Of a stretch of 64,000 bases of DNA, positions 1 to 64,000 are shown one piece after another; positions within the stretch are counted from its first letter, which is position 1; every line of letters starts with the position of its first letter. Both the position numbers and the translations under genes were made by a program. Where the stretch lies: the sequence record DRR378314_1864. One strand, written 5' to 3'. Below the pieces are notes generated by a model. That model did not search any database. It had not been told where the DNA came from and saw only the letters and a program-made list of their open reading frames with translations.

Positions 1-2
1 CT

Positions 3-1022
3 CAGCATTTACGCCCGCAGGTTCTGGAGCAGTTGAGGTTACTGACCAACTTAGAAACCCATGATCGTAAATTGCTTCGGGTCATTTTAATTGGTCAGCC
101 GGAATTACAGGACTTACTGCGCCGACAGGAGCTTCGTCAACTGGCACAGCGTATTACCGCCCGTTATCATATTTTGCCGCTGACAGAGCAGGACACGCAA
201 CGCTACATTGCTTACCGCCTGCAGGTGGCTGGCGCAAACCGGCCTTTGTTTACTGCTGCTGCAGGAAGGAAGGCACACCAGTTAACCCAGGGTATTCCCC
301 GTTTATTAAACCTTTATTGTGACCGGGCATTGTTGGCAGCTTATACGGAATCCAGTAGCGAAGTGTTGCCAAGGCATATACAGCAAGCGCATATTGAGCT
401 GAATGGCACTACCGGTAGTCGGAATAGACAGCCGCACTCAGCTTTATGGCGTTGGGCGGGGGCTTTTTTGCTTCTTGTCGCCAGCGCGGTTGGCAGTTAC
501 ACCCTGATTAACGATACGGAAAAACCGTTGGACGCAACGTCCAGCAGTCAGTATCAGGTGGCAAAAGAGTTGGCGAGTGTCTGGGGCTTGCCCGAACCGC
601 CGGTAGATGCTGTTTTTTGTCAGTGGATAGAACAATATGATCTCGTCTGTCTTGAGTTAAACCAGAGCCTGCAGCAACTGCGCAGCATTAATTACCCGGC
701 ATTGCTTTATAGGCGAGATAAAAGCGCCGATTTAATAACCGATGGTACGGCGATAGATACTAATGGCTGGAACGGGGCTTTCCTTATTTTGTATCAACAG
801 CCGCTGGCTGAAAGTGACGACGCACACCAACAGTGGGTTCGTGAACAGCTGATAAAACACCTGGGTTCTAAATGGCAAAGCAAGTCATCGGACGAGCAAT
901 TTAAAGAGCTGCAAAAAAGCCAGGGGCTAAGAGTAACCGGGAAACTAGATGAAGCGACAATGGCATGGCTGGCATCACGCGCGTCTGACTTTGGGCCCAG
1001 ATTGAGTAAAGAAAGCGAATGA
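3..1022 (+). CDS. exeA: ExeA/GspA-type AAA ATPase with C-terminal peptidoglycan-binding region (5' truncated by window)
   Basis: Frame is open from base 3 (QHLRPQVLEQLRLLTNLET...LIGQPEL...LRQLAQRITARYH), typical of ExeA; TM segment and a QGLRVTGKLD PG-binding-like end. Confidence 0.88.
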   Translation, partial: QHLRPQVLEQLRLLTNLETHDRKLLRVILIGQPELQDLLRRQELRQLAQRITARYHILPLTEQDTQRYIAYRLQVAGANRPLFTAAAGRKAHQLTQGIPRLLNLYCDRALLAAYTESSSEVLPRHIQQAHIELNGTTGSRNRQPHSALWRWAGAFLLLVASAVGSYTLINDTEKPLDATSSSQYQVAKELASVWGLPEPPVDAVFCQWIEQYDLVCLELNQSLQQLRSINYPALLYRRDKSADLITDGTAIDTNGWNGAFLILYQQPLAESDDAHQQWVREQLIKHLGSKWQSKSSDEQFKELQKSQGLRVTGKLDEATMAWLASRASDFGPRLSKESE

Positions 1023-1047
1023 AAAAAGCGAGTAAAGAGAGCAAATA

Positions 1048-1758
1048 ATGTCATCCTTATTAAAAGCATTAAAGCAGCAACAGTCGCCATTATTAAAACA
1101 AACCTCGGTGCTTGATGCCTCGCTTATGGCTAACGATAAACACCGCCGTAGCTGGAGTTGGTTACTTTGGCCTTTGGTGCTTATTCTCGGTGCAGTGCTG
1201 GGCTCTGCCGGAGCTGTTTGGCTTGGTGAAACAAACCAGCCTCAACGTCCTGAAGCGGAAGGCTTCCGGTGGGGAGAAACCGGCAGTATTGAATCGGTTG
1301 AATGGGAAGCAGAACCCGAACCCGTTTCGGAGGAAGAACCTAAAGTAACACAGAGTGCTGGTCAACAGCAATCGTCAGAATCGGAGCCAACGGGACAAGC
1401 GGGGTCACAGCGGCAAGCTCTGGATCTTTCGACTGTTTCGCCAGATTTGTTGCAACGCTTTGAAGCGGCAGTGAATGATACCAGTAGTAGCGATGATAAT
1501 AGAGCCGATACCAGTGTGATACCCTCATTAAGTGAACTTTCGCGCTCGTTTCAGCGACAGGTTCCGGCGTTTAGTTACGATAGCCATATGTATCGCTCTA
1601 GTGCATCTCAGCGGTGGATTGAGCTGAACGGCCAGCGACTGTACGAGGGCGATGCGTTAAATCAGCTGACAATATTGCGAATAGAGCCACAAAAGGTAGT
1701 CTTGGTTAAAGACTCGCAGGCATTCTCCCAGCCCGCTTTAGAAGATTGGCAACCATAG
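1048..1758 (+). CDS. exeB: ExeB/GspB general secretion pathway protein B
   Basis: MSSLLKALK N-terminus, TM helix, C-terminal SHMYRS..RWIELNG..EGD GspB-like domain; follows exeA. Confidence 0.85.
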   Translation: MSSLLKALKQQQSPLLKQTSVLDASLMANDKHRRSWSWLLWPLVLILGAVLGSAGAVWLGETNQPQRPEAEGFRWGETGSIESVEWEAEPEPVSEEEPKVTQSAGQQQSSESEPTGQAGSQRQALDLSTVSPDLLQRFEAAVNDTSSSDDNRADTSVIPSLSELSRSFQRQVPAFSYDSHMYRSSASQRWIELNGQRLYEGDALNQLTILRIEPQKVVLVKDSQAFSQPALEDWQP

Positions 1759-1764
1759 AAATTA

Positions 1765-1793
1765 TTGACATCCTGCGAAGGGATTCATACTCT
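1765..1793 (+). promoter_or_regulatory. sigma70 promoter of acyl-CoA dehydrogenase
   Basis: TTGACA-17bp-TACTCT. Confidence 0.6.
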
Positions 1794-1805
1794 TGTGCGA
1801 TACAG

Positions 1806-1823
1806 TTTAAACAGGCGTTTAAA
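1806..1823. promoter_or_regulatory. PsrA-like operator
   Basis: Palindrome TTTAAAC-AGGC-GTTTAAA just downstream of the promoter, resembling PsrA AAAC-N4-GTTT sites. Confidence 0.55.
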
Positions 1824-1866
1824 TTATTAGTTTGAACGCTTTGTAATTTCTACAAGAGGTAATGAT

Positions 1867-3651
1867 ATGGCTGACTACAGAGCTCCCCGCGACGACATGG
1901 ATTTTGTTTTGCATGATGTATTCCGCGTTGCTGATGACTGGCAGCAGACTCCGGAACTTGCCGACATGATGGACGTTGAAACCGCTGGCGCTATTCTTGA
2001 TGAAGGTGCAAAAGTTGCGGAAAACTTGGTTGCGCCCATAGCCCGCGAAGCAGACGAAGAAGGTGTTAAGTTTAAAGACGGCGAGGTGACAACACCTAAA
2101 GGCTATAAAGAGAACTTTCGCCAGTTGGCTGAAGGTGGCTGGGTTGGTGTAACGGCAAATCCTGATTTTGGCGGCATGGGTTTGCCGAAATCTTTATCTG
2201 CTCAGTACGAAGAAATGCTTTGCAGCGCCGACATAGCCTTTTCTCTTTATCCGGGCTTAACCTCCGGCGCTATAATGGCAATTAACTCACATGGCAGTGA
2301 TGAGCTGAAGAACCATTATTTACCGCGTATGGTTTCGGGGGAATGGACAGGTACCATGTGCCTGACTGAACCTCATGCCGGTACGGATTTAGGCATTATT
2401 CGCAGCAAGGCTATTCCCGCGCAAGACGGCAGTTTTTCACTTAGCGGCACCAAAATATTTATTACCGGCGGTGAGCATGACTTAACCGACAATATTGTCC
2501 ACCTGGTGTTGGCTAAATTGCCTGACGCACCGGCGGGTACAAAAGGTATATCGTTGTTTGTGGTGCCTAAGTTTTTATCCGACGAGCAGGGTAACCTGAC
2601 CGAACGCAACAATGTTAGCTGCGGTTCTATTGAACACAAAATGGGGATTCACGCGTCAGCAACCTGTGTGATGAACTTTGATGGTGCAAAGGCCTGGCTG
2701 GTTGGTGAGCCTCATCGAGGTTTACCCGCTATGTTTACCATGATGAACTATGAGCGATTAGGCGTTGGTATTCAGGGGCTGGGCGCAGCAGAACGTTCGT
2801 ATCAAAATGCTCTGGAATACGCTAAAGATCGTATTCAGGGACGCGGCGCAAAAGCAACCCGTAACGACCAGGCCGAAGCCGACTCAATTTTAGTGCATGG
2901 CGATGTGCGCCGTATGTTGCTGACCATGAAGTCTCTGACCGAAGGTGGTCGCGCATTTTCTACCTGGGTTGGGCAGCAGCTCGATCGTTCAAAATACGCC
3001 GCAGATGATCAGGTTCGACAAAAAGCCGACGCCATGGTGGCGTTATTAACGCCTGTTGCGAAAGCATTTTTAACCGACACTGGACTGGAGTCGACCATTC
3101 ATGGCCAACAGGTTTTCGGCGGGCACGGTTATGTCAGGGAATGGGGCCAGGAGCAATTGGTTCGCGATACCCGTATAGCTCAAATATACGAAGGCACTAA
3201 TGGTATTCAGGCTCTGGACTTGCTGGGCCGTAAAGTTTTTGGTTCACAAGGTCAGCTACTGCAGCCATTTAATGAAGAAATTCAGAGCTTTCTGGATGAA
3301 ACGGTTACTGGCAGCGAATGGATAAAGCAGCGTGAGCAATTGCAGCAGGCGCTGAATATCCTCAATGGTGTCAGTGAGGAAGTACTGCAAAAAGCAGCTG
3401 GTGATGAGAACTTAGTGAACAGTGTGGCGGTTGAGTATCTGCATCTGGTAGGCTATGTTTCTTACGCTTACCTGTGGTTGAAAATGGCAATAGCCGCCGA
3501 GCCACTATTAAGCGACAAGCCATACCTTGCAACTAAAGCAAAAACGGCACGTTTCTATTTTGCCCGCATTTTGCCTCGCATTCATAGCCTGGCAGCTGCG
3601 ATAAAAGATGGTAGTGAAAGCCTTTACTTACATAGTGACGATGAATTCTAA
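1867..3651 (+). CDS. acyl-CoA dehydrogenase (long, about 590-aa family)
   Basis: TMCLTEPHAGTD, GTKIFITGGEHD, GGHGY, IYEGTNGIQALDL motifs. Confidence 0.95.
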   Translation: MADYRAPRDDMDFVLHDVFRVADDWQQTPELADMMDVETAGAILDEGAKVAENLVAPIAREADEEGVKFKDGEVTTPKGYKENFRQLAEGGWVGVTANPDFGGMGLPKSLSAQYEEMLCSADIAFSLYPGLTSGAIMAINSHGSDELKNHYLPRMVSGEWTGTMCLTEPHAGTDLGIIRSKAIPAQDGSFSLSGTKIFITGGEHDLTDNIVHLVLAKLPDAPAGTKGISLFVVPKFLSDEQGNLTERNNVSCGSIEHKMGIHASATCVMNFDGAKAWLVGEPHRGLPAMFTMMNYERLGVGIQGLGAAERSYQNALEYAKDRIQGRGAKATRNDQAEADSILVHGDVRRMLLTMKSLTEGGRAFSTWVGQQLDRSKYAADDQVRQKADAMVALLTPVAKAFLTDTGLESTIHGQQVFGGHGYVREWGQEQLVRDTRIAQIYEGTNGIQALDLLGRKVFGSQGQLLQPFNEEIQSFLDETVTGSEWIKQREQLQQALNILNGVSEEVLQKAAGDENLVNSVAVEYLHLVGYVSYAYLWLKMAIAAEPLLSDKPYLATKAKTARFYFARILPRIHSLAAAIKDGSESLYLHSDDEF

Positions 3652-4090
3652 AAACGAAAAAAAAGAAAGCAATGCACTGACGTTTTATCGTGATAGTCGC
3701 CGCCCTCAGGCCTGGGGCGGCTTCTTTTTAGCGATATGGATGGCAATTTATATTGGTGACGCGGTTCCCTTGTGGATTATCGTTACAGGCGCGCTGCTGA
3801 CCATGGCTATTGTTATGGCAATTGTGGTGAAGTTCAGACCATTACAGCCGGCTGCTTTTTATCAGGACCTTGAGTTAAAGGAAAAACGCCTCATTTTACC
3901 CCCCAGAACTTATCAGTTGGAACACCCGCCGGTACTGCAGCAGTATGAAAAAGATTTAGCCGGTTTGAGTTTTGTGGATGAAAAAGGGCGCAGGCAGGAA
4001 ATTATTGTCGTTTTAAATGACAGCCTCAAACGGCAACTGGAAAATTACCAGATAGAGCTAAAAAGTTACGAAGAAATAAACGAAGAATAA
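3641..4090 (+). CDS. hypothetical membrane protein (2 TM)
   Basis: ORF overlapping the ACAD stop; two hydrophobic segments; ATG 3641 preferred over 3608. Confidence 0.7.
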   Translation: MNSKNEKKESNALTFYRDSRRPQAWGGFFLAIWMAIYIGDAVPLWIIVTGALLTMAIVMAIVVKFRPLQPAAFYQDLELKEKRLILPPRTYQLEHPPVLQQYEKDLAGLSFVDEKGRRQEIIVVLNDSLKRQLENYQIELKSYEEINEE

Positions 4091-4093
4091 AGT

Positions 4094-4124
4094 AAAAAGC
4101 CAGCGATTTCTCGCTGGCTTTTTT
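4094..4124. terminator. bidirectional intrinsic terminator
   Basis: AAAAAGCCAGCGA-TTTC-TCGCTGGCTTTTTT between convergent genes. Confidence 0.9.
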
Positions 4125-4139
4125 GTCTCTTGCTGGTCT

Positions 4140-7100
4140 CTAATCGTCCAGAGACAACAAGGTGGCGTTACCACCAACGGCAGTAATATTATCACTACGC
4201 GTTTTTTCGGTAATAAAGCGGGTCAAGTAGTGTGGACCACCGGCTTTCGGTCCGGTACCTGACATACCTCGACCACCAAATGGTTGTACGCCAACAATCG
4301 CACCTATCTGGTTACGGTTAATGTACACGTTACCTACATCAATGCGGCTTGCCACGTCGTGAGCAAAGGTTTCGTTACGGCTGTGAATACCAAAAGTTAA
4401 ACCAAAGCCTGTGTTATTAATACTCTCGATAACCTCGTCAATTTCACTTGTTTTAAAGCGAATAACGTGCAGAATTGGCCCGAAGTTTTCTTTCACCAGC
4501 TGGCTGATACTGTCGATTTCGATCGCTGTAGGCGCAACAAAGGTACCACCCATAGCGTAATCTGGCAGTGGCGCGCGAGCAATCAGTCGACCGGCCTGCT
4601 GGATATCAGATATGTGCTGTTCCAGGTTGGTTTTTGCAATGCCGTCTATAACCGGACCAACGTCGGTTTCATGCAGCAGTGGGTCACCAACTTGCAGCTC
4701 TTCCATAGCGCCACGTAGTAAGTCGAGAACACGATCAGCAACATCATCCTGTACGAATAGAACTCGCAGGGCTGAACAACGCTGTCCCGCACTCTGGAAG
4801 GCACTGGCAACGATATCGGTGACAACTTGTTCCGGCAGAGCGGTAGAGTCAACCATCATGGCGTTCTGTCCACCGGTTTCAGCAACCAATGGCACAATTG
4901 GACCAGTACGTGCCGCTAGTGCCCGGTTAATGGCCTGAGCGGTATAAGTTGAACCGGTAAAGCAAACACCACCAATGTCTTCCTGGCTGGTTAAATAGCT
5001 ACCGACCTCGGCACCACTGCCAGGCATAAAGTGCAATACGTTACCCGGAATGCCTGCTTCCAAAGCCAGCTGCACTGCGCGGTATGCGATAAGCCCAGTT
5101 TGCTCTGCCGGTTTAGCAATAACTGAGTTACCGGTAACCAAAGCGGCTGCAACCTGGCCGACGAAAATGGCAAGAGGGAAGTTCCATGGGCTAATACAAA
5201 TGAAAGTTCCACGGCCTTCAACAAATAGCTCATTGTCTTCGCCTGTCGGACCCGGTAACTGAATAGGGCCACCCATGAGTTCACGCGCCTGATTGGCGTA
5301 ATAGCGACAGAAATCAACGGCCTCGCGAACTTCGTCGATCCCGTCCTGTAAGCCTTTTCCTGCTTCTACAGAACACAGAGCGATAAGCTCGTTGCGGTTA
5401 GCTTCCATTAAGTCGGCAAATTTCTCTAAACATTCCGCTCGCTCGTCGGTAGGAACCTTACGCCAGGATTTGTAGGCAGCGTTCGCACTTTTCAGTGCCT
5501 GTTCAGAGAGTTTTTTATCACCCCAGTAGATACTACCAACCTGCTTCGAGGTTTCCTGAGGGCTGGTAATACTGACGTGGTGATCGGTTTCTATGGTTTT
5601 CCCATCGACGATGGGGCCGCCTTGCCATTGTTTGTCACGGTACTGTTGAACCGCTGCAATAAAATCATCTGCTTGTGAGTGAATATTCATATTCAATCCT
5701 AATGAATTTGTGCGATCCCCATACATTTCTGAGGGAAGTGGAATTTTGCTGTTTGCGTACTTCTCGTAGCCGGACGCGGTTTTCATCGGGTGCTCGACTA
5801 AGTCATTGACCGGTGTGTCTGCATCTAGCAGTTTGTGGACAAACGACGAGTTAGCACCGTTCTCCAGAAGCCGGCGGACTAAATACGGCAACAAATCTTT
5901 GTGAGGGCCTACTGGTGCGTAGATACGTACCACCATACCTGGATTTTGCTCCATTATGGTGTCGTATAAGCTATCACCCATGCCGTGCAAACGCTGATAC
6001 TCAATTCTACGCTGGTGGGTCTCATTCATTTGTTGAATGGCCATAAAGGTTTGCGCGTTGTGAGTCGCGAATTGCGGATAAATGGCACCGTCAGTGTCGT
6101 CACTTAGTAAGTAACGGGCACAGGCCAGGTATGAAATGTCGCTGTGTGACTTACGAGTAAATACCGGATAACCAAGTAAACCGTTTTCCTGAGTCCACTT
6201 AATTTCGTTATCCCAATAAGCCCCTTTTACCAAACGAACAGGAATTTCATCGCCACACTCTTTTGCCAGTGCGGTTATCCAGCACAAGGTTGGTAGTGCA
6301 CGCTTCGAGTAGGCCTGTACAACCAAACCAAAACGTGGCCAGCCTTTACAGACGCCGCTGCGGTAGACTTTCTCAAACAGCTCCATTGAAAGCTCGTGGC
6401 GATCGGCTTCTTCGGCATCAATGGTCACACCAACATCGGCTTCTTTGGCCAGCTTGACCAGTTCAGTCAAAGTGGTGGCCAGCTCAGTTAGTACACGTTC
6501 GTGATTTGATGCTTCATAACGAGGGTGCAAGGCTGACAATTTAATTGAAATTGTTGGCCGTGGTGCATCCGGGTTATTGAACTCTTCTTTGGTGATCGTC
6601 TTGATTGAGTTGACGTATTGCTGCTTGTAGTAATCCGCATCCTTCATAGTTAATGCGGCTTCGCCAAGCATATCGTAAGCGTGAGTGTAACCCTTGTCAC
6701 GGTTATCACGGCTTTCTTTCAAGGCTTCCTCGATGGTACGTCCCAATACGAACTGCTTACCCATAATTTGCATGGCGGTATAGGTTGCCTTGCGAATAAT
6801 GGGTTTACCGAGTTTGCGAACAAGACGACGGAAAGCACCACGAGGTGTTTCCATGGCTTTGCCTGTAGGGTTTGTCACACTGTTTGTCAGTGCCAGCCCC
6901 CAGGTACCTGAGTTAACTAACCAGGACGCGCTCTGGCCCATATGTTTCTGCCAGTCTCCGCCGGAGAGTTTATCTTGAATTAACGCGTCGGCTGTATAAG
7001 CATCAGGAATTCGCAATAGTGCCTCGGCAAGGCACATTAAAATAATACCTTCTTTGGTATCTAGGCTGTACTCTTGCAGAAATGCGTCGACGACGCCGTT

Positions 7101-7307
7101 ATCTGCCTGTTCCCTCACTTGCTCAACTAACTTAGCTGCGCGCTCGGTTACTGCGCTAACCGTATCATCATCGGCAGGAACCAGCGGCAACAGCTCACGC
7201 ATATATTCGTCTTCATCAACAATATAATTGTCAGTAATTGCCTGCTGTAAGGACTTTAAGTCCTCAGCCTGATGCTGTTTGGATAGCACCTCACTCGCTT
7301 TGAACAT
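4140..7307 (-). CDS. putA: bifunctional proline dehydrogenase / P5C dehydrogenase (no N-terminal RHH domain)
   Basis: YDMLGEAA, IKLSALHPRY, RLVKGAYWD, YLVRRLLENGAN, ETGGQN, GQRCSA; ATG 7307 has a CAGGAG SD. Confidence 0.96.
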   Translation of the reverse strand: MFKASEVLSKQHQAEDLKSLQQAITDNYIVDEDEYMRELLPLVPADDDTVSAVTERAAKLVEQVREQADNGVVDAFLQEYSLDTKEGIILMCLAEALLRIPDAYTADALIQDKLSGGDWQKHMGQSASWLVNSGTWGLALTNSVTNPTGKAMETPRGAFRRLVRKLGKPIIRKATYTAMQIMGKQFVLGRTIEEALKESRDNRDKGYTHAYDMLGEAALTMKDADYYKQQYVNSIKTITKEEFNNPDAPRPTISIKLSALHPRYEASNHERVLTELATTLTELVKLAKEADVGVTIDAEEADRHELSMELFEKVYRSGVCKGWPRFGLVVQAYSKRALPTLCWITALAKECGDEIPVRLVKGAYWDNEIKWTQENGLLGYPVFTRKSHSDISYLACARYLLSDDTDGAIYPQFATHNAQTFMAIQQMNETHQRRIEYQRLHGMGDSLYDTIMEQNPGMVVRIYAPVGPHKDLLPYLVRRLLENGANSSFVHKLLDADTPVNDLVEHPMKTASGYEKYANSKIPLPSEMYGDRTNSLGLNMNIHSQADDFIAAVQQYRDKQWQGGPIVDGKTIETDHHVSITSPQETSKQVGSIYWGDKKLSEQALKSANAAYKSWRKVPTDERAECLEKFADLMEANRNELIALCSVEAGKGLQDGIDEVREAVDFCRYYANQARELMGGPIQLPGPTGEDNELFVEGRGTFICISPWNFPLAIFVGQVAAALVTGNSVIAKPAEQTGLIAYRAVQLALEAGIPGNVLHFMPGSGAEVGSYLTSQEDIGGVCFTGSTYTAQAINRALAARTGPIVPLVAETGGQNAMMVDSTALPEQVVTDIVASAFQSAGQRCSALRVLFVQDDVADRVLDLLRGAMEELQVGDPLLHETDVGPVIDGIAKTNLEQHISDIQQAGRLIARAPLPDYAMGGTFVAPTAIEIDSISQLVKENFGPILHVIRFKTSEIDEVIESINNTGFGLTFGIHSRNETFAHDVASRIDVGNVYINRNQIGAIVGVQPFGGRGMSGTGPKAGGPHYLTRFITEKTRSDNITAVGGNATLLSLDD

Positions 7308-7532
7308 AGCATCTCCTGTGTAGCCAGGCCGAAGCTCGGCGTGCTTCCCCAAAGTTGGGAATCGGCGCAAGTATAAGCTTATTTTTGCGCGGGTAAAGAC
7401 CCTTCATGGTCGGATCTCACGTTGCAACTTTTCACCCTTGGTGTCAAGTGAACTAAATGCCCGTGTTTGTTGACCGTTAGCCGCCAAGCCAGTACCTTTA
7501 ATCTAACTTATTAAACGCATCGGAATCGATTT

Positions 7533-9032
7533 ATGTCACAAGAAGTTGAGCTCAAGTTACTGATTGCTCCAGAACAGCGAGAAAAAGCGCTCGAAGTCTG
7601 CCAGTCGTTGGCGGATTCTCATCAGGCAAAACCCCGCAAAGAGCAGTTTGAACTCAAAAATGCCTACTTTGACACGTCCGATTTACGTTTACGTCAGTTC
7701 GATATTGGATTACGGATACGTAGCGATAAAGATCATAAAGAGCAGACAGTGAAATTGGCTGGTCGGGTTATGGGCGGCATGCACCAAAGGCCAGAGTATA
7801 ATATTGACATTGATAGCGACAAACCCGACTTAACCTTGTTTGATAACGAAATATGGCCGGAGGACTTTCCGGTTTATGATATTCAGCGTGACTTGGACAC
7901 CTTGTTCGTTACCGACTTCACCCGAACCCGTTGGCGGCTTCCCAGCGGCGAAGGTGTTATCGAAATGGTTCTTGATGAGGGATATATAGAATCGGGCGAG
8001 CAGCGAGAGCCAATAGCGGAGATTGAACTGGAGTTACAGGGCGGTTCTTTGGCCGAGGCCTATCGACTGGCACAGGAGTTAGTGAAAAAAGCCGGTGCGC
8101 GAGTAGGCTCGTTAAGTAAAGCGGCAAGAGGCTATCTGCTGGCCGGAAAAAGCTTGCTGGAGCCTTTTACACAAATGCACTACGTACCAATCCACTCTGA
8201 GCAAAATGTGGGCCAGGCGCTTTACCGGTCGCTGGAATCGGGCTTGCGCCATTGGCAGCACAACGAAGCGTGCCTGGACTTCCAGCCCAGTGTCCGGGCG
8301 GTACAGGGAATGGCGGACGGTATGCAAATGGTGCGGGTTGTGTTGGAACAACTTATTGAGAACGGGGTTGGTGAACGACGGTTGCTGACCGGCATCTCGC
8401 AAATAACCGCAAAACTGCAATGGTTGAAGCGATTTGAAGGGCTGGATGAGTTAACCGCTGAAGATGGTGCTTATCATCGCGCGCTTAAGCGTTACAGCAA
8501 ATTGTATGAATCTTTAGTCAACAGTCAGGAGGATGTTATTCGCCTGAATGAAGTTGCTGAACTGGTGCATTCTGCGGCATACCAGAAAACCGTACTGGGA
8601 TTGTCAGAGTTTTTGTTGAAAGAAGAAATGACAGAGGAGCTGGAGCAGCCGGTTTTACCCTGGAGCAGTCAACTTTTGAAAAGCGACTGGCAGCTGGTAC
8701 AAACGGCATTTTCTGAGCATGAAAAGCTCAGTGAAGAAGGGTATCTTAAGCTGCTGACACCCTTGCAAAACAGCCTTTTGATGGGAACTTGCTTCGGACA
8801 TTTGTTTGATGCTGACTTGAGAGAAAGCTTCCGGCTGCCGTGGCAGGATTTAGCCCGGGGTATTCGTGAAATTACCGCTTTGCATATTTTGCATGAGCGT
8901 ATTCGGGACCGCGACGATGAAGTGGATGAAAAACTGATGGACTGGCAAAAAGTACAGCGTGAGTCCCTGTTAAAAGCTCTTGAATATTCGCGTAAAGCTG
9001 CGCTGAAACGTGAACCATACTGGTTAAATTAA
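7533..9032 (+). CDS. ygiF: CYTH + CHAD domain inorganic triphosphatase
   Basis: EVELKL, NAYFDT..LR, EIELEL, SKAARGY; C-terminal EPYW; upstream of glnE. Confidence 0.85.
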   Translation: MSQEVELKLLIAPEQREKALEVCQSLADSHQAKPRKEQFELKNAYFDTSDLRLRQFDIGLRIRSDKDHKEQTVKLAGRVMGGMHQRPEYNIDIDSDKPDLTLFDNEIWPEDFPVYDIQRDLDTLFVTDFTRTRWRLPSGEGVIEMVLDEGYIESGEQREPIAEIELELQGGSLAEAYRLAQELVKKAGARVGSLSKAARGYLLAGKSLLEPFTQMHYVPIHSEQNVGQALYRSLESGLRHWQHNEACLDFQPSVRAVQGMADGMQMVRVVLEQLIENGVGERRLLTGISQITAKLQWLKRFEGLDELTAEDGAYHRALKRYSKLYESLVNSQEDVIRLNEVAELVHSAAYQKTVLGLSEFLLKEEMTEELEQPVLPWSSQLLKSDWQLVQTAFSEHEKLSEEGYLKLLTPLQNSLLMGTCFGHLFDADLRESFRLPWQDLARGIREITALHILHERIRDRDDEVDEKLMDWQKVQRESLLKALEYSRKAALKREPYWLN

Positions 9033-9033
9033 G

Positions 9034-11889
9034 GTGGTTATGCTGACTCCCGACAACAAACTGATGAGCGAGACTGAAACAACCTGGGAACGTTTTAAAG
9101 AGGTTGCAGAGAGTATTACACTCACAGCTGAACAGGAGCAAATATTACGGGCATTATTCGCTGTCAGCCCGTTCATTGGCAGGGTTGCGGAAAGTTACCC
9201 AGAGCATCTTTTAACCGACTTTTTTGACGACGGTGGAACGAGTATTTGTTTGGTTGATGCTGACAGCTACGGTGACCGTATAGCAGAGTCGTTAAGTCAA
9301 ACAACGAATGACGATGACGCAAAAAAATGCCTCCGCAGGCTACGGCACTGTTGGATGGCGAAGCTGGCAGCAGCCGACATTCTGCAGCAAGTGTCGCTAA
9401 AAGAATCTCTACACCATTACAGTACCTTTGCTGATGCAGCAATCAATAAGAGTCTGGAGTGGTTGTTTGAACGTTTTGTCCAACGCCACGGTAAACCGCT
9501 AGATGCTAATGATCAGCTAATGCCAATGCTGGTCATTGGAATGGGGAAGCTGGGTGGAAAGGAGCTGAATTTCTCTTCCGATATTGACCTTATTTTTGCT
9601 TTTCCTGAACAAGGTGAAACTCAGGGACCTGGACGTAATCTGGAGCACGGTGTTTTCTATAAGCGGCTGGCGCAGTCACTGATTGGGTTACTTGACGAGA
9701 CGACTGCGGACGGGCAAGTGTTCCGGGTCGATATGCGGTTAAGACCTTTTGGTCAGTCGGGTCCGCTGGTAACCAGTTTGAATGCGCTGGAGCATTACTA
9801 TCAGGAGCAGGGCCGGGACTGGGAACGTTACGCCATGGTTAAAGCTCGCATGATAGGGGCTGATGAACAGTATGAGCAAGCATTTCAACAGTTGATACGA
9901 CCTTTCGTTTACCGCCGCTATATTGATTTTGGCGCCATTGAAGCGCTGCGTAAAATGAAGCTTTTGATTACCCAGGAAACCCGCCGACAGGGCGTTAAAA
10001 ATAACATCAAGCTGGGTGCCGGTGGGATTCGCGAAGTTGAGTTTATTGTTCAGGCGCATCAGCTTATCCGCGGGGGGCAGGAAAAATCACTGCAGACGCG
10101 TTCAGTTTACACTGCTATGAATGGCTTGGTGGAACTGGACTTAATAGATTCAGAGAATGCCAGGCAGCTGCTAAAAGATTACGAATACTTGCGGGTTATT
10201 GAGCACCGCCTGCAACAAATTGATGACCAGCAAACTCAGCAATTACCCAGCGATGAAACTGGCCGCGCACGGTTGTGCACAATGCTGAATGAACCTGAGT
10301 GGGAAACCTTGCAGAGAAAAATAGACAAGTGCATGGAGCGCATTCATGCTGAGTTCCAGCAAGTGGTTGGCGCGGAGTCTGAAGATGACGAGGATGAACA
10401 AGGCTTGCAGGTTTTGTGGCAGGACATGCTGGATGATGATGCTGCGATAGAAATCATAGAGAGCGAGGGCGTTGATGAACCTCAGGCATTATGGACTCTG
10501 ATTAAAAACTTTCGCCAGGAGAGCCGCCGTCGTAGTTCGGGCCCAAGAGGGCGTTCAGCGTTAGCTAGGTTAATGCCCATAATGCTCCGGCATGCCATTC
10601 AGCATCAGCACCCGGAGCGGCTACTGGAAAGGCTGCTTTCTATTATCAAGGCGGTTATGAGTCGAACGGCGTACATTGAACTGCTGGCGGAAAACCCCGG
10701 CGCCCGCGAGCAGCTTTGCAAATTGTGTATGGCTAGCCCATGGATCTCTGAACAGTTGGCTTTGCACCCCATACTTCTGGATGAACTGATTGACCCGCAG
10801 CAGCTATACAGCCTACCTGAGTCAAAGGACTACGCGGCAGTGCTACGAGAATATCTTGTACGTATTCCTGAACAAGATCTGGAAACTCAAATGGATGCGT
10901 TGCGTCAGGCTAAGCAGGCGCTGCAACTGAAAATTGCTGCAGCGGATATCAGTGGCGTTTTGGAACTGATGAACGTTAGTGATCATTTGAGTGCGCTGGC
11001 AGAAGCCACTATTTCTCAAGTGGTCGGTCTGGCCTGGCAACATTTGACTCAAAAACATGGGAAGCCCGCGGGAACCAGTATCGATAATACCGGATTCGCA
11101 GTATTGGGATATGGGAAACTAGGCGGGCAGGAGCTGGGTTATGGTTCCGATCTTGATCTCGTTTTTGTAACGGATGCTAATTATCAGGGGCAGACAGACG
11201 GTCAACGACCGATTGAAGTTCAGCAGTTTTACTTAAGACTGGCGCAACGAATTCTGCATTTATTTACTACCCGTACCGTTGCAGGCATTTTGTATGACGT
11301 GGATTTACGCTTGCGCCCGTCAGGGCAGGCTGGTTTACTGGTGACGCAGGTGGGCTCTTTTGCCCGTTATTTGCGCGACGACGCCTGGACCTGGGAGTTG
11401 CAGGCACTGGTGCGTGCGCGGCCTGTATTCGGCGTTCCGGCTTTAAGGGATACGGTTATGGATATACGCCGGAGTGTTCTTTCTCAACAACGAGATGAAC
11501 ACGAACTGCGTCAGAATATCGTTAGTATGCGAGAAAAAATGCGTGAGCATCTGACCCAAAGAAACAGTCGGAAGTTCGACTTAAAACAAGACCCGGGTGG
11601 TATCGCTGATATTGAATTTATTACTCAGTACCTGGTTCTGCGTTACGCACATCAATATCCGGAGCTATGCAAATACAGTGATAACGTCAGGCTTCTGACT
11701 GAAGCGCAACAGTTACACCTACTTACAGAGGTGGACGCTCAGAATTTAATTAACGCCTTTCAGATTTTCCGCTGTGAGAGTCATTCGCTGGCGTTGCAGG
11801 GGGAGCAGTTATTGGAGGAGCACAATCTGGACAGCGAACGTCAGGCTGTGCTCAATTGCTGGAATCATTTATTGGAAGATGACTTGTAG
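9034..11889 (+). CDS. glnE: glutamine synthetase adenylyltransferase/deadenylylase
   Basis: Two nucleotidyltransferase domains (MGKLGGKELNFSSDIDL; YGKLGGQELGYGSDLDL); start may be ATG 9040. Confidence 0.96.
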   Translation: MVMLTPDNKLMSETETTWERFKEVAESITLTAEQEQILRALFAVSPFIGRVAESYPEHLLTDFFDDGGTSICLVDADSYGDRIAESLSQTTNDDDAKKCLRRLRHCWMAKLAAADILQQVSLKESLHHYSTFADAAINKSLEWLFERFVQRHGKPLDANDQLMPMLVIGMGKLGGKELNFSSDIDLIFAFPEQGETQGPGRNLEHGVFYKRLAQSLIGLLDETTADGQVFRVDMRLRPFGQSGPLVTSLNALEHYYQEQGRDWERYAMVKARMIGADEQYEQAFQQLIRPFVYRRYIDFGAIEALRKMKLLITQETRRQGVKNNIKLGAGGIREVEFIVQAHQLIRGGQEKSLQTRSVYTAMNGLVELDLIDSENARQLLKDYEYLRVIEHRLQQIDDQQTQQLPSDETGRARLCTMLNEPEWETLQRKIDKCMERIHAEFQQVVGAESEDDEDEQGLQVLWQDMLDDDAAIEIIESEGVDEPQALWTLIKNFRQESRRRSSGPRGRSALARLMPIMLRHAIQHQHPERLLERLLSIIKAVMSRTAYIELLAENPGAREQLCKLCMASPWISEQLALHPILLDELIDPQQLYSLPESKDYAAVLREYLVRIPEQDLETQMDALRQAKQALQLKIAAADISGVLELMNVSDHLSALAEATISQVVGLAWQHLTQKHGKPAGTSIDNTGFAVLGYGKLGGQELGYGSDLDLVFVTDANYQGQTDGQRPIEVQQFYLRLAQRILHLFTTRTVAGILYDVDLRLRPSGQAGLLVTQVGSFARYLRDDAWTWELQALVRARPVFGVPALRDTVMDIRRSVLSQQRDEHELRQNIVSMREKMREHLTQRNSRKFDLKQDPGGIADIEFITQYLVLRYAHQYPELCKYSDNVRLLTEAQQLHLLTEVDAQNLINAFQIFRCESHSLALQGEQLLEEHNLDSERQAVLNCWNHLLEDDL

Positions 11890-12806
11890 TAGCTTGGCAT
11901 GTCAGGGTCGGGGCGGGTTTTAAACCTGCGGTGAACCCAGAGGTACTGGGCCGGAGCTTTTAGAATGGCGTCTTCCACCAAACCATTAACGCGTTCGGCA
12001 TCCGCTTTCTTGTCTCCCGTGGGGAAATTTTCAAGCGGCGGTTCGTAAAAGAGATCGTAACCGCTTCCGTCGTCACGTCTGACGCAACGGCTTACCATGA
12101 CTTTGCAGTTCGGGTTGCGGGCAAAAAGCATAGTACCCAAGGTTGTTGAAGCATCTGGTACTTCAAAGAACTTAACAAACTCGACGCGACGACGGCCATA
12201 ATCCTGATCCGGAAGATAGCCGGCGATATCACCTTCGGTCAGTGATCTCATCATCGCTTTAACATCGCGACGCTGGATCATATATTTGTTTGAACGCCCT
12301 CTGCCGCGGGTTTGTAAGAACTCCATGACCGCATTATTATGTGGGCGGTAAAGACCTACAGCTGGCTCGACAAAGCCATGTAAGCGGGCATGAACTTCTA
12401 AGCTCAGGAAGTGAAAGAGCAATAACAGTACGCCGCTGCCATCCTCCTGTGCCTTACGTAAGTGCTCTTCACCATGGACGTGTAGCTTACGTTTAATTCG
12501 CCAGTTCGGCCACCACCAGGCCATGCCAACTTCAAAGTATGCGATTCCGGTATTTTTCATATTTTCGGTTAGCAATGCCTCGATCTTCTCATTGCTGTAT
12601 TCCGGGAAGCAAAGCTTTAAGTTGGTACGGGCTATATTCACCCTGCGCGGCATGAGTTTTTTAAACAACAAGCCCAACCCGCGCCCCATGGCAAGCTGTA
12701 GCCAATAAGGCAGCCATGACACGCTATACAGGATGAAAACACCGAGCCAGGTAAGCCAAAACTTAGGATGTAAAAAGTAGAATTTAAATTTGGGAGGTTC
12801 GATCAC
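11865..12806 (-). CDS. lpxL: lipid A lauroyl/palmitoleoyl acyltransferase
   Basis: HFLSLE, PDQDYG, QYLWVHRRFKTRP; 25-nt 3' overlap with glnE. Confidence 0.9.
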   Translation of the reverse strand: MIEPPKFKFYFLHPKFWLTWLGVFILYSVSWLPYWLQLAMGRGLGLLFKKLMPRRVNIARTNLKLCFPEYSNEKIEALLTENMKNTGIAYFEVGMAWWWPNWRIKRKLHVHGEEHLRKAQEDGSGVLLLLFHFLSLEVHARLHGFVEPAVGLYRPHNNAVMEFLQTRGRGRSNKYMIQRRDVKAMMRSLTEGDIAGYLPDQDYGRRRVEFVKFFEVPDASTTLGTMLFARNPNCKVMVSRCVRRDDGSGYDLFYEPPLENFPTGDKKADAERVNGLVEDAILKAPAQYLWVHRRFKTRPDPDMPSYYKSSSNK

Positions 12807-12867
12807 AGCTGATGTCGCTTATTATTCGCTATTTGCCGCGGATAGTAACATAAAAATTCTAAAATGA

Positions 12868-12893
12868 GGCACCGCCAATAGTCAGGCGGTGCC
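12868..12893 (-). terminator. hairpin terminator after tolC
   Basis: GGCACCGCC-8nt-GGCGGTGCC followed on minus strand by TCATTTT. Confidence 0.6.
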
Positions 12894-12906
12894 ACGGTCG
12901 GCGCAA

Positions 12907-14292
12907 CTAGTCTGCGGCAGTGCCTTGTACGTTTTCAGAAAGACTGCTGTTAATCGCCATCAGGTCTTGTTCCTGCAGTTGTCCAGCGGCTTTTTCCAGA
13001 GTCAGCACTTGACGGATGTAGCCATAGCGCGCTTCTGATAAGTTACGTTTTGCATTGTAAAGGTTACGAGTACTGTCCAGCACGTCAACAATAGTACGAG
13101 TACCTACTTCAAACCCTGCTTCTGTGGCTTTTAATGCACTTTCGGCAGAAACAACTGACTGTTGAAATGCTTTAATACTGGCAATTGACGCAGAGACTTC
13201 ATAAAAAGAGTTACGAACTTGACGCTCCACATTACGGCGGGTCTGCACCATTTGTTGACTGCTAACAACGTAGTTATCCCGCGCTTGCGCAATTTCAGAT
13301 GACGTGCGGAACCCGGAGAAAATAGGAACACTGACATTCAGGCCAATCGAACGGCTGTCGAGTCGGGGCAAATTCGTTGTCTGCTCTTGTCCATTATCGC
13401 CGGTAATTGTGCGCTCGTTATCACTTGTGGAATAGCGTGCCTCTAAAGATACTGTAGGGTAGTGTCCACTTTGCTGCAGTTTTATTTGTTGCTCTGCAAT
13501 TTCTACCTGTACCTGACTCTCCAGTAAACTCAAGTTAGCATTTTCAGCTTTTTTAACCCATGTTTCGATGTTGTCAGGAGATGGATCGCTCGGAGAAAAT
13601 GTTTCAGTGTTTAGAGCCGCGAGATCTTGTGGGTAGCGACCAGTAATTTCACGAATGTCTTCCAAAGCAATTTTGACTGCATTCTTGGCCTGAATTTCAC
13701 TAGCGACAGCGCTATCATACTGAGCTTGTGCTTCGTGGACATCAGTAATAGCTGTTAAACCTACCGAAAAACGCTGTTTCGTTTGTTCAAGTTGGCGTTC
13801 AATGGCTTTTTTCTCAGCTTCAGCGAAAGATAAATCGTCGCGCGCCTGCAAAGCCTGAAAATAAGCATTAACAACACGGATCATTAAATCTTGCTGAGCG
13901 TTACTGTAGGCAACTTCTGCCTGGTATGCTTGTTTTTCTGCAATATCTGCATTTTTCCAGACACTCCAGTCAAAAAGGCTTTGATTAAGACTTACACCTG
14001 CACTCCAGCCATTGCTGTCAGTATCAAAAACCTGAATGCCGGATTCAAAAACCTGAGGTGATTCGCTGGTCGAGTCAGTGTAACCTGCGTCACCTGTAAT
14101 TTGTGGCAGGAATCCTGACTTGGCAATATCAATGCCTTTTTGTGCGGCGTTTCGCTCCGCTGCGGCACTTAATAGGGTCGGGTCGTTATCAACGGCTAAA
14201 CGATAAATTTGAGCCAAATCTTCAGCGTTTGACGTAAAAGATACTGTGGTCAGTGCCAGACCGACGGCTGCCGACAAAATATGCTTTTTCAT
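12907..14292 (-). CDS. tolC: outer membrane channel TolC
   Basis: Signal peptide MKKHIL..., GLTAITDVHEAQA, GFEVGTRTIVDVL; divergent from nudF. Confidence 0.95.
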   Translation of the reverse strand: MKKHILSAAVGLALTTVSFTSNAEDLAQIYRLAVDNDPTLLSAAAERNAAQKGIDIAKSGFLPQITGDAGYTDSTSESPQVFESGIQVFDTDSNGWSAGVSLNQSLFDWSVWKNADIAEKQAYQAEVAYSNAQQDLMIRVVNAYFQALQARDDLSFAEAEKKAIERQLEQTKQRFSVGLTAITDVHEAQAQYDSAVASEIQAKNAVKIALEDIREITGRYPQDLAALNTETFSPSDPSPDNIETWVKKAENANLSLLESQVQVEIAEQQIKLQQSGHYPTVSLEARYSTSDNERTITGDNGQEQTTNLPRLDSRSIGLNVSVPIFSGFRTSSEIAQARDNYVVSSQQMVQTRRNVERQVRNSFYEVSASIASIKAFQQSVVSAESALKATEAGFEVGTRTIVDVLDSTRNLYNAKRNLSEARYGYIRQVLTLEKAAGQLQEQDLMAINSSLSENVQGTAAD

Positions 14293-14477
14293 GGTAGTCA
14301 GTTTCCTGTTACTTAACGTGCAATTGTTCAATGATTGCGCATAGTTTACATACAGTGTTGAATGATTACCAGTGTAAATGATTTGCGCAGATAGTTTAAG
14401 AAAAACATGGTTTCAGAATTCGCTCAAGTGTAACAGAATGTTTGTCTTATCCGCCTATGTAAAAAAGGACACTAAGT

Positions 14478-15095
14478 ATGACAATTCGTTTTCACCGGAA
14501 TGATGTGAAAGTAAAGGAAAAGGCACCTCTTTATCAAGGTTTTTTATCGGTTTATCGGTATTCTTTACAACATCGCCTGTTTTCTGGTGACTGGAGCCCA
14601 GAAATAAATCGGGAATTAATGGAACGTGGACACGCTGTTGTGGTTATTCCTTATGATCCAATCAGGGATGAATTGGTTGTTTTGGAGCAGTTCAGGGTTG
14701 GTGCACTCGACGACAGAAATGGGCCATGGTTGTTTGAGTTCGTTGCCGGTATGTTTGACGCGGACGAGAGCTCAGAGCAAGTGGCCACGCGTGAATTAGA
14801 GGAAGAAGCTGGATTAAAAGCTAAGCGGCTAATTTACGCTACCAGCTATTATTCAAGCCCGGGTGGTACCGACGAGAAACTGACTATTTATATTGCCGAA
14901 GTCGACAGTCAATCGGCTGCCAGTTTTGGCGGGTTAGCTGAAGAAGACGAAGATATTCGAGTCCACGTTTTACCCAGAACAGAAGTTATTGGCATGCTCG
15001 AACGTGAAGAAATCAACAACGCGGCAAGTGTTATTGGGTTACAATGGTTGCTATTACATCGTGATAAGGTGTTCTTTGACCAGGAGCAAAACTGA
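14478..15095 (+). CDS. nudF: ADP-ribose pyrophosphatase (Nudix)
   Basis: Nudix box GMFDADESSEQVATRELEEEAG, QFR, SSPGG, EDEDIRV. Confidence 0.92.
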   Translation: MTIRFHRNDVKVKEKAPLYQGFLSVYRYSLQHRLFSGDWSPEINRELMERGHAVVVIPYDPIRDELVVLEQFRVGALDDRNGPWLFEFVAGMFDADESSEQVATRELEEEAGLKAKRLIYATSYYSSPGGTDEKLTIYIAEVDSQSAASFGGLAEEDEDIRVHVLPRTEVIGMLEREEINNAASVIGLQWLLLHRDKVFFDQEQN

Positions 15096-15104
15096 GGTTT
15101 TATT

Positions 15105-15566
15105 ATGCAACAGCGCTATGTTGTCGACGTTGCGGAACTGCACCGACTAACCGAACTAAATTACGCAGGCCTTTTACCGCTGCTGTCTCAGCTTGAATCT
15201 GAAGCTGAGGTAACGCTCTACGCGGGCGAAAATTTGGCTTTCAATTTACGCAACGTCAGTGAATCGCGATACACCTCAGATATAGAAATTGAGCAATTGA
15301 AGCCAAACTGGGCGGATTACTTGCAGGCGAAAATGACGGTAAGATTATACCATGATGTGCGTATGGCTGAGATCATATCCAGTCAGGGTGTTACCCGATT
15401 AGCGGCACGTTATCAACAACCTAACCGCGAAATGCGGCACCGGGACGAAAAGCATCAGGTTAATCAGTTTTTGGCTGACTGGTTAACCTTGTGTCGAAAG
15501 CAAGGTCATATTCAACCAAAACTCAGTGAAGCCGTTCAGAAATTTATGCCTTACTACTTCAAATAG
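15105..15566 (+). CDS. yqiB: DUF1249 family protein
   Basis: VRLYHDVRMAE, DEKHQVNQFLADWL; synteny. Confidence 0.88.
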   Translation: MQQRYVVDVAELHRLTELNYAGLLPLLSQLESEAEVTLYAGENLAFNLRNVSESRYTSDIEIEQLKPNWADYLQAKMTVRLYHDVRMAEIISSQGVTRLAARYQQPNREMRHRDEKHQVNQFLADWLTLCRKQGHIQPKLSEAVQKFMPYYFK

Positions 15567-15620
15567 ACGTCAGTTAGCGGTAAATTGAGGCACACTTTTC
15601 GCGGATCGAGCCAATAATAA

Positions 15621-17525
<1,905 letters not shown>

Positions 17526-17551
17526 GCACTTGTGAGCAAGGAGAAGTCAGA

Positions 17552-19795
17552 ATGTCGACGGAAGTTACAGAAACCCGCCCACTGAGTCGCTTTACCGAAG
17601 AGGCCTACCTTAATTACTCCATGTACGTAATTATGGACAGGGCATTGCCGAATATTGGCGATGGCCTGAAGCCGGTACAGCGACGCATTGTTTATGCAAT
17701 GTCAGAGCTGGGTTTGTCTGCATTAGCAAAATATAAAAAATCGGCTCGTACCGTGGGTGATGTGCTGGGTAAGTTCCACCCGCATGGCGACAGTGCCTGT
17801 TATGAAGCAATGGTATTAATGGCGCAGCCCTTTACCTATCGTCACCCGTTGGTTGATGGTCAGGGTAACTGGGGTTCGCCGGATGACCCTAAGTCTTTCG
17901 CGGCCATGCGTTATACCGAAGCCCGGTTGTCTAAGTTCAGCGAAGTACTGCTGAGTGAGCTGGGTCAGGGCACGGTTGACTGGATACCGAATTTCGACGG
18001 CACCATGAAAGAACCTCAGGTACTGCCGGCACGGTTACCACATATTTTGCTGAATGGCGTAACTGGCATTGCGGTTGGCATGGCGACGGACATCCCGCCG
18101 CACAATGCCCGTGAAGTAGCAAATGCCTGCGCGATGTTACTGGAAAAGCCCGGTAGCCAGCTTGAAGATATTATGGAAGTCTTGAAAGGTCCTGACTATC
18201 CGACTGATGCGGAGATAATCACTCCGTCAGAAGACATCGTCAAACTCTACGAAACCGGACGAGGCAGCATTAAAATGCGAGCCTGTTACAGTATTGAAGA
18301 TGGCGAAATTGTTATTACTGCGCTACCGCACCAGGCATCTGGCGCAAGGGTTTTAGAGCAAATAGCGCATCAAATGCAGGCGAAAAAGTTACCTCTGGTT
18401 GCAGACTTACGTGATGAGTCTGACCATGAGAACCCGACTCGATTGGTAGTGGTTCCGCGTTCAAACCGTGTCGATACCGAACAGTTAATGAACCACCTGT
18501 TTGCTACCACTGACTTAGAAAAGCAGTATCGGGTTAATCTGAATATTCTCGGCTTAGACGGCCGGCCAAAAGTGAAGCCTTTGGTGGGCATTTTGAAAGA
18601 GTGGCTGGAATTCCGTCAGACCACTGTTACCCGACGTTTGCAGCATCGTTTAGATAAAGTGCTGGCCCGTTTGCATATTCTGGAAGGCTTACTCATTGCT
18701 TATCTGAATATTGATGAAGTCATTGAGATTATTCGTACAGAAGACAAGCCGAAAGAAGAGCTGATGAGCCGTTTTGCGCTCACCGATAAACAAGCCGAAG
18801 CGATTCTTGAATTGAAGTTACGTCACTTAGCTAAATTGGAAGAAATGAAGCTGACTGGCGAGCAGGATGAATTGAATAAAGAACGGGAAAAACTTGAGAC
18901 CTTGCTGGGTTCTGATCGTCGGTTGAAAACTTTAATTAAGAAAGAGTTGCTGGCGGATGCTGAGAATTATGGCGATGAACGTCGTTCACCTATTGTTGAA
19001 CGGTCTGAAGCAAAAGCGCTAAGCGAACGAGACTTAACCCCTGCTGAAGCGGTCACTGTTGTGCTCTCTAAAAAAGGCTGGGTACGTACAGCCAAAGGTC
19101 ACGATATAGAAGGTGATAAGCTCAGTTATAAATCCGGAGACAGCTATCTTTCTTCGGCTGAGGGGAAGAGTAATCAGCCGGTGGTGTTCCTCGATACTTC
19201 GGGGAAAAGCTTTTCTTGTGAGGCTCATTTGTTGCCATCAGCGAGAAGTCAGGGGGAACCTCTGACCGGACGTTTCAGCCTGGTTGCTGGCGAGAATGTC
19301 GAGCATGTTTTAATGGCAAAAGATGAAAGTCATTTGCTGCTGGCCTCTGACGCAGGCTACGGGTTTGTTTGCCAGTTTAGTGATTTAGTCAGCCGTAATA
19401 AAAATGGTAAAGCCATTATTACATTACCTACCGGGGCTAAGATCCTGCCGCCGAATAACGTGAATGACCTGCAACACGACAAAGTCATTGTTATTTCTAA
19501 CGAGGGCCGGATGTTGGTCTTCCCGGTTGCAGACTTACCGCAGTTGAGCAAAGGAAAAGGGAATAAATTAATTAGTATTCCGGCCTTAAGAGCGCAGTCC
19601 CGCGAGGAGTATGTGGTTGCTTTAGCTACCGCCGCGCCGGATACTGCCATTACTCTCATTGCAGGTAAACGCAAACTGACTCTGAAGCCGGCTGATTTAG
19701 AACATTATTACGGAGAACGTGGTCGCCGGGGCAATAAACTGCCGCGCGGGTTACAACGTGTCGACGAAATAGTGGTTGAGGAAAACAAGGATTAA
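17552..19795 (+). CDS. parC: DNA topoisomerase IV subunit A
   Basis: [28 protein letters not shown]. Confidence 0.97.
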
Positions 19796-19808
19796 TTGGG
19801 GAGTTTGG

Positions 19809-20549
19809 ATGTTAGCCTTGTTGCGATGGTTGTTTCTTGGTGGTTTTGTTGTGGTGTTTGGTGTCGTAGGCTGCTTGTTTTGTATTGTCCGGCCGTTCCA
19901 CCGCAACAATACCTATCGTTTTGCCCATATTTTTGGTTGGGCAATACGGGTTTTGGGGATGCGAATTGAGGTCAGCCGGCACCCGGATATTGAAAAGGGC
20001 GGGCCTTATGTCTTTATTTGTAATCATCAAAATAGCTGGGAAATTTTCACCATAGCAGCAATGCTGCCAAAAAATACGGTGACCGTTGGCAAGAAGAGCC
20101 TTAGATGGATACCTTTTTTCGGTTGGCTCTACTGGTTGGCAGGCAATATCCTTATAGACAGAAAAAATGCCGGTAAAGCCCATGGCACAATCGGGCAGAC
20201 TGCGGATGCGATAAAGCAGCGCGATATTTCGGTGTGGATGTTTCCTGAAGGCACCCGCAGTTATGGACGAGGCTTGTTGCCATTTAAAAACGGTGCTTTT
20301 CATACTGCGTACCGGGCGCAAGTGGACGTAGTGCCGGTTTGTGTATCTGAATTGCACGGTAAGATAAAAATGAACCGCTGGAATAACGGAGTGTTAAAAG
20401 TGGCGTTTCTTGAACCGGTGAGAATTGCCAATTATCAGCGAGAGAATCTACGTGAACTGAGTGCTCACTGTCATCAAAAAATGGATGATAAAATTAAGCA
20501 GTTAAACGCGAGCATTGAGCAAGAACAGGCTAAAAAGGAAAAAACATGA
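19809..20549 (+). CDS. plsC: 1-acyl-sn-glycerol-3-phosphate acyltransferase
   Basis: NHQ, FPEGTRS, PFKNGAF; ATG 19809 with GGGAG SD. Confidence 0.92.
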   Translation: MLALLRWLFLGGFVVVFGVVGCLFCIVRPFHRNNTYRFAHIFGWAIRVLGMRIEVSRHPDIEKGGPYVFICNHQNSWEIFTIAAMLPKNTVTVGKKSLRWIPFFGWLYWLAGNILIDRKNAGKAHGTIGQTADAIKQRDISVWMFPEGTRSYGRGLLPFKNGAFHTAYRAQVDVVPVCVSELHGKIKMNRWNNGVLKVAFLEPVRIANYQRENLRELSAHCHQKMDDKIKQLNASIEQEQAKKEKT

Positions 20550-20932
20550 GTCGAGATCTTAATGATCTACTTACCCAAAGTGAAGAAACTGTACAGGCTT
20601 TGATTGCTGATGGTGCAGAAACAGAACTCTTGTATGAAATTGAGCATCACTTAGCCAGCCAGGACTTTACCAAACTGGAAAAAGCCGCTGTTGAACTGGT
20701 CAAGCAGGGATATCATGTGGACGATGCCGACGAGTTTGAAGACGAACGAGGCAAGCGTTGGTTTGCGTTTATGGCGGTAACAGACGCTGAGCTTGATAAC
20801 GATATTTTAAACCGTCAGGTGCGTGAAATAGCCGCTATAGCTGATGAGTGCGAGGTGGAGTATGACGGCTGGGGTACGCTGATTGAAGACGAAGAACTTG
20901 ACGATGAAGACTTAGATGATGGAGAGGAATGA
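20546..20932 (+). CDS. rraB: regulator of RNase E activity RraB
   Basis: YEIEHH, EKAAVE, YDGWGT, acidic tail. Confidence 0.9.
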   Translation: MSRDLNDLLTQSEETVQALIADGAETELLYEIEHHLASQDFTKLEKAAVELVKQGYHVDDADEFEDERGKRWFAFMAVTDAELDNDILNRQVREIAAIADECEVEYDGWGTLIEDEELDDEDLDDGEE

Positions 20933-20992
20933 GCCTCTCTCAGCTTTTATTGGTAATTAAAGCAATAGGTTTGTTTTAGAATAGATGACGTT

Positions 20993-21028
20993 AAAAAAAG
21001 CCCGAATCTAATGATCCGGGCTTTTTTT
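20993..21028. terminator. bidirectional intrinsic terminator
   Basis: AAAAAAAGCCCG...CGGGCTTTTTTT. Confidence 0.88.
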
Positions 21029-21052
21029 GTTCAGCAATGGTGTAGTACAAAA

Positions 21053-23902
21053 TTAGAGAGCTTTAATTTTGTCCTGTTGCTCCTGCAGCTGCTTCAGGGT
21101 TGTTTCGGCCTCTGAAAGCTTTTCACGTTCTTTGGCAATAACCGCTTCAGGTGCTTTACTGACAAAGTTGTCATTGCTTAACTTGCCATTCAGGCGCTGC
21201 CACTCTTTATTTGCTTTCTCAATAGACTTTTGCAGACGCTGCAGCTCAGCTTCTTTATCAATTAAACCGGCCATTGGAATATGCAGCTTCAACGTATCAA
21301 CCAGCGCGGTCATACTGGCCGGTGCATCGTCATCGCTTTCAATAAACTCAATAGATTCCAGTTTGGCCAGGCTACTGAGGAAGCTTTGGTTATTTTCAAT
21401 ACGACCCCTGGCCATTGCATCAGCATTTGAGAGCAGCAGAGGCAAAGGCTTATTCGGTGATAAATCCATTTCGCCACGAATATTACGAATGGCCAAAATA
21501 ACACGCTTAAGCCACTCCATGTCCTGCATTGCCTGATGGCTGACGTTGTCCTCAACCTGAGGGAACGGCTGCAGCATAATAGTATCACCCGTATTACCAA
21601 CCAGCGGCTTAACGCGTTGCCAGATAGTTTCGGTAATGTAAGGCATGACCGGGTGCAGAAGACGCAGTAACTGCTCTAAAACATTCACCAGTGTGTGGCG
21701 AGTGCCGCGTTGTTGTACTTCTGTGCCACTTTGGAGTATCGGTTTAGTGAGCTCCAGATACCAGTCACAAAACTGGTTCCAGGTAAATTCGTACGCAATA
21801 GCAGCAGCCTGATCAAAACGGTAGGTATCCAAAGCCTGACGAAAGTCTTTTACGGTGCTGTTAAAGCGGGCAATGATCCATTCGTCTGCCAGTGACAGGG
21901 TCATATCGTCGCTTTCAAGACCACAGTCATGTTCTTCGGTGCTCATCAGCACATAACGGCTCGCGTTCCATAACTTGTTACAGAAGTTGCGATATCCCTC
22001 CAGGCGCTTCATGTCCCAGTTGATATCGCGACCAGTCGACGCAAGTGCTGTTAAGGTAAAGCGCAGCGCATCGGTTCCATGAGCGGTAATACCTTCTGGG
22101 AACTCCTTGCGGGTGCGTTTTTCAATTTTCTCGCGCATTTTAGGCTGCATCAAATTCGCGGTACGCTTAGCGACCAGCTCGTCAGCGCTAATGCCGTCAA
22201 TCATGTCCAGCGGGTCTAATACATTACCTTTAGACTTAGACATTTTCTGGCCTTCTTCGTCACGAATAAGGCCGGTCACATAGACTTTCTTAAACGGAAC
22301 CTGCGGCTGGCCATCCTCATCTTTTATGAAGTGCATGGTCATCATGATCATGCGGGCAACCCAGAAGAAAATAATGTCGAAACCGGTAACCAGCACATCG
22401 GTCGGATGGAAGGTTTTTAAGTCCTCGGTATTTTTTGGCCAACCGAGAGTAGAAAAGGTCCATAATGCGGACGAGAACCACGTATCTAACACGTCTTCGT
22501 CTTGCTGAAGAGACGTATCGCCTAAGTTGTGTTTTTCCCGTACTTCTTCTTCGGTGCGACCAACGTAGACATTGCCTTGCTCGTCGTACCATGCCGGAAT
22601 ACGGTGTCCCCACCATAACTGACGCGAAATACACCAGTCCTGAATGTCGCGCATCCAGCTGAAATACATGTTTTCGTACTGCTTGGGTACAAATTCAATG
22701 CGGCCGTCTTCAACCGCTTCAGTCGCCTGTTTGGCCATAGGCTCAACGCGGACATACCATTGGTCGGTTAAATGCGGTTCAATAGGAACGCCACCACGGT
22801 CACCATACGGTATTTTGTTGGTGTGCTTTTCAATTTTTTCCAGCAAACCGAGTTCGTCAAATTCAGCAATAAGCTGTTTGCGAGCCTCGAAACGCTCTTT
22901 ACCGGCGTACTGCTCAGGTAGTCTACCGTTAAATCCGTTCAGCTCTTCAAGCGCTTCACCCGTACTGGTGTAAAGGCCTGCTGTTGCCATAACATGAGCC
23001 GTGTCATCAAAAATCGAAATCATGCCCGTTTGATGACGCTTGCCAATTTCGTAGTCGTTAAAATCATGCGCCGGGGTTACCTTTACGCAACCTGTACCGA
23101 ATTCGCTGTCAACGTGATGGTCGGCAACTATCGGAATGCGGCGGTTAACAATAGGTAACTCAAGGTGTTTACCGACTAAATGTGCGAAGCGCTCGTCGTC
23201 CGGATGCACGGCAACACACACATCGCCTAACATGGTTTCCGGGCGGGTGGTCGCGACCACTAAATGATCTTTACCGTCTTCGGTTTTCTCACCATCGGCC
23301 AGCGGGTAGCGTAAATACCAGATAGAACCTTGTTGTTCTTTGTTCTCGACTTCTAAGTCGGAAATGGCAGTCTGCAGCGCAGGGTCCCAGTTTACCAGGC
23401 GCTTACCACGATAAATCAGGTTGTCTTCGTGCAGTTTTACGAAGACCTCGCGGACCGCATCTGAAAGACCTTCGTCCATCGTGAAGCGTTCGCGATCCCA
23501 GTCAACTGAGTCGCCCAGACGGCGCATTTGTTGGGTAATTGTGCCACCGGATTGTTCTTTCCACTCCCATATTTTATCAATGAAAGCGTCGCGACCAAGT
23601 TCCTGGCGAGTTTGTCCCTGAGCCGCCAACTGGCGTTCAACGACCATCTGGGTGGCAATACCGGCGTGGTCGGAACCGACTTGCCATAATGTATTAAGGC
23701 CATCCATGCGCTGGTAACGGGTCAGCGTATCCATAATAGTGTGTTGGAAGGCATGGCCCATATGCAGACTGCCGGTAACGTTGGGTGGCGGAATCATAAT
23801 CGAGTAGGAGTCGCCTTTACCTGAGGGCTTGAAGTAGCCCTTGTCTTCCCATTGTTGGTAGAGATCTTGTTCTATCGCTGCAGGGGAGTATGTTTTATCC
23901 AT
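21053..23902 (-). CDS. valS: valine--tRNA ligase
   Basis: [20 protein letters not shown]-terminal coiled coil. Confidence 0.98.
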
Positions 23903-23909
23903 AATGACC

Positions 23910-24359
23910 TTACTTCTGTTCGGATGTCAGGGGCTCGGTTTGCATTTGGCAACCGCGCGCCCTGTAATGTTTGTAACGCTCGCGAGCTGTTTTTTTGCCA
24001 TTGTCATCGGCTGGAACAATGTCATAGAGCTGTTGGCTCTGCTGGGCTTGCACCGGAATCTCTTCCGCCAGATTAAACAGCGCATAACCCGGACGGTTTT
24101 TTACTGCATCGGCCTCAGGCCAGCAAAACTCTACCGGAGCACCTGTAGCCGGGCCTTCGCCGTGTAAGTTATGCGGAATAAAAGCATCACTTGGTTGTTG
24201 CCACAAAAGCTCGTCCAGAGCTTCAGCCTGCTGTTGATTGCGGGCCCAGACCCGCAACTTTTTATGCTTTCGGTACAGTTGCGCTATCTTATCGCAGATA
24301 AGCCGGTTTTGCTCATCTTCGGCTCCGTCCGGCATTAAGAAAAAGGTGGCTGACGACAT
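23910..24359 (-). CDS. holC: DNA polymerase III chi subunit
   Basis: LDELLW...[13 protein letters not shown]; pepA-holC-valS synteny. Confidence 0.92.
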
Positions 24360-24360
24360 G

Positions 24361-25866
24361 TTATTCAGCTGCCTCGGTGTTACACCGGTTAATTAAGAAC
24401 TGAGTTAACAGTGGAACCGGACGGCCTGTTGAGCCTTTGTCTTTACCACCTTGCCACGCTGTGCCTGCGATATCCATGTGCGCCCAGTTGTACTTTTTAG
24501 TGTAACGCGAGAGGAAACAAGCAGCAGTAATAGTGCCGGCTTCACGACCGCCGATATTCGCCATATCCGCAAACGGGCTATCCAGCATCGACTGATATTC
24601 GTCCCAAAGCGGCATGCGCCAGGCTTTGTCACCACTTTGCTGAGCAGCGTTCAGAATTTCGTGTGCTAACGGATTATGCTGGCTGAGCACGGCGGAAGCA
24701 TGACTGCCTAAAGCAATAACACAGGCGCCTGTCAGCGTGGCTAAATCAATCACGGATTCAGGTTCAAATCGCTCGATATACGTCAGGGTATCGCACAGCA
24801 CCAGTCGACCTTCCGCGTCAGTATTCAGTACTTCAACTGTTTGGCCGCTCATGGTGGTTAAAATATCACCTGGTCGGTAGGCTTTGCCATCCGGCATGTT
24901 TTCGCAACCGGCGACCGCACCAATAACATTGATAGGCAGTTGCAGTTCGGCCAGAGCCTGCATGGCGCCTAAAACGCCCGCTGCACCGCCCATATCGTAT
25001 TTCATTTCATCCATATTCGCGGACGGCTTAATTGAAATACCGCCAGAATCAAATGTCAGACCTTTACCTACCAGCACAATAGGAGCCTGGTCATCGGGTG
25101 CGCCTTTATAATGCATTAATGTGAGCACTGACTCATGCTCTGAACCGCGACCAACCGCTAAGTATGCATTCATACCCAGTTTTTCCATTTCGGCTTCTTC
25201 AACCGTGGTAACTGTTAAGTTGTCGTAATTATCAGCCATTAATTTGGCTTGATCGGCTAAATAACGAGGCGTGCAAATGTTCGGTGGCATATTCGCTACG
25301 TTGCGGCAAATATCCATTCCGGTTGCCACCGCTAATGCGTGCTGCACAGCTTGTTCGCCCAAAGCCAGCTCTTTGCGGCTTGGAACGTTAAAAACCAATT
25401 TGCGTAACGGGCGACGAGGCTCTTCTTTTTTACTTTTGAGCTCATTAAAGTTATACAATGTTGCCCGGGCTGCCTCTACTGCCTGACGAACTTTCCAATA
25501 GGTATCGCGACCTTTAACGTGCAGTTCACTGAGAAAGCACACCGCTTCCATTGAACCTGTTTCGTTCAACGTGTTCATAGTACGGGCGATAATTTGGCGG
25601 TACTGACGCTCATCAAGTTCGCGTTCTTTACCACAGCCGACCAGTAAAACCCGTTCGGCAAGAATATTGGGGACATGATGTAACAGCAAAACCTGACCGG
25701 ATTTACCTTCGAGGTCTCCGCGGCGTAATAGGTTGCTTAAATAACCATCACTGACTTTGTCTAATTGTTCGGCAACGCCAGACAGACGACGAGGTTCAAA
25801 CACGCCAACAACGATACAAGCAGAGCGTTGTTTTTCCGGATTACCACTTTTGACGCTGAACTCCAT
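24361..25866 (-). CDS. pepA: leucyl aminopeptidase
   Basis: [25 protein letters not shown]. Confidence 0.97.
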
Positions 25867-25999
25867 GACAGTGCTCCTGTTTCAGGTGGCTTCAATGCCT
25901 GCTATAGTTTCGCTATAAAGACACTTTGTTGTTAAAATAACAAGTTTACTTAAAAATCACAGCTATTCCAGTAAAAACCTAAGTTATGAGTGAACGCTA

Positions 26000-27109
26000 G
26001 TGCGCATATTCCGATATTTGATCAGTGAAACCTTGAAGTCGCAGCTTGCTGTGCTTTTTATCCTGATGACAATTTTTGTCAGTCAGAAATTTGTCCGTGT
26101 GTTATCGGATGCGTCAGAAGGGGACATACCGGGCGCTATTATTTTTCAACTGTTGTCGTTGAACCTGCCGGCATTATTGTCACTGATTTTGCCTCTTAGC
26201 CTGTTTTTAGGGATTTTACTGGCTCACGGACGTATCTACGCCGACAATGAAATGACCGTTTTGCACGCTTGTGGCGTCAGTGAGTGGTACGTAACCCGGG
26301 TAACGCTGGTGCTCTCACTGATTCTGGCTATTATCACCGCGTCTTTTACTTTGTGGCTGGTGCCCTGGTCGCTTGATCAGGAGCAAAAACTAGAAGATAA
26401 AGCTCGTTCAGAAAGCGGACTCACCGCGCTTATGCCGGGGCGATTTCAGCAAGCCAGCAACCAGAAGGCGGTTATTTTTGTACAAAGTGTTGGCGATGAG
26501 GGTGATTTGGAGGAAGTTTTTGTTGCGCAGCACACGCACAATCAGGGCGAGTTACAGTCCGGTAGTGTGGTGATGGCCAAAACCGGCAAAGTGATTAGTG
26601 AAACAACCGGCTCGCAATGGCTGGAGCTGGGTCAGGGAAAACGTTATGCCGGCGATGACGACAGCTATCAGATGATGTCGTTCGACAGTTATCAATTGCA
26701 AATTAAAGAGCAGCAGGCAAGTGAGCAATTACGAAAACTTGAGGCTTACCCAACTGTTGAACTGTTATCGCGGAAAGAACCGGCAGCGATTGCTGAATTA
26801 CAGTGGCGTATTGCTATTCCGCTGGCAATGCCGTTACTGACACTTATTGCGGTGCCACTAAGCCGGGTAAACCCGCGTCAGGGTAAGTTCGGAAGAATGG
26901 CGCCGGCGCTGCTTATTTATCTGGGGTACTTTTTATTGCTTATGGCAGCTAAGTCAGCCATTCGGGACGGCGTTATTCCGCCTATTATTGGCTTGTGGTG
27001 GATACACTTCATTTTGCTGATTTTTGGGTTGGCTCTGGTGGGTAAGGGGCGTCCGCTCGGGTTGAGGTTACTGGCAAACTTGCGCTTTGGCGCTGCGCGG
27101 GGGCACTGA
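26000..27109 (+). CDS. lptF: LPS export permease LptF
   Basis: RIYADNEM, AELQWR, VNPRQG; 6 TM; divergent from pepA. Confidence 0.93.
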   Translation: MRIFRYLISETLKSQLAVLFILMTIFVSQKFVRVLSDASEGDIPGAIIFQLLSLNLPALLSLILPLSLFLGILLAHGRIYADNEMTVLHACGVSEWYVTRVTLVLSLILAIITASFTLWLVPWSLDQEQKLEDKARSESGLTALMPGRFQQASNQKAVIFVQSVGDEGDLEEVFVAQHTHNQGELQSGSVVMAKTGKVISETTGSQWLELGQGKRYAGDDDSYQMMSFDSYQLQIKEQQASEQLRKLEAYPTVELLSRKEPAAIAELQWRIAIPLAMPLLTLIAVPLSRVNPRQGKFGRMAPALLIYLGYFLLLMAAKSAIRDGVIPPIIGLWWIHFILLIFGLALVGKGRPLGLRLLANLRFGAARGH

Positions 27110-28179
27110 TGTTTAGTATTTTAGATAAGTACATAGGCCTTTCTGTATTACGGACATCGCTTTTAAGTCTGGCCGTATTAACCGGGCTTTCCTCGTTAAT
27201 CCGCTTTGTGGAGCAGCTTAAAGCGGTGGGTCGCGGCGACTACAATGTTATGGATGCGGTACTCTTTGTGTTTTACAGCCTGCCGCGCGATGTTGAAACT
27301 TTCTTTCCAATGGCAGCTTTACTCGGCGGACTCATTGGTGTGGGGATGCTGGCTAGTAACTCCGAGTTAGTGGTAATGATGGCTGCCGGCCGATCACGTT
27401 TAAACATCATTGGCGCGGTAATGAAGTCGGCCATTATTATGATGGTGGCGGTTATGGCCATTGGAGAGTGGATAGCGCCGCCAATGGAAGCTCAGGGCCG
27501 GGCCATACGCTCGCAGGCTATTTCCGGCGGTAGCTTAATATCTGCTCAGCAGGGAGTGTGGGCCAAAGATGGTTCAGACTTTATCAATATTGGCGAAGTA
27601 GAGGATACCGGACGGCTTAACGACGTATTAATTTACGACTTTAACGACAATCGTGAGTTGCAAAAAGTAACTTACGCCCAGACTGCTAATTTCAGTGGTG
27701 ACAAATGGCGCATGCAGCAGGTAACTGTAACTCAGCTTGATGATATCCGAATGTTACGTGATGAAAAGCCTAGTATGGTTTGGCAGTCGAGTTTAACGCC
27801 GGACAAACTTGGAGTGGTGACTATAAAACCAGAGTCGCTTTCTATTACCGGGCTGTTGGACTACTTAACCTACCTGGAGAGTAACCAGCAATCTGCGGAG
27901 CGCTACGAGTTGGCGTTATGGCGGAAACTTTTCGCACCGATTACGGTAGCGGTTATGCTGTTGGTGGCCTTGTCTTTTATTTTTGGCCCGCTGCGATCAA
28001 CAACAATGGGTGCCCGAATATTACTTGGTGTTATTACTGGTTTTGGCTTCCATGTAAGTAACGAAATTTTTGGTCCGTTGGCTCAGGTTTATCAAATTCC
28101 GGCTATTCTGGGAGCTTTATTACCCAGTATTTTATTTGCCGGAGTGGCCGTTTACTTTATGCGGGGGCGTACGGCCTGA
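27109..28179 (+). CDS. lptG: LPS export permease LptG
   Basis: SELVVM, FGPLRS; follows lptF. Confidence 0.93.
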   Translation: MFSILDKYIGLSVLRTSLLSLAVLTGLSSLIRFVEQLKAVGRGDYNVMDAVLFVFYSLPRDVETFFPMAALLGGLIGVGMLASNSELVVMMAAGRSRLNIIGAVMKSAIIMMVAVMAIGEWIAPPMEAQGRAIRSQAISGGSLISAQQGVWAKDGSDFINIGEVEDTGRLNDVLIYDFNDNRELQKVTYAQTANFSGDKWRMQQVTVTQLDDIRMLRDEKPSMVWQSSLTPDKLGVVTIKPESLSITGLLDYLTYLESNQQSAERYELALWRKLFAPITVAVMLLVALSFIFGPLRSTTMGARILLGVITGFGFHVSNEIFGPLAQVYQIPAILGALLPSILFAGVAVYFMRGRTA

Positions 28180-28192
28180 CAATTGGCCGTAC
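28169..28192. terminator. hairpin between convergent lptG and RDD gene
   Basis: GTACGGCC-8nt-GGCCGTAC. Confidence 0.5.
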
Positions 28193-28201
28193 TTCTATAG
28201 G

Positions 28202-28711
28202 CTAAAGTTCATTCCAGTAGAACAGCTGATTTGCTTCTTTTGAAAGCGTGACAACTTCGGTGCCGGCAGCGTAATCATGCCAGGCTCGTTTGTTTTTAAA
28301 ATCTACCAGAACCCAGAGGTTTCCAAGGCCTGCACAACAAGTAATCAGCCTGATAAAAACCTGGCGATTAGTCAGCCTCGAACCATCACGGTTTTGAAGT
28401 TTCAGGCGCCACGCGCGCATACCTAAGGTTTGACCCGAACGTTTCCAGAACCAGCCAAAAAATAGCGAAACAACGGAAAGAAGATACAAGCTGTACCAAG
28501 GTCCCTGGGCTAACCAGGCGGCGTGATCCATTCCTTCGGGCAGCACTAACCATTCAAAAGTAGTCAGCAGCGCGGCAAAGAGTAAAGCCAAGGCTGAAGC
28601 GAGCATAATAATAGCTACGGCGACTAAAAAGTCATAAACCCAGGAGACAAAACGTCTGGGAAAGCCGGCACTGGGGAAACTGGCGTGTAATTTCTGTGCT
28701 GCGGAACTCAT
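28202..28711 (-). CDS. RDD family membrane protein
   Basis: RR..S.VYD, GQTLGMRAWRL, WHD. Confidence 0.9.
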   Translation of the reverse strand: MSSAAQKLHASFPSAGFPRRFVSWVYDFLVAVAIIMLASALALLFAALLTTFEWLVLPEGMDHAAWLAQGPWYSLYLLSVVSLFFGWFWKRSGQTLGMRAWRLKLQNRDGSRLTNRQVFIRLITCCAGLGNLWVLVDFKNKRAWHDYAAGTEVVTLSKEANQLFYWNEL

Positions 28712-28858
28712 GTGAAACTCATTTAACTCAATAGTGTGTTAATCATATCACGAGCAAAGCGGGCTGACAGCTACCTCCGCTTTACTCTCAGTTGTACTCT
28801 TAGCTGTATAAGGAATCAGCAGTTAGTTGGATTATAAGGTGTTTTAGTGAATTATTGC

Positions 28859-28894
28859 TTGATTAGAGAGAGTGGACGAGTATAATTCCGTCCC
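28859..28894 (+). promoter_or_regulatory. stable-RNA type sigma70 promoter of tRNA-Leu
   Basis: TTGATT-16bp-TATAAT plus GC-rich discriminator TCCGTCCC. Confidence 0.75.
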
Positions 28895-28932
28895 GTTGCT
28901 TTGTTATGCAACGCCTTCACCTTATAAAGCAT

Positions 28933-29018
28933 GGCGCTGTGGTGGAATTGGTAGACACGCCTGATTCAAAATCAGGTTCCTTCTGGGAGTGACGGTTCAA
29001 GTCCGTCCAGCGCCACCA
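28933..29018 (+). tRNA. leuX: tRNA-Leu(CAA), leuX-type
   Basis: Acceptor GGCGCTG/CAGCGCC-A-CCA, D-loop GGAATTGGTAGAC, anticodon arm CCTGA-TTCAAAA-TCAGG, long variable arm, GGTTCAAGTCC. Confidence 0.97.
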
Positions 29019-29127
29019 AGTTTTTCACTACCTTTAAGGTAGACTAATTCCTTTTTTATTTCGTACAGATATGCGGTTCAATTGGCCTCTTTAATATTTT
29101 TCGAGTGCTATTATCTATCGAGCATTA

Positions 29128-29318
29128 TCAACATGGGAATCTGCTCCGACAAGAAGTGCCTTTCTGACTTAGGCCACTAGAACGTATTCTTGGACAAGTG
29201 TCTGCCACAGTGCGTTAGACCAGCATGCTCGACTCATAAATCACCTAGTTGGTTAAACATGGCGACAAATTAAGTCATCTGCAAACTCGTTCCTAGGTAT
29301 GGTTCCAGTTAAACTTAT
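29128..29318 (-). pseudogene. decayed IS66-like left end and frameshifted tnpA accessory gene fragment
   Basis: ATAAGTTTAACTGGAACCATACCT end-like motif, then SD and MSRACWSNALWQTLVQEY / frameshift / SSGLSQKGTSC, resembling the IS66 TnpA W..L.....SGLS...FC pattern. Confidence 0.4.
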
Positions 29319-29356
29319 TAAAGCGCAGGCGAATTTTTTAGTTAATTTACCTGAAA

Positions 29357-29394
29357 CTAATTCAACAACCCAGGCTTTCAGCTTGTTGAATTAG
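29357..29394. terminator. 12-bp perfect inverted repeat downstream of the deaminase gene
   Basis: CTAATTCAACAA-14nt-TTGTTGAATTAG, 20 nt past the stop; weak U-tract. Confidence 0.5.
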
Positions 29395-29414
29395 CTTATA
29401 AGTTTATAGAAATA

Positions 29415-31439
29415 TTATTCAATAAATGGTTCTACTTCTGAGGCGTGATAATACTCTCTTTCATTCTTAAATAATTTAAATACTACTTTTTTTGGATTAC
29501 AATCATCAAGATAAGCAATCGTTTTTTCATCTGTAATTCTATAATCAGATTTGTGTTTATCGTTGACCTTATCAATCCACCATTTACCGCCAGTTTTTCT
29601 CACAGTGCTAACGATCTCACCCTGTAGGATATCACCATTTTCATAGGTTTTACCTATCTCCACTGTGGGTCGTATTGAATTTGCAAGTAGGAAGTTGTTT
29701 TTCCCGGGACTCAGTTTGAAATAAACTCGTAAGCCTTCAAATAAGCTATTTTGATATGCCGGTTCGGCACAAGACGTTTTAAATCCATAATCGAAAGGAT
29801 AATCTTTTCTTAAAGAATCAATTTTATTGATCATATTAAAGCTTTCGTTTCCACGGTAAATCTTAATGTGAGATTTAAACTCAGCATCAAATACTTCCTC
29901 TTTTGAACTAGCAATGTCTTTTGCTGTTTTAATAGCTGTGTAGATATCCTCTTGTTCCTCATTGAAAGCATAGATCTCCAGAGGAATTTTAATGCGGGGA
30001 CTAGTGTATTTACCTTTCTGAGTGAAAATTGTTCGAGCTTCTGGGTCTTTTCTTTTAATCCGTGCGCTGGATCCTAGTCCCATAGTAGAAAATAAATCTA
30101 AATAGCGATTTGGTCCAACACCTGTAAATGATTGAAAAGTCACCTTGTCGGGAGTCTTTTCTTCAATGGAGATGGCGTCATCATGAAGTTCTGTTGCTTT
30201 ACTTTTAGGGTAAGGTTCTATGTAAATAACTTTGCTTACACCACTTGCGATAATATGCTTTGCACAGTTGTGACAAGGAAATGTCGTGCAGAATAAAGTT
30301 GTATTTTTTACATCAGCACCAATTCGTAAGGCACTCATTAAAGCTGACATTTCAGCGTGAACAACACGGCCGAATTCAGTAAGGTCTTTTAATCTTGTTT
30401 CCTCACGTAGTACTTGTGCTATTTCCTCTTCCTTTAAATTGGCATTCACTTCGGAAGTTTTTATTCGTAAATTTGAGATTAACGATTGGGCTATTTGTCT
30501 AGATAACTTATCAATTTCTATTGAGTTAGCATCGTAGCCTAGCGCTGCATCTCTTTTATCACCAGATGCTCCGGCATTTTCTTCTGTCAAAGGTAAATAG
30601 ATTTCATCCGGCCAGTATTTCCCGCCCCCACTTTTTTGGACGTCATTTGAACCTGTGGCGATGATGTCATCCTCTTTTGAGGTAATGACGGCACCAACTT
30701 GACGCGAAAGATCAGCGGAGTTGACAGATGACATAAAAGCCATAAACATCGAGTGTTCCTCTGCTGTAGGGCTTATATTTGGAGCTCCGAGTATTAAGTC
30801 GATAAACCGTTCGATAGTTGACTTTAAGTTTTCTTCGGTATTTACGAAAAAGTCAGATTGGACAAAAACTTTTGAAATTTCATTTTTCTCTAAACTTTCG
30901 GCGATCTTATTAGCAAACCCATTTTCCGGATTAATAGAGTATTTTAAAGAGTCGAGAACTCTATTTAAATTTTTTCTTCTACTTTCTGGTGAACTGGTTA
31001 ATCCAAATTGGAAAAAACCTTCTTTATATAAAGATTTTAAACAATTGGAATCTTTAGAGTCGTTCAAATTGGTTACAAGGTAAACAGTTCCTGACCTTTT
31101 GTTTTCCTTACAAAAATTTTTATTATTTTTTCTGCTGCTTTTAATTTTATCGATAGTGAGAGATGCGCTAATTGAATTGAAAGGATTTTCGTCATTCAGT
31201 TCTTGCTGATATTTTTTTTGTCTTTCAAGTAGACGGAAGGCGGTGCAACCGGTCTCTGGAACGTAATCTTCAGCTTCTTTAAGCTTATTCAGAACTAGGT
31301 TAGAGGTAGAGATAACTTGATAATGCCACTTATGCTCTTGAATAAGTGACTTTAGGTATTTAATCGTCTCTTCTTGACTAACCCCTATTGGAGACGTCAA
31401 TCCAAAAACGAGTTCATGATAATTGGTGGTGAATTTCAT
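29415..31439 (-). CDS. anti-phage dCTP/dCMP deaminase (AvcD-like) with C-terminal cold-shock-like repeats
   Basis: ELVFGLTSPIG kinase-like N-terminus; SADLSRQVGAVI, GRVVHAE (30351-30359), TTFPCHNCAKHI (30264-30278), YIEPYPKS, FTGVGPNRY. Confidence 0.88.
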   Translation of the reverse strand: MKFTTNYHELVFGLTSPIGVSQEETIKYLKSLIQEHKWHYQVISTSNLVLNKLKEAEDYVPETGCTAFRLLERQKKYQQELNDENPFNSISASLTIDKIKSSRKNNKNFCKENKRSGTVYLVTNLNDSKDSNCLKSLYKEGFFQFGLTSSPESRRKNLNRVLDSLKYSINPENGFANKIAESLEKNEISKVFVQSDFFVNTEENLKSTIERFIDLILGAPNISPTAEEHSMFMAFMSSVNSADLSRQVGAVITSKEDDIIATGSNDVQKSGGGKYWPDEIYLPLTEENAGASGDKRDAALGYDANSIEIDKLSRQIAQSLISNLRIKTSEVNANLKEEEIAQVLREETRLKDLTEFGRVVHAEMSALMSALRIGADVKNTTLFCTTFPCHNCAKHIIASGVSKVIYIEPYPKSKATELHDDAISIEEKTPDKVTFQSFTGVGPNRYLDLFSTMGLGSSARIKRKDPEARTIFTQKGKYTSPRIKIPLEIYAFNEEQEDIYTAIKTAKDIASSKEEVFDAEFKSHIKIYRGNESFNMINKIDSLRKDYPFDYGFKTSCAEPAYQNSLFEGLRVYFKLSPGKNNFLLANSIRPTVEIGKTYENGDILQGEIVSTVRKTGGKWWIDKVNDKHKSDYRITDEKTIAYLDDCNPKKVVFKLFKNEREYYHASEVEPFIE

Positions 31440-31469
31440 ATTTTTCCGTAAGTTAACTATTAAATACTA

Positions 31470-31499
31470 AAGTTAACAGACTCATTTATTGCAATACAA
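31470..31499 (-). promoter_or_regulatory. candidate extended -10 promoter of the deaminase
   Basis: Minus strand TTGTAT-18bp-(TGt)TAACTT, overlapped by a GTTAACT-12-AGTTAAC inverted repeat. Confidence 0.35.
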
Positions 31500-31618
31500 T
31501 ACTTTTAGTTATAAAAATGACTGTGAGTGATATGGGTACCTTCTAAAAAATTAGACCATTGCGATAAAAAATATTAGGTGTGTTCTGTAAGTACGAAGCA
31601 ACTCATTAGGCGTAAGCG

Positions 31619-31650
31619 AAAATGCCAGAAGCGCAAAAGCACTTCTGACA
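31619..31650 (-). terminator. intrinsic terminator of the CBS gene
   Basis: Minus strand TGTCAGAAGTGC-TTTT-GCGCTTCTGGCA-TTTT (two G-U pairs). Confidence 0.65.
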
Positions 31651-31661
31651 TATAATTGATT

Positions 31662-32249
31662 TCAGTCAATGACCTCATGATGATTTATCGCTGAAATAAT
31701 TTCCGCAAAAGTTGAGGGCAGGTGATAAACGTTTACTGACTCCCCTGTTAATTCAGCTATTCTAAGAGATGACACTACGCCACAGACTTCTCCATCGTTA
31801 ATCACGAGAAGAAAGTCGCGGCCACTGGCTTTGAGAGTTGCCGCTGCGTCACCGATTTTAGCTTTCTTTAAGTCCTCAAGTCTTACCTGTGGTAATGCCA
31901 CCAGAGGTAACATCAACTCTTTTACTGCCAATTCCCGCCAGCCAATTTGCTTGACGGTACTTAGCTGAGTTGCTTTGCGTCCGTGAAGCTCACGCAATGC
32001 CAGTAAACCTGTCATTTCATCACTTTGATTTTTTATGCAGGCGTAGCGGAGGTTGGCATTACGAAGCTTTTGCTCTGCGTCGCTGACCAGAGTGCTCTCC
32101 TTTATTTCTAGAGGAGATACTTTTGTGAAATCATCAACAACATGCGTAGCACTATCGTGCCAGCTAATTAACGGTTGATGCTCATAGTTGTGGTGTATTG
32201 CAATTTTATCGGCTGCAGAAGACCATTGAATTTCTTTAAACTCACTCAT
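31662..32249 (-). CDS. stand-alone CBS-pair domain protein (proteobacterial family)
   Basis: SATHVVDDF..P, LAVKELMLP, AKIGD..TL..SGR..LLV, GVVSS..I, TFAEI pattern; strong AAGGAG SD. Confidence 0.8.
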   Translation of the reverse strand: MSEFKEIQWSSAADKIAIHHNYEHQPLISWHDSATHVVDDFTKVSPLEIKESTLVSDAEQKLRNANLRYACIKNQSDEMTGLLALRELHGRKATQLSTVKQIGWRELAVKELMLPLVALPQVRLEDLKKAKIGDAAATLKASGRDFLLVINDGEVCGVVSSLRIAELTGESVNVYHLPSTFAEIISAINHHEVID

Positions 32250-32255
32250 GACAAA

Positions 32256-32294
32256 CTCCTTTAAAAATTAAAAAAAATACAGAATTTTTAAAGG
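32256..32294 (-). promoter_or_regulatory. SD-sequestering stem-loop
   Basis: Minus strand CCTTTAAAAATT (32294-32283, includes the uORF stop) pairs perfectly with AATTTTTAAAGG (32269-32258, includes AAGG of the SD). Confidence 0.75.
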
Positions 32295-32644
32295 TGAGCG
32301 GGTGGCCCCCGGACGAGATGCCAATTCCATTGGGTAAGCTTCGGTTCGCTTTTCTCCTGAGATAGAGGAGCAAGCGCTAAGACGTTTTGAAAAACTCGTG
32401 AGGATGCGTCGATTGCTTTATCGAATTCGGGATCTTCTGCCTGAATTTCAGATATAGGCGATGACAGGTCTACAATGAAAACAGCGTTGGAATTTTGCTG
32501 CGCCGTTAGCTGTTTTTCACTAATTTCGCCAGATGCGGCGTAGCTGGCTGTACTGAAAACGATGAGTAATAAACACAGCAATACCCGATAGCTCCACTGT
32601 TGGAGCCCGTTTAATTCGGTTGTAGTTGCTGAATATTTTTGCAT
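32288..32644 (-). CDS. secreted leader protein with C-terminal RGPP arrest-type motif
   Basis: Signal peptide (RVLLCLLLIVFSTASYA/A), polar linker, ends WNWHLVRGPPAHL*. Confidence 0.78.
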   Translation of the reverse strand: MQKYSATTTELNGLQQWSYRVLLCLLLIVFSTASYAASGEISEKQLTAQQNSNAVFIVDLSSPISEIQAEDPEFDKAIDASSRVFQNVLALAPLSQEKSEPKLTQWNWHLVRGPPAHL

Positions 32645-32764
32645 TTTTTGATCTTCGTAAATGTTCCAGTTCTCAAATTAGAGTATATAAGACGATTCGA
32701 CAACTCATTTTTTTACCTATTAAGTAGTACATGGGTACGTTTTGTTCAAAATACAAGCTAAGCA

Positions 32765-32793
32765 CTGACATTATGACTTTCAGCACGTATACT
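32765..32793 (+). promoter_or_regulatory. sigma70 promoter of rnr
   Basis: CTGACA-17bp-TATACT. Confidence 0.6.
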
Positions 32794-32838
32794 GTTGCCC
32801 ATCGGTTCTCCTTAACCGTGCAACTACAATAGGATTCT

Positions 32839-35148
32839 ATGTCAGATAATCAACAGAACAACAGTACGCCAGAATATGAAGTTGAAATTCCGGGCCGTGA
32901 GCAATTGCTTGAACTTGTAACCTCAAACAGTAAACCGGTTCAGTTTGATGAGTTCATTCGTCACTTTGGTTTAGATGATGAGCGGCAGGCAATTGGTTTG
33001 AAACGGCGTTTGCGCGCTATGGAGCGCGACGGACAGCTTATATACAGTAAAGCGAATGCTTATGGTCTGCCCGAGCGTATGGATTTGATCAAAGGTCGTA
33101 TCATTGGTCATAAAGATGGTTTTGGATTTTGTCAGACTGAAGATGGCGGTAAAGACCTGTTTATCCCGCATCATCAAATGTATTCAGTTTTGCATGGTGA
33201 TCGCGTACTGGTTAAAACCAGTGGTAAAGATAGCCGAGGTCGCACCGAAGGGCGTATCGTTAGAGTTACAGAGCCCCGCGACAGTAATATTGTTGGCCGT
33301 TACTTCGTTGAACATGATCTGGGCATAGTAGTACCGGACGATGGCCGTATTAGTCAGGATATTCTTATTCCTGATGCGGATAAAAATGGCGCGCGTCATG
33401 GACAGCTTGTGGTCGTTGAAATTACCCGACGTCCAAGTCGCCGAACCAGCCCAATTGGTCGGGTCAGCGAGGTGCTGGGTGAACATATGGCACCAGGCAT
33501 GGAAATTCAGGTCGCTATTCGTGAGCACGATATTCCTACCGAATGGCCAACTGAAGTTGACGAAGAGCTGAAAAAATATAGCGAAGAAGTCCCAGCCGAG
33601 GCTTACGAGGGCCGTAAAGACTTACGTGACCTGCCGCTTATTACTATCGATGGTGAAGACTCTCGCGACTTTGATGATGCCGTTTGCTGTGTGCAGGAAG
33701 AAAAAGGCTGGCGCCTTTGGGTAGCAATTGCCGATGTGTCTTACTATGTTCGTCCGGACACCGTTCTTGATAAAGCCGCTACAGAACGCGGTAATTCAGT
33801 TTATTTCCCCAGCAATGTTATTCCAATGCTACCGGAAAAACTGTCTAATGGTTTGTGTTCATTAAACCCCGATGTCGACCGTTTGTGCATGGTTGCAGAA
33901 ATGGAATTGGGACCTCGTGGAAAACTCAAGTCCACAGAGTTTTATCCGGCAGTAATGAAAAGCCATGCGCGACTGACTTACAATAAAGTTAAAAAGCTAC
34001 TTGATGGCGATGAAGAACTGCAACAGCAGTACCAGCATGTCATGGACAATGTGCAGGAACTGGAGCGACTTTATAACGCATTAAGTGCAGCTCGTAAGCG
34101 CCGCTCAGCTATTGAGTTTGATACGCAGGAAACCCGCTTTATTTTTAATGCTCAGCGTAAAATTGAGAGTATCGAACCGGTTAAACGTCATGTTGCTCAC
34201 AAAATTATTGAAGAGTGCATGATTATGGCAAACGTGGCCTCTGCTCAGCTTATTGAGTCAGATAAAGAAGTTGGCGCGTTGTTCCGCGTGCATGAAACTC
34301 CAGCTGATGAACGATTGAACAACTTCCGCAGTTTTCTTGGTGAACTGGGTCTGAACCTGGAAGGCGGTGATGAACCGTCTCCGAAAGACTATGCGACTTT
34401 GCTTGAGCAAGTGAAAGATCGTCAGGATCATGAACTGATTGAAACCATGTTGTTGCGCTCTATGCAGCAGGCGGTATATCAACCAGAGAATAAAGGGCAC
34501 TTTGGCTTGGCATTGAAGTCTTACGCGCACTTTACCTCACCTATTCGTCGTTACCCGGATCTTATTTTGCACCGCGCGATAAAAGCAATTTTGCGCAAGA
34601 AAAAAGGTGAAGAGAAAGGCTTAGTGGGTGCATGGGCATACTCTGATAAGCAATTGGATGAACTGGGTGTACATACCTCAATGACCGAGCGACGTGCAGA
34701 TGATGCTACCCGCCAGGTTGACGAATGGCTGAAGTGTGAGTTCATGCTAGACCATATTGGTATGGAGTTTGAGGGCGTTATTTCCTCAGTCACCAATTTT
34801 GGCTTGTTCGTGCGCTTAAGTGACTACCAAATTGACGGTCTTATTCATATTAGTAACCTCGACAACGACTACTATCACTTTGATCAGCAAAAAGGAATGC
34901 TAATCGGAGAGAACAGCAACAGCGTTTTCCGTCTGGGTGATAATGTGAAAGTCAAAGTGAAAGACGTGAATCTGGACGATCGTAAAATTGATTTAACTTT
35001 GCTGGAAGCGACGAGTCCGGGTGGCCAGAAACGAAATATGCCAGCTAAAGGTTCAGGCAAAGGTAAGAGAAAAGGACAGTCTCGTGGAAAAGGCGGCCAG
35101 CGGAAAAGCGGTAATCGCAGCAGCAATAAGGGACGTAGCAAGTCATGA
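32839..35148 (+). CDS. rnr: ribonuclease R
   Basis: [26 protein letters not shown]1 domain, basic tail. Confidence 0.97.
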
Positions 35149-35891
35149 GTCAAAAAGTGACCGTATTTGGCTTGCACGCGGTGCGGGCCATATTAAAAAA
35201 TCATCCAGACCGTTTGGTAGAGCTCTACGTTTCTAAAGAGCGTCAGGATGATTCGGTGCGTGACATTGTCAATCAATGCCATGCAACTGGCGTCAGACCT
35301 CAATGGGTGCCTAAACAAGCTTTGGAAAAACGCGCGGAAGGCGGTAACCACCAAGGCGTAGTCGCGACCGTTCAGTCGCCGCCTACTTTAACTGAGCACG
35401 ACTTGCCTAAATTACTGGAACAAAGTCAGCAGGCCGGGTTGTTCTTAATACTCGATGGCGTGACCGACCCGCATAATTTAGGTGCTTGCCTGCGCACGGC
35501 CGATGCAGCAGGCGTTACGGGCGTTATTGTACCAAAAGACAAGTCGGCTCAAATTACTCCAACCGTGCGTAAGGTGGCGTCGGGTGCTGCCGAGAACGTT
35601 CCTCTTGTTGTGGTCACCAACTTAGCCAGGGCGCTTCGTGACTTACAGGAATTGGGCGTGTGGGTATACGGTACAGCAGGCGAAGCAACTCAATCTGTTT
35701 ATGATGTTGATTACAGAGGGCCTGTCGCTTTGGTTATGGGTGCCGAAGGTAAAGGTATGAGACGTCTTACCCGCGAAACCTGTGACGATTTAGTCTCCAT
35801 TCCTTTGTCTGGTAGTGTCAGTAGCTTAAATGTTTCTGTAGCCAGTGGTGTTTGCTTATTTGAGGTTGTCAGACAGCGCAATGGATCTTAA
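35145..35891 (+). CDS. rlmB: 23S rRNA Gm2251 methyltransferase
   Basis: [23 protein letters not shown]. Confidence 0.96.
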
Positions 35892-36312
35892 ACGTCGCCT
35901 TTTGCCTATAGCCATTGCCTTAGCAATGGTCGCAGTATTGTTTGTCAGTTGGACGCCTAACTGGGAATCACCAACCTGGCTGCGTTCAGAGAAACCCTAT
36001 GTCGCTTTTCATTTTGACGTTGAGGATGACGCAACCCAGTCTGTGCAGAACCTTGCCTTTGATATTAGTAATCGACTGGATGTCAGGCACGAATGGCACA
36101 GAGTCGAGGATAGTAATGCTGAATGGCAAGTCACTCTTGTATTCGCTGAACAGCAGGATGCGTTGCAAATTGATGCTACAGCTCGTCGCCAGGGCAAAAT
36201 CGTAGACAATATTGTGGTTCGTGGCGACAAAGTCGTAGCAAACGAATTGGCCGACCGCGTTGTTGCTTTACTCAGCTCCCGCATTGAAAAAGCCCATAAA
36301 AACGCCGATTAA
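35881..36312 (+). CDS. hypothetical membrane-anchored/exported protein
   Basis: [23 protein letters not shown]-terminal hydrophobic segment; overlaps the rlmB stop. Confidence 0.7.
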
Positions 36313-36384
36313 TTTGCAATTGGCGTTCATTTTAGTTAGTATCGCTCGGCTTAAATCAGCCATATTTTCATTTTACTGAATGTG

Positions 36385-36452
36385 TTCCTTGCTTCTATGT
36401 TAGTGCGGCTGAGCTAAACTGAGGCTATACGAACCAAAAGGAAACTGTAATG
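36385..36452 (+). ncRNA. S6:S18 leader (rpsF autoregulatory RNA)
   Basis: TTCCTT...CCA..AAGGAA pairing over the SD with a CCR motif, as in the enterobacterial rpsF leader. Confidence 0.65.
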
Positions 36453-36800
36453 CGTCATTACGAAATCGTATTTATGGTCCACCCGGACCAGAGCGAGCAA
36501 GTACCTGGCATGATCGAGCGCTACAGCGAAACGATCAAGCAAGGTGGTGGTCAAATCCATCGTTTAGAAGACTGGGGCCGTCGTCAATTGGCTTACCCAA
36601 TCAACAAACTGCACAAAGCGCACTATGTTCTGTTGAACATTGAAGCGTCTGCAGAGGTTGTGGAAGAGCTTGAAACTGCATTCCGTTATAACGATGCGGT
36701 ATTGCGCAATATGATCATGCGCAAAAAAGAATCTATTACTGAGCCTTCGCCGCTGACTAAGCCGAAGGAAGATCGTAAAGGTGACAGTGAAGCAGCGTAA
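36450..36800 (+). CDS. rpsF: 30S ribosomal protein S6
   Basis: [18 protein letters not shown]. Confidence 0.98.
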
Positions 36801-36824
36801 GCTTGCTGACTTTCAATAGCCCTT

Positions 36825-37362
<538 letters not shown>

Positions 37363-37403
37363 GCTAGCACCGGTTCGATTACCAAAAGTAGAGGTAGCGA
37401 GAA

Positions 37404-37856
37404 ATGAATGTCATTTTGTTAGATAAAATTGCTAACTTGGGAAGCCTTGGCGATCAAGTCAGTGTAAAATCTGGTTACGCACGTAACTTTCTTTTCCCAC
37501 AGGGAAAAGCTGTACCTGCAACCAAAAGCAACGTTGATCTATTCGAACAACGTCGTGCTGAGTATGAAGCGAAATTAGCGGATCAATTAGCTGCTGCTCA
37601 AGCTCGCGCTGAAAAAGTAAATGCTTTAGATGCAGTAACTATTGCTTCTAAAGCTGGTGATGAAGGCAAACTATTTGGCTCTATCGGTACTCGCGACATC
37701 GCAGATGCAGTAACAGCTGCTGGCGTTGAAGTGAAGAAGAGCGAAGTATTAATGCCGCATGGTACATTACGTGAAGTCGGTGAGTTTGATATTGAACTGC
37801 ACTTGCACGCTGATGTATTTGCAAACATTACATTGAAAGTTGTACCGGCTGAATAA
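37404..37856 (+). CDS. rplI: 50S ribosomal protein L9
   Basis: [16 protein letters not shown]. Confidence 0.98.
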
Positions 37857-37873
37857 GTCGTTACGGTTTTATC

Positions 37874-37903
37874 AAAAAGCTGCCTCCGGGCAGCTTTTTT
37901 TTT
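37874..37903 (+). terminator. intrinsic terminator after rplI
   Basis: AAAAAGCTGCC-TCCG-GGCAGC then a T run. Confidence 0.92.
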
Positions 37904-37918
37904 GGAAAAAATGTCTCC

Positions 37919-37949
37919 TGTAAACCTTCCTGATGTCTGTGTCGTCTAA
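37919..37949 (+). promoter_or_regulatory. ECF-type (SigW-like) autoregulatory promoter
   Basis: TGTAAAC-17bp-CGTCTAA upstream of an ECF sigma gene. Confidence 0.55.
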
Positions 37950-37971
37950 ACTACTATATTGATAATAAAGT

Positions 37972-38517
37972 GTGCCTAGGGAGAGAGCGTTGCAAAGCGA
38001 AACGGCCTGTGAAGATGTGCGACTGGCTGCACAGGGTGATGTAGAAGCTTTTCAGCGCCTATATCATTTATATATACGGCAAGTATACGGGCTGGTATTG
38101 CGTTTGTGCGCAGACAGAACATTGGCGGATGACGTCGTTCAAGAAGTGTTCGTGCAACTTTGGCAGAAACTTAGCTCTTTTCGTGGCGAGGCAAAGTTTA
38201 GCAGTTGGCTTTATCGTGTAGCGACAAATATCTGTCTGACTGAAATGCGCAAACGAAACCGTTGGTTTTCCAGGTTTTTATCTCAAGAGCATAAGGCCCA
38301 CGAGGAGTTTGATGAAGGTGAGATGGATATTCATCAACTCGATAGATTGATTTTTAAGCTCCCTGAGCAAACCCGGCAAGTTTTTGTTTTGCATGCGTTG
38401 CAGGGAGAATCTCATCAACAAATTGCGAATTGGCTGGGAATTGCAGTGGGGACAAGTAAAGCACAGTTTCACCGGGCCCGTAAAAAATTGGAGGAGTCAC
38501 TTCAGGATGGCAAATAA
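37972..38517 (+). CDS. ECF RNA polymerase sigma factor
   Basis: DDVVQEVF, FSSWLYRVATN, region 4 GTSKAQFHRARK; start may be TTG 37990. Confidence 0.93.
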   Translation: MPRERALQSETACEDVRLAAQGDVEAFQRLYHLYIRQVYGLVLRLCADRTLADDVVQEVFVQLWQKLSSFRGEAKFSSWLYRVATNICLTEMRKRNRWFSRFLSQEHKAHEEFDEGEMDIHQLDRLIFKLPEQTRQVFVLHALQGESHQQIANWLGIAVGTSKAQFHRARKKLEESLQDGK

Positions 38518-39022
38518 TGAAGAGTACCAAAAGTTCGAAAGTCGACTCGAAGAAATTAAGCTCAGCGGGATTAACCCTAGCAAAGATTTTTGGCCCGAAA
38601 TTGAAAGGCAAATTGATTATCCGATATCGCGAAGAAGGTCTAAAACAACTTTTTGGCAAGGAGCCTTGGCCGCCAGTTTTTTGATTGCTCTCTTTATGAC
38701 TGGATGGCTGTTCAGTTCTTTGCCGCCAGCAGAAAAAACGGTATCCGGATTCTACTTGTTAGCTGAAGAAATGAATGCTGAACAGCGACAGCAGCTGTAT
38801 AGTCTACGCACAGGTTATGAAATGGCGGGGTATCATCAACTTAATGGTGAAATTGAAGCTCAGCTAATGCAATTGGCGTTAGCCAGGCAGGACATTACTG
38901 AATCGTTAAGGCTTAGCCCCGGGGATCCGAGTTTATTGGAATTGTTACGCTGGGTAAATGAGCAAGAGCTGAAATTACTAAATCAGTCTTATACGTTGAA
39001 TAATAATTTACGAGAAATATAA
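38507..39022 (+). CDS. putative single-TM anti-sigma factor
   Basis: P..DFWPEI, TM GALAASFLIALF, helical C-terminus; GAGGAG SD; overlaps the sigma gene. Confidence 0.72.
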   Translation: MANNEEYQKFESRLEEIKLSGINPSKDFWPEIERQIDYPISRRRSKTTFWQGALAASFLIALFMTGWLFSSLPPAEKTVSGFYLLAEEMNAEQRQQLYSLRTGYEMAGYHQLNGEIEAQLMQLALARQDITESLRLSPGDPSLLELLRWVNEQELKLLNQSYTLNNNLREI

Positions 39023-39035
39023 ACAGGAGAAAGAA

Positions 39036-39995
39036 ATGAACAGAATATTATCCTTAGTTGGATTATTGCTACTAACTTTGAGTTTCACAGTACTGGCACA
39101 GGAAGAGGTCGATGAAACCTTATCGGTCTCGCCAGGAGCAAGAGTGCTAATCGATAATATGAGAGGCAAAGTAGAACTCATTGTGCACGAAAAAAATGAA
39201 ATTAGAGTGGTTGGGACACTGGATGAGAAGACAGAGAAGTTTATTTTCGAACAACGTGGTAATGGTATTCATATTAATGTTGAAACACCGCAAGAGCGAG
39301 GGTTCAGTTTTTCATCTGATGACGGCGGTTCCGACCTAAAAATTTATCTACCAGCGTCAATGGATATCAAAGTTAATGGTGTGTCCATGGATGTTATTGC
39401 AAATGAGTTTAACGGTGGCTTGGAAATTAGGCTGGTCAGTGGGGACGTTACTGTCAATAAAATTAAAAACCGTCTGTTGTTAAAAACCGTTAGTGGTGAC
39501 ATCGATGCAAAAGATATTGAAGGTGATGTGCGTTTTGAGACGGTAAGCGGCGATATTATGGATATTCGGAATAGTTCTGACGCTGCGACTTATCAATCTG
39601 TGAGTGGCGATATTACAAGTCAGTCTGACTCAATTACTGAGTTTACTGCTCAGTCGGTTTCCGGAGATATTGACGCAAAAATTGGAACATTACGTAAAGG
39701 GAAAATGACCACCGTGAGTGGTGATGCCACTCTAACCGCAGCCCTGAATGAAAATGCACGCCTGGAGGCGAGCTCAGTTAGCGGCGACTTAACTTTTAAG
39801 TGGGAGGGCGAGATTCACGCAAACTTCAACTTGAAATCTAACGCCGGTGGTGAAATTACCAATTACTTAACAAAAGATAAAGCTATTGAAGCCGAATGGG
39901 GCCCATCATCTAATCTGGAGTTTATGATGGGAGAAGGCAGTGCGGATATATCTGCAACAACGGTTAGTGGTGAAATAACACTCGATAAAAATTAA
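39036..39995 (+). CDS. DUF4097-like beta-strand repeat exported protein
   Basis: Signal peptide; about 8 repeats of VSG(D/E)h at roughly 20-aa spacing. Confidence 0.85.
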   Translation: MNRILSLVGLLLLTLSFTVLAQEEVDETLSVSPGARVLIDNMRGKVELIVHEKNEIRVVGTLDEKTEKFIFEQRGNGIHINVETPQERGFSFSSDDGGSDLKIYLPASMDIKVNGVSMDVIANEFNGGLEIRLVSGDVTVNKIKNRLLLKTVSGDIDAKDIEGDVRFETVSGDIMDIRNSSDAATYQSVSGDITSQSDSITEFTAQSVSGDIDAKIGTLRKGKMTTVSGDATLTAALNENARLEASSVSGDLTFKWEGEIHANFNLKSNAGGEITNYLTKDKAIEAEWGPSSNLEFMMGEGSADISATTVSGEITLDKN

Positions 39996-40090
39996 ATCGT
40001 GCTGTTAGGCGTTGCTTCGCTTTCTAAACAAGAGGGGATTTTGTATAGTAATCCCCTCTTATTATTTCCCTTTGCGAGACAACTTTCCCC

Positions 40091-41485
40091 ATGGCAGAGA
40101 AGTCAAAAAAACGCGACGCGTCAATAGAAGCACTGCGCTCGGCACCGCATTCAATTGAAGCTGAACAATCCGTTCTTGGCGGTTTAATGCTCGATAATGA
40201 TGCCTGGGACAATGTTGCCGGTAGCGTCATCGCTGAAGACTTCTATCATCGTTCGCATAGGCTTATTTTTAAAGCCATGCATGAGCTTGCTCAACGCAGT
40301 CAGCCAATGGATTTGGTGACAGTTTCCGAAAACTTGGAAACGGCTGGGGAGCTTGAGCAAATAGGTGGTTTTGCCTACCTTGGAGAAATTGCGAAAAACA
40401 CCCCCAGCGCGGCAAATATATTAGCCTATGCAAACATTGTCCGCGAACGAGCGGTGTTAAGGGAAATGATTGGTGCGGCAAATGATATTGCTGAGTCAGG
40501 TTACGATACTCAGGGGCGAAGCAGCGCCGAATTGCTTGATCTGGCGGAATCAAAAGTCTTTCAAATTGCTGAGAAGCGAGTCAGTTCCAGCGAAGGGCCG
40601 CAAGGTATCAATTTAATTCTGCAGCGTACGGTTAGCCGTATTGAGCAGTTGAGTAAGCTGAAAAACAATAACGGCGTGACCGGTGTTTCTACCGGCTTTA
40701 CTGACCTCGATCAGATGACTGCTGGTCTTCAGCCTTCTGACCTGGTCATTGTAGCGGCACGTCCGTCTATGGGGAAAACGACCTTTGCCATGAATCTGGC
40801 AGAGAATATTGCGCTCAATGATGACCGTCCGGTATTGGTGTTTAGTTTGGAAATGCCCGCAGAGCAGCTGATGATGCGTATGCTGGCGTCACTTAGTCGG
40901 GTAGATCAGAATAAAGTACGTACCGGTAAGCTTGAAGATGACGACTGGGCTCGCATCGCGTCTGTCATGAACATGCTAAATGATAAAAATAATATCTACA
41001 TAGACGACTCATCTGGCTTAACTCCTACCGAAGTGCGCTCCCGTGCTCGCCGGATTCATAGAGAGCATAAGGGAATATCCATGATTATGGTGGATTATCT
41101 GCAGCTAATGACGGTTCCGGGCATGTCGGAAAACCGAACGCTGGAAATTGCAGAGATATCTCGTTCTTTGAAGTCGTTAGCGAAAGAGCTGGAAGTGCCT
41201 GTGGTGGCGCTGTCTCAGTTAAACCGTTCACTTGAGCAGCGTTCCGATAAAAGACCCGTTAACTCAGACTTGCGTGAGTCTGGCTCTATTGAGCAGGATG
41301 CTGATGTTATTATGTTTATTTACCGTGACGAAGTTTACCACCCAGACTCAGCTGAACAGGGCTTAGCTGAAATCATTATCGGCAAACAGCGTAATGGGCC
41401 TATTGGTAAAATTGAATTGAAATTCCATGGGCAATTATCGAGGTTTGATAACTATGCCCGCCATGCCAGCGACGAGCGTTATTAG
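40091..41485 (+). CDS. dnaB: replicative DNA helicase
   Basis: PHSIEAEQSVLG, AARPSMGKT, DYLQL, SDLRESGSIEQDAD; no intein. Confidence 0.98.
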   Translation: MAEKSKKRDASIEALRSAPHSIEAEQSVLGGLMLDNDAWDNVAGSVIAEDFYHRSHRLIFKAMHELAQRSQPMDLVTVSENLETAGELEQIGGFAYLGEIAKNTPSAANILAYANIVRERAVLREMIGAANDIAESGYDTQGRSSAELLDLAESKVFQIAEKRVSSSEGPQGINLILQRTVSRIEQLSKLKNNNGVTGVSTGFTDLDQMTAGLQPSDLVIVAARPSMGKTTFAMNLAENIALNDDRPVLVFSLEMPAEQLMMRMLASLSRVDQNKVRTGKLEDDDWARIASVMNMLNDKNNIYIDDSSGLTPTEVRSRARRIHREHKGISMIMVDYLQLMTVPGMSENRTLEIAEISRSLKSLAKELEVPVVALSQLNRSLEQRSDKRPVNSDLRESGSIEQDADVIMFIYRDEVYHPDSAEQGLAEIIIGKQRNGPIGKIELKFHGQLSRFDNYARHASDERY

Positions 41486-41491
41486 TCGTCG

Positions 41492-41962
41492 CTACTTGAT
41501 TTTATCGAAGCATATTTCTATGTAAGCTTTGCCGGCAACGTGGTTGAATGGCATGATTAATTTTGAGCCTTCAGATTTATGAGAAATGGTATGGTCTTTA
41601 CCTGAAACCACAATTGGGGTAGCCATATCAAAATCGTAACCTTTTTCACCTAGTGTCTTTTTGGCTCCGCCGGTAACCATATTCGTGATTTCGCCGACCA
41701 TATCACAGACATCTTCGTTAATTGAGTTTGGTAACTCACCTAACATTTTATTCATGATTTCACAGGCCAGATTTTCCTCAAATGAAATTGAGAATGATCC
41801 TTTTATCTGTGGGCCCACCATACCGATGACGCCTGATACATCGCCCCGCGCGTACTCATCCTTTTTTAGTTGAGCTTTACCGGGCTTCAATTCCATTTGA
41901 GCCATCATCGACAAGACATTTTGCAGTGCTTGAAGAAATGGGTTTACGAACTCGGCATTCAT
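41492..41962 (-). CDS. cheX: chemotaxis phosphatase CheX
   Basis: FVNPFL, GDVSGVIGM, GEITNMVTG. Confidence 0.93.
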   Translation of the reverse strand: MNAEFVNPFLQALQNVLSMMAQMELKPGKAQLKKDEYARGDVSGVIGMVGPQIKGSFSISFEENLACEIMNKMLGELPNSINEDVCDMVGEITNMVTGGAKKTLGEKGYDFDMATPIVVSGKDHTISHKSEGSKLIMPFNHVAGKAYIEICFDKIK

Positions 41963-41965
41963 TTT

Positions 41966-42472
41966 CTATTCCTTTATCTCTTGCTGGCACGTAATTGTGT
42001 CAGATGTATTTTCAATGGTCAGAATTAGGCTACGATTGCCATGATCATCGACGACATTGATAGTATTTACCTGGGCAGAAAAGCTATCCATTAATAGCTT
42101 ATTTGAAACATCCCACCCACACAGGTTATCACGCTTCGGTATCTCCTGATAAACCCAAATTTTCTGGTAGTCAGCTTCAAAACCTACCCAGTTTGGCTCA
42201 ACTTTATTTCCTTGCGAGTTTACCAGTTGAAACTTTTCAGTTATCCAGTCTCTGATATGTTTTTCAGAACCTTCTTCTTCCAGTCTAAAAGCCTTTCCCA
42301 GCCGCTTTTTAAGCACTTGTTGTACGTCATGCAAAGTATACTGATGAATAATTTCTATTGCTTGGGTGTTTTTATTCGCACTTATTTCGGTTAACCCAAA
42401 AAAATAGCGATGCGCTGATACAGAAGGTATCAGCGCGAACAAAAAAACAATAGCAGCAACAAGTTTAATCAT
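41966..42472 (-). CDS. exported protein (DUF6702-like)
   Basis: Signal peptide then AHRYFFGLTEI, HD, WVGFE, QVN. Confidence 0.7.
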   Translation of the reverse strand: MIKLVAAIVFLFALIPSVSAHRYFFGLTEISANKNTQAIEIIHQYTLHDVQQVLKKRLGKAFRLEEEGSEKHIRDWITEKFQLVNSQGNKVEPNWVGFEADYQKIWVYQEIPKRDNLCGWDVSNKLLMDSFSAQVNTINVVDDHGNRSLILTIENTSDTITCQQEIKE

Positions 42473-44795
42473 CGTTGCCCGACTCCAACTCCTCGTTGAA
42501 GTCTTCCATCATGCTCTTATTACGGTCTTCACGCTTAAACAGTTCAATCCGGGATGGCACTGCTCTGGCTGGCCAGTAGTTGTTACTGGTATCAACATCT
42601 GCCGTCTCCCAGTTAGGGTCAACAACGACTTGAGTCAAAGTTTTATCGCGAATCAATAACTTGCTCACCTTTTCTGGAGAGCGACGCCATACTTCCGCCG
42701 GAATGCGAACATGTTCTTTACTGCCATCTTCAAACTGAAGATCTAGTAAAATAGGCATAACTAAGCCGCCTTTATTGGCGAAATCAAGTACGTAGAAGTT
42801 GCTGCCGTTCTTCAGCATTTCCCGCTGCTCTTCGTTAAGCCCTTCTATCAGCTCTTGATATTTGTTTCGGTCAGCGTTAGTGACAGTGTAGTCGTCGTTC
42901 TCATTATAAAAGTCAGTAAGATCCGGTTGCTGATGAATTTTATAATTAACGTCGGCATTACGCTGAGTTGTCAAAGACCCTGGCTCAGCATTTTCTTGCT
43001 GTTCTTGCCATGCTTTTTCGATTTCCGGATCTTGCGTATTAATAGTCAACTGATTGACTTGCTCAAGGGCGATATCGACATGGTCAGTAGAGTAGAACCA
43101 GCCTCTCCAGAACCAGTCTAAATCAACGCCGGAAGCATCTTCTATGGTTCTGAATAAGTCTTCTGGTGTAGGACGTTTAAATTTCCAACGCTGCGCATAC
43201 TGACGGAAAGCGAAATCAAAGAGCTCACGGCCAACGATAGTTTCACGTAATATATTAAGTGCTGTAGCTGGCTTTCCGTAGGCATTATTACCAAATTGCA
43301 GAATCGACTCTGAGTTAGTCATAATAGGCATTTGGTTACTGCTGGCCATGTAACTGGTAATGTTACGCGGTTCACCGCGCCACGACGGATAATCTTTTTC
43401 CCATTTTTGTTCAGCCAGGAACTGTAGGTAAGTATTGATACCTTCATCCATCCAGGTCCACTGGCGTTCATCAGAGTTAACTACCATAGGAAAGTAAATG
43501 TGACCAATTTCGTGGATGATTACAGAAATTAGACCGTATTTGGTGCGTTTAGAGTAGTATTTCTCACCTGAATCCTCATCAACGTAAGGGCGCGGGCCAT
43601 TAAAGGTAATCATCGGGTATTCCATACCACCAACAGGGCCGTTTACCGATATAGCGACAGGATAAGGATAGTCAAAGCTGTAATCGTTATAGTGCTCAAT
43701 TGCGTGAATAATAGAAGCGGTCGAGTAACGTTCCCATAATGGATTGCCCTCTTCAGGGTAATACGACATAGCCAGCACATTGGTATCGTTCTTTTTGTAA
43801 CCTTGCGCGTCCCAGATAAACTTGCGCGACGAAGCCCAGGCAAAGTCACGAACTTTATCTGCTTCGAAAATCCAGGTTTTAGTATTGCTGGTGCCTTCCT
43901 TCTGATTTTCTAATGCCTCTTCTTCAGTGACAATTTTTACCGGCTTGTCTGAATTACGGGCTTTTTCCAGGCGTTCACGCTGAGTAGAAGTGAGTACTTC
44001 ATCGGGATTTTGCAAAACACCAGTAGAGGCTACAATATGATCCGCCGGAACCGTTATCTCTACGCGATAATCACCAAACTCTAAAGCGAACTCTCCGTTG
44101 CCGATAAACTGTTTATTCTGCCAACCTTCAGCGTCGTAATATGCGGCCATACGAGGGAACCACTGTGCCATCTCATACAGGTAGTTCCCGTCGTCTTCAA
44201 AGTACTCATAACCGCCGCGACCACCAAGTACTTCAGCTTCGATAATATTGAACTGCCAGTTGATATTAAAAGTGACACTTTCGCCGCTTTTAAGGGGCTC
44301 ATCCAGATCCAGCCTTAGCATAGTGTCATTAACGTAATGTGCTAAAGGTTCACCATCTTCGTTACTGATTTCTGTAAGCTCATAACCGGCCGGAAACTCT
44401 TCCTGAGTGAGCATGCTTTCCATTCTGGAAAAGCTAACTCGGTCTAAATCTCCGGAGGCTTGACTCTGCGGCCCAATGGAGTCTTTCTTAAAGCGGTTCT
44501 GGTCAAGTTGAACCCATAAATAGCGCAAAGTATCGGGGGAGTTATTGGTGTACGTTATGGTGCTTTGTGCCGTAATACTCTGATTCTCATCGTCCAGAGC
44601 AACCTCAATTTTGTAGTCCGCTTCCTGTTGCCAGTAAGCATGTCCAGGAGCACCGGACGCCGTACGATAAATGTTCGGACTACGGAATTTATCATCGTTA
44701 AGCTGGCGGAATTTATCTTCAAAAGCTTGAGCGGTTGCCGCCTGATTAACGGTTAAACAAACCGCTGCAGTGGCAATAAGATGATTGAGCTTCAT
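42465..44795 (-). CDS. secreted M1-family zinc aminopeptidase
   Basis: GGMEYP, HEIGH-x18-E (WMDEG), signal peptide. Confidence 0.92.
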   Translation of the reverse strand: MKLNHLIATAAVCLTVNQAATAQAFEDKFRQLNDDKFRSPNIYRTASGAPGHAYWQQEADYKIEVALDDENQSITAQSTITYTNNSPDTLRYLWVQLDQNRFKKDSIGPQSQASGDLDRVSFSRMESMLTQEEFPAGYELTEISNEDGEPLAHYVNDTMLRLDLDEPLKSGESVTFNINWQFNIIEAEVLGGRGGYEYFEDDGNYLYEMAQWFPRMAAYYDAEGWQNKQFIGNGEFALEFGDYRVEITVPADHIVASTGVLQNPDEVLTSTQRERLEKARNSDKPVKIVTEEEALENQKEGTSNTKTWIFEADKVRDFAWASSRKFIWDAQGYKKNDTNVLAMSYYPEEGNPLWERYSTASIIHAIEHYNDYSFDYPYPVAISVNGPVGGMEYPMITFNGPRPYVDEDSGEKYYSKRTKYGLISVIIHEIGHIYFPMVVNSDERQWTWMDEGINTYLQFLAEQKWEKDYPSWRGEPRNITSYMASSNQMPIMTNSESILQFGNNAYGKPATALNILRETIVGRELFDFAFRQYAQRWKFKRPTPEDLFRTIEDASGVDLDWFWRGWFYSTDHVDIALEQVNQLTINTQDPEIEKAWQEQQENAEPGSLTTQRNADVNYKIHQQPDLTDFYNENDDYTVTNADRNKYQELIEGLNEEQREMLKNGSNFYVLDFANKGGLVMPILLDLQFEDGSKEHVRIPAEVWRRSPEKVSKLLIRDKTLTQVVVDPNWETADVDTSNNYWPARAVPSRIELFKREDRNKSMMEDFNEELESGNDD

Positions 44796-44831
44796 AGTGT
44801 TACCTATTGTTATTATTTAATAGCGCTAATA

Positions 44832-45272
44832 TTAAAGGCATTTAGTGCACAAACCATGTGCTTCTATAGTTTGGCTCTGAACCTTAAACCCTTGATCTTC
44901 GGCTTGATGTTTCAATTCGTCATAAACCCCTTCCGACTGAATTTCCTGAACATCGCCGCAGGAACTGCAGATTAACATTTGAACCGGATGTTGATGGTCG
45001 AAATGCGAGCAAAGAACAAAACTATTCGACGAAGTGATTTTATGAACGAAGCCTTGTTCTTGTAAAAAGTCTAAAGCGCGGTAGATTGTCGGGGGTTTTG
45101 CATTGGGCATGACTTCCCGCAGTTGATCAAGTAAATCATATGCGCCGACGGCTCCTGAATGCTCTGCGAGTATCGCGAAAACTTCGCGGCGGGCATTTGT
45201 CAGGCGGGCACCACGTTGTTGGCAGAGTTTTTCAGCTTTTTGTATAAGTCGTTGTGCTTCTTGAGCTTTCAT
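44832..45272 (-). CDS. zur: zinc uptake regulator (Fur family)
   Basis: GAYDLL, KPPTIYRALDFL, CSSC, EAHGLCTKC; divergent from dusA. Confidence 0.88.
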   Translation of the reverse strand: MKAQEAQRLIQKAEKLCQQRGARLTNARREVFAILAEHSGAVGAYDLLDQLREVMPNAKPPTIYRALDFLQEQGFVHKITSSNSFVLCSHFDHQHPVQMLICSSCGDVQEIQSEGVYDELKHQAEDQGFKVQSQTIEAHGLCTKCL

Positions 45273-45420
45273 TATTGACTACAATTTATGACCATTTTAG
45301 TCATTGTAGAGAGTTTTAGGGGTAAGGAAAAGGGTTTTACGGAAGAGGCTGCTTACTGGTGTATTCTGAGTTAAAATAGTCTGCTAAATATACTGACTTT
45401 GTCGGTTAACTTTTTACCGG

Positions 45421-46428
45421 GTGGATGTTTTGACCGAACCATATTCTTATAAGCTTTCTGTAGCCCCGATGCTGGACTGGACCGATCGCCATTGCCGGTA
45501 TTTTCATCGTCTCCTGACCAGGAGTACCTTGCTTTATACCGAGATGGTAACGACAGGTGCGATTATTTTTGGTCAGCAGGATTTTCTGGCATTCAATGCA
45601 GAGGAACATCCGGTTGCTTTGCAGCTGGGAGGTTCGGAGCCCGCGGCTATGGCCGAGTGCGCGCGTTTGGCACAAGAGCGGGGGTACGATGAGGTTAATA
45701 TTAATGTCGGTTGCCCATCTGACCGAGTGCAAAATGGTAGCTTTGGCGCGTGCTTGATGGCTCAACCGGAAAAAGTTGCTGAATGCGTAAAGGCAATGAA
45801 AGCGGTAACCGATATTCCGGTTACCGTAAAAACCCGTTTGGGCATTGATGAGCAGGATTCTGATGACTTTCTATATGAATTAACCGATGCCGTTGTTGCT
45901 GCTGGTGTTGATCAACTGACTTTGCATGCCCGTAAAGCCTGGCTGCAAGGCCTTAGCCCGAAAGAAAACCGGGATATTCCTGAATTGCAGTATGAACGGG
46001 TTTACCGGGCCCAAAAAAGATACCCTGATGTCCCCGTGGCGATTAACGGCGGAATTGTCGAATTGCATGAGGTTAAGCAGCATTTAAACCAGGTCCATGG
46101 GGTGATGATTGGCCGGGCAGCCTACCAAAATCCCTGGTTACTTACTCAGCTTGATTCTTTGAGTGAAACGAAGCCGGCAGAGTTAACTCGTGAGGCTGTA
46201 GTTACCGCGATGATACCTTATATAGACAACCATATTCGACAGGGCGGGCGCGCCTGGCATGTGGCCCGCCATATGCTGGGACTGTTTCAGGGAATGACCG
46301 GAGGTAAGCGGTGGCGCCAGTATCTTAGTGTGAAAGGCCCCAGAGCCACCAGCGCCGAACAACTGCTTTATGGTGCTCTGGCTTTTCGCGATGATCACAG
46401 TCAGCACGTATCATCATTAACGTCATAA
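45421..46428 (+). CDS. dusA: tRNA-dihydrouridine synthase A
   Basis: APMLDWTDRHCR, NVGCPS, GLSPKENRDIP. Confidence 0.95.
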   Translation: MDVLTEPYSYKLSVAPMLDWTDRHCRYFHRLLTRSTLLYTEMVTTGAIIFGQQDFLAFNAEEHPVALQLGGSEPAAMAECARLAQERGYDEVNINVGCPSDRVQNGSFGACLMAQPEKVAECVKAMKAVTDIPVTVKTRLGIDEQDSDDFLYELTDAVVAAGVDQLTLHARKAWLQGLSPKENRDIPELQYERVYRAQKRYPDVPVAINGGIVELHEVKQHLNQVHGVMIGRAAYQNPWLLTQLDSLSETKPAELTREAVVTAMIPYIDNHIRQGGRAWHVARHMLGLFQGMTGGKRWRQYLSVKGPRATSAEQLLYGALAFRDDHSQHVSSLTS

Positions 46429-46549
46429 ATTGACTAAAAGTTGGTGAAAAACACTAACCTGAGAAATCTTCTTTCTTTCAGTTAAAAATAAAAAGTGATT
46501 ATATAACAAATGGTTAGCAACATTTAAAAAGATGGCACAACCTTTGAAT
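46422..46549 (+). promoter_or_regulatory. sigma54 promoter with PspF-like UAS and IHF-like site
   Basis: TTGGTGAAAAACACTAA (46441-46457), TAACAAATGGTTA (46504-46516), TGGCAC-N5-TTGAA (46533-46548). Confidence 0.65.
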
Positions 46550-46600
46550 TACATAGTGTGACTTAACTAACGCACTGTCATTTATTCAAAGGAGAAAATC

Positions 46601-46858
46601 ATGAAAGCGTTAATCGTAAGTGTTGTCAGTGGTGTTATGTTGTTCAGTGCATCGGTCTCAGCTGCCGATGAGAATAGAGATTCTATCACTGCTGAGCTTC
46701 AAGCTCAGATTGCTGAAATTTCTGAAGAAGCGATGCAAAATGTCAAACAGTCGGTTTCAGAGTCAATTGAAGAGTGGGTTATAGAGTTTTTGCCTGATTT
46801 AAAGCAAGCTGAAACTCAGATTGACCCTTCTGAACAAAAGAATAAGCAGTCTCAGTAA
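46601..46858 (+). CDS. small secreted acidic helical protein
   Basis: AAGGAG SD; signal peptide MKALIVSVVSGVMLFSASVSA. Confidence 0.85.
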   Translation: MKALIVSVVSGVMLFSASVSAADENRDSITAELQAQIAEISEEAMQNVKQSVSESIEEWVIEFLPDLKQAETQIDPSEQKNKQSQ

Positions 46859-46867
46859 GGGGCCCCC

Positions 46868-46978
46868 GTGATTTTATTAGATCAATGGTGGCTCATTTGG
46901 TTGGCGGCACCGGTATTAGGAACCTTGATTGTCGGCGTTGTCATAAGTTTCAGCGTATCAGTAATGCGGCACAGCTAG
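46868..46978 (+). CDS. unannotated 36-aa single-TM peptide
   Basis: AAGGGG SD, GTG start, MILLDQWWLIWLAAPVLGTLIVGVVISFSVSVMRHS*. Confidence 0.5.
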   Translation: MILLDQWWLIWLAAPVLGTLIVGVVISFSVSVMRHS

Positions 46979-47029
46979 ACTTTTGCTACTCTGCGTATAT
47001 CTCGTATAAAAATAAAAAGAGGAATACGT

Positions 47030-48253
47030 ATGATGAAGTCTCTGATAGCCGCTTCTGTACTGGCCGTTATTACCGGTTGTGCAACAGCGGGGCAAGCTGC
47101 AACCAACGGTTCTGAACAAGCGGAATATACCGCTAGTGACAAAGCTGAAAAATTGGCGAAGCAGTATTTACTAATAGACACACATATTGATGTACCTTAT
47201 CGAATTCATGATAAGTGGGAAGATGTAACAGAGGCCACTGCAGAAGGGGATTTTGACTACCCGCGTGCAGTAGAAGGTGGCCTCGATGCCCCGTTTATGT
47301 CTATTTATATTCCGGCCTCTTATGAAGAGAGTGGCGGCAGTGTTCAGTTGGCTCATGAGCTTATCGACGGTATGGAAGCGCTTGTCGGACGTGCACCAGA
47401 TAAGTTCGCAATGGCTTATAGCACTGATGATATCCGCGAAAATAAAGAGCAAGGCTTGATGTCAATTGCTTTGGGCATGGAAAACGGCACTCCTATCGAA
47501 GGCGATCTTGACAACCTGCGTATGTTCTATGAGCGCGGTATTCGCTACATTACTCTGGCTCACTCATTATCTAATCACATTTCAGACTCTTCTTATGACA
47601 TTCGCCGTCAATGGGATGGCTTAAGTCCATTTGGTAAAAAATTGGTCAAAGAAATGAATAAGGTCGGGGTTATGGTTGATGTGTCGCACATTTCCGATGA
47701 GGCATTTTATCAGGCGGTTGAAATTAGTGACGCTCCGGTCATTGCGTCGCATTCGTCGCTGCGCTCTTACACTCCAGGTTTTGAACGTAATATGAGCGAT
47801 GACATGCTAAAGGCCTTGGCGAAAAATGAGGGCGTTATCCAAATTAACTTTGGTTCGTCGTTTTTGGCTGAGCAGGCCAACCGTTACCGTGACATGATGA
47901 AAAAGCGGATTACCGCAGTAAAAGAGCAATATGGCGAAGACAGCGACGAAGCGAAACGTCGCATTAAGGACATTGAAGCTAATAATCCGTACCCCTTTGC
48001 GACTGTAGATACCGTTTTAGACCATATCGATCATGTACGTGATTTGATTGGGGTTGAACACATCGGTATTGGCTCCGACTACGATGGTGTTGGTGATTCC
48101 TTACCTGTTGGACTAAAAGACGTATCTAGCTATCCAAATCTTGTTCAGGGGTTGATGGACAGAGGGTACTCAGATAAAGAAATTGAAATGATTCTGGGTG
48201 GTAATTTAATGCGTGTTTGGGAGCAGGTTGAAGACTACGCCAAAACACATTAA
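47030..48253 (+). CDS. membrane dipeptidase (M19) lipoprotein
   Basis: Lipobox ITGC; DTHID, DVSH, ASHS, GSDYDG. Confidence 0.92.
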   Translation: MMKSLIAASVLAVITGCATAGQAATNGSEQAEYTASDKAEKLAKQYLLIDTHIDVPYRIHDKWEDVTEATAEGDFDYPRAVEGGLDAPFMSIYIPASYEESGGSVQLAHELIDGMEALVGRAPDKFAMAYSTDDIRENKEQGLMSIALGMENGTPIEGDLDNLRMFYERGIRYITLAHSLSNHISDSSYDIRRQWDGLSPFGKKLVKEMNKVGVMVDVSHISDEAFYQAVEISDAPVIASHSSLRSYTPGFERNMSDDMLKALAKNEGVIQINFGSSFLAEQANRYRDMMKKRITAVKEQYGEDSDEAKRRIKDIEANNPYPFATVDTVLDHIDHVRDLIGVEHIGIGSDYDGVGDSLPVGLKDVSSYPNLVQGLMDRGYSDKEIEMILGGNLMRVWEQVEDYAKTH

Positions 48254-48257
48254 GGCC

Positions 48258-48292
48258 TTGACACCAGGCCGTGAATCGGTATAATTCGCGGC

Positions 48293-48293
<1 letters not shown>
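48258..48293 (+). promoter_or_regulatory. S10 operon promoter
   Basis: TTGACA-16bp-TATAAT plus GC-rich discriminator TCGCGGCC. Confidence 0.9.
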
Positions 48294-48773
<480 letters not shown>

Positions 48774-48811
48774 GTGGGCAGTAATAGGATTACACACGAG
48801 AGGTTTTAACA

Positions 48812-49450
48812 ATGGCTATAGGTCTAGTCGGTCGTAAAGTAGGAATGACGCGTGTCTTCCAGGAAGACGGCGCTTCTGTTCCTGTTACTGTGATCGAAGT
48901 GCTGGCGAACCGTGTGACTCAGGTTAAATCTGATGACACTGACGGTTACCGTGCCCTTCAAGTAACCACAGGCGAGAAGAAAGCGAGCCGTGTAACCAAG
49001 CCTTTAGCAGGTCACTTTGCTAAAGCTGGTACAGAGGCTGGTCGTGGTCTTTGGGAATTCCGCCTGCAAAATGGCGAAGGCGAAGATTACGCAGTAGGTT
49101 CTGAACTGACTGTTGATATTTTTGCAGAAGTTAACAAAGTAGACGTTACTGGTACTTCAAAAGGTAAAGGCTTTGCCGGTACTGTGAAGCGCTGGAACTT
49201 CAGCATGCAGGACGCTACTCATGGTAACTCATTATCTCACCGTGCACCGGGTTCAATCGGTCAAAACCAGTCGCCTGGTAAAGTATTCAAAGGCAAGAAA
49301 ATGGCTGGCCAGATGGGTAATGAGCAAGTCACTACGCAATCACTTGAATTAGTTCGGGTTGATGCAGAGCGCAGCTTGTTGTTGATCAAAGGTGCGGTCC
49401 CGGGTGCAACCGGAAGTGATGTGATCGTTAAACCAGCGGTCAAGGCATAA
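48812..49450 (+). CDS. rplC: 50S ribosomal protein L3
   Basis: [16 protein letters not shown]. Confidence 0.99.
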
Positions 49451-49468
49451 CGTCTGAGGAGAATAGTG

Positions 49469-50074
49469 ATGGAATTAACATTGAAAGACGCAAAAGGCGC
49501 TCTTGAGGTTTCCGAAGCTACCTTTGGACGTGAGTTTAATGAAGCCCTTGTCCATCAAGTAGTTGTAGCTTACGCTGCAGGTGCTCGTCAGGGCACAAAA
49601 GCTCAGAAAACTCGTTCTGAAGTAGCCGGTGGTGGTAAGAAGCCTTGGCGTCAAAAAGGTACTGGTCGTGCCCGTGCAGGTACAATCCGTAGTCCTATCT
49701 GGCGTTCTGGTGGTGCGACTTTTGCAGCTAAACCGCAAAATCACAGCCAGAAAGTAAACAAAAAAATGTACCGCGGTGCGATTAAAAGCATTTTGTCGGA
49801 ACTGATTCGTCAGGAACGTTTGATTGTTGTTGAGAAGTTTGGTGTTGATGAGCCAAAAACAAAGCAACTGGCAGCGAAACTGAAAGAAATGGATCTGAAC
49901 GACGTTTTGATCGTGACAAAAGAAGTTGATGAGAACCTGTTCTTAGCTTCTCGCAACTTGCATAAAGTCGACGTGCGCGATGTTCAGGGTATTGACCCTG
50001 TCAGTCTGATTGCTTTCGAGAAAGTGCTGATGACTGCTGACGCCGTCAAGCAGCTTGAGGAGGTGTTATCATGA
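49469..50074 (+). CDS. rplD: 50S ribosomal protein L4
   Basis: [14 protein letters not shown]. Confidence 0.99.
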
Positions 50075-50373
50075 TGCGCGAAGAACGTTTGCTTAAAGTG
50101 ATTTTAGCACCTCACGTTTCGGAAAAATCGACTAACACTGCTGAAAATAACAACACGGTTGTTTTTAAAGTAGCTGTTGATGCGACTAAAACCGAAATCA
50201 AAGCGGCTGTCGAAAAATTGTTTGAAGTTGAAGTCAAAAACGTACGTACAGTCAACGTGAAGGGTAAAACCAAACGTACTGGTTCTCGTTTCGGGAAACG
50301 CAGTGACTGGAAAAAAGCGTATGTTGCCTTGAATGAAGGTGCTGACATTGACTTCTCAGGCGGCGCTGAGTAA
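50071..50373 (+). CDS. rplW: 50S ribosomal protein L23
   Basis: [14 protein letters not shown]. Confidence 0.99.
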
Positions 50374-50387
50374 CAGGAGGAATAAAC

Positions 50388-51212
50388 ATGGCTGTAGTTA
50401 AAAGTAAGCCTACGTCTCCGGGTCAACGCCACGTCGTTAAAGTCGTCGGTCAGGACCTGTACAAAGGCAAGCCTTACGCACCATTGCTGGAAAAAAACAG
50501 CAAGTCTGGTGGTCGTAACAATAACGGTCGTATCACGGTTCGTCACATTGGCGGTGGTCATAAACACCACTACCGTGTAATCGACTTTAAACGTAATAAA
50601 GATGGTATCCCTGCAAAGGTTGAGCGTATTGAATACGATCCTAACCGTTCAGCGAATATCGCTTTAGTTTTGTATGCTGACGGTGAACGCCGTTACATTC
50701 TGGCTCCGAAAAACCTTTCAGTAGGCGATCGTATCCAGTCTGGTGTTGATGCACCAATAAAGCCTGGTAACAGCCTGCCAATGCGCAACATCCCTGTGGG
50801 TAGTGTTGTTCACGCGGTAGAGTTACAGCCAGGTAAAGGCGCACAGATGGCTCGTTCAGCGGGTGCTTATTGCCAGATTCTTGCTCGTGACGGTGCTTAT
50901 GTTACTGTTCGTTTACGTTCAGGTGAGATGCGTCGCGTTCAGTCTGAAGGTCGTGCAACTATCGGTGAAGTAGGCAACGCAGAACACATGCTGCGTCAAT
51001 TGGGTAAAGCCGGTGCAAACCGCTGGCGTGGTATTCGTCCGACCGTTCGCGGTGTGGCGATGAACCCAGTTGATCACCCTCACGGTGGTGGTGAAGGCCG
51101 TACCTCTGGTGGACGTCATCCTGTGACTCCATGGGGCACGCCGACCAAGGGCTACAAAACCCGTAAAAACAAGCGTACTGATAAGTTCATCGTACGCCGT
51201 CGCAACAAATAA
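50388..51212 (+). CDS. rplB: 50S ribosomal protein L2
   Basis: [14 protein letters not shown]. Confidence 0.99.
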
Positions 51213-51228
51213 GAGTTGAGGATAAAAC

Positions 51229-51507
51229 ATGCCACGTTCTCTTAAAAAAGGTCCATTTATTGACCTTCACCTGCTAAATAAGGTGGAGAAAGCGTTGGAA
51301 GCCGGGGAAAAGAAGCCAATTAAAACTTGGTCCCGTCGTTCAATGATCATCCCAGATATGATCGGCCTGACAATCGCTGTTCACAACGGTCGTCAGCACG
51401 TTCCTGTCTACGTGACAGATGAAATGATCGGTCATAAATTAGGCGAATTCGCGCCAACCCGTACTTATCGCGGCCATGCTGCTGATAAGAAAGCGAAGAA
51501 ACGGTAA
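51229..51507 (+). CDS. rpsS: 30S ribosomal protein S19
   Basis: [15 protein letters not shown]. Confidence 0.99.
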
Positions 51508-51520
51508 GAGGTAGAGAGTG

Positions 51521-51853
51521 ATGGAAGCAATTGCTAAACACCAATTTGCCCGCGTTTCAGCGCAGAAGGGCCGTTTGGTCGCAGACCAAATCCGTGGACT
51601 TCCGGTAGAAAAAGCACTGGATATCCTGGCATACAGCCCCAAAGCAGCTGCTGGCTTAATCAAGAAAGTTCTTGAGTCAGCAATCGCGAACGCGGAACAT
51701 AACGAAGGTGCGGATATTGATGAACTTAAAGTGAGCCGAGTCTTTTTAGACGAAGGTCCTACTATGAAGCGCATCAAGCCACGGGCGAAAGGCCGTGCCG
51801 ATCGTATCTTTAAGCGCACCAGCCACATTACTGTGGTCGTGTCAGATAGCTAG
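51521..51853 (+). CDS. rplV: 50S ribosomal protein L22
   Basis: [16 protein letters not shown]. Confidence 0.99.
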
Positions 51854-51863
51854 GAGATAAATT

Positions 51864-52544
51864 ATGGGTCAGAAAGTACATCCTAATGGTATTCGCCTAG
51901 GTATCTCCAGACCATGGAATGCAACCTGGTATGCGAATACAAATGAGTTCGCTGATAACCTGCACAGTGATTTTCAGGTACGTAAGTTCCTGAACAAAGA
52001 ACTGCGCAATGCATCAGTCTCTCGTATCGTTATCGATCGTCCAGCTAAGAGCGTTCGTGTGACTATTCACACAGCACGTCCTGGCGTGGTTATCGGTAAG
52101 AAAGGCGAAGACGTAGAAAAGCTGCGTAAGCAAGTTTCTAAGTTGACAGGTGCTCCTGCGCAAATCAACATCTCAGAAGTTCGTAAGCCTGAGTTGGATT
52201 CGCAGTTGGTAGCTGACAATATTGCTGGTCAGTTGGAACGTCGTGTCATGTTCCGTCGTGCTATGAAACGTGCCGTACAAAACGCCATTCGCTTGGGTGC
52301 CAAAGGTATCAAAGTTGAAGTGAGTGGTCGTTTAGGCGGCGCAGAGATTGCACGTACTGAGTGGTATCGTGAAGGCCGTGTACCGCTGCACACATTACGT
52401 GCAGACATCGACTACTCGACCTCAGAAGCGAACACCACTTACGGTATCATCGGTGTTAAGGTCTGGATTTTCCGTGGTGAAGTTCTTGGTGGACTTCCAA
52501 CTGAAGAAAAGCCAGCTCCTAAGCGCGGCAAGAACCGTAAGTAA
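51864..52544 (+). CDS. rpsC: 30S ribosomal protein S3
   Basis: [13 protein letters not shown]. Confidence 0.99.
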
Positions 52545-52555
52545 GGAGAGACGAT

Positions 52556-52969
52556 ATGTTACAACCTAAGCGTACAAAATTCCGTAAGGTTCACACAGGC
52601 CGCAACCGTGGTCTGGCGCAGTCTGGTAACAAAGTCAGCTTCGGTACTTTTGGTTTAAAAGCTACTGACCGTGGTCGTATGACCGCGCGTCAAATCGAAG
52701 CAGGCCGTCGTGCAATGACTCGTCACGTTAAGCGTCAAGGTAAAATCTGGATCCGTGTATTTCCTGACAAGCCTATTACCAAAAAGCCTTTAGAAGTTCG
52801 TATGGGTAAAGGTAAAGGTAACGTCGAATACTGGGTTGCTCAGATTCAACCAGGTCGCGTTCTGTATGAAATGGACGGTGTTCCTGAAGAGTTGGCACGT
52901 GAAGCGTTCCGCCTGGCGGCACGTAAACTGCCTTTCAAAACCACTTTTGTGACTCGGACGGTAATGTGA
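52556..52969 (+). CDS. rplP: 50S ribosomal protein L16
   Basis: [18 protein letters not shown]. Confidence 0.99.
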
Positions 52970-53160
52970 TGAAAGCAAGTGAACTGAAAGATAAAACCGT
53001 TGAGCAGCTGCAAGAAGAGTTGTTAGGCTTGCGTCGTGAGCAGTTTAATCTGCGCATGCAGGCAGCAACTGGTCAGCTGAATCAGACTCACATGATGAAA
53101 CAAGTGCGTCGTGATATCGCACGTGTTAAAACCATCTTAAATGAGAAGGCAGGTGCGTAA
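52969..53160 (+). CDS. rpmC: 50S ribosomal protein L29
   Basis: [20 protein letters not shown]. Confidence 0.98.
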
Positions 53161-53423
53161 TGACTGACGAAAAACGTGTTCGTACTCTGCAAGGCAAAGT
53201 TGTCAGCGATAAGATGGATAAAACCATCACTGTAGCTGTTGAACGTCGTGTAAAGCACCCGGTATACGGGAAGTACATCACGCGTACAACTAAAGTACAT
53301 GCGCATGACGAAGAAAACCAGGTTAAAGCTGGCGATACCGTGATTGTTCGCGAATGTCGTCCGCTGTCTAAGAATAAATCTTGGACTCTGGAAGAAATCG
53401 TTGATCGCGCGACTGTTGTCTAG
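53160..53423 (+). CDS. rpsQ: 30S ribosomal protein S17
   Basis: [19 protein letters not shown]. Confidence 0.99.
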
Positions 53424-53445
53424 ACGCAGATAGCGAAAAGAAATT

Positions 53446-53476
53446 AAAAGGCCTCCCTTGCGGAGGCTTTTTTTTT
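53446..53476 (+). terminator. S10 operon terminator
   Basis: GCCTCC-CTTGC-GGAGGC then a T run. Confidence 0.92.
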
Positions 53477-53589
53477 GATCTAAACCTTAATAGGTTTAGT
53501 ACAAATATCTGAAATTAAATAAATTTCTTTTTAACATAAGAAATAATAAATACGCACACCAATGCGTAGTTCTCAGAGGGAGACAATTC

Positions 53590-54987
53590 ATGTCAAAAAG
53601 TTTATTTTTTGCAGCTACTGTGCTTGCGGCAAGTCCGGTCATTGCCGCTCCTCAAGATAGTAATTCGGTTGAACAGGAAATTCAGGCATTAAAAGAACGT
53701 TTAGCTCAATTGGAGAAACGGCTTGAAGAAAAAGAAGAAGTTGTTGTTGTAAAAGAACGAGAAGTAGAAAAAGGCAATGAAATTGCCAGTAACGAAAACA
53801 GTTCGAAGCGCAGAGTTGTCTATGACTCTGGAGTCCATGCACGTTTAGACGAGCTGGAAAAGAAAACGGAAGAGAATGAAAATTGGCCAATAAAGATTCA
53901 TGGTGCTGTTCGTTTTCAGTATGAATACAATAATTATGACTCAGATAATGAAAACCGCGGTGGCGATTTGGATTTCGATATTTTCCGTCTGAATTTTGAT
54001 GGAGAAATGGGAGGTGTCATCCTTTCTGCTGAATATCGTTGGTTTAATTATCAGGACGTTATTAAACACGCTTGGTTTGGTTATGACTTCACCGATAAAC
54101 TGCAGGGGCAGGTTGGTGTTGTAAAAATCCCATTTGGCAACATGCCTTACAACTCCCACAGTTATTTCTTCAATAGTACTTTCTATGTTGGCCTGGAAGA
54201 CGAACATGATAACGGTATTCGGTTCAAATACCGTGGCGATGAGTGGGATTTTGATTTAGCTTACCTGAAATCAGATGAGCAGGGCGGTATTGACGGCTCA
54301 ACATCTGATCGTACAGCGCGCTATAACTATGACACCGTGGGTATTCGGTTACCAGGTCAGGGCGCTTATGACGAACCTGGTTTACCTGTAGGTGAGAGCA
54401 ATAGTTATGCTTTCAGAACCGCACGTAAGTTTACCTTCAGCGATGATGAGAACTTAGAGCTTGGTGTGTCTTTGCAAGGCGGGAATTTGTATTCAGGAAC
54501 GGCCGCTGAAGGCTTCACAGATGCACAGGCGTATGAGAATCAGAATGTTGGTAATCGTATGGCCTGGGCCGCTCATGGTGTCTACAATAACGGCCCCTGG
54601 AACGTACAGTTACAGTATTCAGACTATGACTACGATATAAAACTAGAAAACCGTGGTGTTTACATGGCTGCTTACGCTTATTACGACGCAATTCCTACTG
54701 AAGCGAAACTGTATACAGCTAATGTTGCTTATACTTTGCCAGTAGATATTGGTCCCCTGACAAGCTTAACTTTCTATAATGACCACAGCTTAATGACCGA
54801 TAAAATGGGTTATCAAGATGATACCTGGATGAACGTTCTAGGGGTTGCTGTTGCAGCCGGCGGCGGTTTTTATACTTATGTTGATTACGTAAGAGCAAAA
54901 AACCAACCATTTATTGGTGGTAATACCGCAACTGATGGTGGCGAGGTCAATGACCGCTTTAACATTAACTTTGGTTACTATTTCTAA
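53590..54987 (+). CDS. outer-membrane beta-barrel porin with N-terminal periplasmic coiled coil
   Basis: Signal peptide, EIQALKERLAQLEKRL coiled coil, aromatic beta strands, terminal FNINFGYYF. Confidence 0.85.
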   Translation: MSKSLFFAATVLAASPVIAAPQDSNSVEQEIQALKERLAQLEKRLEEKEEVVVVKEREVEKGNEIASNENSSKRRVVYDSGVHARLDELEKKTEENENWPIKIHGAVRFQYEYNNYDSDNENRGGDLDFDIFRLNFDGEMGGVILSAEYRWFNYQDVIKHAWFGYDFTDKLQGQVGVVKIPFGNMPYNSHSYFFNSTFYVGLEDEHDNGIRFKYRGDEWDFDLAYLKSDEQGGIDGSTSDRTARYNYDTVGIRLPGQGAYDEPGLPVGESNSYAFRTARKFTFSDDENLELGVSLQGGNLYSGTAAEGFTDAQAYENQNVGNRMAWAAHGVYNNGPWNVQLQYSDYDYDIKLENRGVYMAAYAYYDAIPTEAKLYTANVAYTLPVDIGPLTSLTFYNDHSLMTDKMGYQDDTWMNVLGVAVAAGGGFYTYVDYVRAKNQPFIGGNTATDGGEVNDRFNINFGYYF

Positions 54988-55009
54988 AGCGATTTAAGTT
55001 TTTACTGCG

Positions 55010-55044
55010 AAAGACATGGAACCTTATGGTTCCATGTCTTTTTT
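55010..55044 (+). terminator. porin terminator overlapping the mrpG 3' end
   Basis: AAAGACATGGAACC-TTAT-GGTTCCATGTCTTT then TTT. Confidence 0.8.
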
Positions 55045-55416
55045 ATTAGGCAATATATGCTCGTAAGAATCCCCTTCCTGACGAAAGTCTTTTGTTCGAT
55101 TAAACATCTTCAGTTCTGTATGTAATGCGGCTTTAGCCATAATGTGGGCGCTGATAGGTGCCGTCAAAAACAGGAATATGGCAATCAGAAGTTCGTTCAG
55201 GTTAATCGACCCTTGTACCGAAGTAATAAGAATAGAAGCTATGACTATGCCTCCAATGCCTATTGTGGTGTTTTTCGTGGGGGCGTGTAAACGAGTAAAA
55301 AAGTCGGGGAGTATTGCTAACCCCAAAGAGCCAATAAAGGCAAATATAGCGCCTAATAAGATAAAGAAGGCCGCTAGCCACTGTGACCATGCTGGTAATT
55401 GGTTCAATGCATCCAT
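55024..55416 (-). CDS. mrpG: Mrp/Pha Na+(K+)/H+ antiporter subunit G
   Basis: PDFFTRLHAPTK, TAPISAH. Confidence 0.93.
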   Translation of the reverse strand: MDALNQLPAWSQWLAAFFILLGAIFAFIGSLGLAILPDFFTRLHAPTKNTTIGIGGIVIASILITSVQGSINLNELLIAIFLFLTAPISAHIMAKAALHTELKMFNRTKDFRQEGDSYEHILPNKKDMEP

Positions 55417-55429
55417 AAGGTTTTCCTTT

Positions 55430-55699
55430 TTATTCTATTAGGTCGCCACGCAGTAAAAATTTACCTGCCGCGATGGTACCGACAAAACCGAACATGGCAA
55501 TGAGTAATGCTGCTTCAAAATAGGTTTGCGTGTTTTGGTACATACCCAGCAACAGCAGTAAAGCCAGCGAATTAATGTAAATTGTATCCAGAGCCAGTAT
55601 TCTGTCCGGTAGATCGGGTCCTTTAATAAGGCGCCAGAAATTCATTAATACCGATAGACTGAATAACAAGAAGGCAATGTGTAGTACCGTCGTTAACAT
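55430..55699 (-). CDS. mrpF: Mrp antiporter subunit F
   Basis: GPDLPDRILALD. Confidence 0.93.
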   Translation of the reverse strand: MLTTVLHIAFLLFSLSVLMNFWRLIKGPDLPDRILALDTIYINSLALLLLLGMYQNTQTYFEAALLIAMFGFVGTIAAGKFLLRGDLIE

Positions 55700-56181
55700 T
55701 GGAATATCTCCTTCAGGCGACGCTCATAACGGTTTCGAATCGTTTTTATGACTTCTTCCGGGCTTTCTTCTGAGAATGCGTGAATAAGAATGCCTTTGCG
55801 TCCACGAGTAATTTCGCAGGATACCGTTCCCGGCGTCAGTGTTATGGTACTTGCAAGAAGAGTAACCGGAAGCTCCTCTTTCATATCCAGTGGAAAAACA
55901 AACAGCGCGGGTTTTATCGAGCGAGGTTTCCCAAGAATCATACCGGCAACCTTAAAGTTAGCCACGACAATGTCATTCAACAGAATGAAAAAATAGACGA
56001 CAGCCAGGTCGGGGCGCTTAACTTTTGCAAAATTAGGCCAGGCGTCACGGAATAAAAATGGAATAAACCAGGAAAATAAAGCGCCCAGTATGATCACCCC
56101 GGGCGAAACTGAGTTAAATAATAGAACCCATAGCGTCAATAAGAAAAAAGATAACAAAGGTGTCGGAAATAGCTTTTTCAT
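55693..56181 (-). CDS. mrpE: Mrp antiporter subunit E
   Basis: ITLTPGT, YERRLKEIF. Confidence 0.93.
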   Translation of the reverse strand: MKKLFPTPLLSFFLLTLWVLLFNSVSPGVIILGALFSWFIPFLFRDAWPNFAKVKRPDLAVVYFFILLNDIVVANFKVAGMILGKPRSIKPALFVFPLDMKEELPVTLLASTITLTPGTVSCEITRGRKGILIHAFSEESPEEVIKTIRNRYERRLKEIFQC

Positions 56182-56186
56182 AGTAA

Positions 56187-57701
56187 TTATTCCACTCCTT
56201 TTGTCAGCACGCGGGATGGGTACTGGTCTATGTCGTAAAGCTGTTCAGCGACATCATCGGTATAGTCGCGTATTGGGCTGGCAAATAACGTCATAACAAC
56301 CGATAACGACAGAAGCATAACAACAGCAGCTCTTTTTCCTAAAGGAGCGGATTGTTCATTCGCTTTACCCGACAGTGTGTGCCAGAGCATTTTACTTCCC
56401 GCCCGGGTGACTGAAATTAGCATAATCAGAGTTGCGCCTAACATAGCTCCCCACAGCCAAAAACTGGCCCCGGTTGGGCTTGCCGATTCCATAATCATAA
56501 GTTTTCCGACAAAACCTGACAGAGGTGGTAAACCAATTATTGCTATTGCAGCAATTAAAAACATGACTGAATAAGCAGAGTGATTGGCCATTTTCTTGCC
56601 CGATACGATGCGTGATGCGGTTTTACCACGTTCGAACGCAATAAGGTCGGCCAGTAAAAATAATGCGCCAGTGATAAAGGTTGAGTGGATTAAATAAAAC
56701 AGCATGGCTCCGGTTGTCGCAATTCCATTCAAGCTGTAGGTTGCGATAAGTGTGCCAATTGAAATGACGACTAAATAAGCCACAAGCAAGCGCAAGTCGC
56801 GAGCCCCGATAATTCCGATAGCGCCGGCTAGCATGGTAACGAGACCCATAACCCAAAGCCAGTCATGTGCAATGAGTGCAAGCTCATTAGCTTCAGGACC
56901 GAAAATGAGTGTGTAGACCCGAACTATGGCGTAAACCCCAACTTTTGTCATTATTGCGAATAGAGCGGCAACAACTCCGGTTGTTGTGGAATAGGCCTGA
57001 GGCAGCCAGAAGTGCAACGGCAGGATAGCGGCTTTAATGCCGAATACTATCAATAGCATCATACCACCGGCTTTAGCTAAGGCGGCCTGGTCTCCGCTTA
57101 ACTGTTGAACTTGGGTAGCAAGGTCAGCCATATTCAAAGTGCCTGTAACACCATATAGAGTACCGACACTAATTAGGAAAAGTGCTGAACCTAAAAGGTT
57201 GAGTAATACGTAGTGTAAGGTTGTGCGTAGGCGAAATTTTCCTCCACCGTGCATTAATAGTGCGTAGGAGGAAATCAGAAGAACTTCGAAGAAGACGAAT
57301 AAGTTGAAAATATCGCCGGTAGCAAAAGCCCCCATAATACCCATTATCTGAAACTGAAATAATGCCTGAAAGTGTGAGCCAAGATTATCTTCGGCATAAC
57401 AACCGTAGATGAGCACTGGTAATGCCAATATTGCCGTTACCAGCATCATCAGAGCACTAAGCTTGTCCACCATCAGGACAATTCCAAATGGCGCAGACCA
57501 ATTGCCTAAGGCATAAACAATCATCTGATCCTGATTAACCTGAACGAGCAGGGCAATAGTCAGTATTAAAGTTAATATACTGGACAGCAGGCCTATGGCT
57601 CTGCGTTTTGGCTGAGGTCTGTCTCCCCAGGGAAGAAGCTGTAGCAGCGCCGCCAGTAACGGCACCAAAATAGGAAGTATCGCCAAATGTTGTTGCCACA
57701 T
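56187..57701 (-). CDS. mrpD: Mrp antiporter subunit D
   Basis: GDIFNLFVFFEV, HFWLP, TKVGVY, GLPPLSGF. Confidence 0.94.
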   Translation of the reverse strand: MWQQHLAILPILVPLLAALLQLLPWGDRPQPKRRAIGLLSSILTLILTIALLVQVNQDQMIVYALGNWSAPFGIVLMVDKLSALMMLVTAILALPVLIYGCYAEDNLGSHFQALFQFQIMGIMGAFATGDIFNLFVFFEVLLISSYALLMHGGGKFRLRTTLHYVLLNLLGSALFLISVGTLYGVTGTLNMADLATQVQQLSGDQAALAKAGGMMLLIVFGIKAAILPLHFWLPQAYSTTTGVVAALFAIMTKVGVYAIVRVYTLIFGPEANELALIAHDWLWVMGLVTMLAGAIGIIGARDLRLLVAYLVVISIGTLIATYSLNGIATTGAMLFYLIHSTFITGALFLLADLIAFERGKTASRIVSGKKMANHSAYSVMFLIAAIAIIGLPPLSGFVGKLMIMESASPTGASFWLWGAMLGATLIMLISVTRAGSKMLWHTLSGKANEQSAPLGKRAAVVMLLSLSVVMTLFASPIRDYTDDVAEQLYDIDQYPSRVLTKGVE

Positions 57702-58042
57702 TAGCGGTTGCCCTCCGTGCTGTTATCTTGTTGGTTAACTTCATCCGTCCCTATCTCGCCTCGGGCGCGCACAGCCAGAATAATTGAATACGCTGTCATG
57801 GCGAAGCCGATAACGATAGCGGTGAGAACTAGTGCCTGAGGTAAAGGGTCGGCATAGGTTTCCTGCGTGCCATAAATTGGTGCGCCGTCTATTGTCAGAC
57901 GACCGGTTGAAAATAGAAATAAGTTAACGGCATAAGACAGCATGGTAATGCCGACGACCACAGGAAATGAACGGCCGCGCAGAATTAGAAAAACACTGCA
58001 TGCGGTTAAAATACCAACGGTAACTGAGTATAAAGTTTCCAT
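57701..58042 (-). CDS. mrpC: Mrp antiporter subunit C
   Basis: DPLPQALVLTAIVI. Confidence 0.95.
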   Translation of the reverse strand: METLYSVTVGILTACSVFLILRGRSFPVVVGITMLSYAVNLFLFSTGRLTIDGAPIYGTQETYADPLPQALVLTAIVIGFAMTAYSIILAVRARGEIGTDEVNQQDNSTEGNR

Positions 58043-60831
58043 TAATGACCCTCATGCGTTGGGCGATGACGTGTCGTCATCTTCCCGAAGTTACTTAAAA
58101 TCATCATAGTAGCGCCAACAACCGTTAGGAAAACGCCAAGATCGAAGAGTAAAGCCGTTGCAAATTCAAATTTACCAACCACTGGCCAGTTTAAATAGGT
58201 AAACCAGGAAGTCAGGAAAGGCTTGCCAAACAGCCAGCTACCAAGCCCGGTAAGCGCGGCAATCAAAACGCCAAATGACATTAGAGATTGATAATTAACG
58301 CTAAAGCGTTCTTTCATCCAGTCGACACCATTGGCAATGTATTGCAGGATCATCGCCGAGGCGACTATCAGGCCTGCGATGAAACCACCACCCGGTAAGT
58401 TGTGGCCTCTTAGGAATATGTAGGCAGCAACTACCATCGCCATGGGTAAAATAATGTTGGCAACAGTTGTTAACATCAACGGGTGTCTAATTCTATGCCA
58501 GGGGCGTCCGTCAATATCACTGGAAGGCATAAATGGTTTTAGCTTATTAAGCAGCTTATGAATACCTGCGGCAGCTATTGCCAGAACGGTAATTTCTCCT
58601 AATGTATCGAAACCACGAAAGTCCACCAGAATGACGTTTACTACGTTGGTTCCACCACCACCGGATTTTGCATTCGCAAGGAAAAAGTCCGAGATGCTTT
58701 CAAACGGTGAGGTCAGTATTGCGAAATTTAAGGTAGCGACAATACCACCAATAAAGCTGGCAATGATTATGTCACGAAAAACTCGGTGGCCAGAAGAGGC
58801 CCGACTGGTTTTTTGTGGCATAAAGAACAACGCCAGTATCATTAAGATAATACTGACCACTTCGACAACCAACTGAGTCATGGCAAGATCCGGGGCCGAA
58901 AAGTGCGCGAAAGCTAACGACACAACCAGTCCAACCACGGATAGCATCATCAACATCACAAAACGATTACGATGTAATGTAGCGGTGGCAAATGCTGCGG
59001 ATATCAGGACGATAGCACCAACCATGCTCACCATATCAACAGGCAACTGAGGTTTGCCACCAGTTACCACGCTTAGGTCGCTTAACGAAGGAAGCAACAC
59101 GACAATAACGCTGATAAGAACAAAAGCAATGTAGCGCTGCAAGGAACCTGTGTCTAAGCGGTCGTAAAAATTTGCTGCTGCATCAGAGGCTTTTTGCACG
59201 AGGCGTTCAAAATTGTGTTTAGCGTCCTGCCCGTCAAATTGGCGATTAAATGTAAACAGTTGATCGCGGGAAAGGTATATCAGAATACCGCCAACCACTG
59301 CCACTGCGCTCATTAACAGAGGCATGTTAAAGCCGTGCCAAAGCGATAGTTTTACTTCAACAGGAGAGCCGGTAACAGCGGCGGCGGCCTGATCGAGTAT
59401 ACCGGAGACCATAGTCATTGGTGCGACGCCGATAGCGATACAAAGGAACCCTAACACAGCAACCGGTGCAGACATCATGCGAGGAGGATCATGTGGTTTT
59501 TTGGGCAGTTCTTTATAGTCGCCGTTAAAGAAAACATCGTGAATAAAGCGAATAGAGTAAGCCACCGACAGCATGGCTCCCACAGTCGCCAAAATAGGAA
59601 TAAACCATGACAGCCCACCGAATAAATGTTGCTGCAGAGCTTGATCCAGGAATAGCTCTTTAGACATAAACCCGTTAAACGGTGGTATTCCTGCCATTGA
59701 GGCCGCTACAATCATGGCAAGAGTAGCCGTTATAGGCATCAGGCTCATAAGCCCTTGCAGTTTACGCATATCACGAGTACCGGACTCATGGTCAATAATG
59801 CCTGCTGTCATAAACAGCGCGGCTTTAAATAGAGCATGGTTAATAATGTGAAATAGCGCCGCTATCACAGCCGCCTGGGTGCCTATCCCCAGTAACATAC
59901 AAATGAGACCCAGATGGCTTACCGTAGAGAAAGCCAGCAAACCTTTAAGGTCGTGCTTTAACAGAGCAAAGTAAGCACCGACTAACATGGTAATTAAACC
60001 GGTTAATGTAACCAGGGTAAACCACAGTTCAGTCTCGGCTAATACCGGATGAAAACGTGCTAATAGAAAGATACCGGCTTTTACCATGGTCGCAGAGTGT
60101 AAGTACGCACTTACGGGAGTTGGCGCCGCCATGGCATGTGGTAGCCAAAATTGAAATGGAAACTGGGCTGACTTAGTAAAGGCTCCTAATAAAACGAGTA
60201 TTAAAGCGGGTACATAGTAAGCGTGCGCTTTTATCTGGTCTGCTGCGGCGAATACAGTATCCAGTTGATAGCCACCGGCTATGTGCCCAATTATTAGTAA
60301 TCCGGCTAACAGTGCCAGACCTCCGGCGCCGGTGGTTGCCAATGCCATGCGAGCACCGCGACGTGCATCACTGCTATGGAACCAATAACCAATAAGTAAA
60401 AAGGAAGAGATGCTGGTCAGTTCCCAGAAAACCCACATTAGTAATATATTATCTGCCATAACGATGCCCAGCATCGATGACATAAATAACAGCAGGCAGG
60501 CATAAAAACGGGATTCATCGTCGTCGCTGCTTAAATAGTAGTGAGCATAGCCAATAATCAGTACGCCTATGCCTAATATGAGCCCCACGAAAAGAAGTGA
60601 CAAGCCGTCCAGACGCACGGCAAAATCAAGCCCTATACCCGGTAGCCATTCCACCATTTGCTTAGGTACTTCACCGGCAAGTGTAGCGGGTACGTACTGA
60701 AACAAAACAATTAAGCAGAAAATAGGAACAAGTAGTGTAATCCCAGTCTTTGTCGGTCGCGACGCTTGCTTAAATAATAGCGGTAAGAGCGCACCAAAGA
60801 ATGGGGCAAAAATAATGAATAGCAGATTCAT
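58042..60831 (-). CDS. mrpA: Mrp antiporter fused subunit A/B (group 2)
   Basis: [27 protein letters not shown]; MrpB part GHNLPGGGF. Confidence 0.95.
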
Positions 60832-60991
60832 ACCATAGAAGTCCCAAGTCAGCCTGTGCTCTTATAATAAGGTATAATTAACTGAGCAACGTAAAGTATT
60901 GAATTTACCATTGGTTCTGCTGCAATCCAACTAAACTAAACCCTTAAGATAGTGAATTCATCTTACGCCTACGAAATTTTCTGAGATTACC

Positions 60992-61030
60992 CTACCACTT
61001 ACAAATTTTATCTGTTACACTTCGCGACCC
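60992..61030 (+). promoter_or_regulatory. spc operon promoter
   Basis: CTACCA...TGtTACACT plus GC-rich discriminator TCGCGACCC, similar to the enterobacterial spc promoter. Confidence 0.6.
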
Positions 61031-61103
61031 TTTTTATAAGGGAAAAACCAAAGGCAGCACGACCCGAGAGGGTCTGTTTTTTTAACCTAAGCGGGGCACT
61101 GAA

Positions 61104-61472
61104 ATGATCCAAATGCAAACTACCCTGGACGTTGCCGATAACTCCGGCGCGCGCAGCGTACAATGTATTAAGGTTCTAGGTGGTTCGCACCGTCGCTACG
61201 CAAACATCGGCGATATCATCAAAGTTACTGTCAAGGAAGCAATTCCGCGCGGTAAGGTGAAGAAAGGCGATGTAGTGAATGCGGTGGTCGTTCGCACCAG
61301 AAAAGGCGTCCGTCGACAAGACGGGTCGGTCATCCGTTTTGACCGCAACGCGGCTGTGTTGTTGAATAACAACCAACAGCCCATTGGCACACGTATTTTC
61401 GGGCCGGTAACTCGTGAACTGCGTTCAGAGCAGTTTATGAAGATTATCTCGCTGGCACCAGAAGTACTATAA
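61104..61472 (+). CDS. rplN: 50S ribosomal protein L14
   Basis: [15 protein letters not shown]. Confidence 0.99.
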
Positions 61473-61482
61473 GGAGTCAATT

Positions 61483-61797
61483 ATGGCGGCAAAAATTAAA
61501 CGTGATGACGAAGTAGTCGTCCTGGCAGGTAAGGACAAGGGCAAGCAAGGCAAAGTCCTGAAAGTTCTTACCGATAAAGATCGCGTGATCGTGGAAGGCG
61601 TCAACGTAGTCAAGAAACATCAGAAGCCAAATCCGGCTTTAGGTGAATCAGGTGGCATCGTTGAACAAGAAGCAGCAATCCACATTTCGAACGTAGCGAT
61701 CCTTAACCCAGAGACAGGTAAAGCAGATCGTGTTGGATTTCGTCTTGAAGATGGCAAGAAAGTTCGCTTCTTCAAATCGAACAACGCAATCATTTAA
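61483..61797 (+). CDS. rplX: 50S ribosomal protein L24
   Basis: [13 protein letters not shown]. Confidence 0.99.
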
Positions 61798-61805
61798 TTC
61801 AAACT

Positions 61806-61850
61806 TGGAGTTTTACGATGGCGAAACTGCATGATTTTTACAGAGAATCG
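61806..61850 (+). promoter_or_regulatory. S8-binding translational operator at the rplE start
   Basis: GGAG...ACGATGGCGAAACTGCATGA matches the conserved spc operator. Confidence 0.55.
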
Positions 61851-62357
61851 GTAGTTCCTGAGCTTATGAAAGAGTTCAGCTACAACAGCGTCATGCAAGT
61901 CCCTCGGATTGATAAAATCACCCTTAACATGGGTGTTGGTGAAGCTCTGGCTGACAAAAAAGTACTTGATAACGCAGTGGCTGACCTAGAGGCTATCTCT
62001 GGTCAAAAGCCAATTCGTACTGTGGCACGCAAGTCTGTCGCCGGTTTCAAAGTCCGTGAAGGCTTCCCGATTGGCTGTAAAGTAACTCTGCGCGGCGAGC
62101 GCATGTGGGACTTTTTGCAACGCTTAATTTCGATTGCAATCCCACGTATCCGTGACTTCCGTGGCCTGAACCCTAAATCGTTCGATGGTCGTGGTAATTA
62201 CAGCATGGGTGTTCGTGAGCAGATCATCTTTCCGGAGGTCGACTATGACAAAGTCGACAAGGTACGTGGTCTGGATATCACCATTACCACAAATGCTGGC
62301 ACAGATGACGAAGCTCGTGCTTTGCTAGCTGCCTTTAACTTCCCGTTCAGAAAGTAA
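61818..62357 (+). CDS. rplE: 50S ribosomal protein L5
   Basis: [15 protein letters not shown]. Confidence 0.99.
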
Positions 62358-62368
62358 GGTGTAGAGTT

Positions 62369-62674
62369 ATGGCAAAACAGTCAATGAAAGCGCGTGACGT
62401 GAAGCGAGCTAAAATCGCTTCAAAATACGCAGAAAAACGCAACGCACTGAAAACGGTCATTAATGACCCTAAAGCATCAGACGAAGAGCGTTGGGAAGCC
62501 GTACTTAAGTTGCAACAGCTCCCACGTGATGCCAGTCCGACGCGTCAACGTAACCGTTGTCGTATAACTGGTCGTCCTCATGGTTTCCTTCGTAAATTCG
62601 GCATGAGCCGAATCAAGGTCCGTGAGATGGCGATGCGCGGTGAAATTCCTGGCTTGAAAAAAGCTAGCTGGTAA
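62369..62674 (+). CDS. rpsN: 30S ribosomal protein S14
   Basis: [18 protein letters not shown]. Confidence 0.99.
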
Positions 62675-62700
62675 GCCACGAATCACGGGAGAAAGCAAAT

Positions 62701-63093
62701 ATGAGCATGCAAGATCCAATTGCGGATATGTTCACACGCATTCGCAACGCTCAAGGTGCTAACAAAGTAACGGTTAAAATGCCGTCTTCTAAGCAGAAAG
62801 TGGCGATTGCTCAAGTTCTGAAAGAAGAAGGTTTTATTACTGGTTACAGTGCCGAGAGTACTGTTAAACCTGAGCTTGAAGTCGAATTGAAATATTTCGA
62901 AGGCAAGCCAGTAATTGAAACAATCGAGCGCGTTAGTCGGCCTGGTCTGCGTATCTATAAGAAACGCAACGAGTTGCCTAACGTAATGGGTGGCCTTGGC
63001 ATCGCAGTAGTTTCGACGTCTAAAGGCCTGATGACTGATCGTGCCGCTCGCCAAGCTGGTCTTGGTGGCGAAATTATCGGTTACGTAGCGTAA
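62701..63093 (+). CDS. rpsH: 30S ribosomal protein S8
   Basis: [20 protein letters not shown]. Confidence 0.99.
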
Positions 63094-63107
63094 TTAGGAG
63101 GTAGGAA

Positions 63108-63641
63108 ATGTCACGTGTTGCTAAAGCACCCATTGAAATTCCTGCTGGCGTTGAAGTTACGCTAAATGGCCAGGAAGTCACGATTAAAGGTGCCCAAGGC
63201 TCACTGAGTCGTGTTGTAAACGATGCAGTTGAACTGGTAAAAGATGAGAGTGAGTTACGTACTAACGCCCGTGAAGGTGTTGCTAACTCAACAGCTCAAG
63301 CTGGTACGGCTCGTGCATTGTTGCAAAACATGGTGGTCGGAGTCACTAAAGGATTCGAACGTAAGTTACAGTTGATAGGTGTTGGTTACCGTGCGCAAGC
63401 ACAAGGTAAAAAACTAAACCTGACGCTAGGCTTTTCGCATCCTGTGGAGTTCGAGATTCCTGAAGGGATCACAATCGATACTCCGACTCAGACTGAAGTC
63501 GTCGTTAAAGGTGCAGATAAGCAGTTAGTTGGTCAAGTTGCCGCTAACATTCGTGCATACCGTAAACCCGAGCCTTACAAAGGCAAAGGTGTCCGTTATG
63601 CTGACGAGCAAGTGCGCCGTAAAGAAGCCAAGAAAAAGTAG
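63108..63641 (+). CDS. rplF: 50S ribosomal protein L6
   Basis: [17 protein letters not shown]. Confidence 0.99.
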
Positions 63642-63650
63642 GGTAATACG

Positions 63651-64000
63651 ATGGACAATAAAGCAGCTCGCTTACGTCGTGCTACTCGCGCACGTAAACA
63701 AATTAAAGAGTTGGGTGCAAATCGCCTGGTCGTTCACCGTACACCACGGCATATTTACGCGCAGTTGATCGCACCTAACGGTTCTGAAGTGCTGGCAGCC
63801 GCATCGACTGCAGAGAAAAGTGTCCGCGAAGGGCTTAAATCTACAGGTAATGTAGACGCAGCCAAAGTCGTGGGCAAAACTATCGCTGAACGAGCGATTG
63901 AAAAAGGCGTTAAAAACGTGTCTTTCGATCGTAGTGGTTTTAAATACCACGGTCGCGTAGCCGCATTAGCGGACGCAGCTCGTGAAGCCGGACTTCAGTT
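63651..64000 (+). CDS. rplR: 50S ribosomal protein L18 (3' truncated; absent from the ORF track)
   Basis: [11 protein letters not shown]...[14 protein letters not shown]...[25 protein letters not shown]. Confidence 0.98.

What the first reader, a model, noticed from the sequence alone, without database searches (positions are those of the whole stretch)
29418..29879. Anti-phage dCTP deaminase fused to two cold-shock/OB-fold-like domains
Seen: after an intact Zn-deaminase domain (HAE, PCHNC) the protein continues for about 154 further residues made of two similar units. Unit 1 (res about 521-591, FKSHIKIYRGNESFNMI...DYGFKTS...SLFEGLRVYFKLSPGKNNFLLANSIRP) aligns by eye with the cold-shock domain pattern (GTVKWFN..KGFGFI...DVFVH.S...LKEGQRVEF...G..G..A.NVRP). 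Unit 2 (res about 605-671, LQGEIVSTVRKTGGKWWI...DYRI...KKVVFKLFKNEREYYHASEVEP) repeats the layout. Known: AvcD and E. coli dCTP deaminase are kinase-like plus deaminase proteins that deplete dCTP during phage infection; I do not know of this tail in the characterised members. Inference: a variant defence enzyme with a built-in single-stranded nucleic acid binding module that may sense phage nucleic acid or hold an inhibitory RNA.
Basis: partly seen in the sequence, partly recalled or inferred. Interest (0 to 1): 0.8.

Follow-up and report, generated by a model that had tools for sequence, protein, structure and literature searches.

The report
Phage-defence dCTP deaminase with OB-fold tail
A bacterial anti-phage enzyme that destroys the DNA building block dCTP here carries a rare extra tail predicted to fold like two small nucleic-acid-binding barrels, which may show how such enzymes are kept off until a phage attacks.

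Summary
The ORF at 29415-31439 (minus strand, 674 aa) is a complete kinase-like plus zinc-deaminase protein of the anti-phage dCTP deaminase (AvcD/DcdV) family (PADLOC E 1e-126; HAE 361-363, PCHNC 388-392). After about residue 514 it carries a roughly 160-residue tail that no Pfam, NCBIfam or PHROG model matches. AlphaFold2 with 11 homologues (pLDDT 89, pTM 0.84) gives two beta-barrels, each with the order b1-b2-b3-helix-b4-b5. Unit 1 superposes on E. coli CspA (Z 9.5, 2.0 A, 68 of 69 residues). Unit 2 is a more divergent OB-like barrel (best Z 5.4-5.5). Sequence alone does not show this: unit 1 versus unit 2, and unit 1 versus a Csp profile, give E about 0.04.

The tail is very rare. I found 11 other proteins, always fused to this deaminase, in 3 of 185,579 species genomes, and none stand-alone. 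It is under purifying selection (dN/dS 0.16-0.21). The gene is a 2.6-kb single-gene insertion beside tRNA-Leu(CAA), absent from the nearest genome.

Nucleic-acid binding and a sensor role remain inference, and the canonical RNP1 aromatics are not kept in unit 1. I rate it a new variant of a known defence enzyme, of moderate interest.

The parts
29415..31439 (-). Whole gene, 674 codons plus stop: a dCTP deaminase variant with a C-terminal tail
   Evidence: ORF list and translation. PADLOC dCTPase E 1e-126.
30765..31439 (-). Residues 1-225: N-terminal P-loop kinase-like domain (GLTSPIGV at residues 13-20)
   Evidence: Covered by the NF041025 and PDLC02373 profiles. Aligned with the P-loop region of 10 tail-less members.
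30084..30764 (-). Residues 226-452: zinc cytidine/dCMP-type deaminase domain. HAE is at 30351-30359 and PCHNC at 30264-30278.
   Evidence: Pfam PF00383 E 6.1e-17, residues 233-407. PDB dCMP deaminases E 4e-10. Motifs invariant in 11 of 11.
29898..30083 (-). Residues 453-514: C-terminal region shared with tail-less family members, ending in a helix
   Evidence: The PADLOC profile extends to residue 514. Family alignment.
29664..29888 (-). Residues 518-592: tail unit 1, a cold-shock-domain-like five-stranded barrel. Conserved YP[FY]DYGF and LLANSI.P.
   Evidence: AF2 model mdcdd2a703779, pLDDT about 90. CspA 1mjc Z 9.5, rmsd 2.0, 68 of 69 residues. Unr CSD1 Z 9.2.
29418..29642 (-). Residues 600-674: tail unit 2, a divergent OB-like barrel. 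Conserved W620, aromatic 621, H629, S631-D-Y633.
   Evidence: AF2 pLDDT 89-97. Best matches are Unr CSDs and SmpB at Z 5.4-5.5. Foldseek aligns both units to tandem-CSD proteins (RNase II E 2.6e-4).
29027..31621 (.). 2,595-bp insertion that carries only this gene. The nearest genome has about 21 bp here instead.
   Evidence: Empty site in G001. GC 0.38-0.41 against about 0.48. Empty and filled forms coexist in run X1.
28933..29018 (+). tRNA-Leu(CAA). The insertion starts 8 bp after its 3' end.
   Evidence: ARAGORN. Rfam tRNA 61.7 bits.
29027..29414 (-). 388-nt non-coding spacer between the stop codon and the tRNA. It has strong predicted structure, including a long hairpin just after the stop.
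   Evidence: Fold z-score -3.14, 0 of 100 shuffles as stable. RNA-library contig at 29035-29208. No similarity in L023-L026.
31440..31621 (-). 182-nt upstream part of the insertion, where a 5' AvcI/DifV-like RNA would be expected
   Evidence: No unusual structure (z +0.66). No Rfam hit. Conserved only with the same-genus locus.

Best explanation
The gene encodes a working member of the anti-phage dCTP deaminase family (AvcD/DcdV type: P-loop kinase-like domain plus zinc deaminase). On infection such enzymes convert dCTP/dCMP to dU nucleotides and starve phage DNA synthesis. A small marine gammaproteobacterial clade has added, at the C-terminal end, a rigid tandem of a cold-shock-like barrel and a second OB-like barrel.

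My preferred mechanism is inferred, not shown. The tandem would be a single-stranded RNA-binding regulatory module that helps hold the inhibitory RNA, either a cognate AvcI-like RNA or abundant short-lived cellular RNA, on the enzyme. When a phage shuts off host transcription and that RNA decays, the module empties and the deaminase is released.

Shown here: family membership, intact catalytic motifs, the predicted folds, rarity, purifying selection and the mobile defence-island setting. Inferred: RNA binding and the direction of regulation.
For: Enzyme:
- PADLOC dCTPase E 1e-126 over residues 6-514.
- NF041025 E 9.9e-114.
- PF00383.
- HAE and PCHNC invariant.

Fold:
- AF2 with 11 sequences gives pLDDT 89.4 and pTM 0.84; four of five models are at 87.9 or above.
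- Unit 1 against CspA: Z 9.5, 2.0 A, 68 of 69 residues. 35 chains reach Z>=8, almost all cold-shock proteins or CSDs, many solved with RNA or ssDNA.
- A search independent of Foldseek puts Unr CSD1 on top at Z 9.2.
- Foldseek aligns both units to tandem-CSD RNA enzymes: RNase II E 2.6e-4, Unr CSD1-2 E 4.6e-4, then Dis3L2, Rrp44 and RNase R.
- Conserved aromatics lie on strands 2 and 3 of unit 2 (W620, aromatic 621, H629, Y633) and on strand 3 of unit 1 (Y547, Y551, F553).

The tail is functional:
- dN/dS is 0.16 and 0.21, against 0.08-0.15 for the enzyme domains.
- It is kept in Idiomarina, Rheinheimera and Alteromonas.

Link to RNA control, from papers of which I saw passages only:
- AvcI RNA binds and inhibits AvcD and decays on transcription shut-off (PMC10511110).
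- Two of five DifV-insensitive DcdV mutations are K511E and Q514R (10.1101/2021.03.31.437871). These lie in the C-terminal end of a family whose members are 513-576 aa, which is where this tail is attached.

Defence setting:
- Single-gene insertion at tRNA-Leu.
- Homologues lie next to a reverse-transcriptase-protease gene, and next to two kinases and a STAND ATPase.
Against: - No nucleic-acid binding was tested, and a shared fold shows no function.
- By sequence the tail is not a CSD: no PF00313 hit, and hhalign E 0.04 with probability 1.3%.
- The RNP1-equivalent position in unit 1 is [SG][FLV]N[MV]I, so most clade members lack the aromatics there.
- Net charge is near neutral.
- Unit 2 matches known OB folds only at Z 5.4-5.5, a range the tool flags as possibly a common arrangement.
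- I found no conserved or structured upstream RNA, although the DifV RNAs of other species are reported to lack sequence similarity too.
- The NCBIfam score, 380.6 bits, is 19 bits under the curated cut-off of 400.
Confidence: 0.4

Rival explanations
1. The tandem barrels are a protein-protein or oligomerisation module. They would assemble or stabilise the deaminase oligomer, or lock it in an inactive form, without binding nucleic acid.
For: - OB barrels that form protein rings appear among the Foldseek matches: mycobacterial Mpa tandem OB domains at E 4.5e-3 to 3e-2, and the PAN N-domain at Z 3.4.
- RNP1-type aromatics are lost in unit 1.
- The tail is not basic.
- pTM 0.84 indicates that the two units pack as one rigid body.
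Against: - The best and most numerous matches are nucleic-acid-binding CSD and S1 domains.
- Conserved surface-type aromatics remain on strands 2 and 3.
- Tail-less family members evidently function without such a module.
Confidence: 0.25
2. The tail is an activating sensor. It would bind a phage-made ligand, such as single-stranded DNA or RNA replication intermediates or a phage single-strand-binding-type protein, and switch the deaminase on. That would give this clade a trigger different from transcription shut-off.
For: - The fold is the same as for the best explanation.
- Viral S1, LEF-3 and SSB-type proteins appear among the BFVD matches (E 2.7e-4 to 9e-2), showing the fold's wide use on single strands.
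- No conserved 5' RNA was found at these loci.
Against: - No evidence for any ligand.
- The characterised family members are controlled by loss of an inhibitor, not gain of an activator (passages).
- The charge is near neutral.
Confidence: 0.2
3. The tail is a decaying or accidental read-through extension with no function, or an assembly or annotation artefact.
For: - No family model matches it.
- It is confined to a dozen sequences.
Against: - dN/dS is 0.16-0.21.
- 42 invariant columns across 11 sequences at 32-82% identity.
- The fold is predicted with confidence.
- The same open frame is found in three named genera and in independent runs X3 and X4.
Confidence: 0.03

Closest known systems
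Anti-phage dCTP deaminase / AvcD (DcdV) of E. coli and Vibrio cholerae (PADLOC dCTPase PDLC02373; NCBIfam NF041025)
   Same: - N-terminal P-loop kinase-like domain plus C-terminal zinc deaminase in one chain.
- HAE and PCxxC motifs.
- Carried on mobile or defence DNA.
- The E. coli enzyme is described as a 576-aa kinase plus deaminase (passage).
   Different: - About 160 extra C-terminal residues forming two barrels. None of the 13 tail-less members examined has them (3, 10; ten of them are aligned).
- The score is just under the NCBIfam cut-off.
- No 5' inhibitor RNA is recognisable.
DcdV homologues 'with a nucleic acid binding domain' (Mannheimia, Bibersteinia), mentioned once in preprint 10.1101/2021.03.31.437871
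   Same: The concept is the same: a DcdV/AvcD core fused to a putative nucleic-acid-binding domain (passage).
   Different: The passage gives neither the domain's family nor its position. Its Table S4 could not be opened. My tail searches returned no protein with a Pasteurellaceae source name. The three hits that carry a name are Idiomarina, Rheinheimera and Alteromonas, the same three genera as in the named genome records. The other 8 hits and the single hit are unnamed. So that domain is probably different or a very distant form.
Bacterial cold-shock proteins (CspA/CspB) and the tandem cold-shock domains of RNase II/RNase R, Dis3L2 and Unr
   Same: - Unit 1 superposes on CspA over 68 of 69 residues at 2.0 A, Z 9.5.
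- Two barrels in tandem, as at the N-terminus of RNase II/R.
   Different: - No detectable sequence membership.
- RNP1 aromatics are not kept.
- There is a short helix between strands 3 and 4, more like S1 or classic OB folds.
- The tandem does not superpose as a rigid body (rmsd 11-13 A over about 175 columns).
- It is attached to a deaminase, not a nuclease.

Membership tests
Anti-phage dCTP deaminase (AvcD/DcdV; PDLC02373, NF041025) | Kinase-like P-loop domain followed by a zinc deaminase domain in one polypeptide | tested here: met
   Profiles cover residues 6-514 and 9-452. The protein aligns end to end with 10 members.
Anti-phage dCTP deaminase (AvcD/DcdV; PDLC02373, NF041025) | Catalytic H-A-E and zinc-binding P-C-x-x-C motifs | tested here: met
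   H361-A-E363 and P388-C-H-N-C392, invariant in 11 of 11.
Anti-phage dCTP deaminase (AvcD/DcdV; PDLC02373, NF041025) | Score above the curated NCBIfam equivalog cut-off (400 bits) | tested here: not met
   380.6 bits. In the class sample only 4 of the 10 genomes with a match passed the cut-off. I therefore read this as a divergent subfamily, not an exclusion.
Anti-phage dCTP deaminase (AvcD/DcdV; PDLC02373, NF041025) | Patchy, mobile, defence-island location | tested here: met
   - 2.6-kb insertion at tRNA-Leu, absent from the nearest genome.
- Present in 4 of 41 relatives.
- Neighbours in other genera are an RT-protease gene, kinases and a STAND ATPase.
Anti-phage dCTP deaminase (AvcD/DcdV; PDLC02373, NF041025) | Cognate small inhibitory RNA encoded just 5' of the gene (AvcI/DifV) | tested here: inconclusive
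   - No Rfam hit.
- No unusual structure in the 182-nt upstream stretch.
- No conservation across 5 loci beyond the genus.
- Known DifV RNAs are reported to lack sequence similarity as well.
Anti-phage dCTP deaminase (AvcD/DcdV; PDLC02373, NF041025) | dCTP/dCMP depletion on infection and protection from phage | not testable with these tools
   This needs phage plating and dNTP mass spectrometry.
Cold-shock domain (Pfam PF00313) | Sequence match to the family profile | tested here: not met
   - No PF00313 hit at E<=10 for the tail or for either unit.
- hhalign against 16 Csp sequences (16 of the 17 loci; my script missed one): unit 1 E 0.04 and probability 1.3%; unit 2 E 0.091 over 13 columns.
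Cold-shock domain (Pfam PF00313) | Five-stranded antiparallel barrel that superposes on Csp structures | tested here: met
   - Unit 1: CspA Z 9.5, 2.0 A, 68 of 69 residues; 35 chains at Z>=8; Unr CSD1 Z 9.2.
- Unit 2: only Z 5.4-5.5, so inconclusive for that unit.
Cold-shock domain (Pfam PF00313) | RNP1 (K-G-F-G-F-I) and RNP2 (V-F-V-H-F) aromatic motifs on strands 2 and 3. The motifs are recalled, and are also seen in the 16 Csp sequences. | tested here: not met
   - Unit 1 has [SG][FLV]N[MV]I at the RNP1 position.
- Strand 3 carries D-Y-G-F instead of V-F-V-H-F.
- Unit 2 has K-W-[WYF]-I and S-D-Y, which are aromatic but not the motifs.
OB fold (general) | b1-b2-b3-helix-b4-b5 barrel topology | tested here: met
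   DSSP of the model shows E16-23, E31-33, E47-49, H56-61, E66-74, E80-87 in unit 1, and E100-112, E115-118, a two-residue strand at about 129-130 (seen in the DSSP string, too short for the tool's element list), H134-143, E147-154, E160-167 in unit 2. This is a prediction, not a solved structure.
OB fold (general) | Binding of single-stranded nucleic acid or oligosaccharide on the strand 2-3 face | not testable with these tools
   I could not read model coordinates, so no surface or electrostatic analysis was possible. No RNA or protein docking tool was at hand.

The most novel reading that the evidence does not exclude
The tandem barrels make this enzyme an antitoxin-free version of the AvcID system. 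Instead of a dedicated AvcI small RNA, the built-in cold-shock-like module would bind bulk, short-lived cellular RNA. The protein would then read the cell's transcription state directly and fire when a phage shuts transcription off. That is a one-gene sensor and effector, consistent with the insertion carrying only this gene and only 182 nt of upstream sequence.
Probability: 0.12. Interest if true: 0.75.

Novelty: new variant of a known kind. Interest (0 to 1): 0.5.

Why it matters
How nucleotide-depleting defence enzymes are held inactive, and how they detect infection, is only partly understood. For AvcD the known answer is a labile RNA that binds the protein, but where and how it binds is not known from the passages I read.

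Here a putative RNA-binding module is fused naturally to the enzyme's C-terminal end, the region where two of five RNA-insensitive mutations map in the Vibrio enzyme. This gives a compact, testable handle on that question: delete or mutate the tail and identify what it binds.

It also adds a cold-shock-type domain to the list of sensor or regulatory add-ons seen on defence effectors. If the tail proves to be only an oligomerisation device, the finding is a minor architectural variant.

Tried and rejected
- **Family libraries on the tail.** Pfam at E<=10, NCBIfam and PHROGs gave no real hit; GH97_C E 0.03-0.11 and GpsB E 0.1 are noise.
- **Tail profile against PDB sequences.** Only BlaR1 at E 0.39, which I rejected.
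- **ESM Atlas on residues 515-674.** No usable hit.
- **First AF2 run with 4 sequences.** Unit 1 came out below pLDDT 40 and was unusable. Only unit 2 was read from that model.
- **Complex prediction, residues 1-504 against the tail.** The verdict was 'no answer' (score 0.00; the alignment was not used by the tool). This counts neither for nor against docking.
- **Stand-alone tails of 93-307 aa.** None among 1,097 candidates. This search is word-based, so the absence is weak.
- **Viral contigs.** 273 pattern matches, none confirmed.
- **AvcI-like RNA.** Rfam found only the tRNA. The upstream 182 nt has z +0.66. The mafft alignment of five upstream regions is conserved only within the genus. 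The promoter scan gave 10 sites against 8.6 expected, so I did not use it.
- **The 396 bases 29019-29414 (the 388-nt spacer plus the 8 bp after the tRNA) against plasmids.** No match. No ORF of note in stop-to-stop frames of 45 aa or less.
- **Earlier findings of this scan.** Nothing.
- **RNA-library contigs of run X6.** They cover only 29035-29208 and 30297-30623 of the island. The uncovered parts say nothing, and DNA carry-over cannot be excluded.
- **Literature.** No paper held 'AvcD' with 'cold shock'. The three listed of the four papers with 'dCTP deaminase' and 'OB-fold' do not appear to link them: two are on unrelated topics by title and abstract start, and in the one I opened the two terms stand in separate contexts. 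None of the 15 listed of 32 papers contained 'cold-shock domain'.
- **The Mannheimia/Bibersteinia variant.** I could not fetch it.
Full report
**1. What is at the coordinates.**
The finding lies in the 3' part of a 674-codon ORF on the minus strand, 29415..31439. The coordinates 29418-29879 are residues 521-674.
- Pfam finds a cytidine/dCMP deaminase domain, PF00383, E 6.1e-17, residues 233-407.
- PADLOC's dCTPase model matches residues 6-514 at E 1e-126.
- NCBIfam's 'anti-phage dCTP deaminase' NF041025 matches residues 9-452 at E 9.9e-114. Its 380.6 bits are just under the curated 400-bit cut-off.
- A PHROG of unknown function covers residues 8-454.
- H361-A-E363 and P388-C-H-N-C392 are invariant in all 11 aligned relatives.

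In an alignment with 10 tail-less family members taken from other genomes (open frames 513-571 aa), those proteins end opposite residues about 505-550 of this one.

**2.
By sequence alone it is not demonstrably so.
- No Pfam, NCBIfam or PHROG model hits it.
- A profile of it finds nothing real among PDB sequences.
- Unit 1 against unit 2 gives no BLASTP alignment. The hhalign E-value is 0.048 with probability 1.1%. That alignment does pair the invariant D-Y of YPFDYGF with the D-Y of HKSDY, and LRVYFKL with KKVVFKL.
One correction applies: the RNP1 position (GFGFI) is matched by SFNMI, not by DYGF.

**3. Predicted structure.**
The structure prediction settles the fold question better.
- A first AlphaFold2 run with 4 sequences modelled only unit 2.
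- With 11 sequences at 32-82% identity to the query, the tail gave pLDDT 89.4 and pTM 0.84. Both units show the order strand1-2-3, helix, strand4-5.
- Unit 1 superposes on E. coli CspA at Z 9.5, rmsd 2.0 A, 68 of 69 residues. 35 chains reach Z>=8, almost all cold-shock proteins or domains such as CspB, YB-1, Lin28 and Unr.
- An independent all-against-representatives search puts Unr CSD1 first, at Z 9.2, 2.6 A, 71 of 72 residues.
- Foldseek aligns both units to proteins with tandem cold-shock domains: RNase II E 2.6e-4, Unr CSD1-2 E 4.6e-4, then Dis3L2, Rrp44 and RNase R. The rmsd is 11-13 A, so the relative orientation differs.
- Unit 2 is more divergent. Its best matches are Unr cold-shock domains and SmpB at Z 5.4-5.5. 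The tool warns that this range can reflect only a common arrangement, though the hit lists are nearly all OB, S1 or CSD barrels.

I conclude that unit 1 is a cold-shock-like barrel (about 85% sure) and unit 2 an OB-like barrel (about 70% sure).

**4. How common is it?**
- The single-sequence scan of 1.84 billion representatives found one protein, P0004.
- The word-based search found 2 proteins with the sequence and 11 with the profile. All are 666-674 aa deaminases, apart from one 435-aa fragment. Three are named Idiomarina aminovorans, Rheinheimera sp. NSM and Alteromonas confluentis.
- No stand-alone tail turned up.
- The tail was found at 3 loci in one-genome-per-species contigs of 185,579 species, at 1 metagenome locus and at none in viral contigs.
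- Among 41 relatives, 4 have a family member, and only one of these carries the tail.
- In a 400-genome class sample, 10 have the family and none exceeds 571 aa.

So the architecture is rare, not common.

It is also maintained by selection. dN/dS for the tail is 0.16 (window against I. aminovorans) and 0.21 (Rheinheimera against L026). The enzyme domains give 0.08-0.15.

**5. Genomic setting.**
- The nearest held genome matches the flanks at 99-100% but lacks window 29027-31621. About 21 bp stand there instead.
- The 2,595-bp insertion begins 8 bp after tRNA-Leu(CAA). It has low GC and contains only this gene.
- The CBS-like gene upstream is core.
- In coded run X1, an empty-site contig (depth about 226) and the filled form (depth 10.5, 0 differences) coexist. 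Runs X3 and X4, from other studies, also hold the island.
- I. aminovorans has the gene at the same tRNA, with an IS30-like transposase ORF in between.
- A. confluentis has it downstream of its own tRNA-Leu(CAA), behind a reverse-transcriptase/trypsin-like protease gene.
- Rheinheimera has it behind two Ser/Thr kinases and a STAND ATPase.

All of this fits a mobile defence gene.

**6. Mechanism.**
What follows from the papers rests on passages only.
- The E. coli enzyme is a 576-aa kinase plus deaminase. It removes dCTP on infection and is escaped by T7 mutants in transcription-shut-off genes (10.1101/2021.04.26.441389).
- AvcI RNA binds and inhibits AvcD, and decays when transcription stops (PMC10511110).
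- DifV is encoded just 5' of dcdV in the same orientation. DifV-insensitive mutants include K511E and Q514R (10.1101/2021.03.31.437871).

The tail is grafted onto that same C-terminal end, and its best structural relatives bind single-stranded RNA or DNA. I therefore favour, at about 40%, an RNA-holding regulatory module that couples activity to RNA decay.

Several points count against this:
- RNP1 aromatics are not kept in unit 1.
- The charge is near neutral.
- Unit 2's fold match is weak.
- I found no recognisable 5' RNA.

The rivals are an oligomerisation or protein-binding module (25%), an activating sensor of phage single strands or proteins (20%), and a functionless extension (3%). The co-folding test of the enzyme body against the tail gave no answer and is not used.

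**7. Comparison and novelty.**
The protein works like, and by architecture and motifs belongs to, the AvcD/dCTP-deaminase family, as a divergent subfamily. The tail works like a cold-shock/OB module but fails sequence membership of PF00313.

I found no paper that describes this fusion. One preprint sentence mentions DcdV homologues with 'a nucleic acid binding domain' in Mannheimia and Bibersteinia. None of my tail searches returned a protein with a Pasteurellaceae source name, though most of the hits are unnamed.

Verdict: a real, rare, selected new variant of a known defence enzyme. Interest is moderate (0.5).

Noticed in passing
window 29027-31621 (joint 29026/31618): In coded DNA run X1, and in the RNA-library run X6 of the same sample, a contig joins 29026 to 31618 with 17 other letters between. 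This is the empty site, at depth about 226 (DNA) and 18.9 (RNA library). The island-bearing contig has depth 10.5. So strains with and without the defence gene coexist in one sample.
   Followed up: partly
window 29027-29414: The 388-nt spacer between the deaminase stop codon and tRNA-Leu folds far better than shuffles (z -3.14) and has a long hairpin right after the stop. A 174-nt contig from an RNA library (29035-29208, 0 differences) maps there. It is absent from the I. aminovorans, Rheinheimera, Alteromonas and L026 loci. It could be a terminator or 3' UTR, a small RNA, or DNA carry-over.
   Followed up: partly
L001 3628-4611 (= L023 about 6616-7599): In Idiomarina aminovorans an IS30-like transposase ORF (HTH_38 plus rve, 327 aa) lies between the same deaminase gene and tRNA-Leu(CAA). 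The window has no such ORF.
   Followed up: partly
L025 2302-6510: In Alteromonas confluentis, tRNA-Leu(CAA) is followed by a 544-aa reverse transcriptase fused to a trypsin-like peptidase, and then by the tailed deaminase. The 3' flank of tRNA-Leu(CAA) thus looks like a defence hotspot in two genera.
   Followed up: no
L024 547-4123: In Rheinheimera sp. NSM, two adjacent Ser/Thr protein kinase genes (357 aa each) and a 450-aa STAND/AAA ATPase gene lie directly upstream of the tailed deaminase. They may be another defence system.
   Followed up: no
L002, L003, L004 (genomes G010, G014, G023): Three other genomes of the same genus carry tail-less dCTP deaminase family members (open frames 513-547 aa, 33-36% identical). 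So the genus holds at least two lineages of this defence gene.
   Followed up: partly
window 31662-32644: Two core genes lie just upstream of the insertion. One is a 195-aa protein with only a weak CBS-domain hit (E 4e-4, below the cut-off). The other is a 118-aa protein with no family. The terminator-like hairpin of the first (31651-31622) abuts the insertion boundary.
   Followed up: no
window 31473-31500 (+): A promoter-like site (TTAACA, 16 nt, TACAAT; 10 of 12) lies on the plus strand inside the 182-nt upstream stretch and points away from the deaminase gene. The scan as a whole was not above chance (10 sites against 8.6 expected).
   Followed up: no

What the first reader, a model, noticed from the sequence alone, without database searches (positions are those of the whole stretch)
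32250..32644. Candidate new ribosome-arrest switch: secreted RGPP leader plus SD-sequestering hairpin controlling a CBS gene
Seen: (i) a 118-aa ORF with a Sec-type signal peptide (RVLLCLLLIVFSTASYA/A) and a polar linker, ending WNWHLVRGPPAHL*, with RGPP at 32311-32300; (ii) a perfect 12-bp stem whose 5' arm (CCUUUAAAAAUU, 32294-32283) spans the leader stop codon and whose 3' arm (AAUUUUUAAAGG, 32269-32258) contains AAGG of the AAGGAG SD of the next gene; (iii) the stem starts 12 nt from the first base of the first Pro codon, about where a ribosome stalled there would open the SD-pairing base of the stem. Known: SecM (RAGP), ApdA/ApdP (RAPP) and RGPP-type peptides stall ribosomes, are released by translocon pulling on an N-terminal signal, and induce the downstream gene by melting such a hairpin. 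Inference: this is a force-sensing monitoring peptide wired to a CBS-domain gene rather than to sec/yidC, a pairing I do not know to be described. The leader has only one Cys and one His, so it does not look like the copper-sensing CruR/CutF type.
Basis: partly seen in the sequence, partly recalled or inferred. Interest (0 to 1): 0.9.

Follow-up and report, generated by a model that had tools for sequence, protein, structure and literature searches.

The report
Ribosome-stalling leader controls a CBS gene
A small secreted peptide that probably jams its own ribosome at an Arg-Gly-Pro-Pro motif appears to switch on the neighbouring gene for a small CBS-domain protein; this is a known kind of switch wired to a target I could not find described, and it is conserved across many marine bacteria.

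Summary
A perfect 12-bp stem joins its stop-codon region to the SD of the next gene, a 195-aa stand-alone CBS-pair protein.

Comparative evidence supports the arrest-switch reading.
- In 87 homologous CBS-gene loci of the same GTDB family, 73 have an upstream leader of 93-156 aa with a hydrophobic N-terminus and R[A/G/S]PP 1-8 residues before the stop. Only 4 of 1265 other ORFs in those loci have such an ending.
- In the genus, 20 of 20 loci have a leader.
- The SD pairs with the 22 nt that start at the first Pro codon in 51 of 71 loci (mean paired fraction 0.74, against 0.18 and 0.31 in shuffles).
- An RGPP leader of Alteromonas, same order, is shown experimentally to act this way on secDF2 (PMC10987492).

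RAPP/RGPP leaders upstream of non-Sec genes are already published (PMC12992588), so this is a new member of a known kind. Two things look new: the CBS-pair target, and a sharply placed acidic cluster 38-46 residues before the stall site. Arrest itself is untested, and the function of the CBS protein is unknown.

The parts
32288..32644 (-). Leader ORF, 118 aa: the candidate RGPP-type ribosome arrest peptide (monitoring-substrate type)
   Evidence: ORF. Homologues occur only in Idiomarina-named or unnamed records: 13 clusters, all named 'hypothetical protein'. No Pfam family above cutoff. In the AF2 model only the N-terminal helix is confident; residues 49-104 have pLDDT below 50.
32537..32644 (-). 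Signal-peptide-like N-terminus (residues 1-36; h-region about 21-32; cleavage-like SYA|A)
   Evidence: The best 12-aa Kyte-Doolittle window scores 2.98 and starts at residue 21. LLCLLL is invariant in 13 of 13 orthologues. No signal-peptide predictor was available.
32408..32449 (-). Acidic cluster (E66, E70, D71, E73, D75, D79), 35-48 residues before the P-site Pro
   Evidence: In 73 leaders anchored at the stall site, columns -46 to -38 are 27-62% D/E. Columns -37 and -36 are 67-75% hydrophobic. Columns -35 to -3 are at most 12% D/E. The same cluster is seen in 5 secDF2 leaders.
32300..32329 (-). Arrest region W106-P115 (WNWHLVRGPP); RGPP = 32311-32300. Expected stall has Pro114 (32305-32303) in the P site and Pro115 (32302-32300) in the A site
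   Evidence: W106, W108, H109, V111, R112, G113, P114 and P115 are invariant in 13 of 13 orthologues whose overall identity to the window leader is 46-72%. Codons vary synonymously: CGG/AGA/CGC and GGG/GGA/GGC. The stall position is taken from PMC12992588 section 7.
32243..32300 (-). Two-part stem-loop. Outer helix 32300-32295 / 32248-32243; inner helix 32294-32283 / 32269-32258; loop 32282-32270
   Evidence: The 77-nt context folds at -16.5 kcal/mol. This drops to -3.5 when bases through 32290 are held single-stranded, as in a stalled ribosome.
32247..32261 (-). SD AAGGAG (32261-32256) and start codon ATG (32249-32247) of the CBS-pair gene
   Evidence: In the near-identical locus L009, the calculated cost of opening SD..AUG is 9.1 kcal/mol free and 3.1 kcal/mol with the stall zone blocked.
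31662..32249 (-). Regulated gene: stand-alone CBS-pair protein, 195 aa, function unknown
   Evidence: Pfam CBS at E = 4e-4, below cutoff, for this protein, but 87 of 89 family members hit CBS. AF2 pLDDT 91.4, a CBS pair plus a C-terminal helix. Foldseek and PDB profile searches give only generic CBS-pair matches. 469 representatives at E <= 1e-3, nearly all 185-205 aa.
31622..31651 (-). Terminator-like hairpin plus T tail closing the two-gene operon
   Evidence: 13 pairs, 6 of them G-C. In the nearest genome, homology breaks at 31617, directly after this site.

Best explanation
The 118-aa ORF is a RAPP/RGPP-class ribosome arrest peptide of the 'monitoring substrate' type. It controls translation of the downstream CBS-pair gene.

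Proposed mechanism, all steps inferred:
1. The leader and the CBS gene are one transcript.
2. In the free mRNA, the last leader codons plus the stop (32300-32283) pair with the SD and start codon of the CBS gene, keeping it poorly translated.
3. A ribosome translating the leader stalls with Pro114 in the P site and Pro115 in the A site. The stall depends on R112-G-P-P and the upstream WNWHLV segment in the exit tunnel.
4. The stalled ribosome covers or unwinds about 16 nt downstream. That is the whole outer helix and the SD-pairing base of the inner helix, so the SD and AUG (56 nt from the P site) are free for a second ribosome.
5. The N-terminal signal sequence engages the Sec translocon. Pulling on the chain releases the stall. 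The acidic cluster 38-46 residues from the peptidyl-transferase centre may be moved by the membrane potential and contribute to that pull. CBS expression would then rise when export, or membrane energisation, is poor.

Shown here: the sequence features, their conservation and the predicted pairing. Inferred: the arrest, the force-dependent release, the induction, and what the CBS protein then does.
For: (1) Motif conservation. WNWHLVRGPP is invariant in 13 of 13 orthologues that are 46-72% identical overall to the window leader, with synonymous changes in the Arg and Gly codons.

(2) Module conservation. The CBS gene is found in 82 of 151 genomes and 38 of 59 genera of the GTDB family.
- 73 of its 87 places have an upstream co-directional ORF ending R[AGS]PP plus 1-8 aa: RAPP 60, RGPP 11, RSPP 2.
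- 5 more places qualify under relaxed rules.
- Background: 4 of 1265 other stop-closed ORFs in the same loci, and 3 of those 4 are more distant leaders.
- In the genus, 20 of 28 genomes have the gene and 20 of 20 loci have a leader: RGPP 8, RAPP 8, REPP 4.

(3) Architecture. All 73 leaders have a hydrophobic N-terminus (12-aa KD >= 1.91). Length is 93-156 aa (median 100). The h-region ends 70-101 residues (median 78) before the P-site Pro.

(4) RNA.
- In 51 of 71 loci the MFE pairs at least 75% of the SD with the 22 nt that begin at the first Pro codon.
- The mean paired fraction is 0.74. It is 0.18 when everything upstream is dinucleotide-shuffled, and 0.31 when only the RxPP codons are kept.
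- Arm sequences differ between leader types while the geometry is kept.
- The opening cost of SD..AUG falls from a mean of 8.2 to 4.0 kcal/mol when the stall zone is blocked (9.1 to 3.1 in the window-type locus). The fall is at least 3 kcal/mol in 44 of 71 loci.
- The distance from P site to AUG is never below 52 nt.

(5) Precedent, from papers.
- An RGPP leader from Alteromonas naphthalenivorans (R125GPP, 131 aa) arrests in the E. coli PURE system and induces secDF2 by disrupting an SD-masking stem-loop. P127A lowers expression 5.6-fold and stem mutations restore it (PMC10987492, section 11, read). Alteromonas and Idiomarina are in the same NCBI order.
- RGPP gave the most stable, EF-P-refractory arrest, and the stall sits with the third and fourth codons in the P and A sites (PMC12992588; abstract, sections 7 passages, 13, 14, 15).
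- Five secDF2 leaders of the same GTDB family share the acidic cluster at -51 to -39.

(6) Weak transcript hint. An RNA-library contig (run X3, 229 nt, no differences from the window) spans 32200-32428, across the leader-CBS junction.
Against: - No measurement of arrest exists. [quoted passage not shown] They also show that arrest depends on the adjacent N-terminal segment and on the ribosome's species: six of seven S. lividans peptides gave mainly full-length product with E. coli ribosomes (PMC12992588 sections 14, 15).
- The window's 12-bp stem is A-U rich and weak: -7.3 kcal/mol. The region folds no better than shuffles, z = -0.89.
- RNAalifold on a MAFFT alignment of 20 genus loci predicted 0 pairs. 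The arms lie in different registers, so there is no alignment-based covariation statistic.
- The plain probability that SD bases are unpaired rises only from 0.14 to 0.37 on blocking the stall zone. In the window-type locus it does not rise (0.20 to 0.21), because weak A/U alternatives form. Only the energy-based measure shows the effect. The native free opening cost exceeds the shuffled mean in 53 of 71 loci, a modest margin of 8.2 against 6.4 kcal/mol. No matched control for blocking 46 nt was run.
- 9 to 14 of 87 family loci, and all 9 loci of another family (f6), carry the CBS gene without a leader.
- No known link ties a cytoplasmic CBS-pair protein to export, and its gene neighbours are not conserved.
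- Related genomes are not independent, so the counts overstate the number of independent events.
Confidence: 0.78

Rival explanations
1. Plain translational coupling. Any ribosome finishing the leader transiently opens the hairpin (the stop codon lies inside the 5' arm), so the CBS gene is simply co-translated with the leader. RxPP causes at most a brief pause with no regulatory release.
For: The stop codon is inside the 5' arm in the window and in the genus loci. In the Alteromonas system the arrest-defective P127A mutant still gave more expression than a premature stop. The authors attribute this to transient opening by translating ribosomes (PMC10987492 section 11).
Against: Coupling needs no particular peptide. 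Yet R-x-P-P, a motif strongly excluded from bacterial proteomes (PMC12992588), sits at the same place in 73 of 87 loci. A further 8-10 residues upstream are invariant within the genus type. The signal-like N-terminus and its fixed distance to the motif have no role in coupling.
Confidence: 0.1
2. The arrest is real, but release is triggered by a periplasmic ligand or folding event, as proposed for copper and CruR, rather than by Sec activity or membrane potential.
For: RAPP leaders with ligand-type sensing are proposed for CruR and for S. lividans peptides with Cys/His clusters (PMC12992588 sections 13-15). CBS domains occur in Mg2+ transport proteins such as CorC and MgtE, which are among the PDB hits. 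An acidic cluster could in principle bind divalent cations.
Against: The mature part has no confidently folded domain: pLDDT is below 50 for residues 49-104. Across genera it is not conserved apart from the acidic cluster. There is one Cys, inside the signal sequence. At the moment of stalling the acidic cluster is only 38-46 residues from the PTC. That is about where a chain reaches SecYEG (40-50 residues; PMC7886326 passages), not yet in the periplasm.
Confidence: 0.07
3. The ORF encodes an ordinary small secreted protein, or a RiPP precursor of the darobactin kind (core W-N-W). In this reading the conserved C-terminus serves that product and the hairpin is incidental.
For: Weak NCBIfam hit to darobactin_RiPP over residues 91-108: E = 0.031, 14.4 bits against a cutoff of 45.
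Against: The hit is far below cutoff. WNW occurs only in one Idiomarina leader type, while R-x-P-P is the shared feature. The neighbours are rnr, the CBS gene and a dCTP deaminase, with no maturation enzyme or exporter. A Sec signal peptide is not, as I recall, a feature of darobactin precursors. Nothing in this reading explains pairing of the SD to the stall zone in 51 of 71 loci.
Confidence: 0.02

Closest known systems
uDF_RQH_Enterobacterales, the RGPP leader upstream of secDF2 in Alteromonas naphthalenivorans (Fujiwara et al. 2024, PMC10987492; section 11 read)
   Same: - RGPP a few residues before the stop (R125 in a 131-aa peptide there; R112 in 118 aa here).
- An N-terminal localisation signal.
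- An SD-masking stem-loop next to the stall site.
- The same NCBI order.
- Five secDF2 leaders of the same GTDB family share the acidic cluster about 40-50 residues before the stall site.
   Different: The regulated gene here is a cytoplasmic stand-alone CBS-pair protein, not SecDF. The nearest genome has a single secDF. There is no significant sequence similarity outside the motif: phmmer of the 5 secDF2 leaders against the 73 CBS leaders gave a single hit at E = 5e-4. I did not see the published peptide's sequence.
SecM-secA of E. coli (as summarised in PMC10987492 Introduction)
   Same: A secreted leader, a C-terminal arrest sequence ending R-A-G-P, an SD-sequestering stem-loop opened by the stalled ribosome, and release by the active Sec machinery.
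   Different: The core is RGPP, not RAGP. There is no F-x4-WI-x4-GIRAGP pattern. The downstream gene is not secA. The leader is 118 aa, against 170 aa for SecM (recalled).
RAPP/RGPP small secretory or membrane proteins upstream of diverse genes, including seven S. lividans arrest peptides and B. pertussis CruR (Fujiwara et al. 2025, PMC12992588; abstract, sections 13-15 and passages read)
   Same: R[A/G]PP near the C-terminus of a small protein with a localisation signal, a co-directional downstream gene outside the Sec/YidC pathways, and proposed arrest-based control.
   Different: [quoted passage not shown] 'CBS' and 'Idiomarina' occur 0 times in the main text. Figures, appendix and source data were not visible and may list this class. 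No Cys/His metal site is present here.
VemP-secDF2 of Vibrio (recalled; cited in PMC10987492 and PMC6028853)
   Same: A marine gammaproteobacterial monitoring substrate whose arrest release depends on ion-motive-force-driven translocation.
   Different: VemP's arrest sequence is not RAPP-like (recalled), and its target is SecDF2. Not tested here.

Membership tests
RAPP/RGPP-class arrest peptides (RQH family / RAPP-like, Chiba laboratory definition) | R-A/G-P-P core close to the C-terminus of a small ORF | tested here: met
   RGPP at residues 112-115 of 118. The same position in 73 of 87 family loci and 20 of 20 genus loci.
RAPP/RGPP-class arrest peptides (RQH family / RAPP-like, Chiba laboratory definition) | N-terminal signal sequence or transmembrane segment | tested here: met
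   Hydrophobicity only: the 12-aa KD window is 2.98 here, and at least 1.91 in all 73 leaders. No SignalP or TMHMM was available.
RAPP/RGPP-class arrest peptides (RQH family / RAPP-like, Chiba laboratory definition) | Conserved arrest-supporting segment just N-terminal of the core | tested here: met
   W106, W108, H109 and V111 are invariant in 13 of 13 orthologues. Across genera this segment varies, as the papers describe.
RAPP/RGPP-class arrest peptides (RQH family / RAPP-like, Chiba laboratory definition) | Ribosome actually stalls with Pro in the P site and Pro-tRNA in the A site, dependent on Arg | not testable with these tools
   Needs in vitro translation and toeprinting, or ribosome profiling.
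Sec/YidC monitoring substrates (SecM, VemP, MifM, ApdA/ApdP, uDF_RQH) | Downstream gene encodes a component of the protein localisation machinery | tested here: not met
   The downstream gene is a CBS-pair protein, followed by a terminator-like site.
Sec/YidC monitoring substrates (SecM, VemP, MifM, ApdA/ApdP, uDF_RQH) | SD of the downstream gene sequestered by a structure that a ribosome stalled at the arrest site would disrupt | tested here: met
   In silico only. RNAalifold gave no consensus.
SecM family | Arrest sequence F-x4-WI-x4-GIRAGP, upstream of secA | tested here: not met
   The sequence is WNWHLVRGPP and the downstream gene is not secA.
CruR/metal-sensing RAPP leaders | Conserved Cys/His residues able to form a metal site in the exported part | tested here: not met
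   One Cys (C24, in the signal sequence) and two His (H109, H117, in the arrest tail). The exported part has pLDDT below 50.
Darobactin-family RiPP precursors (NF038004) | Score above the NCBIfam cutoff, and an adjacent radical-SAM maturase | tested here: not met
   14.4 bits against a cutoff of 45. Neighbours are rnr, the CBS gene and a dCTP deaminase.
CBS-pair (Bateman module) proteins (downstream gene) | Two tandem CBS motifs folding as one module | tested here: met
   87 of 89 family members hit PF00571. AF2 pLDDT 91.4. Foldseek top hits are CBS pairs, E = 5e-9, TM-target 0.73.

The most novel reading that the evidence does not exclude
The module is a gauge of membrane energisation rather than of the Sec machinery as such. 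The acidic cluster fixed 38-46 residues before the stall site would sit at the mouth of SecYEG when the ribosome stalls, and the membrane potential would pull it through. A fall in potential, or in sodium or proton motive force in these marine bacteria, would prolong the stall and induce a cytoplasmic CBS-pair protein. That protein is probably adenine-nucleotide-binding and would act as the effector. Together this would link the energy state of the membrane to a nucleotide-sensing regulator through a nascent chain. It would also name a source of pulling force for non-Sec RAPP leaders, a question the 2025 paper leaves open.
Probability: 0.2. Interest if true: 0.8.

Novelty: new member of a known kind. 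Interest (0 to 1): 0.55.

Why it matters
RAPP/RGPP arrest peptides have just been proposed to regulate many genes beyond protein export. Few such cases have a defined, conserved partner.

Here one partner recurs with the leader, a roughly 195-aa stand-alone CBS-pair protein of unknown function. The pairing holds in dozens of genera, and it keeps a pairing geometry between SD and stall site that can be tested directly.

This gives three things:
- A clean system to ask what a secretion-type monitor is for when its target is cytoplasmic.
- A first functional handle on an uncharacterised CBS-pair family.
- A specific candidate for the force-receiving element, namely the acidic cluster at a fixed distance from the stall site, which is shared with secDF2 leaders.

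Tried and rejected
- **RiPP (darobactin) idea:** raised by a weak NCBIfam hit. Rejected; see the rival explanations.
- **RNAalifold:** run on a MAFFT alignment of 20 genus loci, it gave 0 pairs. The stop codon and SD align, but the arms pair in registers that differ by one column and in length. I therefore used per-locus folds with shuffle controls instead, and ran no count of structure pairs.
- **SD-unpaired probability:** this was a poor measure of stalling, because weak A/U alternative pairings mask the effect. I replaced it with opening energies.
- **First version of the shuffle test:** it timed out. I re-ran it with MFE only and 50 shuffles.
- **The search for related loci with alignment A1:** failed because no stretch was conserved enough, so there is no named-organism survey. 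Distribution rests on unnamed GTDB handles.
- **Function of the CBS protein:** the PDB profile search, Foldseek, NCBIfam, PADLOC, ESM Atlas and source names gave only 'CBS domain-containing' or 'hypothetical'. The best PDB sequence hits include archaeal CBS ribosome-hibernation factors (9e6q, 9zni; PMC13454478 passages). The similarity is generic to CBS pairs, so I draw no function from it.
- **Gene neighbours of the module:** not conserved across genera.
- **RNA evidence:** only Logan contigs were available. Parts of the stretch without cover mean nothing, and contigs in RNA libraries may be DNA.
- **Ismail et al. 2015 (PMC4338579):** not held. Its result is cited second-hand from a review (PMC6028853).
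Full report
**What is in the window**

On the minus strand, ORF 32644..32288 encodes 118 aa. After a polar start it has a hydrophobic stretch, LLCLLLIVFSTASYA|A. A polar middle follows, and the ORF ends WNWHLVRGPPAHL*.

RGPP is CGG GGG CCA CCC at 32311-32300 and the stop is UAA at 32290-32288. A perfect 12-nt inverted repeat joins 32294-32283 (CCUUUAAAAAUU) to 32269-32258 (AAUUUUUAAAGG), with 13 nt between the arms. It is one of 11 such repeats in the 64 kb. The 3' arm contains AAGG of the SD AAGGAG (32261-32256) of the next gene, whose ATG is at 32249.

The MFE fold adds an outer 6-bp helix between 32300-32295 and 32248-32243, which also buries the U and G of that start codon. The inner stem alone is weak, -7.3 kcal/mol. 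The 101-nt region does not fold better than shuffles (z = -0.89; 34 of 200 shuffles do as well).

**Context**

The next gene, 32249..31662, encodes 195 aa and is followed at once by a terminator-like hairpin at 31651..31622. The pair sits in a housekeeping region: valS, holC, pepA, lptF, lptG and an RDD-family gene on one side, and divergent rnr, rlmB and rpsF...rplI on the other.

Between the terminator and the RDD-family gene the window carries about 2.6 kb (29027-31617) that the nearest held genome lacks. This stretch encodes an anti-phage dCTP deaminase (NCBIfam E = 1e-113; PADLOC dCTPase E = 1e-126).

Names attached to close homologues place the organism in Idiomarina.

**The downstream protein**

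Alone it scores below the Pfam CBS cutoff (E = 4e-4). It nevertheless belongs to a coherent family.
- There are 469 representatives at E <= 1e-3, nearly all 185-205 aa.
- 87 of 89 aligned members hit PF00571.
- The AF2 model is confident (pLDDT 91.4, pTM 0.80). It shows a CBS pair (about residues 33-170) with a C-terminal helix and a disordered first 30 residues.
- Structure and sequence searches return only generic CBS pairs.
- Sources call it 'hypothetical' or 'CBS domain-containing'.

Its function is unknown. Gene neighbours of the module are not conserved across genera.

**The leader within the genus**

The leader's sequence family is confined to Idiomarina-named or unnamed records (13 clusters). 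In 13 orthologues that are 46-72% identical overall to the window leader, W106, W108, H109, V111, R112, G113, P114, P115 and L118 are invariant. The underlying codons differ synonymously, CGG/AGA/CGC for Arg and GGG/GGA/GGC for Gly. Selection therefore acts on the peptide, not the RNA, at the motif.

With a profile of the CBS protein, 20 of 28 genomes of the genus have the gene. All 20 loci have an upstream leader: 8 RGPP (the WNWHLVRGPP type), 8 RAPP and 4 REPP. Each has a hairpin whose 5' arm covers the last leader codons and the stop, and whose 3' arm contains the SD. The arm sequences differ between leader types, for example CUUUAAUUCC/GGAAUUAAGG, CUCCUUUAAAAAA/UUUUUUAAAGGAG and AUCUGCUAACGC/GUGUUAGUGGAGU.

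**The module across the family**

The CBS gene is found in 82 of 151 genomes (38 of 59 genera) of the same GTDB family. I examined all 87 matching places.
- 73 have an upstream co-directional ORF ending R[AGS]PP followed by 1-8 residues, most often 3. The split is RAPP 60, RGPP 11, RSPP 2.
- Five more have a leader that is farther away, cut by a contig end, or ends RASP. That leaves 9 to 14 loci without one.
- As background, 4 of 1265 other stop-closed ORFs of at least 50 codons in these loci end this way, and 3 of those 4 are the distant leaders.

The leaders are otherwise unalignable, but they share an architecture anchored on the stall site.
- Hydrophobic N-terminus in 73 of 73 (12-aa KD >= 1.91, median 2.52).
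- Length 93-156 aa (median 100).
- The h-region ends 70-101 residues (median 78) before the P-site Pro.
- A sharp acidic cluster at -46 to -38 (27-62% D/E per column, peak at -41).
- Two hydrophobic columns at -37 and -36.
- At most 12% acidic residues per column from -35 to -3.

In the wider order the gene occurs in 38 of 301 genomes. Nine loci of family f6 have no leader. Loci of f18 and f28 have RAPP, RASP-like or RGPP leaders.

**RNA geometry**

In 71 loci with a recognisable SD (2 of the 73 had none by my rule), the MFE pairs at least 75% of the SD bases with the 22 nt that start at the first Pro codon in 51 loci.

| Measure | Native | All upstream shuffled | RxPP codons kept, rest shuffled |
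|---|---|---|---|
| Mean fraction of SD paired to the stall zone | 0.74 | 0.18 | 0.31 |

This holds even where 140-190 nt separate the two genes. In many loci the Pro codons themselves (CCN CCN) are the anti-SD.

| Cost of opening SD..AUG, kcal/mol | Free mRNA | Bases through +16 from the P site held single-stranded |
|---|---|---|
| Mean of 71 loci | 8.2 | 4.0 |
| Window-type locus (L009) | 9.1 | 3.1 |

The fall is at least 3 kcal/mol in 44 of 71 loci. In the window the fold drops from -16.5 to -3.5 kcal/mol. The AUG is never closer than 52 nt to the P site, which leaves room for an initiating ribosome.

Results against this reading:
- RNAalifold found no consensus.
- The simple unpaired probability of the SD barely changes, and in the window type not at all.
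- The free opening cost is only modestly above shuffles, 8.2 against 6.4 kcal/mol, with native higher in 53 of 71 loci.

**Transcript hints**

Only assembled contigs of public runs were available.
- One contig from an RNA library (X3, 229 nt, no differences) covers 32200-32428, across the junction.
- RNA-library contigs of two studies end at 32652 and 32654, which is 8-10 nt upstream of the leader ATG.
- A 29-kb contig of a relative (X8, 90-95% alike) has 270 nt replaced at 32377-32647. This means the N-terminal three quarters of the leader are diverged while the last 30 codons and the CBS gene are kept.

These are weak hints only.

**Comparison with what is known**

Fujiwara et al. 2024 (PMC10987492; section 11 read, other passages) studied an RGPP leader from Alteromonas naphthalenivorans. 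It arrests in the E. coli PURE system and induces secDF2 by disrupting an SD-masking stem-loop. P127A lowers expression 5.6-fold and stem mutations restore it. Alteromonas and Idiomarina share the NCBI order Alteromonadales.

I fetched 20 second-copy secDF loci of the family. The 5 with a fused SecDF have RAPP, RGPP or QASP leaders with the same acidic cluster at -51 to -39. The nearest genome to the window has a single secDF.

Fujiwara et al. 2025 (PMC12992588; abstract, sections 13-15 and passages read) report that:
- RGPP gives the most robust, EF-P-refractory arrest;
- RAPP/RGPP are excluded from proteomes but enriched near the C-terminus of small secretory and membrane proteins;
- such ORFs precede genes of diverse function.

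The kind is therefore known. 'CBS' and 'Idiomarina' do not occur in the main text of either paper. Three further full-text searches found nothing linking an arrest peptide to a CBS gene. The figures, appendix and source data of the 2025 paper were not visible and may list this class.

**The acidic cluster**

A review states that the membrane potential pulls on acidic residues of a translocating nascent chain strongly enough to release SecM arrest (PMC6028853, passages citing Ismail et al. 2015). The original paper is not held. Another paper states that a chain reaches SecYEG when it is 40-50 residues from the peptidyl-transferase centre (PMC7886326, passages). The cluster at -46 to -38 fits that position.

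That it is the force-receiving element is my inference. It is the basis of the novel reading.

**Verdict**

Noticed in passing
window 29027-31617 (gene 29415..31439, minus strand): A stretch of about 2.6 kb carrying an anti-phage dCTP deaminase (NCBIfam E = 1e-113, just under cutoff; PADLOC dCTPase E = 1e-126). It is absent from the nearest held genome, where only 17 nt lie between the flanks. It starts right after the terminator of the CBS operon, so it is a strain-specific defence insertion.
   Followed up: partly
L136-L139 (four Idiomarina loci): Leaders of the CBS gene that end W[Y/H]RPREPP[F/Y][L/F]L, with Glu instead of Ala/Gly in the core, and an SD hairpin CUCCUUUAAAAAA/UUUUUUAAAGGAG. 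I did not see REPP named among arrest-permissive cores in the text I read.
   Followed up: no
L154-L160, L162-L169 (second-copy secD/secF loci of the family): The 15 loci with separate secD2 and secF2 have an ORF of 142-202 codons just upstream of secD2 that lacks an RxPP ending. The 5 loci with a fused SecDF have RAPP/RGPP/QASP leaders. The former may be a different, VemP-like leader type. Not examined.
   Followed up: no
window 32652-32654: RNA-library contigs from two different studies (X3, X5) both end 8-10 nt upstream of the leader's ATG. This may mark a transcript start with a very short 5' UTR. Contigs cannot prove it.
   Followed up: no
L108-L112, L115, L119, L121, L122 (family f6 of the order): The same CBS-pair gene occurs without any upstream leader. 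In five of the nine loci it lies downstream of the same two conserved ORFs, which look by eye like a siroheme-synthase-type and a YaeQ-type protein; I ran no family search on them. The leader is thus an add-on in some lineages.
   Followed up: partly
L098, L100, L101 (family f18): Related leaders end ...YRPPARASP...LPPPRASPHY and ...LPPPRAPPTDLTGF. This shows drift between RAPP and RASP cores in front of the same CBS gene.
   Followed up: no
window 32238-32249 and genus loci: The first roughly 14 codons of the CBS gene (ATGAGTGAGTTTAAAGAAATTCAATGG...) are nearly identical at the nucleotide level in species whose leaders are only 51-69% identical. This is partly explained by the outer helix that pairs 32248-32243 with the leader tail.
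   Followed up: partly
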